From assembly GCA_051362555.1 (NCBI GenBank), contig CM120646.1:14818001-14882000 (forward strand): 64,000 nucleotides of DNA, written 5' to 3'. The notes under the pieces are model-generated. The model saw only the letters and a program-made list of their open reading frames with translations, did not search any database and was not told the origin of the DNA. Numbering within the stretch: the first letter of the stretch is position 1; every line of letters begins with the position of its first letter. Both the position numbers and the translations under genes were made by a program. Source of the DNA: Lingula anatina (taxonomy: Eukaryota > Animalia > Brachiopoda). This document shows positions 1 to 64,000 of the stretch, piece by piece.

Positions 1-915
1 ACTTTGCAAATTTTTGTTCCGTTTAATCTCCAAAACTGGCAGAGATAGGTCCATAGTTACAATTGAACTTGAATAGGAAGTCATTAGAGGCAATTTACTC
101 TGACCTTGACGTTGACCTTTGACCTACTTTTTATCATGAACTGAACTTTGCAAATTTTTGTTCCCTTTTATCTCCAAAACTGGCAAAGATTCGCCCATAG
201 TTACTATTGAATTAGATTAGAAAGTCATTAGAGACATTTTATTGTGACCTTAAAATTGACCTTTGACCTACTTTTCACCATGTACTGAACTTTGCAAATT
301 TTCATTCCCTTTTATCTCCAAAACTGGCAGAGATAGGTCCATAGTTACTATTGAACTTGAATAGGAAGTCATATACTGGCAATCTAAGTGTGACCTTGAA
401 ATTGACCTTTGACCTACTTTTCATCATGAATTGAACTTTGCAGATTTTCTTTCCCTTTTATCTCCAAAACTGGCTGTGATAGATCCATAGTTACTATTGA
501 ACTTAAATAGGAAGTCATATACTGGCAATTTACTGTGACCTTTAAATTGACCTTTGACCTTCCTTTTACTATGAACTGAACTTTGCAAATTTTCGTTCAC
601 CTTTATCTCCAAAACTGACAGAGATAGGTCCATACTTACTATTGAACTTGAATAGGAAGTAATACACTAGCAATCTGTGACCTTGAAATTGACCTTTGAC
701 CTACTTTTTATGATGAACTGCTTTTTGCATGTTTTCTGGCCTTTGAATCTGCAAAATTGGCAAAGAAATGCCCATGGTTGCTATTGAACTTGAATAGAAA
801 TTCATATACTATGATATTGAAATTGACCTTTGACCTACTTTTTCACCATGAACTGAGCTTTGCATATTTTCTTGCCTCTCGTATCTTTAAAACTAGCAGA
901 GATGTGCCCATTGTT
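1..915. repeat. Tandem array of ~143-146 bp units (about 6 copies; begins before the window), intronic in AGAP
   Basis: The motif actttgcaaa recurs at 1, 145, 289, 435 and 580, with degraded copies near 721 and 858. Each unit carries ccatagttactattgaacttgaataggaagtca and tgacctt...ttgacctttgacct. Confidence 0.95.
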
Positions 916-1204
916 TCCCCAAGGTTTTCTCTTTTGTCAGCATATATGCACCATTGACAACACATTTCAAGGAAAACCAATAGGCCTTTTGTCTAGAGAA
1001 TACAGTAGTGATCAAGGGTAGGAAAATGCAAGTCAATTCGAAAATCTGCTTGATTGTACCATTTTTAGTTATATTTTTTTGCATATTTTGAGAACTCTTG
1101 TTGATTGCATCTTATAGAGCTTCTCAAACACAAGACTGGTGATGGTGTCCCTTTTAGGAGGGGGGGGGTCCATACGAATGCGCTTACTCCAGCTGGTGGT
1201 ACAA

Positions 1205-1240
1205 TATCCGGAGGCGGTATCGCCTCTCTGATCCTCTAGT
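1205..1240 (+). mobile_element. Helitron-like 3' terminus (hairpin plus CTAG)
   Basis: GC hairpin gaggcg-gtat-cgcctc at 1211-1226, followed 9 nt later by CTAG (1236-1239) and a T. Confidence 0.55.
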
Positions 1241-1542
1241 TTAAGTCTGTGATTTCTTTGTTTGGTAATGTATAAAAGTAATTGTGCTGTGATTTGACAC
1301 ACTGCACTTTAAAGGAGTTCTTTGACATCCTCTCTCTAGTTATTTTGGTAACATCTTAAAGTTTGTTTCTTATTTTTTGAGACAGATAATGATTGGCTCA
1401 TAAATGACTTTTACAGAACTGCCTATGATTATATTTGAATTGTTATGATTATAGAAATTGAAGAATATTAAATGGGCTCTAATCCAGTTGAGATACTTGA
1501 TTTCTGATTTTTTAAAACCATTTTTATTGTCCAATATTTCAG

Positions 1543-5100
<3,558 letters not shown>

Positions 5101-8100
5101 CATGTTATGCAAAGTAACCAGGCACCATGAGCACAATCAAAAGTAAGACCTCCTTTAAGTCTCCCTCTCCACGGACATTTTGTTTGGGACGTCTCCTTAT
5201 TTCAGCGTGGTTTGGTTTGGTTTGGTTCCTTAGTAGGTAGGAGTGTGCTGTGAGCCTATTCACTAGTCTGTAAACCCCCCCCCCCCCCCCCCCTTTTTTT
5301 TTTTTTTTGTTTTATTTCGGGAAATTTCGTTATAGAGTCTGGCACATTTTGTCTGAAATTTTAACCCAATGGACTGTTCTATATATTTCATATTTATGTG
5401 ATATTACATTTTATCCTAATTTCAGTAACAGATTGTATGTTAAATTTAAACTTGAATTCCTATGTAAAGATAATTAGAATGTTTAATCTGATGACGTTAT
5501 TATGGTAATAGCAGTGATGTCTGGAATAAGCTCAAAAGTTGTATCGGCATATAAATGTACTGATTTCATTCCCCACTTGTGAAGAAAAGAAAAATCCGCC
5601 TTTAAGATTCTAATTCTGATTTTAAGATTGAATATCAAATAATAAAATTTTCAATTTGAGAATCACACGTTGATTCCAAAAAAAGCATAATTTTATTCTT
5701 GATACATCAATTGCAGTATTAAGATAAAGGATACATTTATGCAAAGCCTTTTGAATTTAATTCATAATAGCATGATATATGCTGGTGTGCCATGAAGGTC
5801 TGTTTGGGTGTTTGTGAAGTTCTAATTTATCAACTAACACAGTGGGTTCCACAATTAACATTCATTAGGGCCTAAGTAGTTCATATTTTTAGTTGCTTTC
5901 TTATTTACCAGCTACTCATGTCCAAGGATTTTCTTGAAAAGGGTTGAGCATGTTATTAAGAATATAAAGTATACTAATTTTATGCAATTAAGACGGTTGT
6001 AGAAACAAAAGGTGCAACATTGCCCTTTCCTTAAAGAAATTGCTTCAAAGAATGTTGAAATGTCCTACACATAATAGATATTTTGTCCAGTTACTCTTAC
6101 CATTATTAAATGGACTAATAATTCTTATCTACTTTTAACTGAAGTTAACAAACATTTTGGACTAAAAGTTTAGTCCAATTCTTTGGCTAAAGCTCTTGCA
6201 TATGCGAAGCCCCTCACCCCCAGTTAAATGAAACTTTGACTTAACTTAGTAGAAGTTATAACCGAGTAACTTATTTGTTGACGTGATAAAACATGTACAT
6301 GTACTGCCCAAGTATTCAGTATCATCCTTATAACATGCATAAACTTATATTTTTATAGGTTTTAGACAGTGACCCCAGTATGAAAGGGAGAGGATCAACA
6401 TCCTTGGTGTTTCTAGCAGCAGGCTTCGTCTCATACCCAGAACCATGACAGCTTCCAAGAAGTAGATCTTCACTCAATGCTCTCGCTGCTGCAGAGTCTC
6501 AGAATATAGCCCTTTCTAGTACTTTGCCGTATATATATAGAATTCATACTTCCCACAGCTGATGTTAGAGAACCGTCTATGTAGCAACTGCCTTGTTTTG
6601 GATGTACTGTATCTTAATGGTGTACTACATAAATAAACAGTTGCCTTATATACATTGCAGAATTGCTGCTTAGAGATATGGTAATAGACAAGTCTAAAAA
6701 AATCAATTGTAGGCATTATCATTTGTCTTTGCTGAGTAAGAGCAGAGCACAAGCTGTTATATCTTAGAGTTTTTCTGATATAGTGGGAACCAATAACTTA
6801 TTTGCCCTGATGTGTAATGTGATCTTTTAGATTGAGTCATCTCATTACAATGTTTAATCTGTTCAGAAATAATTCCCATGTTGAAATTGGATGTTTTTCA
6901 ATGTTAAACACTTGCAAGCTTTATTGTTTTCCAAGTGAGTCTCAGACAGTGCTTCCAGTTCTACAATTGCACAAAAAAAAAAAAAAAAAAATAGCCATTG
7001 CCAATTGAATTTTAACTTAAAGGATGAACAGGGCAAGATCTTCAGGAAAGAGATTGACAAAGGAAAAGTTCATTTACAATAAAAACACAGCTTAAGTTCC
7101 TGGGGGGGGGGGGGGGGGGGGGTGTTTGACTTGCACTGCATATTAGAGGGCAAATGAATTCTGTGTTTGGATTTTGTGATGTTCATTTTAGAAAGAAACA
7201 CGCATTCCTACTGCCTGGAGGAACCAAAAATATTGACCAGCCTTTTGACAGGGTCCAGTTGCACCAAGTTTACTCTGCCGACTACTGGCACGGAAAAAAG
7301 TCATTGTAGTAATTACAAGGTGTCCGTTTTAAATTGTATTCAAAGCTATGTTGCTATGGTAATAGTTACCATAGTAATAAGACACTAAGTATTGATTTGA
7401 TTACTTATTCTAAGTAACTGTTATAATGGTTATGGTAGAAATGTTTGTACATTTGCGCACCATTTTGTAAAGTTGCATTGTAAGATAATCACATAATTTA
7501 TTTGACCGTAGTTGATCTACATCCAGAATGTGTATCATTGGGACTTTTTGTCCAGGGTTTCCAGGAAAAAAGTCTTCTTGAAATATTGAACACTAAAGCA
7601 AGCTGTTAGAACTGGCCTTTCTTTCACGATGTTGTTCTTGTAATATAAGAAATGGTCCATTTTTAACCAAGATGCAAAACATCATTGAAAATTTAGACAC
7701 TTGTGTAAATTTACATAACTTGTCTGTTAGTGTAGCCTGTACATTTGTCACAGTTTCTCTGCTTTTGTGTCACATGTAGTGAGGGACATGGGCAATTGTT
7801 TTAGTTCAATTTTTTTTAAATTATTATTGTAAACTTGGTCCATACTGCTGTAAATGTGTTGTTTATGTTGTGTGCTCAGTTGTAGATTGTTAAGTCCATC
7901 TGGCTTCATCTACATTTGAAATGATGATCTACAGTATTTGAAAAGATGTAATTTCTGGGTACTCTGTCTGCTAATGCTAATATTATAGTCACATGGTCCA
8001 GGCTAAAATTTAAACATGTTCCCGTGTCACTGACATTGCAGACATTTTGCTTTTTCAAAGAGGAAATACCAATTTTTTAATACTCTTCATTTCTTACATC

Positions 8101-8215
8101 CCATTGTGGATAAAACTAAGAAGTGGCGGTTTTGTTTGGTTCTTGTATTTGAACCCACTATTTTGCTGAATTTTATGAAAGTGCACTACTTGTGCATGTT
8201 TTTGATCTTTGACCC

Positions 8216-8431
8216 CATTCCCATAGATTTTTAGATCAATCTATCCCCGTGGGGAGTCTCACTAGATTGGTGTCAGCCTGACTGGCTTAAATGTCTGTCC
8301 CGCCTACTAAAAGCTGTAAGGGGGAAATTAACTTTTGTGCACGCTCGGCTCTCGGAACCTGACAGCAATTTAGCGTGAACCCCCAAGGAGTTAAGTCGAT
8401 CCGGATAGATCGATCTAAATCTATGGGAATG
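8216..8431. mobile_element. MITE-like inverted-repeat element (copy 1), in the probable AGAP 3' UTR
   Basis: Termini cattcccatagattt..tagatcaatctatcc and ggatagatcgatctaaatctatgggaatg are inverted repeats. The interior resembles the reverse complement of 34695-34948. Confidence 0.75.
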
Positions 8432-9445
8432 CACTCTTTGACATTTAAAATCCTAATTGGGTCTTATTCTTGTCCATTGTATGCCAAGTCTGTTTTAGAC
8501 ACATTCTATTCCTTGTCATTATAAAGGACCAGAACTTTCTTATTCAGTACCTTCTTCACGGGTGTCCAGTTTCTGCTGGGACATTCTATGCAAGGTCTAC
8601 TGTATAACCTCATTTAAGTATCACCCTTTGTATTAAAATTTGAGGCAATATTTCGAAGCTTCATCATGATACCAGGTGGACCATTTCAGTGGAAGTTATG
8701 AGGCAAATAACATGGGGAAAACAAGTGGTCGACCACAGATTTGCTTCAGGTGATATGATTTCTGCATTTTGTGTCGAGTGTGCTCACGATTAAATAAGGT
8801 GCATTGTACATTTCCATTCATCATTTTATGTATTATAGGTATTTGTAAATATGGTATAGGCCATTAGTTGTATGCTATATATACAGATATAGTATGGCAT
8901 GTGTTAGATTTGCTGTACATGAAGTATCGTATAGCATGTTATTAGAATTTTTTTAATTACTATTAATATTAAGTACATGCCCATTGTACTGTTTTACTCT
9001 GTGTATTTATTACCTGTGCTCATCTCATCATTTTCATGTTTTGTTATAATAAATCGAAGTAAAGCTAAGGCGACCATGTTTCTGTCATCTGTGAAGTTCA
9101 GAACATTTCAGAACTGTCTGATCGATATCTTGCATTTATATAGAAAATTGGGCTCATTTCTGAATTTACCTTGCGATTGTAATTTGAAAATACCTCCGTT
9201 AATATTTTTTTAAATGGAGAAAATTCCAAAGTCTTAATAAGTTATAAAAAAGTCAATGAACTTGTACAATTCCGGTTTATTGTACTATTCATATTTCCCT
9301 ATGAATATAAAAAATGTACAATGAACAAGACTCTCCATTGTACTATTCACATTTCCACATGAATAAAAAAAATTTACAATTAAATCTCTCTATTGGCATA
9401 TGTACATAAGCAGTCTCTCTCTCTCTCTCTCTGCGTACATAAATA

Positions 9446-11225
9446 TTATGTCTCACTCTTAACATGAATGTCATCAGTTTCTACAGTTCCACTAAATATT
9501 TCATCAGTAGTAGGTAACTTGGTTATCTTGGGTCCCACACGGGTCCAGATAAAGCCCAAGTCTGGCTTAGTAGGTAGGGTGGGGTAAGGGGCCACCTTTG
9601 CACGAAAATAGTCCGAGGGAGCATGACATATAAAGTCCATACAGTCCAGGACTCTTGGGAGATCCTCCTCGGGACCTGAAATAACAACAACAAATTAATG
9701 AAAATATATTTAAGTCTAAAATTTAACGTCCAGCAGACTTCACATGAAAAGAGAAGTTATTTTAAATGTAATTGTTAAGATATCTAAAAAATTTTTTTTT
9801 AAATATTGTGATTTCAGATGAAAACAAGTTCTCGTGAGAGCTCTTTGCCACCTACCTAGAATGAAAGTAGCTGGGTCAAATTCATCTTTCTTGCTCTCTG
9901 TGGTAGGTAGCAGCCACGTGATCACAGCACTTTTCTGGGCAAACTGGTCTTGAAGGAAACCACGGATTTGAGCAAAGTAGATTCCCCCTCCATGATCCAT
10001 CAGTGAAACTATGTCCCCAACTTGCCAGTACATACCCTGAATTGAATTTTTATCTATTTATTTATATATTTAATTTTTTGCTCACACTTCCGTTGAATAT
10101 TGATTTTGATAGGGCATTTCCTTCTTCAATGAACAATATTCCAAGAGACTCCTTTAAAAAGTGCAGAGTGAAACACATAGCTATGAAATGAAGACAAGTA
10201 AAAATGAGCATTCACTGTAAAATTGTTATTAATTTGAATGCAAGGTTGCATAGTTCACTGTATTGATATGTTCTAACCTCAGTTACCCATCCGACAGACC
10301 CAGGTCAAACATGGGCCCTTGGGTAGCAACCTGTAAATATTTTGTTTTTGTCTTTTTCTTGTTACAAAACAGTTGTCAAATAACAAATGGTGTGCTTGCA
10401 AAAAAATGCTACTGTTAAAATCAATAACATGTCCTATTATAAAAAATATGTGCTACAGCAAATGTATGCAGAGCTTTTACCTTGAAGAAGATGTAATCAC
10501 TGGTAACAATGGTTGCTACTGATACAGCTGCTTTTATGGGCTGTGAATAGAAAAATGAATAGTATATGTCATACTTTGATGTCCAGTTAATATTACATAT
10601 CAATCAAAAGGTCCTGAAATGCAAATGTTAAGGAATACTTTCTGCCAACTGTATTTCAAAGTTTCAAAGAATCTTCATCCTGCCCTCATGATCTTAAAGC
10701 TAATACGCAGTCTACCCTTTTAAAGAAGCAATAGAACAGAAGAAACCAGAAGAAATTTATGCCACAAGATTTTTTGTTAGAAAAATCTTTAAATAACAAA
10801 ATAAGAGAACATGAGCTGAGAAGTGTTTGCTAAGTACTCACATTTTTCTTAAAAATAACCCTTCTATTTTTTCCCTTTGTCGCCAAAGATTTGGTCGAAT
10901 TTTGAACCCTGTTCTTCGACGGCTTTATTCTAGCACTCTTCCGAACACCTGTGTTATTACTGGTTGAAGTCTTTTCTTCTTTCACCTGTGTTCTGGAAGA
11001 GGTCGACGTTTCACGTTCACGTTCTGTGGAAGTGACCGGCATGTTCCCGTTACCAGCTGTCCCAGAGACCACCGACCCAGGCCCTGCGAGAAGGACCTCT
11101 TTCCCGCCGTTCAAAACCTTCAGTCCACAAGAATTACATAGCACTTCTCCCTGCGAATTCTTCCGCCACATTGTTGAAGTGTTTGTTTTGCATGTAGCAC
11201 ATAGTGGTTTTACCCCAAAAGGCAT
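9446..11225 (-). CDS. GATAD1: GATA zinc finger domain-containing protein 1
   Basis: Exons 11225-10842, 10540-10481, 10036-9856, 9675-9446. N-terminus MPFGVKPLCATCKTNTSTMWRK...LCNSC (GATA-type finger); C-terminal QVGDIVSL...YFAQIRGFLQDQFAQKSAVITWLLP...FDPATFILGPEEDLPR...FICHAPSDYF. Confidence 0.95.
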
Positions 11226-11411
11226 TTTTTCGGTTTAAAAATCTTGATTTTTCCCGAATTCTTTCAACAAGATTTCAGTTTTGTCTCATTATCGATGTGA
11301 AATTGATCGTTACTACGCGTCGATACTAAAGCTTACATCGTGCCAAGAAAATCCTATGTAATGCCGTCCTCGTGCTGCTATTAAATCGACTGCTCATTAG
11401 ATAAAAACGGC

Positions 11412-11412
<1 letters not shown>

Positions 11413-11455
<43 letters not shown>
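11413..11455. repeat. Poly(T) tract (~43 nt) upstream of GATAD1
   Basis: Direct observation; lies in the GATAD1 / WS-DGAT divergent intergenic region. Confidence 0.9.
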
Positions 11456-11456
<1 letters not shown>

Positions 11457-12720
11457 TTAAAATTTGTTTTCCAGCCCCAGTCAACTTACTAGCAATCTTC
11501 TATAAAATTTGATTTAAGTGCATTAACTTCCGCACTTTAAAAAAGAGAGAAATGAAAAAGACATCAAAATTGTCGCTGTACTTAAACTTGCTCACAGTTT
11601 CGTTGAATATTGATTTTGATATGGTATTTCCTTCTTCAATGAACTCTGCAAAAATGCGCGCGTGATAACAGACACGTTAATTCCCATTCACTGTGTTTTA
11701 CAACATCTACACGGCACCTGTTCAGATAGTCCGCCCCAGATAGCCATAGGGCCTATATACGAGGGTTTTCTAACGCAGATACCGTAGGCCATAACATGCA
11801 TGGTGGTTGAGTCGTTAAATTGAGCGTTCGTGCTCACAAATCTGAGGCTTGAGCTGGCAATTGATAGCTAATTCGTTTTTAAAACCTGATCTCGAGGTAC
11901 AGAGGGCACTGCGTATGTGGCTCGTACGTAGGCCTACTGGTAATTTTAAAACTCGCATATACTGATAAAGAACGGAATTTTTTTTAACTTAAAAAGCTTG
12001 TAACTTTTCACAAAGTCCAAGTCACAAAGTCAAGTAAATATTTATTAATTGTTTTAAATTACAAATTTTCGAGATTACGGCTCCAGAATACTAGCCAAAC
12101 TCACTGAATTCAGGGCGCATGCAGTGTGAGTGTGTGTGTATGATAACAAGTGGGGTCAAACTGATAACCTGTAGTATCGGGTGACAAATACCTAGTAGGC
12201 CTAGGCCTATTACATGTGTATATCCACGATATTTCCACTGAACAGGCAACGTGAAAGACAGTTCAGACAGCCAAGGTCGCGGTATGAATAGCCAGACGTT
12301 TCTACATGCACAGACAACCTCGAACGACAATGGATGGGTCAGATCAAGGACGCCCTTGAACTCTGAACTCTGAACAGTAAGACTCCAGAAAAACTGATTC
12401 TTGGGAAGACAGTCTGGACAGTGGGTGATGCTATAAACTCTACTGACATTACAAAGGTCGTTGTTGAATTGTTCAGACAGATGACAGATGACCGTTGCCA
12501 TATTGCAAGGTCACACTCGAAAGAAGTCCAGTTTAGTCCGATCACTTTGCATGAAAGTCAGCGGAAAGTGAGACCAGCCAGTGACATTCTAGACAAACAA
12601 GTTGACACAACTCTGCTGCATTAGCGATAGGAATATCCATTTTGTGTAAACACAGCGGTGACACACTGATAAATGTAGACCCCCTATCAGATAATACTTT
12701 TATAAAACAGGTTCAAGAAG

Positions 12721-15371
12721 ATGCCTGGTGATAAAGACGATGCTTTACATAATGGTGTGGCTGACGACGGGCTTCCTCCATCAATGAAAAATAGGACGAC
12801 GGAAAGCGTTTCCCTAGCAGGGGTCACTTCTACCTCAGAGGAGTTGAAAAAGGTGACTTTTGATAAATCACCACACGTTGAGACTTACACAGATACAATG
12901 GAAGTAAGCGAGATGACCAAAACCAATTTTTATACAGGGCCAACCGACAACGTGGTCTTGAGGACATTTCGCAATGCGCTCACATCAATCTGGGAATTCA
13001 TTACCGCTTTAGCTGCATTCCTCCTGCTACTGGTCCTTTTGCCAGTGCTTCTTCCGCTGTCTCTTAGTTTTCGCATATATAGACGGGTTGACGAACAGAT
13101 TATTAGATACAAAACAAATGGAGAAGCAGCGGTAAGGAATGGAAACATGTTATGTTATGTTATGTTATGTTATGTTATGTCAAAAAGAGCTGAATACAAT
13201 TTGCCCAATTAATGTATTGCTCAGCTATAGTTTTAACATGTGAAAATACAATGTAATATCATTCCAAGACATTTTTCGCTTTACTTTCCAATTTATTAAC
13301 TTTGCATAATCTCAGGTGGAGTTCTAATTTCAGGTGATAAAAGGCGTAGATTCGATATGGTTGCAAGACACACCGAACAACCGTGCCATCATAAATGCCA
13401 TCCTCGCTGCCAAGGGACAGGGTGACGTCATCAAGTGGAGAGAAATCTTGTTGAAAAAGTTTGTCTTAGCAAAGAACGATCAAGGGGAAATCCTCTTTCC
13501 AAAACTGAGGGAGTACCCCACCACATTGCTCCACAGGTACGAGTAAGACCCTCTGAGAGGTTTTGCGTCAGTTTTAAATTGCGTGGTTAGCAACTTAGAT
13601 ATTATATTTTAGTGTAGAGATGGGTTTAATACAAACTGGACGTCTATGATGATTTTCCTCAATAAGCGGTCAACAATTTGGACAGAACATCCGTGTCTGA
13701 AACATCCACTACAGGATAACCTTCAATGTGCGTATGAAGTCCCATGGAAAATTGTCTTTGTGCGCATACACTGCATGGAATATTTTTCAACGTTTTCATG
13801 ACATACAGTCATGGTAAGCTTAAGCAAAGCAGCAAAAGATTTGTAGGGCCCTTAAATATTTTATATGTATTTTACACATCTTTTTTTTTTTAATTTCAGA
13901 TACATATGGATGCCCGAAAAGGATTTTGACATAGCCAACCACGTGTATATGTATGATGGACTTCCCCTCAAAAACAAGAAAGACCTTGAAGAATGTGTTG
14001 GAAAATTAAGTCAGAGAGCATTTAAGAAGAGGCAGGCACAGTGGGAGGTTATTGTCATACCCCCAACGAAGGACGCAGGCGACACTTACTATGCTCTATT
14101 TCGCGCCCACCATTCTATTGCTGACGGCATTTCCTTCGTGAGAGCGTTCCTGCAAAACCTTGTGGACAATCCGCTCAAAGAAGAAGAAACAAAACGGTAC
14201 GCTTCGACTGTGTCTAAAACCTGGTTTACGATCGCGGCCATTTTTTTCGGACCGAAATTAGCGCTCCAGCGACTGGCGGCGGTTGGCGATCACAGTTGTC
14301 TGCACGGGCGGGAAATGTCCGGCGTGAAGCTGGTGACTTGGTCTGATCCCATCAGCCTAGCGTTAGTGAAAAAGATCAAAAATGCCACAAAAACAACAGT
14401 CAACGACGTCCTTATGTCTTGCATGGCGGGCGCTTTCACTGACTACTTTGCTTCTCGCAAAGAAATCCCACCGACACATTTGTTGACTACAATCCCCGTT
14501 GCCTTACAAGCAGCGTCGGAGGAAATCAGTCTCGAAAACCGTTTTTCCCTAGTTTTCCTACGTCTTCCTACCTCCATCTCAGATGACATAGAGCGTCTCC
14601 GAGTTACCAAACAGCGCATGGACGCAATCAAACGCACGCCAGAGCCCCTTGTGAATGAGTTTCTGATACGTTACAGCATGAGCCGTTTACCGGGCAGCCT
14701 CACGCGGCGGCTGTTTGACGGACTTGGAAGGAAATCTTCGATGATTTTATCCAACGTTCCTGGTCCTCAGCATCACATACAGATAGCTGGAAGTGAGGTC
14801 ACCATGATGACATTTTGGCCACCACAAAGAGCTAATGTTGGTGAGTGCCATTCATTCAACCATTCATCCACATATCCATCCATCTGTTTATATCTCTGCG
14901 TGTTATCTTTTCCCTTGGGGGGGTGGAATCAAAATTTTATAAATATGAGACCTTTTATCATCATATCTTATATTTTTGTATAATTTATTTTGTCTTTTTT
15001 TTCATTATTTCGTCTTTATTCTATTTGCGTTTTTTATCAGCTTCAATTCGTTTCATCACTACATGCATGTATTTGTGTTTAGTCCTATTCATTTCAATTT
15101 AGACTAATTTTGGGCCTGTGGATTGGTTTGATTGCAATATATTTTTTCCGGTCACATAAATTAATGTAGTTTATAGGCATTTCGTGTCTAAATTCCCGTT
15201 TTTTTCCACTCTTTTTCTCCTGCAGGCATTGGTATCTCCATCTTTAGTTATGCCGGTGACGTCATAGTTGGCGTGGAAGTGGACCAGGTTATCATGTCGG
15301 AACCACGAGAACTTACGAGATTTTTTAAAAGCCGTCTGCAGTCACTTGCCAGACAAACCAAAGTTGAATAA
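12721..15371 (+). CDS. Wax ester synthase / diacylglycerol O-acyltransferase (WS/DGAT family)
   Basis: Exons 12721-13131, 13334-13536, 13900-14840, 15226-15371. Catalytic HHSIADG (HHxxxDG), TVNDVLM, ILSNVPGP and GISIFSYAGDV motifs; an N-terminal hydrophobic segment (FITALAAFLLLLVLLPVLLPL). The start codon is less certain because an acceptor at 12710 implies an upstream exon. Confidence 0.92.
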
Positions 15372-18300
15372 AGGAAAAATGAAAAAGAAAGACAGGTTTG
15401 CTAAAATATAACATTTTTTTAAAAACATGCATGCATGATGTAGCCTGTAGGCACTAAACTGGTGGAACTAATACATGTAGGCCTACTTTGTTAAGGGGGG
15501 ATAAGGGGCACAGAGAATTTTTAAAAAGTTGCTTCGTTAATGAAAAGATTGTAGACCTGAAAATTTTTACTGTGGGATTAAGTATAGAGCACTATGTGCC
15601 CCCCCTCCCCCCCCCCCCTGCACGATCTGCAGTTGTGCCTTTGATGTTTAAAATCAAATGATAGGTTCCTACAACAATACTAGGCCTACTTTGGATCATA
15701 GTTTCATTGACTTGGATTATTAAACATCGTATCCTGTGAACAAATCAGCCAGATGATTCTCTCGATAAAATTACCTCACTTAAGTGGCATTCACTATCAG
15801 TTATCACTTTCAATCACTAAATGCGTCAGTGTAGGCCTATGTGCCAGAACGTTTGCGATAGAATGTGCTAGGTGCGACGCTATTTTGGTAAACACTGCAC
15901 TCCGCCAGAGTTAATTAAGTTCCATTTTTCTTGTTTTAGTTTTTAGAACTTATTTAACCATACGAATATTTATTGCTTTTGATAATCTAAGTTATGACTT
16001 TGCGAACTTCTCCTACTTTTTGTTGAGGAGCGTGTCAGATTAACTGTGTGTCCACATTAGTACAATTAGTTGACTTTGAGCTTTGTAATAAAAATATTTT
16101 AACTGGGAAGCTGTAACAAATACATAGGAATTTTGATGACTCAATGAAAAAAGTGGCGTTCTTATGTTGCCCGATCAACTGATCGTTACTTTTCAGCGCT
16201 GCATATTGACCCATTTTATTGGCATGAACATTGGATAAAATCGTGCTGAAGAAGTTGCGATTACACGCATAAAGCACGAGGCCATCGGCTCAGATGTGAA
16301 ACTTATCAACTGTAGAGAGCTTCGTGACTTATGAAATAAGTGGGTTTTAAGCCGTTAGACTGAATATGTAAACATGTCCAAAAACATTACGTGAAAGTAT
16401 TTAGTGTTTGCTATTTCATTTTCAGCTTTAAGAAGGGGTTCTGAAACACGCAATGTAATTTGTGGGCCCCAGGAAAAATGCATTCTAACCAGCTGATTGG
16501 AAACACGCATATTAAGTTAAATAGTGTAGTTCTGTCTAAGCGAAAGATTAAATGGATATACATGTTTAAGCAAACATGTTAATAGACAATTAAACAACGC
16601 TTAATAGTGGTCTGTAAGGAGAAAAATATAGAAAACGACATGTAATTTGTTCTACAGCTTACTTCTTGCTTATATATAGTCTGTATTGTTCACCGTGTAA
16701 AACTAAAAAGTTATAATACAAGACAAATATGAGCTTTTTCATCCACCTTAACTGGACAAGTCCTTTATCAGTGTCTAGGGGATTGACGACAAGTTACACC
16801 CGTTTTCTATTATTTCGTTCAGTTTGCTTTATTAATGGACAAGATCCCAAACACGTGAAACGGACAACTGAAAAACGACACGTGAACAGAAAAACAGTCA
16901 CTCCACCAACTGCGACCTTCACTGGTGTTTGGTGTACCTTTTGTATGTAAAATAATACAACCTATCAACATGTAATTAGCAAGAGTTGTGTAGGTACTTG
17001 GAAACTGTTTAAGAATCGTTGAAATTAGGGCTTCGTCAATTATTTTGTAAAAGTAGCCTACTCGAAGGTTGTAGGGTTGCCACTCATTCTGAGTCGTGAG
17101 AAAGTATCTCTTCAGCGTAACCCCAATTGATCTATTATAAAAAATAATTGCCCACAAGAGGGCGCAGTAAATAATGGAAAGGAAACTCACCAGAACAGCG
17201 CAGTTGGAGTGCAGAAATTTCGAATAGGTTGAGTTGGGTAGAGAGCTAATTTCAGGTTATTTTGATCGCATCTGTAGGGCCTTTGGATACAGACTGTTAA
17301 CACTTTCTACGACGGTTAGGTAGATTTCTTACTGTGCGTGACGCTTTTGAAAATGCGAGACTTCCTGATTAAATGCTATTACGTTTATTATTTGGAGCCC
17401 GTGTGATAGACAATGTAGATAATTGATCTTTTATTGATTAATTTTCATCAAACTGTTATCCCGCATGGTGGGTTAAGGCAGGGTACATATTGCAGATATT
17501 GCTACAGACTTTAACTTGCTGCTATGGAATAAAAGCCCTGGCCACATATACAAATACAACACTTAGTCCTACGTAAAGTGCATACTTCAAGTCCAACTGA
17601 AATGTTTCACTCAGAAAACCGAGAGAAATCCTGCATGATTTTCCTGGCGTTCATATGGTGTGCCTGTATATTCGATAAATATCTCGTCGCCCAGTTATCA
17701 AAATTGAAATTAAAGAGATTTCGCTAGAATAAACAGCTCTATATTTGACGCACGTGCAAATAGCGACACCAATTTGAAGTTCCGTTTGGCATATTCTGGT
17801 TAACATATTAGGGACTAATAGATAATTAGTAATTTCAGATTAGTAATTTCCCAAATTTACAACCGGAAGCACGCGATTTCTGTTGCACGTTCCGCCTACG
17901 AAACACGCCGTTACGTTGGCGTACATAGATTACACACAGTGCACGGGTCCCTGTACTTTACTTTTAAGTCGCCCTGATTTTTATGCAGTCAATTAGTTAT
18001 GGTAAACTTGGATCTATTTCCCGTGACATTTCAATTCCATTGATAATGTTTGTAAACCACTTGCAAACACGACTGATATCCGCCCTTTTGTCGCTTCGAA
18101 CAAAGAGGCAGCGGCCAAGTGAGACTGCCAAGAACGAATATTGGGCTAACAACGGCACCGAACGCATTCGATAACGCATATTATTTTCCCCAGCCTTGCT
18201 AACGCTGCAGTTGTTATGATCATTGAATATAAATCAAAATAGCATCATGCTTTGCTTACTGCCTTTTTCATTGTTCAACCGAGTTTGTGATATGTTGCTC

Positions 18301-19187
18301 ATTGCAAAAGAGGCTATCAAGTAACTTCGAAATTCTCTCAGTATCTGAGTAAATATTACGTTATCCTGAATGACGCCGTATCATCAACAACACAAGCTTA
18401 CATCAATATATAGCTGATTTATTTATTTATAGCGAATGCTGTATTAACACAGCTGATCCACGGATTATCTACATACAAAAGTGTTTGAACTAACATCACT
18501 AGAGAAAAAAACTGAGTCATTAAAGTTTGGATTAGTTTTCAATTTTGATTTTGCAACATGGTGAATATTCATTATAAATTTCCTCTTAAAATATATAGTA
18601 ATTGTACATAGAGATCATCAGTTTTTATCTTAAAATTAACTTAAAAGAGCTATTTACAGCGGTTCGTCTTTCTAATATGAATAAATTAAAGCAGTTGGCA
18701 TATTTCTCACATTTGGATATAACGATGCCGAACTCTGTTCTTTTCTTAATTCTTTCTAAAACACAATTGCCTAAGAGGAAACTCCCATTGCTGATGCATA
18801 GGGCAGATTCCTGCACGACCATTAAATTACCTACACACAGAGATTTGTTAAATAAAATGGAGTTAATATTTAAATAAATGAATATTTAAATGTCATTGCA
18901 CTGAAAACCAAAATTAATTGCATGTCTCTTGATTTATTGAAAGAAATAAAAAATCTAATTGAAAAAAAAAACTGACTGACTGGAAAAGAGTCTAGATCAT
19001 GCCTACTTAAAATGCATACTTTAAGTCCTCGCCATATGCTCAGTTCACACCGCCAGAGATATAGAAATCACAGACATTGACCAGAGTCACTGGTAAGAAG
19101 GGACACTGATCGCGAGACGGGAAATCGCGTGATGTTTGAAAGTCCCGAGATTTGCCACCCAGACTTGCCACGGACAGAGTTCATCAG

Positions 19188-21485
19188 TTAGCTATTTCTT
19201 TTGCCGAGAAAACGTGGTTTGTTTTGATTGCTCCTCTTGTCCGACGTTGACAATGCCATGTCATCCGAGGCTGCAGTGGTAGTGAGCTCGTCACGCTTTC
19301 CTAGAAAACTGGGTTTATTTCTGTCACTGGACTGAGAACGGAACATATTGTGCAAAAAGGCGGACATATCCCCGCTTTTCTTTCCAATAAATCTTGGCTT
19401 GTTTTTAGCATTTGAGTACGACCTGAACATGTTCTGTAGGTACGACCTAACGTCCCGTTTGCCGATAAATCTGGGCTTTTGACGATTACCCTGTTTGGCA
19501 CGAAACAGTTCCGACACGTAACTTTTCAAGTCTCTCTTGGACCGCGATTTGACGGCTCTTTTGCCGATAAAACCTGGCTTCTGGCGAGTGCTTGGTTTGG
19601 ACCGAAAAAACGACTGGACATAATCTTGCACGTCTCTCTTGCCGATGAACCTGGGTTTCTGTAGCGCGATATCCTGAGGGACGATGGTCTGGATGCCAGG
19701 TACTTCCACTTGTCTCTTCCCCAGGAATGCTGGGTTGTGTTTGCCCGCCGTCTGCGACCTCATCAGGTTTGCCAGATACGCTTGCATCCTGGAACCGCGT
19801 TTTTTAAAGAATCTGGGCCTCCTGGTTCCTTCGTCAACGCTAATCTGAGAGCTACCTGTCTCATGTTGGTTCCAATCCCGCTTACCCAAGAAGGCGGGGT
19901 TATTCCGGATTGAAGACCCAGGCCGGAACATGTTCAGCATGTAGGCCCGCACGCCTCCTTTGAAACGACGCTTTTCCGAGGCGTTCCTGTCATCCACGTC
20001 TTCTGAGTCGACGTTCAAATCACCGTCTACATTTTCATCCATGCCGTCTTTAGCGACATCGACTATAACGACGGGATCGTATGTCAGAAGCCACGATGCG
20101 ATGCCATCGGTGTCATCAGTATCGGGGGTTTTGACGAATATACCATACTCGACTGGTTCCCTTATGCCTTCGTCCGTCACATCTTTGCCTGAATTAAGAA
20201 AAATAAATAAATGAATATAACACTAAACCGGCACGTTTTTTTTTATCTTTTAATAATATCAAGTGATGTTTTAAGAGCATTGTTTGTACGTGGTGGTAAA
20301 ATTATGACGGCTGTATATTCCTAGATCTGATTCTTACGGAAACTTAAGAAAAAAAGAAAATCAAGTTTCATTCAAATATGTAAAGCATCTTAGCTATCCA
20401 TACAGATAATCGTAATTAGTAACGGTCATTTACATCAGAACAAAAAAAAAAATAAATAAATTGGCTTTAGTGAAAATTAAATAATTATAAACAACTCAGC
20501 CATTATACATATTACCAAAGTAATCAAATATATCTAGCTTTTAATATATTTGAACCGCCATGCAATCAACATCTGGCCGTAATGATTTAACGGGTGCATA
20601 AAGACAATAATTAAGCTATTAGCATAAATGAGGTCGTTTTATTTTACATCGAGAATAACTTCTCGTAGCGTTTTTTTTATTATCAAAAAAGCAGTAAACT
20701 GCGTTAAACGGGAACAAGAATATGCATGTAGCAAAGTTTGGAACCAATTTTTCATTCTTTTAATTACATCTGATACATTAAGTGTGGCATTTCTAAAATG
20801 TAATATGTATCCTTATATACATATAGTAGTAATTTAGATAGATAGTAATAGATAATAATTTTGAAAGTTTACGACATACTGTGAACGGATAAAGACAATA
20901 AGTTATATTTCAGTTAATACATTCTACATCATCTATCGTGGATAAACACGGACTTTAATTAATCATTTGATAAATGTTCACAATAAATGGCGGAATTAAT
21001 CACTGTTGATTTAACTGGGATTATGTTGTAGTCGTGAGCTAATTAAACTTAAACGTAGTTTAAGTTTGTATGGAATTTCAGTTTTAAAAACTACGTTTGC
21101 TCGTCAGCGGAAAGACTACGGATTGTTAACTTATTTCAGTTTACCTAAAATGAATGGCGCATACTCTATCTGTCATTGATTTTTAGCTATAAAGTGGATT
21201 TACATTATTTTGTAGATATGAATTAACTTTTCTAAGATATTTCTTATAATATACGTATGTAAAGATGAAGATTACACTGAATCAAAAGCACTGAAGAAAT
21301 ACTTTTAGAAATCGTACGACCAAGGCTCACAATTTATAGTATTAAAGAAAAGCTCCAACTGAAACTTTACTTATTTACTCACCAATTGCCTTTAAATCGG
21401 AGTCCGTATCTTTTTTCCGTAGAGCCGTACAATTTGCCATTACTGCCAGTAAGGAGAGGAGAGTCCATCCCTTCACGAGTGCCAT
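19188..21485 (-). CDS. Multi-copy neuropeptide precursor (~367 aa) yielding PxF[I/L]amide peptides
   Basis: Exon 1, 21485-21383, encodes signal peptide MALVKGWTLLSLLAVMANCTA. Exon 2, 20188-19188, joins in phase and has an acidic spacer followed by eight PxF[IL]-G-K[RK] amidation/cleavage sites. Confidence 0.92.
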
Positions 21486-21489
21486 CGCT

Positions 21490-21530
21490 AACTTGACGTT
21501 CTCAAGAACTGGCCGCGGCTTATATACAGA
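21490..21530 (-). promoter_or_regulatory. TATA box of the neuropeptide precursor gene
   Basis: Minus-strand gTATATAAg at ~21527-21520, with an Inr-like tcaagtt about 25-30 nt downstream, just before the ATG. Confidence 0.6.
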
Positions 21531-24500
21531 GCGGGGATCAGGCACAACCACGAGTTCTCGAACTCTGGTTTCCGCTTTGTGGCTAATCAAATTATTAATG
21601 GCACGAGACGCACGCAGGCGTCTTACTTCTGGCAAATAATTCTTCGGGCCAGTTCCAAGCCGTGGACAGATTCGGATAAGTGGTTGTCTTTTCGCTTAAA
21701 TGGTCCTTGTGGAGACCAGACGTGGGTTAAAAACACTCCTTATGTGTCTTTAAAAGTGGATTCCAGAGAACAAAATAACCCCACTTCATCGAGAGGTTCA
21801 AAGAAATCGATCATCTGCTTTCTGGAAATAAAATCGGGAATGGTGACTGTTCACGTGACCGGAACGTCATGCAGTTTTCTTCAACTGCGCTCTGCTTCAG
21901 TACTTTCCCGCGAACATGTTCACAGGCAGATGCCAAACTATTTCTCGGCGAAGTAGCGACACTGATTGCCATTAAAAGATAATGGAATCACCCTTTTTAA
22001 TGGTGTCTTCATCTAATGTCCGCTATGCCAAGTGAAATATTGCCCCATCTTTTCGAGGTACGCCGAATCATCAAGTCAAATTTGTTCGGAGCTGGTAGCA
22101 TGACAAACTCCCTATTCAATATGCTGACAATAGTTGGGCTCCTCAAAATATGGGCGTGATATCGATATTTCCTTTCACATCATTGAAGTTAAGGTAAAGG
22201 TATTCAATTGACCCCGCTAAAATATTGCCTTTTAAAGAAAATGTGTTCATCCGAACAGGTAACATTTATCCGCCCAGACGGAATTGAAACAGTTCTAGTT
22301 CTTATGGTCATAATCACCATCAACGCTTTCTAATGATTCACATTTGGGAAAAAGTTGGCATTTCCCGAATTGCGGAATGGGCGGCTTCATGGCCATTAAT
22401 CAAGAACTTTCAAATAAGGCATTTCCTTAATTCCTTTAATTTGTGGCAATGAATTCGCGTTCGTCGTTTTTGAACAGAAAAGGTGTTGTTGAAGCGACGG
22501 AGTTACGCGTCTTAGCAGTCAAGTATAAAAATCATACAGCGAGACGCGCTCGTCCGTGTCCCGTTCACGAAGCCCATAATTTACCAGCCTGGAACGTTCA
22601 GCAAATAGACTTACCGTGTATCTAACTATACTAAAAGCAACCACAAATACTGAGCTATTACCATGGTATGATCTGTTTCCGTTTCGCATAATGATTATTG
22701 TATCAACGATTAATGCTGTCCAATACCCTGCTTCTCAATGTTATTCGGTCAGGGGATGAGTGCAATTTTTGTTTGCTTTGTGAATATTTATATTAAGATT
22801 ATTTGAATTATCTCACGTTTCACAATTTCTACATATTATACCATGGTAATGATGGACTGCATTTCACTTATTTAATTAAAGTAAATTGAATCGTAGAAGT
22901 GATATAAATCGTATTTCTTTTAATCGCTTTCTTTTTTTTTTTATAAATCTCTCTCTTAAATTTGATCATTGCTCTGTCACTGCGAAGTATTTGCGAGTTT
23001 TTATTTCATCCGGTAATCCAAGGATTAATTTGCTGAGACTATTTCATAGAACATTATCTGATACAAAGAATCGAAGAACAATGCGAATCATAGAACTATA
23101 CATGTATATTATATCATTTGCTAGGTGTATACAACTCATCATGATATGTGTCTAAAGCGATACAGTTATTTCACGTTTCTTTCTCAACTTAGTTTTCTGT
23201 CACTCATTTTTTTTATTGCAGATTCTTAGTTTTGTTAAAATAAAAACGCACAACGCTTTTACGTATACCGTCCTACACTGCACTGTGAAGTAAGGCCCCT
23301 CTCTGTTAGTGTGCCATTGGGGATAGTGGGCACCAATGTCAGAGTATCATATGTTTAATATTTTACCCGTGCTACCTCCGCTTCCTTCAATCACGACAAC
23401 TCTCGCCCCACAGTGTATTTTTGTGATTCATCTCATCTACTAAATTGACGCACTGTAAGTTTTGCCGTCACCATACGTACGTCACGACTTATTTTCAAAG
23501 AGCTACATGAAATAACAAAGAAAGAAAAGGTCGGCCATGAATTGGAAAGAAGGAAAAGGACAAGAAAAGTAGTTATTGACAAACTATGATGATAAGTGTA
23601 CACAAAAGCAGCAATACCAATGCTGTAAAGTTAATGACTTACGCTTTCACTAATAGCAGGTAATAATTAAAAAGGAACCAAGTAAAAGGAAAGGGAGTCA
23701 TTGAGTGTAAGTTAAATTTCTTTAAGAGTCAACAAGAGTGGAATCTGTTTTAGTGTTAGGAAAAGATGGATAGGGTTAAAGTCGGATACAGTTTTATTTG
23801 ATAGGTTAATTTCACTATAGGATGCATTTTGCTATCACCATCAACATGGTATGCAAAATGAGAATGGAAAATTTCTGATAATCATGCCATAGGCACTGGA
23901 AAGAAAAAACAATTAAAGGCGTGATCAGTGCGGGGAAATCCTGAAGGGCAGATATCAGTACAATTCATTATCAATTCCAATTAATTCCATTACTGGTCAA
24001 TACACTGTTATGATTCCGTATATGGTATTCTGATATAAATGATACATACCACAATTTGCTAACGCAGGTTTCCTTATAATTAAGATAGTTATTTGAAGAT
24101 GAAAATGTGAAAAGTTCACTAATGATAATAGGTTCAATAATATCTTCCATGTTATGAATTTTAGTGAGTCTATAGTTTTTGTCATAATTAATGTTTTTAA
24201 ATGGTTTATTAAAAAATAGAAAAAAAGAGACATTAGTATAAAAATAGATTTGCACATAAAATGGCTGTTGAAAATCACTGTGGACAGTTTTACTAGTTCA
24301 GTTTCCCTGAGAAATATTTGAACTTACATAGAACACAAATTCCTTTCAGTAAATATGTAACATATTTTGTCTCCCCGTGTGTGCCGCAATATTTCCATGG
24401 GAAGTTCGGAAGGCTAAATCGATGGCCCTAAACAGAATAGAATTATGTGACCTGAAAACAACGAAGAATGTAGCTCATTATGCTGTATGTGTAATATTCA

Positions 24501-26103
24501 TCAATAAATAATTTCAAACTAACTGCCACACAATTATAAAAAAATTGTTTCCCAAACCTAAATATGATGTTTTCTGTATAATCTTTTTGTGTAAACCTAC
24601 TTCCAAATTGATATTGTTATTTTAGCACCGTAGACATAGAATAGGTCCTAGTCACTGGGAAATGTAATTGGACCATACTGAATGGATAATAATTATAACT
24701 TTTCATTGGGAAAATTACCAGTGAACAGCTTTTAAGCTACATTTCTTTTGGAATGCAATCGACTCACACGCGTGCGTGTAAACCCACCTATTTTCACAGT
24801 TCCTCACAGTTGGTTGTTCAGTCTATAATCGATCTTTTCATGCTGTTTGTTTTTATCAAGCTGGACCATATTTGACATTCCGCACCCCGGAGTTTAGGCA
24901 TTTGTACATTTAGAGCTGAACCATAAGTCAGTTAGAAAAAATTGACTGAGTAGTTTAAATGAATAATAATTAACGTTAAGGTTAATTAGATAGGTGTGTG
25001 TGTGTGTGTGTGTGTGTGTATACTTTGTGCCCCTTTGTGTATCAAAAACCAAACAGGAGTTTCATTTAGATAAAGGTGTTTCAGACATTAACAAAGAATG
25101 AATCACGTTTGAAAAATGCGTGATGAGTTTAAAGACCAGACACTTGTATAATCATCGCATACGTTTGAGACGTACGTTTGAGGTGCACGTGAATATGACG
25201 TCATTGCACGAGGTTGTGTTCAGGTCATTCACTCATTAAGAGACCAGTGGTTCCCTAATGACCATTTTGGCAAGAATGAAGACGGATATTGTGACATTTT
25301 AACCCCCGTAATGATTAAACTCGTCATTCTTACCGAAGAGTGCCCTATACCTTTTAGTTGAGTGGTGTTATTAATAGCATGCAAATAAACTGACAAATGT
25401 AATTAAGTTCGAGTACTAGGTACATTGTGTAAGAAATAATCCATGCTGACGTTTTAGAAAAAAAAAAAGATTTCTAGTTTAGCTAATTTCATAATAATTG
25501 CATTTTAATGCCCTATTCATCCCCAGAAACTTCACCGCTGGTTTGGGTCTTTGTCTCCTCAAATATCATCAATCCAGTTTCTCATTTTGTTGAATGCGAT
25601 TGTTTTAATTGCGATCACACCTCATAAATGTAACTATTCACTTAGGGGAACCGTTCCAATGCCTGGGAACAGTTGATATGGTATGCTAATGCTGATGATA
25701 GCGTTCTAGGAAAATTGCGCGTTTGACCCTAAGTCCTTACACTTAATTTTGTGGATAACTTCTGACTACTAAACCTTCATGTGGATTTCAAACACTCCTC
25801 CAATATATTGACGGGGAGATGCGATAAGAAGCGACGTGGCCACCGTCTAAGCATATAGGAAAAAAAAGAGTTGACGCAAAACCCGATTCTTTTCTCAAGG
25901 CTAATAAATCTTAAATGTAGTCTAAGCTAGAGTTTGGTAGTTAACTGAATGGGGACTTTAAGACCTTCGTCTATAAATCGTTTTATATGCGCAGAGTACT
26001 TTATGTAAGCGGTACCATAATAACTGGACAATCAGAAAATGTTTAGGCCAATTATTACAACGAAATCATAGAAAATATTTGTTTTTCCTAAATTCTTAAT
26101 TTA

Positions 26104-26148
<45 letters not shown>

Positions 26149-27649
26149 GAGAACTGTGATTTCTAGTATTGGTGGTATCGACTAAACCTTTTATCCAATG
26201 AATAGGCCTACCACTGGTAATATCTACCATACAATACACCAGTTTTATGGTTAAATTGAAGAAATGTTAATGTTATTCTATACAATTTATTAAAAGAATC
26301 GTACCAAAGCACTCATATTCAATTTCACGTCCTTCTTCGTAAAATTCATAGAGAGGAGATGGCTTATATACCAGCTGTGTTAGCTGTCTACCGGACTCAC
26401 ATTTTTAGCCCATCAATGTGTCTTCCTTGCCCTCTGGCAAGCTCCACCGCATGATTTGTATACGTTTTTCTTCAGCAAATGACTTTCCCAATTGGCGTAA
26501 TTTCCTCCGAGAGACGCCATTGTCGCATGATATGATTTACGTGCATTTTGTTTCTCTTGGCAATTTTGCTGCTAGGAACGTAAAACAGATTTATACTACA
26601 GAAACATACACATACATACGCACACACACTAACACACATACACACACACACACACACACTAACACACACACACAAAGGGAGCAAGAGAGAAAGAGTAGTA
26701 GTATTCTGAAACATTAAGTCTAAGTAGCAAAGCAGAGTCACGTGAGGTTATGCACTTTTCACATGGTATGTTACATGTTCGGGAATTATCAGACCCCGTC
26801 AACCTCCTGATTTCAACCCTTTGATTATCAGTCCCTCACACACACACACAATACCAAAAATATTTGTAGCTCAACCACGGGAGACTTCATTTTTGCTAGT
26901 TCCATGAGTTATGTCTGTCAGTGCAAAATTTCTTAATTAATGGACAGTCGTACATCAAAAGACTTGGTTGGTGATTTTTGTTTGTATTTATTAACCTTCA
27001 CCATGAGTAGATCCGAAATAATTCCCAGTGAAATATATTTGATCTCTTACGTATTATTTGCCTTACTTGCTTCTTAGTTTGGAAATATCTAAAATAATTT
27101 AAACATCATTTTAATGAAGTTGGAGGGTGGAGTCGGAAACAATTCACAGATTTAGCTTAAGGCCTTCTCCCTCCAGCCAAATGAAATTATATAAGAAAAT
27201 AGACTTATGTAAAAACCATTGCCTGTAAGATATTTCAGATATTTTCCATCACGCTAGTGTCCTAGTGTTATGAAACGGTATGCGACCGTTCTCGCAAGAA
27301 TTAAGTCCTTCCGTTTTAGATTCGAGTTCTCTCGGTGCATTTAACCTATTTGTCATTGGCAATCAACCGCCAGTTTTCAAAGCAATTAAATTTGTTTATT
27401 GCACAAATGCCATGTGTTTTGATGAAATATAGGGAATAACTGATGTTGTTCGCTAGTTCTAAAAATGTAAATCTTGTTTGGCTTACCCTCCTGGAATAGA
27501 AACAAAAGGAATGTTGCAAACGATGAAAGGGATAATAACTCTTCGTTTCGGCCAAGAAATGAATTTTCCTGGAGTAAACAACAATTTTCCCATACTTACC
27601 AATGGTTAATAAATCCATTTTTACATTCAAAGTTAGTCCCTGGTTTTTT

Positions 27650-27869
27650 TCTAAAAAGTTTGGTTTTTTGTTAAAATCTCTTAAGAGATTTTAACAGAGT
27701 ATAGCCATCAATGGAGGTCACGTGGTTTAAAGACAAGCTCAAATATCAGAATTTATAGTTATAACTGCCATTTTTATGGTAAAACAGAATATATTCTATT
27801 TCTATGAGTTATTCACAATGTTTTTATTGTGAAATATAGATCTCATACGAAGAGTTATTATCCCTTTAA
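27650..27869. repeat. Dispersed repeat ending in TTAA (probable non-autonomous DNA transposon end), copy 1
   Basis: atgagttattcacaatgtttttattgtgaaatatagatctcatacgaa...atccctttaa matches 45900-46127. Confidence 0.6.
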
Positions 27870-29266
27870 CTTGGTGTTATACAAACAAATAAGGAAATTA
27901 AGAAATTACAAAAAAAAAAAAAAAAAACAAAGAAAGAAAGAAAGATGAAAAAACAAACGAAAAAGTTTTGATCTATTAAAGAAATAACAAACAATACACA
28001 TAATTTTTTTGACAGGAACATTTAATTTATAAATTAAAAATCATACAAAGTGCCATATTGTGTCACCCAGATGGCTCATTTTTCAAATGGCAATGACATT
28101 AGTAAATGTACATGGCAGCATCTGGGTTACATCATTCTAAAAATAAAGTCAGTACTTATAGATCTATATATAACAGTTTAGACTTCTAAACTTTCCATAA
28201 CTGGCATTAGGATTTTGAAGCCAAATACAGATATAACTGCAAAACCTGGGTTCAGGAATGAATTCTTTTGTCAGTTGATTATCTTTGTAATTTGATAAGT
28301 GCTACCTACGAATATTGTGTCATGTCCCGTTAAAGTCCTGAGGAATTCACTGTTAGTGATATACGTGTAAGTTACGTACGCTATGAAAAGTACAAATAAA
28401 TAAAGTGAAGACGTTTACATGAGTAAAGGAAACCGCAAAAATGAATCCAAGTGCATTTGCTTCCTTGAACAATAAGCAAACATTTGCAAAAATAATGCGT
28501 GGGATACAGTCCGTAAATAATACAGGTTTTCACAAAACGAATGTGCAAATAAATACTTATGTAAACAATAGAAAGGTATGCAAAATTACAACATTAAAAC
28601 ATTTCTCTTGAAAGTGCCGTGGTAACACTACAATTTAAGGATAGTAACTTTCTCTAAACTGTATAGCAGAACGTACAAGGGAAGGTTTCTTACTTTGTTG
28701 CCAAGGATAATGTCAGCAACACTGTTGGGTATTTAGATTAATGGTCAAGCACGTCTTCTTTACCATCTGCCACATTGGCACAAGGTGAAAAATAAGGTGA
28801 GTTTACAGTCGAACGCTAAAAATGAAACAGTAAAGATGCGTACTTATGAGTGCGTGGGGTAATTATTCTTACACACCGATGTAAAAGTAAGAACTCATGC
28901 TGCCAACTCTATGATGAAGTCAAGAACGTGGCAAACAAAAATTCTAGAGATACTTTACTTAGGTGATGGTGAAAGAAAGGTCGAACATATAAGGCCCCAT
29001 TTACGCGCGCTCGCGCGCGTCTGCGTGTGCAGAAGCTCAACTTCTGTCCAATAGCAAGTATTGGGTACGTATGCATAAAATCCTTCAGCAAAAATCCAAA
29101 CTAGTTTACAAAGGTACATAAAACCATACCCGTATAAATGTGTCACCATGCACGGGAATGGATAAAAATCACCATTCCAACTGTACAGATTTGTAAACAT
29201 TAAATGACAATAAACATGTACAAATTTACAATACATGAGGACATTTGCAAAAATATATACAATATA

Positions 29267-32200
29267 TTACTTCTTATTCAAAAGTTTTTCATTTTTGTCC
29301 AGACATTTGCAGAAGGCATCTGGGCAATAACTGGGTATATTAGAACAATTGATTTGGCACCAATAGTCTGCAAGAGGTGATTTAAACGTGGGTAAACCAA
29401 CGGCTTTGTAGCAATCCGGTTCTGCTGGAGTTGTTGGGGCCGGTGTAGTGGTAGTGGTATAATACCCCGGGAACACCTTCTCGCGACACGCGCACCATTG
29501 GTCATGCTTACGGCACCCATACCGGCTCCAGCAGTGGTTCTTGCAGTACTGCACAGAGTGGGCCGTGCCTCGCTGGTAAAGGAACGGTTCTGTTGGCCAC
29601 GGGTGACATGTGTCGTAGAGTTCATCTTTCAGACGCTCGGACACGGAGGCGCACATGCAATACCGGGTGTCACAAGAGTCAACGGTACACTGGTCGCGGC
29701 AAAAGAGCCAGGAGCCCGCGGTGTCTCGCTGACCTAGGCGCGGGATGCCCACACAGCCGGACTTGCTGTTCGGGTCGCTCATTTGGCTCTGAAACTGGCT
29801 CCATTGTTTCGAATCAGTGATGGCAACGTCAGCGCAGTTGATGAAGGTTTCCTGTTTGCCACATCCGCTGCATCCCTCACCAGTTTCGAAGTCGTAGTCC
29901 CAGTTGTTGCCTGTAATATTATTAAGTAAAATATATAACGGCAAAATTCAACACAATTCTACGAACTTATCAAAAGGAAGACCTATGAATGTTTTGTTTC
30001 AGTCAGGCGTGTGGTCACACCCATGCATTTTTCTGAGTCACATTGAATGTTTTCATTTTATAGGCATGTTTGGCATATCATCACACTCGAGTTCTCATTG
30101 TCACGCTCAAAACATTTTTCATCCTGTTCTTACTTCCAAATAAGTTTTATCGGCACAAACTTCGTGGGACTAATAGGGTTTGCTTAAGCCTGTTTAAGCA
30201 TGTTTAACAAAATAAGTGTAGCCCGAAAATTGGCCAAATGTTTAAACCACAATTTCAGTCTATTTGACAAGATGAATGAGTGTAGTTCAATGACATGGGA
30301 TATAGCGCTTGTTGTATTAGACCATATCTAATGTTTTAGACCAACACTTTTATTTACCAGGGATAGTACGAAATTTTTTGACTAAATCTTCAGACCAATT
30401 TTAAGTTCATTTGTGAATCAACAATCAGGTGGCCCGTTGCGGCAGTTCGTACCGGGAAAGATTGCCAAATCTTGAAATAAAAACACGACTTTTGACTAAA
30501 GCGAAGCTGACTGGCAAACGAAGCACCAGCTACCAAAGGCCAGCCAGTAAACTTGTGCAAAACTTCTCGCTGGACAGTACAGAAAAGTTCATTACAGAAT
30601 TAGCCAGAGAAATTTCCGTGCATATCTAGTGGAAAATCAATCTGTGGACTTGGTGGATGGAAGTCACGAGGTGCGTGCACTGCCAAACCACAACACGGCA
30701 TTGAAAATGTTCTATTAACGCCATCCAATTAGCGATTAATTCTAACAGATGAAGTTATTATGCGATGATGGCAATAAAGGATTATCTTATAGCCTAGGAC
30801 GTCTTATGATCGTCCAGACATAGATATGATAAAACATCCCTTTATAACATATTCGCTGAGGTACAATGAGGTTAAAGCACAATAAACACACCCTTGCTTA
30901 GATCAAGGGAGGACCAAATCTCTTACGTGCCCCAAAAACATATACTACTAATCAGAGAGGCATAAGCATGCCCTTGGCAAAATGTTAAGTTTGCAGCAAT
31001 ATTGCAGCAATACTACTGCAAACTAAAAGTTTGCGGCAACGATTTTACAGAAGTTTACATGAAACATTTTATTGCTGCTAATTTGCTGTAATATGGCGGC
31101 AAATTTGCAAGAAGGAACAGCAGTTTCCAACAAATTTGCTACAAATATGCAGCAGGTCTGATATCTTGCTAAGGTAGGCAACAGTTACAGGATCTGACTA
31201 ATGCCATGGCAGATATCGAGAGCAAAATATCATAAGTATCATTCATGACGTATGCCTATAAATTCCATATACTTTCTATTAGAAATCTTCCAGCAGTTGC
31301 GAAATTATATTGAAGTCTTTCATGTATCCGCCAGAAGATCTGTTGTAAGGAGCACAAGATACACCTTATCTTATGCTTTTGTTCTGTACATTCGCCGTGG
31401 TTTAAAGTGGCATCCACTTGTATTTTTCACTCTTGTTGAGGAGTGGAGCTACTCGGCGAATACCGAAAACAAAAGACTCGGGTAAGGAATAACCCACGTT
31501 GATTTTTAACGCCCCCGTGCGTGCGTTTGATGTATTCATAATTGCATGTACTGTGACTCTACTTACGTCCTCTATGAACACGTACTGTTATTTCCTCAGC
31601 ATGGATGATTTGGTAAAACTTATCTTCCATAGGCTCTACGCATGCTGTATTTACCAAAACAATAAACACCCAAGCAAAATCTACTTAACATTAGAAACAG
31701 TCATTTCAAATTGCGTGATTACGTCAAAGGCGTGTCACTTGCGTTGAGAAGTGCGACGATCACATCTGGCGAAAATAAGTTTGCAATCATGAAGGAAATG
31801 ATGCAGGGATCCTCAACATGTTACAGGCCCACTCACAAAAATACCCCCACAATTTGAAAGAAAAATGGTCACGTTTAATAAAGTACTAAATATTATTATT
31901 AGTAGTAATATTTTGATACTTACAGATGGAAGGTACACTTAAAACACTACAAATTGTTATAATTCTAAAAATGAAAACGAGAACATTTGAGTTAACGGGT
32001 ACATTCTAAAATAAATTTCCAAAACCTGATTTTAAACTGAAATGTAGCAGATACCTACATTTTGTAAAATCGTAAAATTAAACAAAAGTTGACAGTATTC
32101 AGTGAAAAGTGTATGAGGATTTTGCAGTTTTGGCACTTTCAATTTCTGAGCATTTCGTTGTTTATAAAATTGTTCGCTTTGTTTTGGTAAAAGATGTGGT

Positions 32201-35200
32201 CAAGATTTTGTTATCTTAAATGTACTTTGTGTTATTCATAATATCAGGCCTAAATTTGAAGTAAGAAAATACAAAGAAAAGTTTAAAGCAGTGACAGCTC
32301 AGATGTTATCCCTACTGTTAAACAGCAATTACTTATGCAAGTACACTAAATGTCTTGTTATAATTAGACTAAATAAGGCGCCTGTCTGACAACAAGGGGC
32401 ACAGGATTTTATGGCAAGGTCCGGAATACAAATGTAACTACACTGCTATCTATATAGACCTACCTGCCGTGTATTTCCATTGCAGAACGCATTGTTTCTC
32501 GCACACCACGTCCTCTGGGAGTTTCAGAAGGACAGTGAAGTTATGGCTCCATGGCGTATACATGGGTATGTGCCAGCGAGTGCCTGTGCCGTCGGCTAAG
32601 GACAGGGGGTGCCTGGAACAGCCAAACTGCGTGATTTATGATATCGGATTTACCTATCTTTACAAGCCTATATATTTACAGTTTATCGGAAGTGAAGGGA
32701 TAACAATGTAAAGGCGTCTGGTGTGGAAGTACACTGTAGTATTGCAAGGACCCCCTACGTCTGTGCTGTACCAAAAAGTATTAAAAAGCGAAAATTTAGG
32801 GTTAAGACAATGAAATAGTATAACTAGGAAAAAATGCTGGTATACGCTAAGTGACCTTATAACGAAATTGGATGATCTATCCATTATTAATTGTAGGATA
32901 CAATTCCGTGTTGTTTATTTTCAAACGCCGCTTCAAGCTACTCGCTACCGCAGATATTCTTCAATAAAAATTAAATACAACCACCTAGCGCCAAATATAT
33001 TATGTATTTCTGTGTAATCTTTTTCAGATGTGAAAGTCTTAAAATACAGAATGTGTTACGAGTATACAGGTAGTTAATGGTACAGGCATTTGTCAAAAAA
33101 ATATAAAAAAGGGTTTGAAATGTTTAAAAATAGACATCATATCTTTAGTGCAAGGAGCAAGGAAATCAGCTTGTAATCATAACATCGAACATCGAATATT
33201 TTTACCTGTCTAGACACTCCTGAGTCACGCGGCGGTTGAAATTGTCGTTGGGACAGATGCGGAACTCAAAGTGACCCTTGTGGTTGGTGGTCAGCCTGAT
33301 GTGGACCTTGATTACGTCACCGCGTTGGTAACGTCTGGCGGCAATTTTTGGGACGTAAATCCCATAGGGTGGCTGATTCAAGTAGGGTCCGCCGTACGCG
33401 TCCCCGCAGGCACCGCATTTGCCTCCGTTGGTGTCCCACTGCATCTGAAACATGGAAATACTTGTGACGGCGACTTAATACACATTTTGTTTGGGATGTA
33501 GTTTTGTCATGAGATCGTGAGCAAATTAACAAAATTATATATCAAAAATAATCTTTACACTTTATTGAGCATTAAAATAATGGAATCGGAAATAATTCTA
33601 TACCCTAAGTCAAGGGAAGCTGATGCTTAGCGGGCAATGACCTTTTCTTTCTTTTCGGCTCGCTTGTAACGCGCAACATTACATTTTCAAGCCATTACAT
33701 TTTTTCACAGTCATTTCAGCTTGGTTGACGTGCCGTTACTAACTGAGAATAATTGTGACACGTATGTACATGTACTTCTTTCGATACAGAGATGGCTTGT
33801 TTCTATTTAATTTACCACTGCAAATGGGATTAATCCGACAAAAGACACGGTCTTTTCGCCCCAAAGCACAAAACGTTATATAACGTTACCGTAACGTTAC
33901 CACAACGTTTTTTGGTTATATAATCTTTATGATGGGTACGTTATAATAACGCTCTGTGTTTGCTGGGCACTTAGTGTAAAATGAAATCTTAGCCTCTGTC
34001 GACACACGTTCAACCCTCGTGCCACCTTTAATCAGACTAGGCCAATTCCAGCTAACCAAAAACATAACGATCGCTAATTCAGTGCAGTTATGAATTGCTC
34101 AACAATCATATAATCGAACGTTTTTGTTTGAATAGATAAAATTTTGTCATAATGTCGACTAAACGTTTCGGGGATTATAGACCCGCCTATTACTCTTACC
34201 ACACTCATACAAGTCGTTACCCAACAACTTTTTTATTACTTGAAAGCAGCTTAACTTCGTTGTGCTCCTATGAAAGTCTGTGAGGAGCATACAAGGTTTC
34301 TCATCAGCCGCCGCCAGGCCAGAAAATAGGCAATTGCTCCTTTTTAACTGTTCTGTCCATTTCTGACAAAGAATGTCGTAAATCACATGTATATGACGTT
34401 TATTAGGACTAGTTCAAACTCATTGCCTCCTACACACAGACAATCACCGCTTGCTTCTTGCAATTATGAATCGTTTATTAACGACCCTATTATCAGAGGC
34501 CTGTTTTATATAGACACGGCTAAAGTAAGTTTTAGGGCAAAAACGATAGCCTACTTAGACTAACTGGACTAAGAGGAAATTGGCAAAGAATCTAAAATGT
34601 CTTTTTTCTCTCTTTTTTTATTTTTTGTTTTCAGTTAATAAGTTTGACCAAACTAATCATCCTGACGAAACATTTTGCTCTTTGTAGTGTCTTAGACCCC
34701 ATTTCCATACCTAGATCGATCTAGCAAGATCGACCCATCTCCGAGGGGTTTCTCGCTAATTTCCTTTTAGTTTAAGCGGTTTAGATGTCTGGAACGTCTA
34801 CTGAAGCTGCTAAACTATAGTTAATTGTCCCCTCATAGCTTCAGTAAGCGAGTCAGGCATCAGAGCCGCTGAAGCTGAAAGCAATTTAGCGAGAAACCCC
34901 TCGGAGATGGGTCCTGCTAGATCGATCTAGGGTATGGGAACGGGCACTTAAGCCTATTTACTTATGTCTAACACATCTTTGGTGGGCCAGTTATATTCAA
35001 AAGTCTACGGACCATTAACACTGGGTTGAGTTTTAGCAGTCTATGCTGAGTCTAAGAAGTTTAACTACAGTTGTCTTTTATGCAACAGGCCCCGGCTACT
35101 GTCCATGATATCTTTTACTCACCCCTAAACCGCCGCAGTTGAGTTCATTGTCACTGTAGTTTGGGTTGACATCATACCCTAGTCGCCACATGCTGGACCT

Positions 35201-35281
35201 TCCTGCCGGGTTCAGCAACATGCCGTGGCCGTCCACTGCGGACGACAGCGATACAACAGCCATCACAATCCTCAGCAACAT
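29267..35281 (-). CDS. AA15-family lytic polysaccharide monooxygenase (~396 aa) with three C-terminal 6-Cys modules
   Basis: Exons 35281-35123, 33444-33206, 32612-32464, 29910-29267 join in frame. Signal peptide ends AVDG, then H1 (HGMLLNPAGRSSMWR), DNELNCGG, GGKCGACGD, LTTNHKGHFEFRICP (second His), CVLQWKYTAGNNW and CGKQETFINCADVAI. Confidence 0.93.
30971..31175. mobile_element. MITE-like element with internal ttgcagcaa-type repeats, in an LPMO intron
   Basis: Imperfect TIRs ccttggcaaaat / atcttgctaagg enclose repeated ttgcagcaa / ttgctgcta / ttgctgtaa units. Confidence 0.55.
33859..33967. mobile_element. Small degraded MITE-like element with internal aacgtt repeats
   Basis: Ends ccccaaagcaca / tgtgtttgctggg are imperfectly inverted; several internal (a)acgtt(a) units. 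Confidence 0.45.
34695..34948. mobile_element. MITE-like inverted-repeat element (copy 2), in an LPMO intron
   Basis: Long inverted arms ccatacctagatcgatctagca...acccatctccgaggggtttctcgctaa and ttagcgagaaacccctcggagatgggt...tgctagatcgatctagggtatgg. Related to 8216-8431. Confidence 0.8.
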
Positions 35282-35291
35282 TGCAACGTAT

Positions 35292-35480
35292 CTAGAGCAG
35301 AAGAGACAAATATGCTACTTGCAAAAACTGCTAAAATTGCACAAAATAGTGCTTACTGTAATTTTTGTTGAAAGATGGCGTTTTTCGAAGACAACGCGAA
35401 CCCTAACACAAAATGATACAGGTAACAGTTATGATTTTGAAAAGGCGTCGGTGTCCCCGTTGAGTCCTTATTTATACAAT
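35292..35480 (-). promoter_or_regulatory. LPMO TATA box, non-coding first exon and 65-nt 5' UTR intron
   Basis: Minus-strand TATAAATA at 35476-35469, donor gtaagc at 35356, acceptor ctctag ending at 35292. Confidence 0.5.
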
Positions 35481-38400
35481 CACATAGCACCTAAATTATA
35501 CCAGGCATTTATGTCCTTTTATACCCTTCCCGTTTCCCTCCATGATTTTGCACGATTTCTATCTACAAGGGACATTTTCCCCTATCTCTGTCAGCGTCGT
35601 GACTCACACCACACGTATTCACCGTTACAGGTCGCTGTACAGAGGGACACGGCGTGTTCCCCCGAGTCCAACTTGCTTGGGTTACAGTCTAAATACCTTG
35701 GTCTTGTTCACGCTGAAATTATGTAAAAGTGGCGTATATTGTTGTGTTTTATTTTGCGCAAACATAATAAATGTCGCCATTAGATAATTCTTTTTAAGAA
35801 ACACATTTAGTTGTGAATATCCCCATGATGATGAATAATTTGTAATTTATCTTTACTAAGAATTTCCTCATTCCTGCTCATTAGCAAAGTAGCCTAGACA
35901 ATAGCGCGAATTCCAGTTAGTGCACTTGGAAGGCTTGATTAAGCCGTAAATTAGCGGGTGATAATTTGAGAAAAACGCGCGAATACACATCAGCACGAAA
36001 ATACGCTCAGATATGCACGCACGCATTTTGCATAAGTTTTGACGCATCAAACACTTTCTCTAAACCATTTCAAGACTGCGGGTATTTTGACCTTGTGCAT
36101 ACAGAGCCGTGCGTGTTCCTCTCTCTGTGATTTTCAAGATGTGGTAGATAATCTAAGGCGATCGCGAAACTCGGGTTTGTGGTTCATCTATCACACCAAG
36201 AAATCTCAACCGACCATAGTTACGCTGTCAGCCGAATACACTTAACGTTTCTGTGGTTTCTAACACGGCTAGTACATATAGCGAAACTTGTAAGAACTTC
36301 CATTTGGATTATAGTGCAAGGGCATCTTGGGCATTAAATGACTCCCTTTGGCAAGTTTAAAGATGTTGATCGGTCATTTGGCTGTTATGTTTTGTGTTAA
36401 GGTTTGAGAACAATCATAACCTTTAAGAGCAATAGAAAGGGGTTAAATTTAAATGTGAAATATTATTCATAAATTGTTTTGAACTCACTTAAGTTGTTTA
36501 CAAACGGTCAAAGCATAGGGTGAAATTACTGACCCGAAATACTCCACGAAGATGGATCTGATAACATTTTCTTTATTTTTTTACTGCATTCCAAGTGTCA
36601 AATTCTATCAGTTCTGAACACTACGTCCATACTTGTTTCATGCATCACTTTTTGAACTGCATTTGAGGCGAGCGCATTTATGCGTTATTCTATAAAATCT
36701 GTGCTCAGTAAAATGTTATATGAATGGGAAACAGTCTCTCAAATCGTGATTGCTCTCACTCAAGAAAGAATTCATAAGCGATTACCAATAAACGTAGATA
36801 TATAAATGCCTTTCGTAGCGTTATGGCACTTTGTGGAATTTTGTTACTGTTAGTTAAGACCACAGTCTGTCGCAAGCTGAGAGGGTTCGATGAAAACAAG
36901 GTACGTGTTTTGGGCATGAAAGTTCTGATAGCAGGCTTTTTACGATCAGTTTTATTTACCACATAAATTAGATATACCCGAATCGTCATATTCCCATTAA
37001 TATGTGCTCTCTGATCTTCCCATGTGGTAAATCTGGTTGGAATTGGGGACATTTAAGGGTGGGCTAAAGGTATCCAAATATTCACCTCTCCCATCCAGTG
37101 CTGCCTGCTTTAATGCTGAAATGTCACTGAAGTCACACTTTGCAATGTTATTAATGAGTTTTATCCATATCTGATCAACATCTATCTAAACTGTTTTTTT
37201 TTTTCAACTGTCCTCATTCCAAGTCATGAAAAACATTAACATTATCTTTAAAGGTGCAATTGTTTAGTTTAATCGAGTAGAAAGACAGACAGACAGACAG
37301 ACAGACAGGCAGACAGACAAACAGACTGTAACGCAAACTATTGCCTCCTGTACATGTGTATTATAAAGACAAATAATAAAAACGGAGAGAAAAAAGAACT
37401 TGATGTGGCAAATGTATACATTCCATGCACATGTACCATTACGTACAAAACAAGTTAAAATCACCAGGCCCCGTCCCTGGAGAGCGAGACACATCACACA
37501 AGGACAACAGGGCCCTGCACGCCCCGTTAACCTGACGATGAACGGGCGGTAATGGAGATTTATCAAGATAAAAAAGCAGGTACAGGAAGGAAGATGACAC
37601 TGGTATCGGTCATTATACCTGCTTGTAATACTCCTAGTTATGTACATTACCAGTTCCTGGCACAAAAGTCAATCAGAGACAACAACTCGTGCTTGCGCAC
37701 CTGCCATTAAAGTCATATAAATCATGACGCACCGACCGGACATGACATCCCTCATTGCCAGGTCGCTTAATTCGTCGCGTCCGACGCATGAGTTAGCGAT
37801 ATCCATTAGATTACCACTGATACCGATGGAGCATATACGTGACTTAATTAGTTGGAGAAATGCCACTCTATTTGTGTAGTTAACTTAATGATCGTGAGCT
37901 GTATTGTTGTCCTTCTCTCTCTTTTTTTTTTCGCTTTACACTTTATCTTTGACTTAAAAGCACGCAGCAGCCCTTCTACACAACAAAACACTTGGTTTTA
38001 ACAAAATAGATAGAATTCTGAAAAAAATACTTGAAAGCGTATCTTAAAGGACATTCTCGAGTTATGAGACTGATAGGAAGAACGACGAGAACTTAAGTAT
38101 AAAGTCTATTGCGGTCCAATAACCTACAAAAGATTCCTTTTAGGTTTTATTTATTTTTTCATTTATAAATGTCTTTATTTATTTATTCAACCCTTTTTGG
38201 TGGGGAAAAGCCCTCTCTGATTAAAATTTTGATTTAGGTTCTAAGCCATTTCCCAAGTTGAGTCAAACAAGGGGTAAAAAGATCTTTTGGTTTCAGAGAA
38301 TGGGCCCACGTTTTTAAAATTGCTGGCTACAGTCCTATTTTAAATGAATCATCGCCCGTTTGGCAACAAATGTATCAGCTATCTGCTTCCGCAGGACTTT

Positions 38401-41159
38401 TGTAAAGAAATTTACCATTTCGGTTTATATGTGTCATTTGACTGGATGTCCGTTTAAAAATGTTCCATTTCCTATGAATCACGCGCCAACTTGAAATGTC
38501 TTTAGAGTTGAATATCTTTAAATGCGTTTCGAGAATGGACCGCTATCTCACTTGCACCTCACGATCTGTATTCGAGTGAGACAGGTGTTTTGCATATTTT
38601 GCCCCTGAGGTTATATATTAATGAGTCAGTGCTTGATTTTGCTATAAAATAACCATTTGATAGCTTGAAGGTTAAAGCATGTACATCGAGACTACGCAAC
38701 TTTCTTTCCTGTAGATTACTGATTTCTGCTTTGCCATCGTGAACGGAAACGAAGACATGAGAGGAAGTAAAACATGTTCGTGGCCGGGAGAGGGGGGGGG
38801 GGAGGTTCAGGTGGTTTAAAAGAACCGCCCCTAAGGCCGAAAAAGTCCGCTCTGAATCAACATTTGAACTACGTCCTGTGCAATTTTAAAGTTGGACTTA
38901 CGACGGAGTTAAAAGGGTCATTTTTTTAAAGGTACCCCTTTATAAAAAGTACAGTTAAGAGCCCGTAAAAAGCTCAAGTACACTTTCCCCTGCCTTCTAC
39001 ATAAAGTAGTGATATATTGTTCTTTTGGGATATTGTACATGTGCACGCCCATACTTGTAACCGTAACAAAACCAGGAAGTCTTGGATGTGTAAACGCGGT
39101 TGAAGTATTTATCATCAACCACCACAAAACAAACCGAAACCTGCCACAACGGAGACGCCTTTAAAAGATAATGCAGAAGCCCGTCTTACGTGTCCAAATT
39201 GTGGGTAGATGCTAATCGGTCATGTTCTCGGCGAAGGCCATACATATCCCCGTGTATCAGGAGTATTAGTGGTTTCAGGTACTTTTCGATATATGGGCAA
39301 AATTCATGTACTGGTACATGTAGTTTGCTTTCCGTAAAATATTTTGATTTAGAACGAATACATGTGTCTTATCTGTTAGAGTAGCTGACAGGTTGCATAA
39401 CACCACTCTCAACAAGCGGGGATCATTTTTTTTTTTTTTTTGAAAATGGGGGTGCAAGATTGATTTTAGAATCAAAATTAACTGTAGAGATGGTAACTTT
39501 AATTCGGACAGTTCTGGTAACTGACATGTGATAAGACCTGTAAGCGGTGTAAGTAACGGTGAATAATAGAACCACTAATAACGGTTCAACATAAGAGTGA
39601 CACCTCACGATGCGATGACGTATGATAAAGTGTGGTCTATAAGCTGGTCAGATTAAATGATTGTGGTAATAAGTACTGACATTAGTATGACAAAGGTCGA
39701 TCTCCTGGTTTGCACTTGGTTAGATAATCGATCATAAAATCTTAAAAAGTGTGCGGTGGAAGAAAATCTAACAAACACACTAAAATTATTTTTAAGAAAG
39801 AACAAATGAGCTGAAGCATTGAGATTTGGAAAGTGAAAATGGTGAGAAAAAGATGTCACAAGTACTGTACTAAAATATGGAAGCAAGTCACCATATGAAA
39901 AAAATGTATTCAAATGTTTATTTATTCAGTGCCAGCTGTTGTGCACTTATAGTGATACATCCCCATTATAGCCATTTGAAATGAAAAGTACGTGAAAAGG
40001 GGACGGTCTGAGGGTGTGATCCAGACGTCTCTTTTTATAACCCCCGACCAGAAAAACACAGAAACAAAAGAGGCCATTATTTTATCAAAGAGTTTTGCTA
40101 TTTCGTGAAATGCTTTTGTGTGGATGGTAATTGTATTACATTGTACACGAATACACAGTCTCTCTCTTCTCTGTGTGTGTGTGTGTGTGTAGGTGTGTTA
40201 AACCAAAACCGTGAGATAGTGTTTGCATTATGAATTCGCTAATGGTTTTACTTGTTTTTTCTCTTTCCACAGAACAAATATAAAATATTAAAACAGACAG
40301 ACCTGACGTAAGTCAAAGTCAAAATGGTTGATATTTTGAGCACAAGACGAATAGTCTTTGCCTTATGTGATCAGTTTATTTTCTCGCCACAGCACTTTTT
40401 AAAAAACACTTTTTTAAAAAATGACGGAAGCATGAAAACCCTGTGTACAAACATGTACAATAAGGAATGTTTATAACCATGCACAGTGTAGCGAGGCACG
40501 CATGGCTGGAGTTATGATGAAATAGTACAAGTTGATACTTCATACCTCAGTTGGTTTGCATAATTGACCATAGAATACCTTCAGTCTGTGGGTTTCAAGT
40601 ACCCGATGGGATATGCACAGCGTAGGTACGGTATTAATGCATTGCATCTTTAGGTAAAGGTCATTACTTTTGTTAAAAGATACTTAAAGATAGTTTTTTC
40701 AATGATAAATGCGATTTTCATCCGATTTGGACTAGAATGTCCAATATCAGCTGTGATCGTTGTCAGATGTACTTATAGTGCAATATCAATCGATTTGAAA
40801 CCTGAAACATACATGTAGGTGATATGGTTATCGTAAAAAAAAAATAAAACAGTATTTCTTCAAACGTATTATATGACAGAGGCAAAGACATGCTACTACT
40901 TGATACATGTATCACGATCAGATTTTCCATTAATCAGTTCTAGAGAACCACAATCACTCAGACTATAACCCACGTTTTAATGTCATGCCTACCTGTTTTT
41001 CATGGCGGTGATAGCTCTTTCGAGTATGAGTTCATTTTTTCGCTATCTTTAAGTTCTTTCCTATCTACTGGCTGGTGACAGTCATTATGTCTTTTGCATG
41101 CCAGAGTGCTAAAGTACCTGAATAATGTTTGTTTCATTTTCAAATGTGGCTTTACCACA

Positions 41160-41194
41160 TCCTCCTCCTCCTCCTCCTCCTCCTCCTCAGCATC

Positions 41195-41228
<34 letters not shown>

Positions 41229-41456
41229 TAACCAACCAATCAATCATATCGACTGCAGTCGACCATCACATCATCAACTGAACATCAGCATGATTAGATT
41301 CCCAGACCCCACGGTCCTACATGAGCCAGGAAAGCTCAGTTGTGATCTCTAAACCAGCGTCCGCAAGGAGAACCTGGACGTAAGTTTTGTTTTATGGACG
41401 CGATGAGCCATGAGTGGGTACCCATACCCAGAGAAGAAATGTGCTACTGCTACTAT

Positions 41457-41506
<50 letters not shown>

Positions 41507-41520
41507 ACAATAATAATAAA
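41160..41520. repeat. Trinucleotide microsatellite cluster (CCT)n, (AAT)n, (ACT)n
   Basis: Directly visible; accounts for the poly-P/N/Y/E/V ORFs in the track. Confidence 0.95.
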
Positions 41521-43475
41521 AATAGTAGTGTTGGTTGCCCTGACACTGTTTCATTTGTAATGGTAGGTACATGAAATCTGTCCCTTGGCAGCGTTATTTT
41601 TCGAATCCAAAAATATATGACACCATTCTGTTTATTCCAGGAATCAAATTCTTGCCAAATAGATACAAATACCCCCTCATTTTCTGTCCAAATAAATATA
41701 ACTTCACTGGCGAAATAGTTAATGTATCATCGATGAAGTGGGGTTACCACATTTACATATCTACAGAATCTAAAAGCTTGGAATTTCGTTTCCAGCATTT
41801 TTACGTTAGATTTCAGACAAAATTACCACTGGCATTTAATAATTGCGTGACAAATCTCACTGACTTATTGAATGAAGTATTTTACGTAAACCGACATTTT
41901 GTCAGTGGCACGCCAAGTTAATAAGCCTGTTCTGTCAACAGAATTATGACAACCGATTCATGTTTTAGTTTAAGGTACAGTTGACGATATATTTATATAG
42001 AAACTAAGGAACACCAAAGCAATGTTTTTTACGATGATGCTTGTCCCATGTCTGAGCCATCACACAGAAGACAAACCAATTAACATTATTATTATTATTA
42101 TTTCTGTTGATTATATTTCACGAATTATCACATTCCATGCGTTGTTCAAGTTTGCTCGTGGCTATGCGCACTTACACAACGTCTCTCTTCTTTTTTCATT
42201 GATGGGTTGATGAAATCACAATCGCATGATAACAAGCAGTTCGGTGCTTTTGATAGAAGCAATTTATTTGATAAACCTCGCCGTTGGAGCAGGTGGGGAG
42301 ATAATACAGAAAGCACTGAACTGAACAATTGCACTGAATCCCCTACAGGTAATGTTTTTAATGCATTTACGGCAATCACAGCGCAGTTAACATGGTACTT
42401 TTTATACAAGATAGTTACGTTCGCATATACACGTATGCATGTATGGTCCTCGCCGCATGTGCGAAAACAGATGAGTCACAAAGTGACGTGTTGGTTGGCG
42501 CCGAGAGGCAGGTAGGTGGGATTGAGCGTTTAATCGTCTGTAAGATTTGTACACTTTTTTCTTACGTCTGGTGTCACATTACTTTGACAACCATCTTGTT
42601 GCAACCCAGCTGTGTTAAACGAAGGTTAAAATTTAGCATGTTTTGGATGTTGACTATACATGCACTACAAATATAAATTAAATATTAATAGTTTTCCTGG
42701 GCAATGTCAGGTTAAATGGATACAAGGACTCGCTGCAAATTCCATAAAGTTTGTCTACATGTGTAGAAATTTAAGAAATGAATTGAATAGTACATGTGAA
42801 TTGATTTAAACAGAAAAGATAGATCACTACAATTCCAATTTGGATTCAGGGGATTTCGATCGTTTGCTGTCGAAAATGGGAGATGCAAAAAGACTGGTTG
42901 ACCAAGTTATCTATAGAAATGGATTTGAAGCTGAAGCACATTTTGTTTTACTTCGGTGCACCGCATATACTGAGTGTTGGTTTGAATTCACAATAATCAT
43001 GGCAACAAATTCATGGCCTCTGGCATCATTTTAACCAAAAAAAAAATATAATGTTTGAAAAGAACACTTGTTTAAAATACAAACTGTGTTATAAGAAGAG
43101 TGTTTTATATACATATGATACTATAATGAAATAAATTAATGATTGAATGAAAAAAATGTTATATTATGTTGTCTTTTTTTCTTTAAATATGGAACTTATA
43201 ATCTAAGGTGTGTTCATTTCAAAAACCAACAGCTAGAATGTACATTGTTCAATTCATTACCTCCGTATGATAAAACGGCGATCGAATCCATCTCAAAAGA
43301 AAAATAAAATGTCTGTGCGGTGCAATGAGGCTAGGACGTGTTCTGATACACGAGAACCTTTGGACTGGAATCAACGGTTTGTTTCGAATTTGTCATGATC
43401 TACAATGTGCAAAGTGAACATCTTTCCCTGAAATATCGTTTCGTTTTCAATTAAAACTCTTATCATTTTTTTCGT

Positions 43476-43943
43476 TTAGAAATTGAATCCATTGCGTTCC
43501 GCCGTCCACCTGTAGGCCCAGTGGCTGCGTTTTGGAATCGCCCTTACGTTCTCAGCTGTGCGGGGACGCTGTAAATAGGTTAGCGGTGCCTCTGGCTTCT
43601 TACTCCCAGTGTTGTATAGGCCTACTGCCGCCCTCACCTCAGGTTCTGTTGCGACATACGAGTATACCAAGCACATACATGGTGATGCAATATCACTGGC
43701 TTTAGCTGTATACATTTCCCCTGGTATATAAAAAGTATCTTTGGCGTTGGCGATTTGTACACGTGCGTTATGCATGTCACACACGCAAGTAGAAATGCCT
43801 GTACCGTCATCTTGGTAAGGAACATGGCGTGGGGATCGTTTGCCGAACAATATCGAGGGCAGGTACGGATGAGGGACGCGTGCCTCCTTACTGGATACCA
43901 TAGAAACTGTGACCAGTACAAATGATATGGATAAGATGTTCAT
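43476..43943 (-). CDS. Secreted neuropeptide-like precursor (155 aa) with one ...PSILFamide peptide and a Cys-containing C-terminal part
   Basis: Signal peptide MNILSISFVLVTVSMVSS is followed immediately by KEARVPHPYLPSILF-GKR, then CVC and CMC motifs and a second KR site. A splice acceptor lies 21 nt upstream of the ATG. Confidence 0.8.
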   Translation of the reverse strand: MNILSISFVLVTVSMVSSKEARVPHPYLPSILFGKRSPRHVPYQDDGTGISTCVCDMHNARVQIANAKDTFYIPGEMYTAKASDIASPCMCLVYSYVATEPEVRAAVGLYNTGSKKPEAPLTYLQRPRTAENVRAIPKRSHWAYRWTAERNGFNF

Positions 43944-44514
43944 TTTCTTGCCACACTGGTACGTCTAAAAATAATAGAGAAACTATTTAAAATTTATCTT
44001 TAAAATTCTTTAGGTTGAGTTTTCCCTTTTCCAAAAGTTGTTTCTCGTTTCTCTTTATCTATAAATGCATATTGCATGTTATCCCTTCTGATGAAAAATA
44101 TTTGGAATTCTTTTCCACGTGATAAGTGAAATATTTAACCGAATTTGACTAAAATGACGGATATAGGCTCTGATCATTGGCAGCAGTTTTAATGCTACAT
44201 CTGCAGATGTATGAACTGATGTAAAAAAACTCACCACCACATTAAATGTTCCCCATAAAATCTAACGATCGTATTTTCATTATTAGACTTAAAACTGAAA
44301 TCCTCTAGAAATTATTTATGAAGAGAGTTTTAAATGATCATTTCTTTTATATTGGAAATAGTTAACTGAATATTTCAAAAACTTAATAAATGAACGGTAT
44401 TTTCTGACATACGTTATCGTACCTCAAGCTCAGTTTCTTTTCGTCTGCGGTTAACTTTTTCCCTTGGTACGTTTTCAGCTTACTCCAGAGTTCTGTATTG
44501 TCACTTGGGCGTCC

Positions 44515-44556
44515 TGTACACACTGAGCAAGCGTTGGAGACACGGGTTTTATAAGG
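44515..44556 (-). promoter_or_regulatory. TATA plus Inr core promoter of the ILFamide precursor gene
   Basis: Minus-strand TATAAAA at 44553-44547, Inr TCAGT at 44526-44522, and candidate donors near 44411-44422. Confidence 0.65.
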
Positions 44557-45899
44557 ACAGAGACATTGTCATAATTCAATTATTCCTTCCGCGTTACAAA
44601 CATCTAAGCTAGTGTCACTGAACACTTACACGCTAACAAATCGTCAACGGAACTCCAGATCTACGTGGCTGCCAAGGCTGGGATTTACCGCAATATAAAT
44701 GTCTACAATGACCAGTAGACGAGGATTACGTTTTCTCACGTAATGGCCCTGGTCAGCAAAATGTGGTCACTCCCAGAAATTAAGGGACCCACGTGTTTCT
44801 GTTTTTAAGTTTTAAGTATCATTACCGTTGTGGTTGTAGGTGTTGTGTATCTATCAATATATAGAGGGATGGTCGTGCTGATTATTTACGTGTCCTACTA
44901 CACGTTATCTAGAAACGCCATATATGTATGACATAATTAGTGAAAACACAAATAAGCAAGTAAATCCAAGCACATTTTTTCAAAATGTTGTGGGAACGAC
45001 ATTCAAGAAGAGTTATTTTTGGCTTACAAACTAAATAACGAGAACATCTGTTTTTAACATCTTATCTAGAGACTGAAAACCCTTTTTCATAGTACCTTTA
45101 GGATGCTACGTATCATCATATTTCAAAATTCACTACTCAGATCAATTTTTTATGGCTTCTCTGCGTTATCCAGTAAAGAGAGAGAAAGAAAGAGAGGGGT
45201 TCCGCAGTTTATCCTCTGAGTTACATGACAATGGTGTCTGCAAACGCTGTTGATATACAACTTTTGATCCCCAACATAATGTCTTACAATTTTCTTTTTA
45301 TCATGTTGCGTCTTTTTCTTTTTCTAAAATTTATTCTTAATTGCACGACGTTCTGTTTACCAAAATTATTTCCTATTAATTCTATCTATTAAGGAACTCC
45401 TTATGGAGGTACATGCTGTAGTTTGAAGTCAAAAAACACCGAAATGCATTTAGAGAAGATTACATTTCACTAGAAGAAATGTTTCGCTATTTATAAAAAT
45501 TTTCGGGTTCAATAACAACGCATTGTAGATAGATAAATTTTCGTAAAATTGTTAGAAAGTTTAGGTTCTGAAGTCAGTTATACTTTGGGATTTTTCCGTT
45601 TGAGTTCCTTCCGATGATCAGTTATAAATTTGGTAAAGCAAATGTCACATTCAAGAAAGCGTAGACTGGCGAGTCACCTAAAGGTTATACGATGCCAGGA
45701 GGAATTCCATCACAGAGTTAGTGTCTTGTGCAGCTGTCCAAATGACCCGAATGACGTCTTACGTTTCTGTTCCAACATGACAATGCTCCACCTCATCTTG
45801 TCCGCAAAACACAACAAGTTTCCAGTGACCAAAGGGATAACAACTGTTCTTTTTGGACAAAAAAAAAAAAAAAAAAAACGGATTTTCTTGGGGTAAACG

Positions 45900-46127
45900 A
45901 CGATTTTTTTCTATTTTAACCTTTTTTGTAATAAATCTTCAGAGATTATTACGGAGGTTTAGTCATCTATTAAGGTGCACGTATTCTGATAACAAGCACA
46001 GATTCCAGATTAATTGCGATAACCACTGTTTTGGTGGTAAAATGGAATTTATTATATTTCCATGAGTTGTTTACAATGCATTTATTGTGAAATATGAATC
46101 TCATACGAACAAATGCTATCTCTTTAA
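45900..46127. repeat. Dispersed repeat ending in TTAA, copy 2
   Basis: atgagttgtttacaatgcatttattgtgaaatatgaatctcatacgaa...atctctttaa matches 27650-27869. Confidence 0.6.
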
Positions 46128-47385
46128 ATAGTTCAGACTTATCTAAAACATTGTTTTCTCACTTGTTGATCACAGTAGTTGAAACAATGCCCATATTTCG
46201 CTTTTTATGCATAAGACTAGATTTGATCCGGACCTTTGACATATACCTGTACTGCAGTTGACCATAAAGAAAAATAGCGACACTTTATTTACTTAAAGTG
46301 TTAGGGCCTACATGTAGATCTTATATTAACTCATCTCTTCTGTCTACATCAGAGCGATTCGGTAATAAACTTCCGCGACTTCTAAGAAAAAGTGTCCCCT
46401 ATCATATTCTTGTTAAAGGCATCGCATAGTGTTATTTTTCCTACGGATAATTTAATATACAAGGACATGCCCTATAATGCAACCGATCACCGATGCAGTC
46501 AATCTCCGTTACCACAACGCCTCTGTGTGGAAAAAATGCCAGCCATTACCGATTCGCATAAAAATGATAAAAGTGTTGAAAACGCAAGTTGTCTGAGAGA
46601 GAAGTGGTTAAAAGACCGTGCTAATATGAAATATTTAGATTCTGTTTTCACGGTCTTAAAACAAATTCAAAGAGTAGTGTATATTTGCAAAGCTTTTACT
46701 TAGCTAAGCAACAGCCTGTTGAAATGGATCGTGATCATTATTACTAACTGTCTATTGCAGTTCTGTAGCTTTTACGTAGGCATATTTCACTAACAAATAG
46801 CCGCCACAACTGCCCATTATAGGCCTATTGTCCTTATGGGACTATTCTTCGCATGTTTATTCCTCTTTCTTAGAATTTTACTTATTGCCACCTATAACGG
46901 ACATTTGTGTCTTAATGGCACATAAATGGAACAACCTAGAACATGCAACAATTTATACCAGGTTTTTTTCAAAAAAATTGGGAATGACCACCATGCATCT
47001 GCCCATATCACAAGTAAGCCCACACATCTGAAATTAATGGAATTTGTCCTGTAGAAAATATTTGGCTGCATCTTTTATTTTACCCTGCCAATGAAAGCGC
47101 AATGATACAAGCGCCCTCTTGGGGTTCCCTTCAATAATTGCAATCGTTTCCTTTCAAACAGTTCCGATCTTTTCTGCTGTTGCAGATTTCACACCTGAGA
47201 CTAATTGCACCACATTGCAGCAGGTGCGACTTACAGTACGCATGCGCACTTTAGATGACAACAAGACTAGAGAGCTAAACAATCGAGCTGGCAGCAGTTC
47301 TCCATTGCGAGTTATCCCGTCTGTTACGTCTCTGTAAATTATAAAGCAACCCAAGGTTAACTGACAGGGAGATATCTGCCTGATC

Positions 47386-49548
47386 ATGCCACCAAAGAAG
47401 AAAAAGGGTGGGAAAAAGAAGGGGAAAAAGAAGAAGGATGGTAAGTTTTGACAAGTATTAGATCCAAACAGTTTGGTTGTATGACATATGTCGATCCATC
47501 TTTAAGTTGATGACTTTGTAAAAAGTCGTTGTAAACCTCTATACAGTAGGCATTGCAGTGTAATTTTAATTGTATGGAAGTTATACCAGTCCATTACTTG
47601 AAATTTTCTTATATAAAGTTGAGTTCTACGTTAGAGAGAGCATATAAAAATATTTATTTCATATTTCCTTCCAGATGCCGAGTTGGAACTTGAGGACAAA
47701 TACAGAAAGACGATGGATGAGATTGAAGCACTAAAAGATCACCTGGGTATGTCTCTTTGTTGTTCGAATCAAGTAGTTTGATAAGTATTCTGTTTTGAAA
47801 ATTTGTAAAGAACAAACAAGTAAGTCAATATTCTGTATCATATTTTTAGGAATTTAAATAAAGTCAGAAAGTTATTTGAGTATATGCAGGTCTGATTGGA
47901 ATGATTATTTCAGCTATTCGCAAGGAAATAGCCAGGCGTTCCCAGTCAATGGGAGATGAATGGAAGGCACAGGTGAAACAGGCAGAGAAACAAGTACAAG
48001 AGTTAAAAGATGACCACCAGTCAGTCAGTGCAGGTAATATCACAGGGAGCACAACCACTGATTGTGTCTTTTTGTCTCACCTAGCACAATCAGAAACAAG
48101 GGCTAAAAAATGTCTTGGTTTAGTGCACTTTTAGCTTTGGCCACTTCTCCTCATGAAGTTTATTTCAATAATGCATAAATAATAATAATAAATAAATAGA
48201 GTAAAAGAAATATGAAAGGTGTAACATATTTTAAGGCAGTTTTTAAATTATAGAAGTTCCGAATTGATAGAATACATGTACTATAGTATAATCAAGATCC
48301 CATTTTGAACACTTTAAGTAGATATTATTTAAAATTTATTTTTTGGATATGATATAAAACTATAAATATTGTTATATATATTTACAGACATGACAAGACA
48401 GTACAAAACTATGCAGACAGATCTCAGTATTCAGATTCATGACCTGAAGACAAAACTAGAGAGAACACAGAGAGAGTTGGGTAAGTCTGAAAAGGTTTGG
48501 CATAGCTGTATCTTGCCAAGTTAGCAATTACAGAATTTTATTTATTAAAGTTTTAACTTATTTAAATTGGAAAATAATTTTAAATTTGGGGGAACTCTTG
48601 GCACTTTTACTAGACTAATAACAGAATGTCTTTCCAGAATGTCTATCCTTCTGAAAGATGATGTCCAGTTTTTTTATGATGTTTTTGGCATTTTGGTTAC
48701 ATTTATTGTGATGTTCTTATTTTTGTCCTTTTGAGTTTAAATATCAAATCTTCTCTTCAACAGAAGATTATGTCATATTTCACATATGCGGAAGAGAAAA
48801 ATATCTGCTTAAAGAAAGATGTTCAGGAATAGAAATTCACTTAAGTTAACTCATCTTAAGGGGGATAGTAAATTTTACTTTTTAACTAGGCAGAACAGTT
48901 TGTTTGTGTGTGTGTCTATGTGTGTTTGGTCTTTTGAATTTCCAAAACTTGCTCCTAACGTCTTCTTTTTCTTTTCTTTCAGAGAAAACCCAGCAGGATC
49001 TAGCGGACACGAGAGCAGAGAGGGATAAGATTATCAAGGAGAAGGACAGCGAGATCCTGGACCTGCAGGTTAAAATACAGAGCCAGGAAGAGGCTTATGA
49101 AAAGATACTGAACGTAAGTGGGGATGAATTCGAGGGTTGGACTATTTTTAGATTAGAGAACTTATAAGTGGGAACAAAATGGAGGGTAGGGCAAACTTTT
49201 TGATTGGATGGGCTAAATTATCGACTTAATCAAAAACCTATTTGTTGAAACTGTAGATTGTGGGTGCATATATCTTTAAGATTATTGCTTTTGGCGAATG
49301 TCATTTCACATGCTGTGCACAGTTGATGAAGTATAAGTACCACAATGGATTCCCAGCATAATTCAACACATAAGCCTCGGAAATGCCTTAATATGTAAAA
49401 TGTCTTCATTTCTTTTCAGAACACCCTGGACAGTCTGTCAGAGAAGATCAAAAATGCCCGCTTGGTCTGGGTTGATAAAGAATCTATGATAGCTCAGAAA
49501 AACAAAGCCACTCTGTTGGAATTTGGACTGAATCCACTGGATTTATGA
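47386..49548 (+). CDS. CCDC153: Coiled-coil domain-containing protein 153 / dynein regulatory complex protein 12 (199 aa)
   Basis: Exons 47386-47440, 47675-47746, 47914-48033, 48388-48480, 48983-49113, 49420-49548 total 600 nt in frame. MPPKKKKGGKKKG..., LKDHLAIR, ADMTRQYK, YEKILNNTLDSL and EFGLNP recall the vertebrate CCDC153 layout. Confidence 0.8.
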
Positions 49549-51340
49549 TGATTTTTTTAAAACAAAGAAATATGGAAAGAAGTTTGATGGAATTTGGATA
49601 GAATTTTTCCATATAAACTGCTGAAAACTGTGGTAGATTATTAAGATTTCTGATGGGAAAATTATTGTGGAGGGACATAGAGAAAAGTGGATATATATTA
49701 TTTAGAAATGATCTCCCATTACTCCTGTGTACTTAATGTTGTTATAATTTAAATACATTCCATGTTTGAATAGAAGCTGTTCAATTATGTTCACCATTTA
49801 CAATAAGACGAATGCAAGGATGACTTATATCCTTTAATTCAATGTATTTCAAAGTGAGGAAATAATAGCCACGCGGTCTTACATTCCATGTCATCTTTGA
49901 TTTTGATAATGCTGATGTAAGAAAAATACTCCATTTTGGACTAAAAACGTTGTGCACCACTAGAAAACATTTTTTGGTGTACCCCACGATCTTGTTTTAC
50001 TGTAGATGCCCTCCTCATGTGTGATAAAAACAGCTCCCCATCCACTCTTTGGGTCACACAATCGGCACATTTTTTAGTAAAATCAGTTTAATTTGTAAAC
50101 TTATAAAAATTTGATCACCTGTCCCCCATATTTCTTTTAAAGTTCATTATGCTGAAGAAGTTAATGTGGTATCTGCTGGCACCATCCATACACACATGTA
50201 TATGCTGTCTGCTTGAAAGGAGAGGGAATGTCACAATACCAGTCTACGCCACAATGTAGCTATACAGAACTAGCTGGTATTGCCAGTCAAGTAAACAAAC
50301 ACCTCCTTCTACAGTATTTATATAAATAATTTTAATATTTATTCATTCAATCAATACTGCAAAACAAATGACCACTTCATTATGTCTGGCAATATGTAAA
50401 TGCCTGTCATGTTGAAAAATACAAAATGAACCCTACTGTCAACTGTCAAAATGTTTCTAAATCCTAAGTCTTTTCTCATATATGTTCCTGACTGTTTTTA
50501 CCAAAACTTATGTCATAACAAAAGTACTCAAATTTGTGAACTTTCAGAGTTTTAGTTGTAATTATTATGTTGACTGAAGTATTACAAAATTTTTAATTTC
50601 ATTTTAAAACCCATTGACATTAAGGCGATTGTGCACGAGTTCAGCTTTCCTGAAAGCTACTGATTTGATTTGAAGTAGTAAATATCAGCCCAATGAGACA
50701 GAGAAATATTCATCTGATTCGGTATTCTGCCAATTAAGAAATTGGCAAGTGAAATCTGGCAAGCTGCATCTCTTCAGTTCTTGGATTTCTATGACCAACA
50801 GTGTTCTGAATTTGAGCTATCAATCTGCTGGAAAACTCATCAAACCACGAATTCTTCTTCACTTTTTTTTTTTTTTTAATTCTCGATTTTTTTTACCTGA
50901 AAAATATTTTAAGACTAGAATAAGTTATATTTTCCCTGGATAAATCTGTAAGTATAAAAAACATTTTTAGCTGTTTTATTTAGAGGAAGGGGGGTGATGA
51001 CGAAGCTTCAGCCTGCAAGGTGCCTGCATTAAAAGAGAAAGAGCAAACGAAAACAGTTTTGAACTCATATTAAAGCCTACTAGCTTAGCAAGAAAAATCC
51101 AACTTTATCCGTGGACCCAAAAACTATTTAAAACAGAGATACTATATAATATTTTATTATCACATGATGCTATACTGTACAAGCCAAAGTGGAGTATTAC
51201 AGAAAATTTAAACAAGCAAAAGCAAAATTTACAACAGCAGCACCATTTTATTGAGAAAATCAATGAAATCAGTATCTCAAAAATAAGGGCTATTTGCCAA
51301 AAGTAAGTATTTTATATAAGCCTACACTTACCCTTTGAAC

Positions 51341-55426
<4,086 letters not shown>

Positions 55427-55893
55427 CTTGACACCATTCAAATGACCTTGATGGCCTTTCGACGTTATTTAGTTTTCTCCTACAATACCTCTTCAAATGT
55501 GTACACAGGTAGTTTTACAATAGAAATGTTGTGACATAATTATCAAAATGAGATGAGGGGGTAAAAATAGGCTGAAAATACAGACATCCTTGACACTCAT
55601 ACGGGACTTTTCAAGATGGATGCGCGCTGAAGTTGACGCCAGGATCTTGAAATGTTACTAAAATTTAATTGTTATCTTTGGCCTTAGTTATTCCTCACGA
55701 AAAATACCAATAAAAAGATCGGGCTCAAGTCGTTCCACAAAGACCACTGATCAAACAAGAACGCACGGGAATCCTACCACCAGTAAAGTAACGCGTTTTC
55801 TGTTTCCATTGCCATTGACGTTTGTACTACTTACTACAGTTTGCACATACCACTACCAGGTGGCCCAGTATCGGTATGTATTAATTAAGGTAT

Positions 55894-57796
55894 AGGGACA
55901 GTCGGTCATCCGGGCACTTGACCTTAGCAACCGGCATCTGGGGTAAAACAAATCGGGCAACATGGCGGATCGCACTGACGTCTATGTAAAAGTTGGCAGA
56001 CTTTGTCCGAAGATATCATACTTCACAGGTCCTGTCCACTTGTGTCAGTGAGGATGAGTTATTAACCTGGTCGATTTCCTTTACAGGCTTTTGTAAATAG
56101 CCGCTGCACACCTGGTTAAGAGATAAAATCGGCCTTATAACTGCCGATCGTTATCTGTGATCTTACAGTGGTAGATTACAAAGACTCATTTGCTTACCTG
56201 GATGAGCATAATATTCACATCTCTTTGAAAAGAAAACCATATGGAAGCAACTGATATTATCAAAGAAGATTTCAATCGTACTAATGACTGTTGACGTTAC
56301 ATATTGCTGACACATACGTGTAGATTTTGCAGGCCTACTGAATTGCACAGGTACCGTTTAACTCTCAGGCACGTACAAAAGTTAAATGGTGGAAGCTTGC
56401 TGTGTACCAGGTGACACTATCAACATAAAATCTAATGGGATTTGTTAAATTTCAAAGATCAACGGAAAAATAAACGACTGTTGCAGGCTATAGGTTGTGC
56501 AAACGTGACTAAAGACGGGATTGTTGGCAAGATTTGGTCATAGCTATACATGCACTACGAGATTTGTGTATGTGTGTATAGTTCATTTTATTATAGATAA
56601 GGAAAAAGTCATTGAACCTTGTTTGGTATTTATGTTTGTCATTTGTTACAAGAATTAATAAGTAGTATTTACAAGAAATTGAGATTGCATCTTGTTTTGG
56701 CATGTGTGACTGTATATCAATTCTTTTAGTTAAAATTAATGGACTATAACGTCGAACTTTTTTGCTGTAAGTTAATTGAGTTAAAAGATAAGAAAATATG
56801 TACGTATATATATTGACAATTCTTTGAGTTAATGTCTAAATCTTCAAGTTATCAAGTAAAATAAAAAAGTTGCCATAAATAAAGCGACCTTAACTGGTAA
56901 AATAACATACAGCGTTATTACCGTGTTTGTTATTCAATTTAATTTTAACCTTGTACGTTTTGAAACTCAGCGTTCTGTATTCCATGATATTTCGCCAATT
57001 TTCGTACCAGAAAAGTGCACAATAAGATTGAAAACACTCATAGACGCATAGCTGCCAATATCAATACAGGAAACACCACGTGTCTTCTCTTCCAAAAAGT
57101 TAGCAAGCAACTGTTTAAGCTGTCCTTCCAGGCTTGCATTAATATACATGTACTGTATACAGACCAAAGAGGCCATGGGACCGATGACATTGCCCCTTTC
57201 CCGTTCCCCTGGCTATTGCAGCAGCAGGTGATTTAATCACAATTTGTGGAAATTTTATTCTAATAACTTCTCAGTGTTGCACATTTTCCAGGCCTTTCTT
57301 ACGATCCACGTTCTAAGAAGCCATTCCTATTTCACCAACTTATGTGCATGTATATACTTAGGGTGGACATTTGCGTATGCAGTTAAGACCAATTTTATCC
57401 CGTAACAAGTTAAACAGTAGCTTATTACAAAGGCCTGCTAACTCAATAGTCCAGGTAAATGATTCAACCCGCCAGACACAAAAGGTCAAGCACTGCCTTT
57501 TCAAAATCTTCTGCTGTAAAATTCCCGATCACAGATAACGATCGGCAGTTATATTAGGGCCGATTTTATCTCTTAACCAGGTGTGCAGCGGCTAATTACA
57601 AAGGCCTGTAAAAGAAATCGACCAAGTAAATATCTCATCCTCACTGACACAAGTGGTCAGGCACTGTGAAGTATGATATCTTCGGACAAAGTCTGCCAAC
57701 TTTTACATAGAAGTCAATGCGATCCGCCATGTTGCCCGATTTGTTTTACCCCAGATGCCGGTTGCTAAGGCGCGTGACGTCAGCCCGACTGTCCCT
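55894..57796. mobile_element. 1.9-kb non-autonomous DNA transposon with ~270-bp TIRs
   Basis: 55894-56162 is the near-perfect reverse complement of 57527-57796. Termini AGGGACAGTCGG / CCGACTGTCCCT are flanked by AT on both sides. Confidence 0.9.
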
Positions 57797-58275
57797 ATCA
57801 ATGGGGGTAGGGAGGAGGCAAGAATGTAGCCAACTTCATGATTCATGAAGGGAAGTCACGCCAAAGTGACGTCAGACTTTGCTGTATCTTCTTTTGAAGT
57901 TTTCCTCAATGCCAACACCGGTGTAACGTGACAGGAAATCCCCCATAACAGAGTGTCCGCTTCCCATTCATTTGCACAGGTAAGCCTCGCCCTAGATTTT
58001 GACCCACTTATGCCAGACTAACCCTAACCATTATAACTATATGGAGGGCGGACTTTCTGTTACACGGACCTTCAGTTTCGTTACAACCTTGTTGAAGTGA
58101 GGTCACATACAGCCTTAAGAGTTTCCAACACAACCTGGTGTGGGATCTTACCTGGACAAGGCTGAAAACACAGGCAAAAGTCAAGGTTACTCTCTCACTA
58201 GTATTTCCTGTTTTCATTTATCTTTTTACATTTCCAGACCCTCAGCCCTATGCAGGTCACCTGTATACTGGCAAG

Positions 58276-59918
58276 ATGTCAGGAGCGCTAGCCAGGGCAG
58301 CGTTCTACCCCACTCTTCTGTATAATGTGGTGATGGAGAAAGTAACATCACGGAGGTGGTACGACAGAATAGACAGCCGTGTCCTACTGGGAGCATTGCC
58401 ATTTAAACGCATGTCAGAGAGGGTGAGAAGTCTTTCTCTCTCTTTCCCCCCTAGCTCTCTCTAAAAGTTATTGATACATACAGTATTCAAATTGTAAAAT
58501 TGTAGAGAAATAATCTCCCTCCCTCTCTCTCTCTCTCTGAAACTTATTTTGAAATTCTAAAACATTAAATGTTAACCATATGCATGTTAATAACATTCAT
58601 TGTAGATGTCAAAGGTCCCTTTAAACAACTAGAGTTACTGAAACTAAATTTCAGGGCTGAAAGTTTTCTTTTTCAGCTTGTAGAAGAAGAAGATGTGAAA
58701 AGAGTGATAACAATGAATGAAAACTATGAAACGAGGTACCTCTGCAATAGTTCCAAGGTAATAATTAAAAAAAGCAAAAGAAAAAATGAAATGAAGAAAT
58801 ATGCTAAAAATTATTAATAAAAATAATATTAGTGATGATGATAATAAGAATGATTATTTTAATAATAATTGTAAGTCATTCCACAGCATATCTGGTAAAC
58901 AGTGACAAACATTTCAAATTATTTAAAATCCAAAGAGATAGATAATAAAGTATACATATATATGTAAAAGCACAACCATAAAGGTCTTTTAAGATTTTGG
59001 AACAGGACGGAATTCCATTTTGATAATTACTTTACAATTTTATATGGAACATTTGATGACAACACACGAGTATTTTTCTAGAGTCTCAATTAATGTTGAC
59101 ATGTAGATACATTTGTTGATCCATAGTACAGTTTATGTTAGGGGAATGGCATGACCTACACTGAATTGCATGTAATTCCCTACTATTTCTTGTGGTGCAG
59201 GGATGGCAAAAGTTAGGGGTGGAGCAGCTACGCCTCAGTACCACCGACCTGACCCCACCTTCTGTGCAGGACTTGACCAAAGGTGTGAATTTTATTCTGG
59301 ATACACCTGAGGGAAGTGTGTATGTGCACTGCAAGGCTGGGAGGTCACGGAGTGCAACTCTGGTGGCTTGTTATCTCATGAAGGTAAAATCTTCACTTGG
59401 AAGATTAATACTTCACGTGCAGGGGTTTCCCCAGGGTTTGGAGTACAGGGAATCCAACTACAAATATACTGCGATTCCCAAAAAATTTCATAGTGATCTT
59501 CAAAAATATGGGCTCTCTTTTGAGCCCTGTGACCACTAAAATGATGGCTGGATGGCTTTCTAGAAAAAGTCTTGTTCACATATCAAGTAACAAATGATTC
59601 AGAATCAAAATGATATCTGATTTTTGAGGATTTTTTTTTTTTTTTTTTTTTTTAATGATTTCAAAGTCGGTTGTAATTGGACAAAACATGTTTTAATTTA
59701 ATATAATATTTGATATTTATGTTAATTTTACTCTTTATTTATTCTGTCATGTATTTATTTTTCTTTTTTTATGATGATTTATTCATATTAAACTTCAGGT
59801 CCACAACTGGAGTCCCGAAGAAGCTGTAAGTTTCATCAAAGACAAAAGGCCTCATGTCATGATCCTTCCGTCTCACTATGAAGTACTCAGGACTTTTCAG
59901 CAAACTCTCTCAGACTAA
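58276..59918 (+). CDS. PTPMT1: Mitochondrial phosphatidylglycerophosphatase / protein-tyrosine phosphatase 1
   Basis: Exons 58276-58422, 58677-58757, 59201-59383, 59799-59918. [13 protein letters not shown]...RRWYDRID...[14 protein letters not shown] and the active site [20 protein letters not shown]. Confidence 0.96.
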
Positions 59919-60090
59919 ATTCACGTGGCACTTGTAGAATTTCAAGTTTATTGTAGTTTATTGTATAATAATAATAATAATAATATATAATAATCTTTAT
60001 TGGAAAATCGCAACCTGAAGGTTGAAGTTATACAAATATGTAATTTATTTATTTATTTATTTAAATGAAATTTTTATTCATGTCAGAGAA

Positions 60091-60349
60091 GCCTGGTCAT
60101 TTTTTTTTCACTGGCGCACTCTGTAGACGCTCTCACCTCCCAGAGGAGGATACAGCTTGGCTGCCATATTAGGTGCTCAGAGCTAACATATCATTTCTGC
60201 ACTGCCTGACCAGGCCCCTGCTTCAACCCCTTGCCAAGCGGGGAGACAGCAGGTACCGTTTATAAAGGACTGGTAAGTCCCCGGAGAGGTTTTGAACCCT
60301 CGTCCTCCCACTCTGGAGGCAGACACTCTAACCACAAGGCCATCCGGTC
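60091..60349 (-). mobile_element. tRNA-derived SINE
   Basis: Minus-strand head gaccggaTGGCCTTGTGGTTAGagtg...gagGGTTCAAAACCt has Pol III A- and B-box-like motifs. It is followed by a non-tRNA body (aacggtacctgctgtctccccgcttggc). Confidence 0.75.
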
Positions 60350-61854
60350 GGTTATTATTGAGCCCTGTAGCCAACAATTTCAGGGGTGTGTGTGTTTTTT
60401 TATGAAAAAGTGAACCTTGTGACATCCATTGTTGAGCCAACATGAAAAATGCCATAGCACCCTTATAAATTTTTTTTATTTATTTTGAATGGAAATTTTC
60501 TTACCATTAGATCACGCCCCCCCCCCTCCCCCTGCCTATGGGTCGTTTTATCTTACACACCAGAGACATCTGGTGACAGTGTGCATAATAATTATTTAAT
60601 TCTGATAATTGTACTAGTGCAGTAATCAAGTAATACCAAGTAACACTGAATGTGAAAACCTTTAAGAGCAGTGAAATCAAATGATTACCAATTTCCATGG
60701 ATTAGCTCAGAAACTTCACAAGTGCAAGCTAGGATGAGTGAGTGATTTCTCAGGGTGTCGCGAAATGAAAGTTAATTTATCAACCTACTAGGTTGTGTTA
60801 AAGTTCTCGTGTGGTTAGTAGTTTCTTGAAAAAAAAACCCTTTCTATTGCACTCGTAGAGAGGACATTTATTATATTTATTTATTTTTATAGAGGATATT
60901 AAATGGACACTGGATCTGAAAACTGAGAGGGACAAGTTTCATATATTTCTAAATACTATTTGAAATGAGAACTAAAACCATTTATCGGCATTTTGTTTGC
61001 AATGTGTGGTAGTAAATTTGATTACTTTCAAATTATTAAAAGTATTACAGTATCTATTTTCCTTAATTTTACTTAATGATAAGAAAAATATAAGGTTTCA
61101 AAACAAACCAAACCCATGCATGTTTATAATCTGATGTCCATATCATGATATATGCGATATTGCTACCTCCTGCAGGCTTACGAATTAATTCAAATGTCGG
61201 AAATTTCATCTTGGCAAAATCGTAGAGGTTATGGCGGCCGTGAATCCTGCCTCCCACGAAAAGGAAGATACGGGTACTGCGTGGACATCCCATGGTAAAT
61301 GTTACTTAGGTTTGCGTTTAAAATTCTGCTAAATTTTGTTTTTGGTCGGGAATTGTGCGTACAATTTTCGAAGGACTGTGCAGTGTTTGTAAAAAAGACA
61401 AAATGTCAATTGCATCTTTTGATTCAACGTTATTTCGACTTGTAAGTTCAACCCCCTTGATGAAAACCCATATAATTAGACTAATATACTCTATATGGCG
61501 GCAACAACGCAAGAAAACGTACTTTGGTTACTGTACATGTATAGCCATAAACGTATGATGCTTAAAATAGTTTATCTGGAAATAGTTTTTTATGGCCTGC
61601 GCAAATATGCAATTTTTTTGGTATAATTTTCAAATGCATTGTTTGCAGTCACGTAGGTGATGATTAATGCATTTCTATCTCTACAATCACCAATGTATTA
61701 GAATTTACTATGTACATCGGCAGGCGTAGAATTAAGTACTCTGTCACTCGGCACTAGTTATGGGCCAGAGCGTGACGATCATTGCTAGATAAAAAAGTTT
61801 GCGTTATAATTAAAGACATCGACAGATAGATAGTGACAGGTTCTTCATCACTCG

Positions 61855-62720
61855 GACCAAGTCCGGTATAGCAGGAGTGCACATCCTGGAAAGGGAGTGC
61901 TAGGGCATGCATTGCTGGGAATGGAAGTCCTTGGGCATATATCGTGCCCGATTTGAAAATTACAGACTACAAATATGTTGACGATACTACGGTGTTTGAA
62001 ATTTACAAACACAATGGTTGAAATCGTGCAGAGGACACAAAATAACAACATGAAACTGAATGCCACAAAAAACCAAGAGCTTGACCATAAATTTTACACA
62101 TTGTATGCCAGACCTTCCGCCAAAAGTTATAAATGATACTCCAATCTGTGTGATAACTGATTTCAAACTTCAGGGCATCCATATTTTATTACCTACAATG
62201 GGGTTCTCATGTGGATCATGTACATATAAAAGTATGTGCAAGACTATTTTCTCCGTCAACTGAAGCGACCTATAAATATAAGATCAGCCCTGCGGACTTA
62301 ATCCTATTTTACCGAAGTATTGTGCCTGCGTAGTACCCTCTACCACTTAGAACTCTAAGACTTAGAACCAAAATGACCATCTATCTATCTAGAGACATAT
62401 CTGTGAATATCTGTAAAAAATCTATCAGACAGTCGCCCTGGTAGAGGGTACCTGCTCAGTATGGCACGCTGGACTAACTGGAGAGAAATGCAAACTGCTC
62501 AAAGAGGGCACCTCAGGAACATTTTCCCATTACAAGATAGAAATATCCGTCCAAGCAGAGCACCTGTATGTCATATTACTTGCAGAACCAACCATTTAGG
62601 GTCTGAGCAGTTACCGCGAACATCAAGATTGCCATATTTTAAGTCTATAGACAATATATGGGTAGCCAGTACTTGCCAAATCAACGGTCTACTGTTCCTA
62701 CAACAAATCTGAACCAAATT
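61855..62720 (+). pseudogene. Decayed non-LTR retrotransposon reverse-transcriptase fragment (CR1/L2-group-like)
   Basis: Frameshifted remnants YKYVDDTTVFE (~61968-62000), NNMKLNATKTK, FKL, FLRQLKR and DLILFYRSIV occur in the order expected for RT and the thumb region. Confidence 0.8.
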
Positions 62721-63527
62721 GGACAAGCTCTGATCGATGCCTGGAATATTGTTCCAGTTAAACAAGGAATCTGTCAGAAGGAATACCTTGTCGCTTTAGA
62801 GCCCTAGTAGCCCTATATGAGGCCAGACGCACCACTGACCACTGCTGTGACTAGACACTTATAAGAGCGTTTTTTGACATCACAATTACACTGAAAAGTT
62901 TATTAAAAGTTATTTAATCAAGATTTAAATTTTTGTTGTCACTAATGAGTCGGAAAAGTAGGAAAAACAAAGAAAAATGATTTGGAAAAAATATTCCATA
63001 TTAAACGTCGTCTGTATGTGGATAAATTGCTTTGAATCGTCATAACATTTTGTAATATAACCAACTTACACATCTTTATCAACTGTTTTGAAGTAAAAAG
63101 TGCACCAAAAGACATAGTGTTATCATGAATGACAGTAATAATAACCGTGCTATGAAATTGTCTTATCGCTATGTTTCCCTCTGCCGACAAGTGCAGCGCA
63201 CGCCGTGAGTAGGGCCGGACTCATTCTCATGTGACTTTCATCCGAGTATGTATATAGTGTGTAAACGCAGTCTGTTGCCCGGCAGCAGGTATTTCTTAAC
63301 GTCGTGCCCCTTGTTTACGTGCCTGCCATTGGTCTAAATAGGCTACGGAGGTTCTTCAACAGAAATACCTGTGTGGTTATATAAGATACAGATTACGATA
63401 CGGAGGTCACATTCCTTCCGATTGTGAGTGACGGCGCGAGTGTTGTGAAATTCATTGGCAACTCGCGCTTGAAATCGACGCTTTTAAAACATCTGCAAGA
63501 TTTTTTTTTCTCTGAAGTAATTAAGAC

Positions 63528-63785
63528 ATGTTAACCTGTACGGTTACCGTGGCCGCTCTGCTGTTGGCAGCCGCAGTTTCTGCAGACAGCCATGACTTCA
63601 CCCACCATGCATCTCTCAAAGACGACGACTACTTCATTCATTGGAAGTTTGATGACACTTCTATCACGTTCAACGTGACGGCTCGCACTACGGGCTATGT
63701 GGCCCTGGGGTTCTCTCCCTCGGGAGGAATGAAAGGGGCAGACATCATCATTGGATGGGTGAAAGATGGAAAAGTCACGATAGAG
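63528..63785 (+). CDS. First exon of a secreted DOMON-domain protein (DBH-like monooxygenase / MOXD1-type); continues beyond the window
   Basis: Signal peptide, then YFIHWKFDDTSITFNVTARTTGYVALGFSPSGGMKGADIIIGWV; donor gtaag at 63786. Confidence 0.85.
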
Positions 63786-64000
63786 GTAAGATAATTCTAC
63801 GTTTATTCAGAACAGAAAAGCGATAATTTTATTAAATTTCCAAATTGGGTATTTCGGAAGCTTCGTCTACCCAGTGAAGGCGTCTGAATAACATCATGAA
63901 GTAGTAATCGTTCCCCATTAGCTCTGTGGCAGCTGAAGGAAAAACAATGCCTGGAAGTGTTTATAAATTGTGCACAATTTTAACTGACATGAGATCTGCA

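What the first reader, a model, noticed from the sequence alone, without database searches (positions are those of the whole stretch)
19188..21485. Multi-copy neuropeptide precursor with long helical PxF[IL]amide peptides of unclear family
Seen: a signal peptide, an acidic spacer and eight amidated peptides bounded by dibasic sites. Five share a 23-26 aa architecture: FKGGVRAYMLNMFRPGSSIRNNPAFLa, GSRMQAYLANLMRSQTAGKHNPAFLa, DVQDYVQSFFRSKPSTRQKPGFIa, DLKSYVSELFRAKQGNRQKPRFIa, DVRSYLQNMFRSYSNAKNKPRFIa; SGDMSAFLHNMFRSQSSDRNKPSFLa is a sixth variant. Known: the C-terminus resembles molluscan Mytilus inhibitory peptides (PxFVamide), but those are short peptides. Inference: the conserved N-terminal block [VLM]xx[YF][LVM]xx[MLF][FM]R implies a long bioactive form, possibly a lineage-specific or undescribed signalling system.
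Basis: partly seen in the sequence, partly recalled or inferred. Interest (0 to 1): 0.85.

Follow-up and report, generated by a model that had tools for sequence, protein, structure and literature searches.

The report
Lamp-shell neuropeptide precursor with long repeats
This is an already catalogued neuropeptide gene of the lamp shell Lingula, but six of its eight peptides carry a conserved extension, predicted to be a helix, that its relatives lack and that likely stays on the mature signal.

Summary
In detail: a two-exon, minus-strand gene for a 367-aa precursor with eight amidation sites. It is not undescribed. It matches Lingula anatina XP_013405700, 'MIP-related peptides', at 363 of 367 residues. 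It is filed as an F[V/L/I]amide precursor in the Thiel 2021 supplement and is also in the De Oliveira 2019 supplement.

The architecture remains unusual. Six units share one register: an 11-residue block, exactly five linker residues, a basic residue, then a hexapeptide ending PxF[IL]amide. Synonymous sites between units are at chance level. In a divergent run (X10), block plus linker show 7 synonymous and 1 replacement codons. So the extension is under purifying selection.

None of the other 36 catalogued family entries shows such repeats (read by eye). Whether long peptides or hexapeptides cut at a single basic residue are released is untested; I favour long forms at about 60%. NPF membership and a shared EFLGamide exon were tested and not met. 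Known gene, unremarked variant architecture.

The parts
21383..21485 (-). Coding exon 1: start codon, likely signal peptide (about residues 1-21) and start of the pro-region
   Evidence: matches the N-terminus of P0003
20189..21382 (-). Intron, 1194 nt, phase 1, GT..AG with pyrimidine tract
   Evidence: junction present in P0003 and in the transcriptome entry; no junction read
19188..20188 (-). Coding exon 2 with all peptide units and the stop codon
19974..20188 (-). Acidic pro-region (exon 2 part)
   Evidence: 29% D/E over the whole pro-region; 6-nt in-frame gap in run X10 near 19983
19884..19964 (-). Long unit 1, 26 aa plus Gly
19806..19817 (-). Relic four-residue unit without the amide-donor Gly
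   Evidence: one replacement in X10
19719..19796 (-). Long unit 2, 25 aa plus Gly
19641..19712 (-). 23-aa amidated unit without the conserved block; N-terminal part variable
   Evidence: 4 synonymous and 5 replacement codons in X10
19563..19634 (-). Long unit 3, 23 aa plus Gly
19461..19532 (-). Long unit 4, 23 aa plus Gly
19383..19454 (-). Long unit 5, 23 aa plus Gly
19299..19376 (-). Long unit 6, 25 aa plus Gly
19233..19298 (-). Acidic spacer with flanking dibasic sites, weakly constrained
   Evidence: 1 synonymous and 5 replacement codons in X10
19203..19232 (-). Short 9-aa amidated unit plus Gly
18705..19187 (-). Probable 3' untranslated region (AATAAA at 18938 and, further on, 18427)
   Evidence: a few RNA reads of run X12
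21494..21526 (-). TATA-like box (from 21526) and CRE-like hexamer (from 21499) just upstream of the start codon; untested
   Evidence: pattern match only

Best explanation
The locus encodes the Lingula F[V/L/I]amide neuropeptide precursor, which is likely cut at its dibasic sites and amidated to give eight peptides, six of which likely stay 23-26 residues long with a predicted amphipathic helix joined by five residues to a PxF[IL]amide tail. Shown: gene structure, family-type tails, the fixed register of six units, and purifying selection on block, linker and tail. Inferred from standard prohormone biology: secretion, convertase cleavage, amidation and action on a GPCR. Inferred from the conservation pattern: the long form is the mature ligand. 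The tail would be the receptor-activating part, as in the short family members. The helix would add affinity, selectivity or lifetime, as the helical half of NPY/NPF does (analogy from my own knowledge, not homology). By analogy with molluscan MIPs the action would be on muscle or neurons.
For: Identity: 99% to XP_013405700 (4 differences in 367); catalogued as F[V/L/I]amide. The next hits are multi-copy FV/FI/FL-amide precursors, two of them named MIP or MIP-like (E 4.8e-9 to 5.4e-4). A nemertean entry in the same catalogue carries short peptides with the same basic-P-x-F-[IL] tails (Tubulanus comp26466). Selection: among same-residue codon pairs between blocks, 22 of 62 are identical against 24.6 expected by chance, while amino-acid identity is 40% and second-position identity 70%. 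In run X10 (72 differences over about 1080 nt), long units 2-6 show 11 synonymous and 1 conservative replacement codon, against 9 and 10 in the comparison segments (Fisher p = 0.02, grouping chosen after seeing the data). Block plus linker alone show 7 and 1 against a neutral expectation of 79% replacements (p = 1e-4, simple site counting). The linkers have 0 replacements in about 57 sites, against about 0.09-0.10 per site in two comparison segments. Linker length is 5 in 6 of 6 units. The upstream Arg lies at an odd spacing from the second basic residue, which does not fit the even-spacing convertase rule (rule recalled). Helices are predicted on every block modelled.
Against: No peptide has been observed. 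A basic residue precedes the hexapeptide in 6 of 6 units, the size of typical MIPs. The Aplysia MIP-related precursor has single Arg residues before its short units inside long inter-dibasic stretches. Nemertean mass spectrometry shows monobasic cuts with a second basic residue 3-6 positions upstream, which this spacing may satisfy. Selection on the block would also be seen if it were released as a separate peptide. Amphipathicity is marginal (p = 0.055) and the models are of modest confidence. The X10 table showed 40 of 74 rows, so unit 1 and the pro-region were not assessed. The short segment at 19533-19562 also had no replacement (4 synonymous, 0 replacement). No orthologue with long units was found outside this species. 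RNA reads were very few (11, 2, 0, 2) and the tissues are unknown, so neural expression is not shown.
Confidence: 0.6

Rival explanations
1. Two-step processing: each long unit is an intermediate that is cut again at the single basic residue, releasing an ordinary MIP-sized hexapeptide amide. The conserved block plus linker is a co-released non-amidated peptide or a sorting/processing element.
For: Lys/Arg before the hexapeptide in 6 of 6 units. The unnamed precursor P0013 has one unit with a similar block and a single Arg before its hexapeptide. Single-Arg sites precede short units in the Aplysia precursor and in 2 of 22 units of Deroceras MIP2. Monobasic cuts are reported in a nemertean. Similar helix-pattern segments occur in pro-regions of other MIP-like precursors away from any amide (P0016 p = 0.0003, P0011 p = 0.034 against shuffles; 2 of 8 proteins under 0.05).
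Against: Two of the six sites are Lys and the spacing to the upstream Arg is odd (recalled rules disfavour both). Linker length and sequence are fixed across lineages. The two amidated units without the block also lack a basic residue directly before the hexapeptide, so they are predicted to be released longer than six residues.
Confidence: 0.3
2. The long cationic amphipathic amides act on microbial membranes as host-defence peptides in addition to, or instead of, signalling.
For: The units are basic (net charge about +1 to +4 for the mature forms), 30-44% hydrophobic and amidated; helices are predicted.
Against: The tails match a neuropeptide family exactly. The units are under strong purifying selection, not diversifying. 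Transcript counts were very low in four RNA runs of unknown tissue. Two of the six units carry only +1 or +2.
Confidence: 0.05
3. The long units derive from, or mimic, the helical C-terminal half of NPY/NPF and act on an NPF-type receptor.
For: By eye, the hydrophobic i, i+3, i+4, i+7 pattern and the basic-P-x-F end resemble phoronid and brachiopod NPY/F entries, one residue out of register.
Against: No Pfam hit for any of 7 units at E up to 10. No PDB hit for the unit profile, and no NPY-family chain among 4 chance hits for the longer profile. There is no polyproline N-terminus, no RFamide end and no conserved Tyr pair. Lingula has three separate NPY/F entries. The same helix pattern is seen in NKY2 pro-regions, so it is generic.
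Confidence: 0.05

Closest known systems
Lingula anatina XP_013405700.1 / UniRef A0A1S3J5N1 = comp137267 (Thiel et al. 2021, PMC8557429 supplement) = lingulaAnatina.g13688.t1 (De Oliveira et al. 2019, PMC6425005 supplement)
   Same: The same gene: 367 aa, 363 identical residues, same exon junction and same units.
   Different: Four substitutions outside the peptides. The passages and sections I read do not comment on the long units.
Lophotrochozoan F[V/L/I]amide precursors (nemertean, brachiopod, phoronid, annelid)
   Same: Signal peptide, multiple Gly-dibasic paracopies and F[IL]amide ends; nearly identical basic-P-x-F-[IL] tails in Tubulanus comp26466.
   Different: Other entries release short peptides straight after dibasic sites; none of the other 36 entries read shows repeated long block-linker-tail units (by eye; one entry cut at 400 letters).
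Molluscan Mytilus inhibitory peptides / PxFVamide precursors (Deroceras MIP2 ARS01373, Dreissena MIP-like, Aplysia NP_001191614)
   Same: PxF-aliphatic-amide tails; best non-self hits; some units are preceded by a single Arg.
   Different: Their units are mostly six residues directly after a dibasic site and end mainly in Val. Spacers are acidic and variable, not a conserved block in register.
Unnamed precursor P0013 / P0018 (ENA)
   Same: Its first amidated unit has a block fitting the widened motif, a single Arg and a PxFV hexapeptide; BLASTP aligns it with long unit 1.
   Different: One copy only, with a 10-residue linker. Significance is borderline: p = 0.004 with a motif widened after seeing it, p = 0.053 with the profile. 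No relatives found for that region.
NPY/NPF
   Same: Predicted amphipathic helix followed by a basic-Pro-x-Phe end.
   Different: NPF is single-copy, has a polyproline N-terminus and ends in RFamide; no profile match.

Membership tests
Lophotrochozoan F[V/L/I]amide precursors | N-terminal signal peptide | tested here: met
   Hydrophobic stretch over about residues 1-21; hydropathy only
Lophotrochozoan F[V/L/I]amide precursors | Multiple paracopies, each ending in Gly plus a dibasic site | tested here: met
   8 units
Lophotrochozoan F[V/L/I]amide precursors | C-terminal F[V/L/I]amide | tested here: met
   8 of 8 end PxF[IL]G
Lophotrochozoan F[V/L/I]amide precursors | Sequence similarity to family members and published assignment | tested here: met
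   8 of 8 non-self hits are multi-copy FV/FI/FL-amide precursors; filed under this name. Similarity is driven by the repeats.
Lophotrochozoan F[V/L/I]amide precursors | Processed amidated peptides in neural tissue and a cognate receptor | not testable with these tools
   No peptidomics; receptor identity for the group is itself open
Molluscan MIP / PxFVamide in the strict sense | Short (about six-residue) units directly after dibasic sites | tested here: not met
   7 of 8 units are 23-26 aa between dibasic sites; short forms would need monobasic cuts
Molluscan MIP / PxFVamide in the strict sense | Terminal Val in PxFVamide | tested here: not met
   0 of 8 end in Val; 4 Ile and 4 Leu
Molluscan MIP / PxFVamide in the strict sense | Inhibition of muscle contraction | not testable with these tools
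   Activity of MIPs as summarised in PMC6425005
FVamide/MIP locus shared with EFLGamide/fulicin by alternative splicing | Alternative exon encoding E-F-[LV]amide peptides in the same gene | tested here: not met
   No such motif and no further amidated units on the minus strand of the intron or downstream to position 1; only exon 2 has a long frame after a phase-1 acceptor; feature described
NPY/NPF | Single peptide after the signal peptide with a polyproline N-terminus | tested here: not met
NPY/NPF | C-terminal RPRFamide-type end | tested here: not met
   All units have an extra Ile or Leu after Phe
NPY/NPF | Profile similarity | tested here: not met
   Pfam 0 of 7 units; PDB none; short queries have low power
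NPY/NPF | Amphipathic helix before the C-terminal motif | tested here: inconclusive
   Predicted; moment p = 0.055

The most novel reading that the evidence does not exclude
Lingulid brachiopods have turned a short-peptide family into a set of long helix-linker-amide ligands, converging on the NPY/NPF design. These act through a receptor that reads the helix, perhaps among the brachiopod relatives of the annelid FLamide receptor. A single ancestral long unit may survive in other lophotrochozoan FVamide precursors such as P0013.
Probability: 0.3. Interest if true: 0.6.

Novelty: already known. Interest (0 to 1): 0.3.

Why it matters
The gene itself is catalogued, so finding it adds little. The unremarked point is that selection keeps a roughly 17-residue extension on six paracopies, in a family whose members are otherwise short. 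The receptor for F[V/L/I]amide and PxFVamide peptides is an open question in the papers read, and brachiopods are among the few groups with candidate orthologues of the annelid FLamide receptor. Any receptor screen in Lingula should therefore test both the long forms and the hexapeptides. A long mature form would be a clean case of a short neuropeptide family gaining a structured second domain.

Tried and rejected
No whole genome is held for this window, so paralogues and receptors could not be searched genome-wide.

Pfam on exon 2 gave one spurious hit below cut-off, and on the single units none of 7. PDB profile searches gave none and four chance hits at E of 1 or more. The ESM Atlas returned unrelated neuropeptide precursor clusters at 0.83-0.91 and no structural match above TM 0.38: the generic class only.

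Searches for long-unit relatives found 3 proteins among 1262 candidates, 9 in the representative library, and only self among 1241 candidates with a two-unit profile. The P0013 region found only itself among 105 candidates. These searches are weak for short motifs and do not prove absence.

The run search listed no RNA holder (no evidence either way). Run X11 (another organism label) did not cover the exon. An alternative EFLGamide/fulicin exon was looked for and not found. The NPF resemblance was tested and not supported. The gastropod MIP segment ending in a Phe-Arg-Arg site was considered as a homologue of the block, but it was not the best-scoring segment in any of the 3 precursors that carry it.

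The Aplysia MIP processing paper (Fujisawa 1999) is not held, so its processing results are recalled, not read. The earlier-findings index returned nothing. One paper search was swamped by unrelated abbreviations.

Full report
Observation. The region 19188-21485 holds a two-exon gene on the minus strand: exon 1 CDS 21485-21383, a 1194-nt phase-1 GT..AG intron, and exon 2 CDS 20188-19188, giving 367 aa without internal stops. The protein has a hydrophobic N-terminus, a pro-region with 29% Asp/Glu and eight segments ending in PxF[IL]-Gly before a dibasic pair. A six-frame scan of the window found this kind of end eight times in exon 2 and once elsewhere, without the Pro, so it is not chance.

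Identity. The exon 2 product matches P0003 at 99%, which is XP_013405700.1, 'MIP-related peptides' of the brachiopod Lingula anatina. My spliced model differs at 4 of 367 residues, none inside an amidated unit. The same precursor is listed as F[V/L/I]amide comp137267 in the supplement of Thiel et al. 2021 (PMC8557429) and as g13688.t1 in supplementary files 3 and 4 of De Oliveira et al. 2019 (PMC6425005, where I saw the entry but not its family heading). The eight other proteins in the representative search are multi-copy FV/FI/FL-amide precursors; two are named MIP or MIP-like. A nemertean entry carries short peptides with the same basic-P-x-F-[IL] tails. Raw RNA reads were few: 11, 2, 0 and 2 in four runs of about 8-12 million records each, lying mainly on exon 2 and the 3' region, with no junction read. 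The splice rests on the RefSeq and transcriptome proteins.

Anatomy of the long units. Six units align without gaps: an 11-residue block with hydrophobic residues at i, i+3, i+4, i+7 and i+8 ending in an invariant Arg, exactly five linker residues, a Lys or Arg, then a hexapeptide [QNH][KN]PxF[IL] and Gly. AlphaFold places a helix on each block modelled (3 of 3, mean pLDDT 61; 2 of 2, mean pLDDT 67). The averaged hydrophobic moment peaks at 100 degrees with p = 0.055, and 2 of 6 single blocks pass 0.05. The helix is therefore likely but not shown.

Selection. Between units, synonymous positions are at chance level (22 of 62 identical codons against 24.6 expected) while the residues are conserved, so the likeness is not recent duplication. 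Run X10, labelled as the same organism, holds a contig with 72 differences over about 1080 nt. The table showed 40 of 74 rows, covering 19167-19808. In that interval long units 2-6 have 11 synonymous codons and 1 conservative replacement; the comparison segments have 9 and 10 (p = 0.02, grouping post hoc). Split further: block 6 and 1, linker 1 and 0, basic residue plus tail 4 and 0. Block plus linker departs from the neutral 79% replacement share at p = 1e-4 (no correction for mutation bias). Against this reading, one short comparison segment also had no replacement, and unit 1 was not covered.

Mechanism. Secretion, dibasic cleavage and amidation follow from standard prohormone biology (own knowledge). 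The open step is whether the unit is cut again. For long forms: fixed linker length, unchanged linkers across lineages, two of six candidate sites being Lys, and odd spacing of the two basic residues (convertase rules recalled). For short forms: a basic residue before the hexapeptide in 6 of 6 units, single-Arg sites before short units in the Aplysia precursor, and monobasic cuts with a second basic residue 3-6 positions upstream in nemertean mass spectrometry. I put long forms at about 0.6 and the two-step route at 0.3. In the first case the tail would activate a GPCR and the helix would tune binding or lifetime. Receptors for this group are unsettled: PxFVamide receptors were called unknown in 2018, and orthologues of the annelid FLamide receptor were found only in brachiopods. 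MIPs inhibit muscle in molluscs; the same action here is analogy.

Comparison. It meets the tested features of the broad F[V/L/I]amide group but not those of molluscan MIP in the strict sense (short units, terminal Val). It is not the FVamide/EFLGamide shared locus and not an NPY/NPF. Of 37 F[V/L/I]amide entries in the Thiel list (3 phoronid, 17 brachiopod, 17 nemertean), none of the other 36 shows repeated long units by eye, and no Glottidia orthologue is listed; transcriptome lists cannot prove absence. One unnamed precursor, P0013, has a single unit of similar layout at borderline significance. Helix-pattern segments also occur in pro-regions of other MIP-like precursors (2 of 8 under p 0.05), so the block alone may be a generic amphipathic motif.

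Literature seen. PMC8557429: passages, sections 5, 6 and 16, supplement parts 12, 13, 19 and 258 of 386, and word searches. PMC6425005: passages and a supplement word search (files 2 and 3 cut when stored). PMC8398477: passages and section 17. PMC6188537, PMC4200219, PMC5996578, PMC9400282, PMC9396074, PMC13329902 and PMC3594158: passages only. Fujisawa 1999: not held, recalled. I found no comment on the long units in searches, and 'helix' and 'helical' do not occur in the Thiel main text. Subscription journals and unread supplement parts may hold such a comment.

Verdict. A real, catalogued neuropeptide precursor of a known family. Its one unremarked feature is a selected, probably helical extension on six paracopies, whose fate in the mature peptide is directly testable. 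Interest 0.3.

Noticed in passing
window 43479-43943, minus strand: Open frame from a start codon at 43943 with a signal-peptide-like N-terminus, followed by one Gly-Lys-Arg amidation site near 43850 after a Pro-rich decapeptide ending Leu-Phe, then a Cys-containing remainder. No Pfam hit and not found by three word searches in the Thiel 2021 supplement. Possibly an uncatalogued neuropeptide or secreted protein.
   Followed up: partly
window 29267-29947, minus strand: Cys-rich exon with a Thr/Pro linker, resembling a secreted carbohydrate-binding protein by eye; no Pfam hit at E up to 0.1.
   Followed up: partly
window 10830-11234 (-), 12706-14983 (+), 54606-54983 (-), 58096-59539 (+): Neighbouring exons for a GATA zinc finger, a WS/DGAT acyltransferase, an electron transfer flavoprotein and a dual-specificity phosphatase; useful as synteny markers.
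   Followed up: partly
run X10 on window 19120-20202: A run with the same organism label differs at 72 places plus a 6-nt gap over about 1080 nt, against about 1% for run X7. This suggests a deeply divergent lineage under one species label.
   Followed up: no
P0016 residues 127-137; P0011 residues 267-277: Pro-regions of gastropod MIP-like precursors hold segments that score well against the block profile (p = 0.0003 and 0.034) but are not next to an amidated tail.
   Followed up: partly
window 19806-19817: A relic peptide unit that lacks the amide-donor Gly and is changing between lineages.
   Followed up: partly
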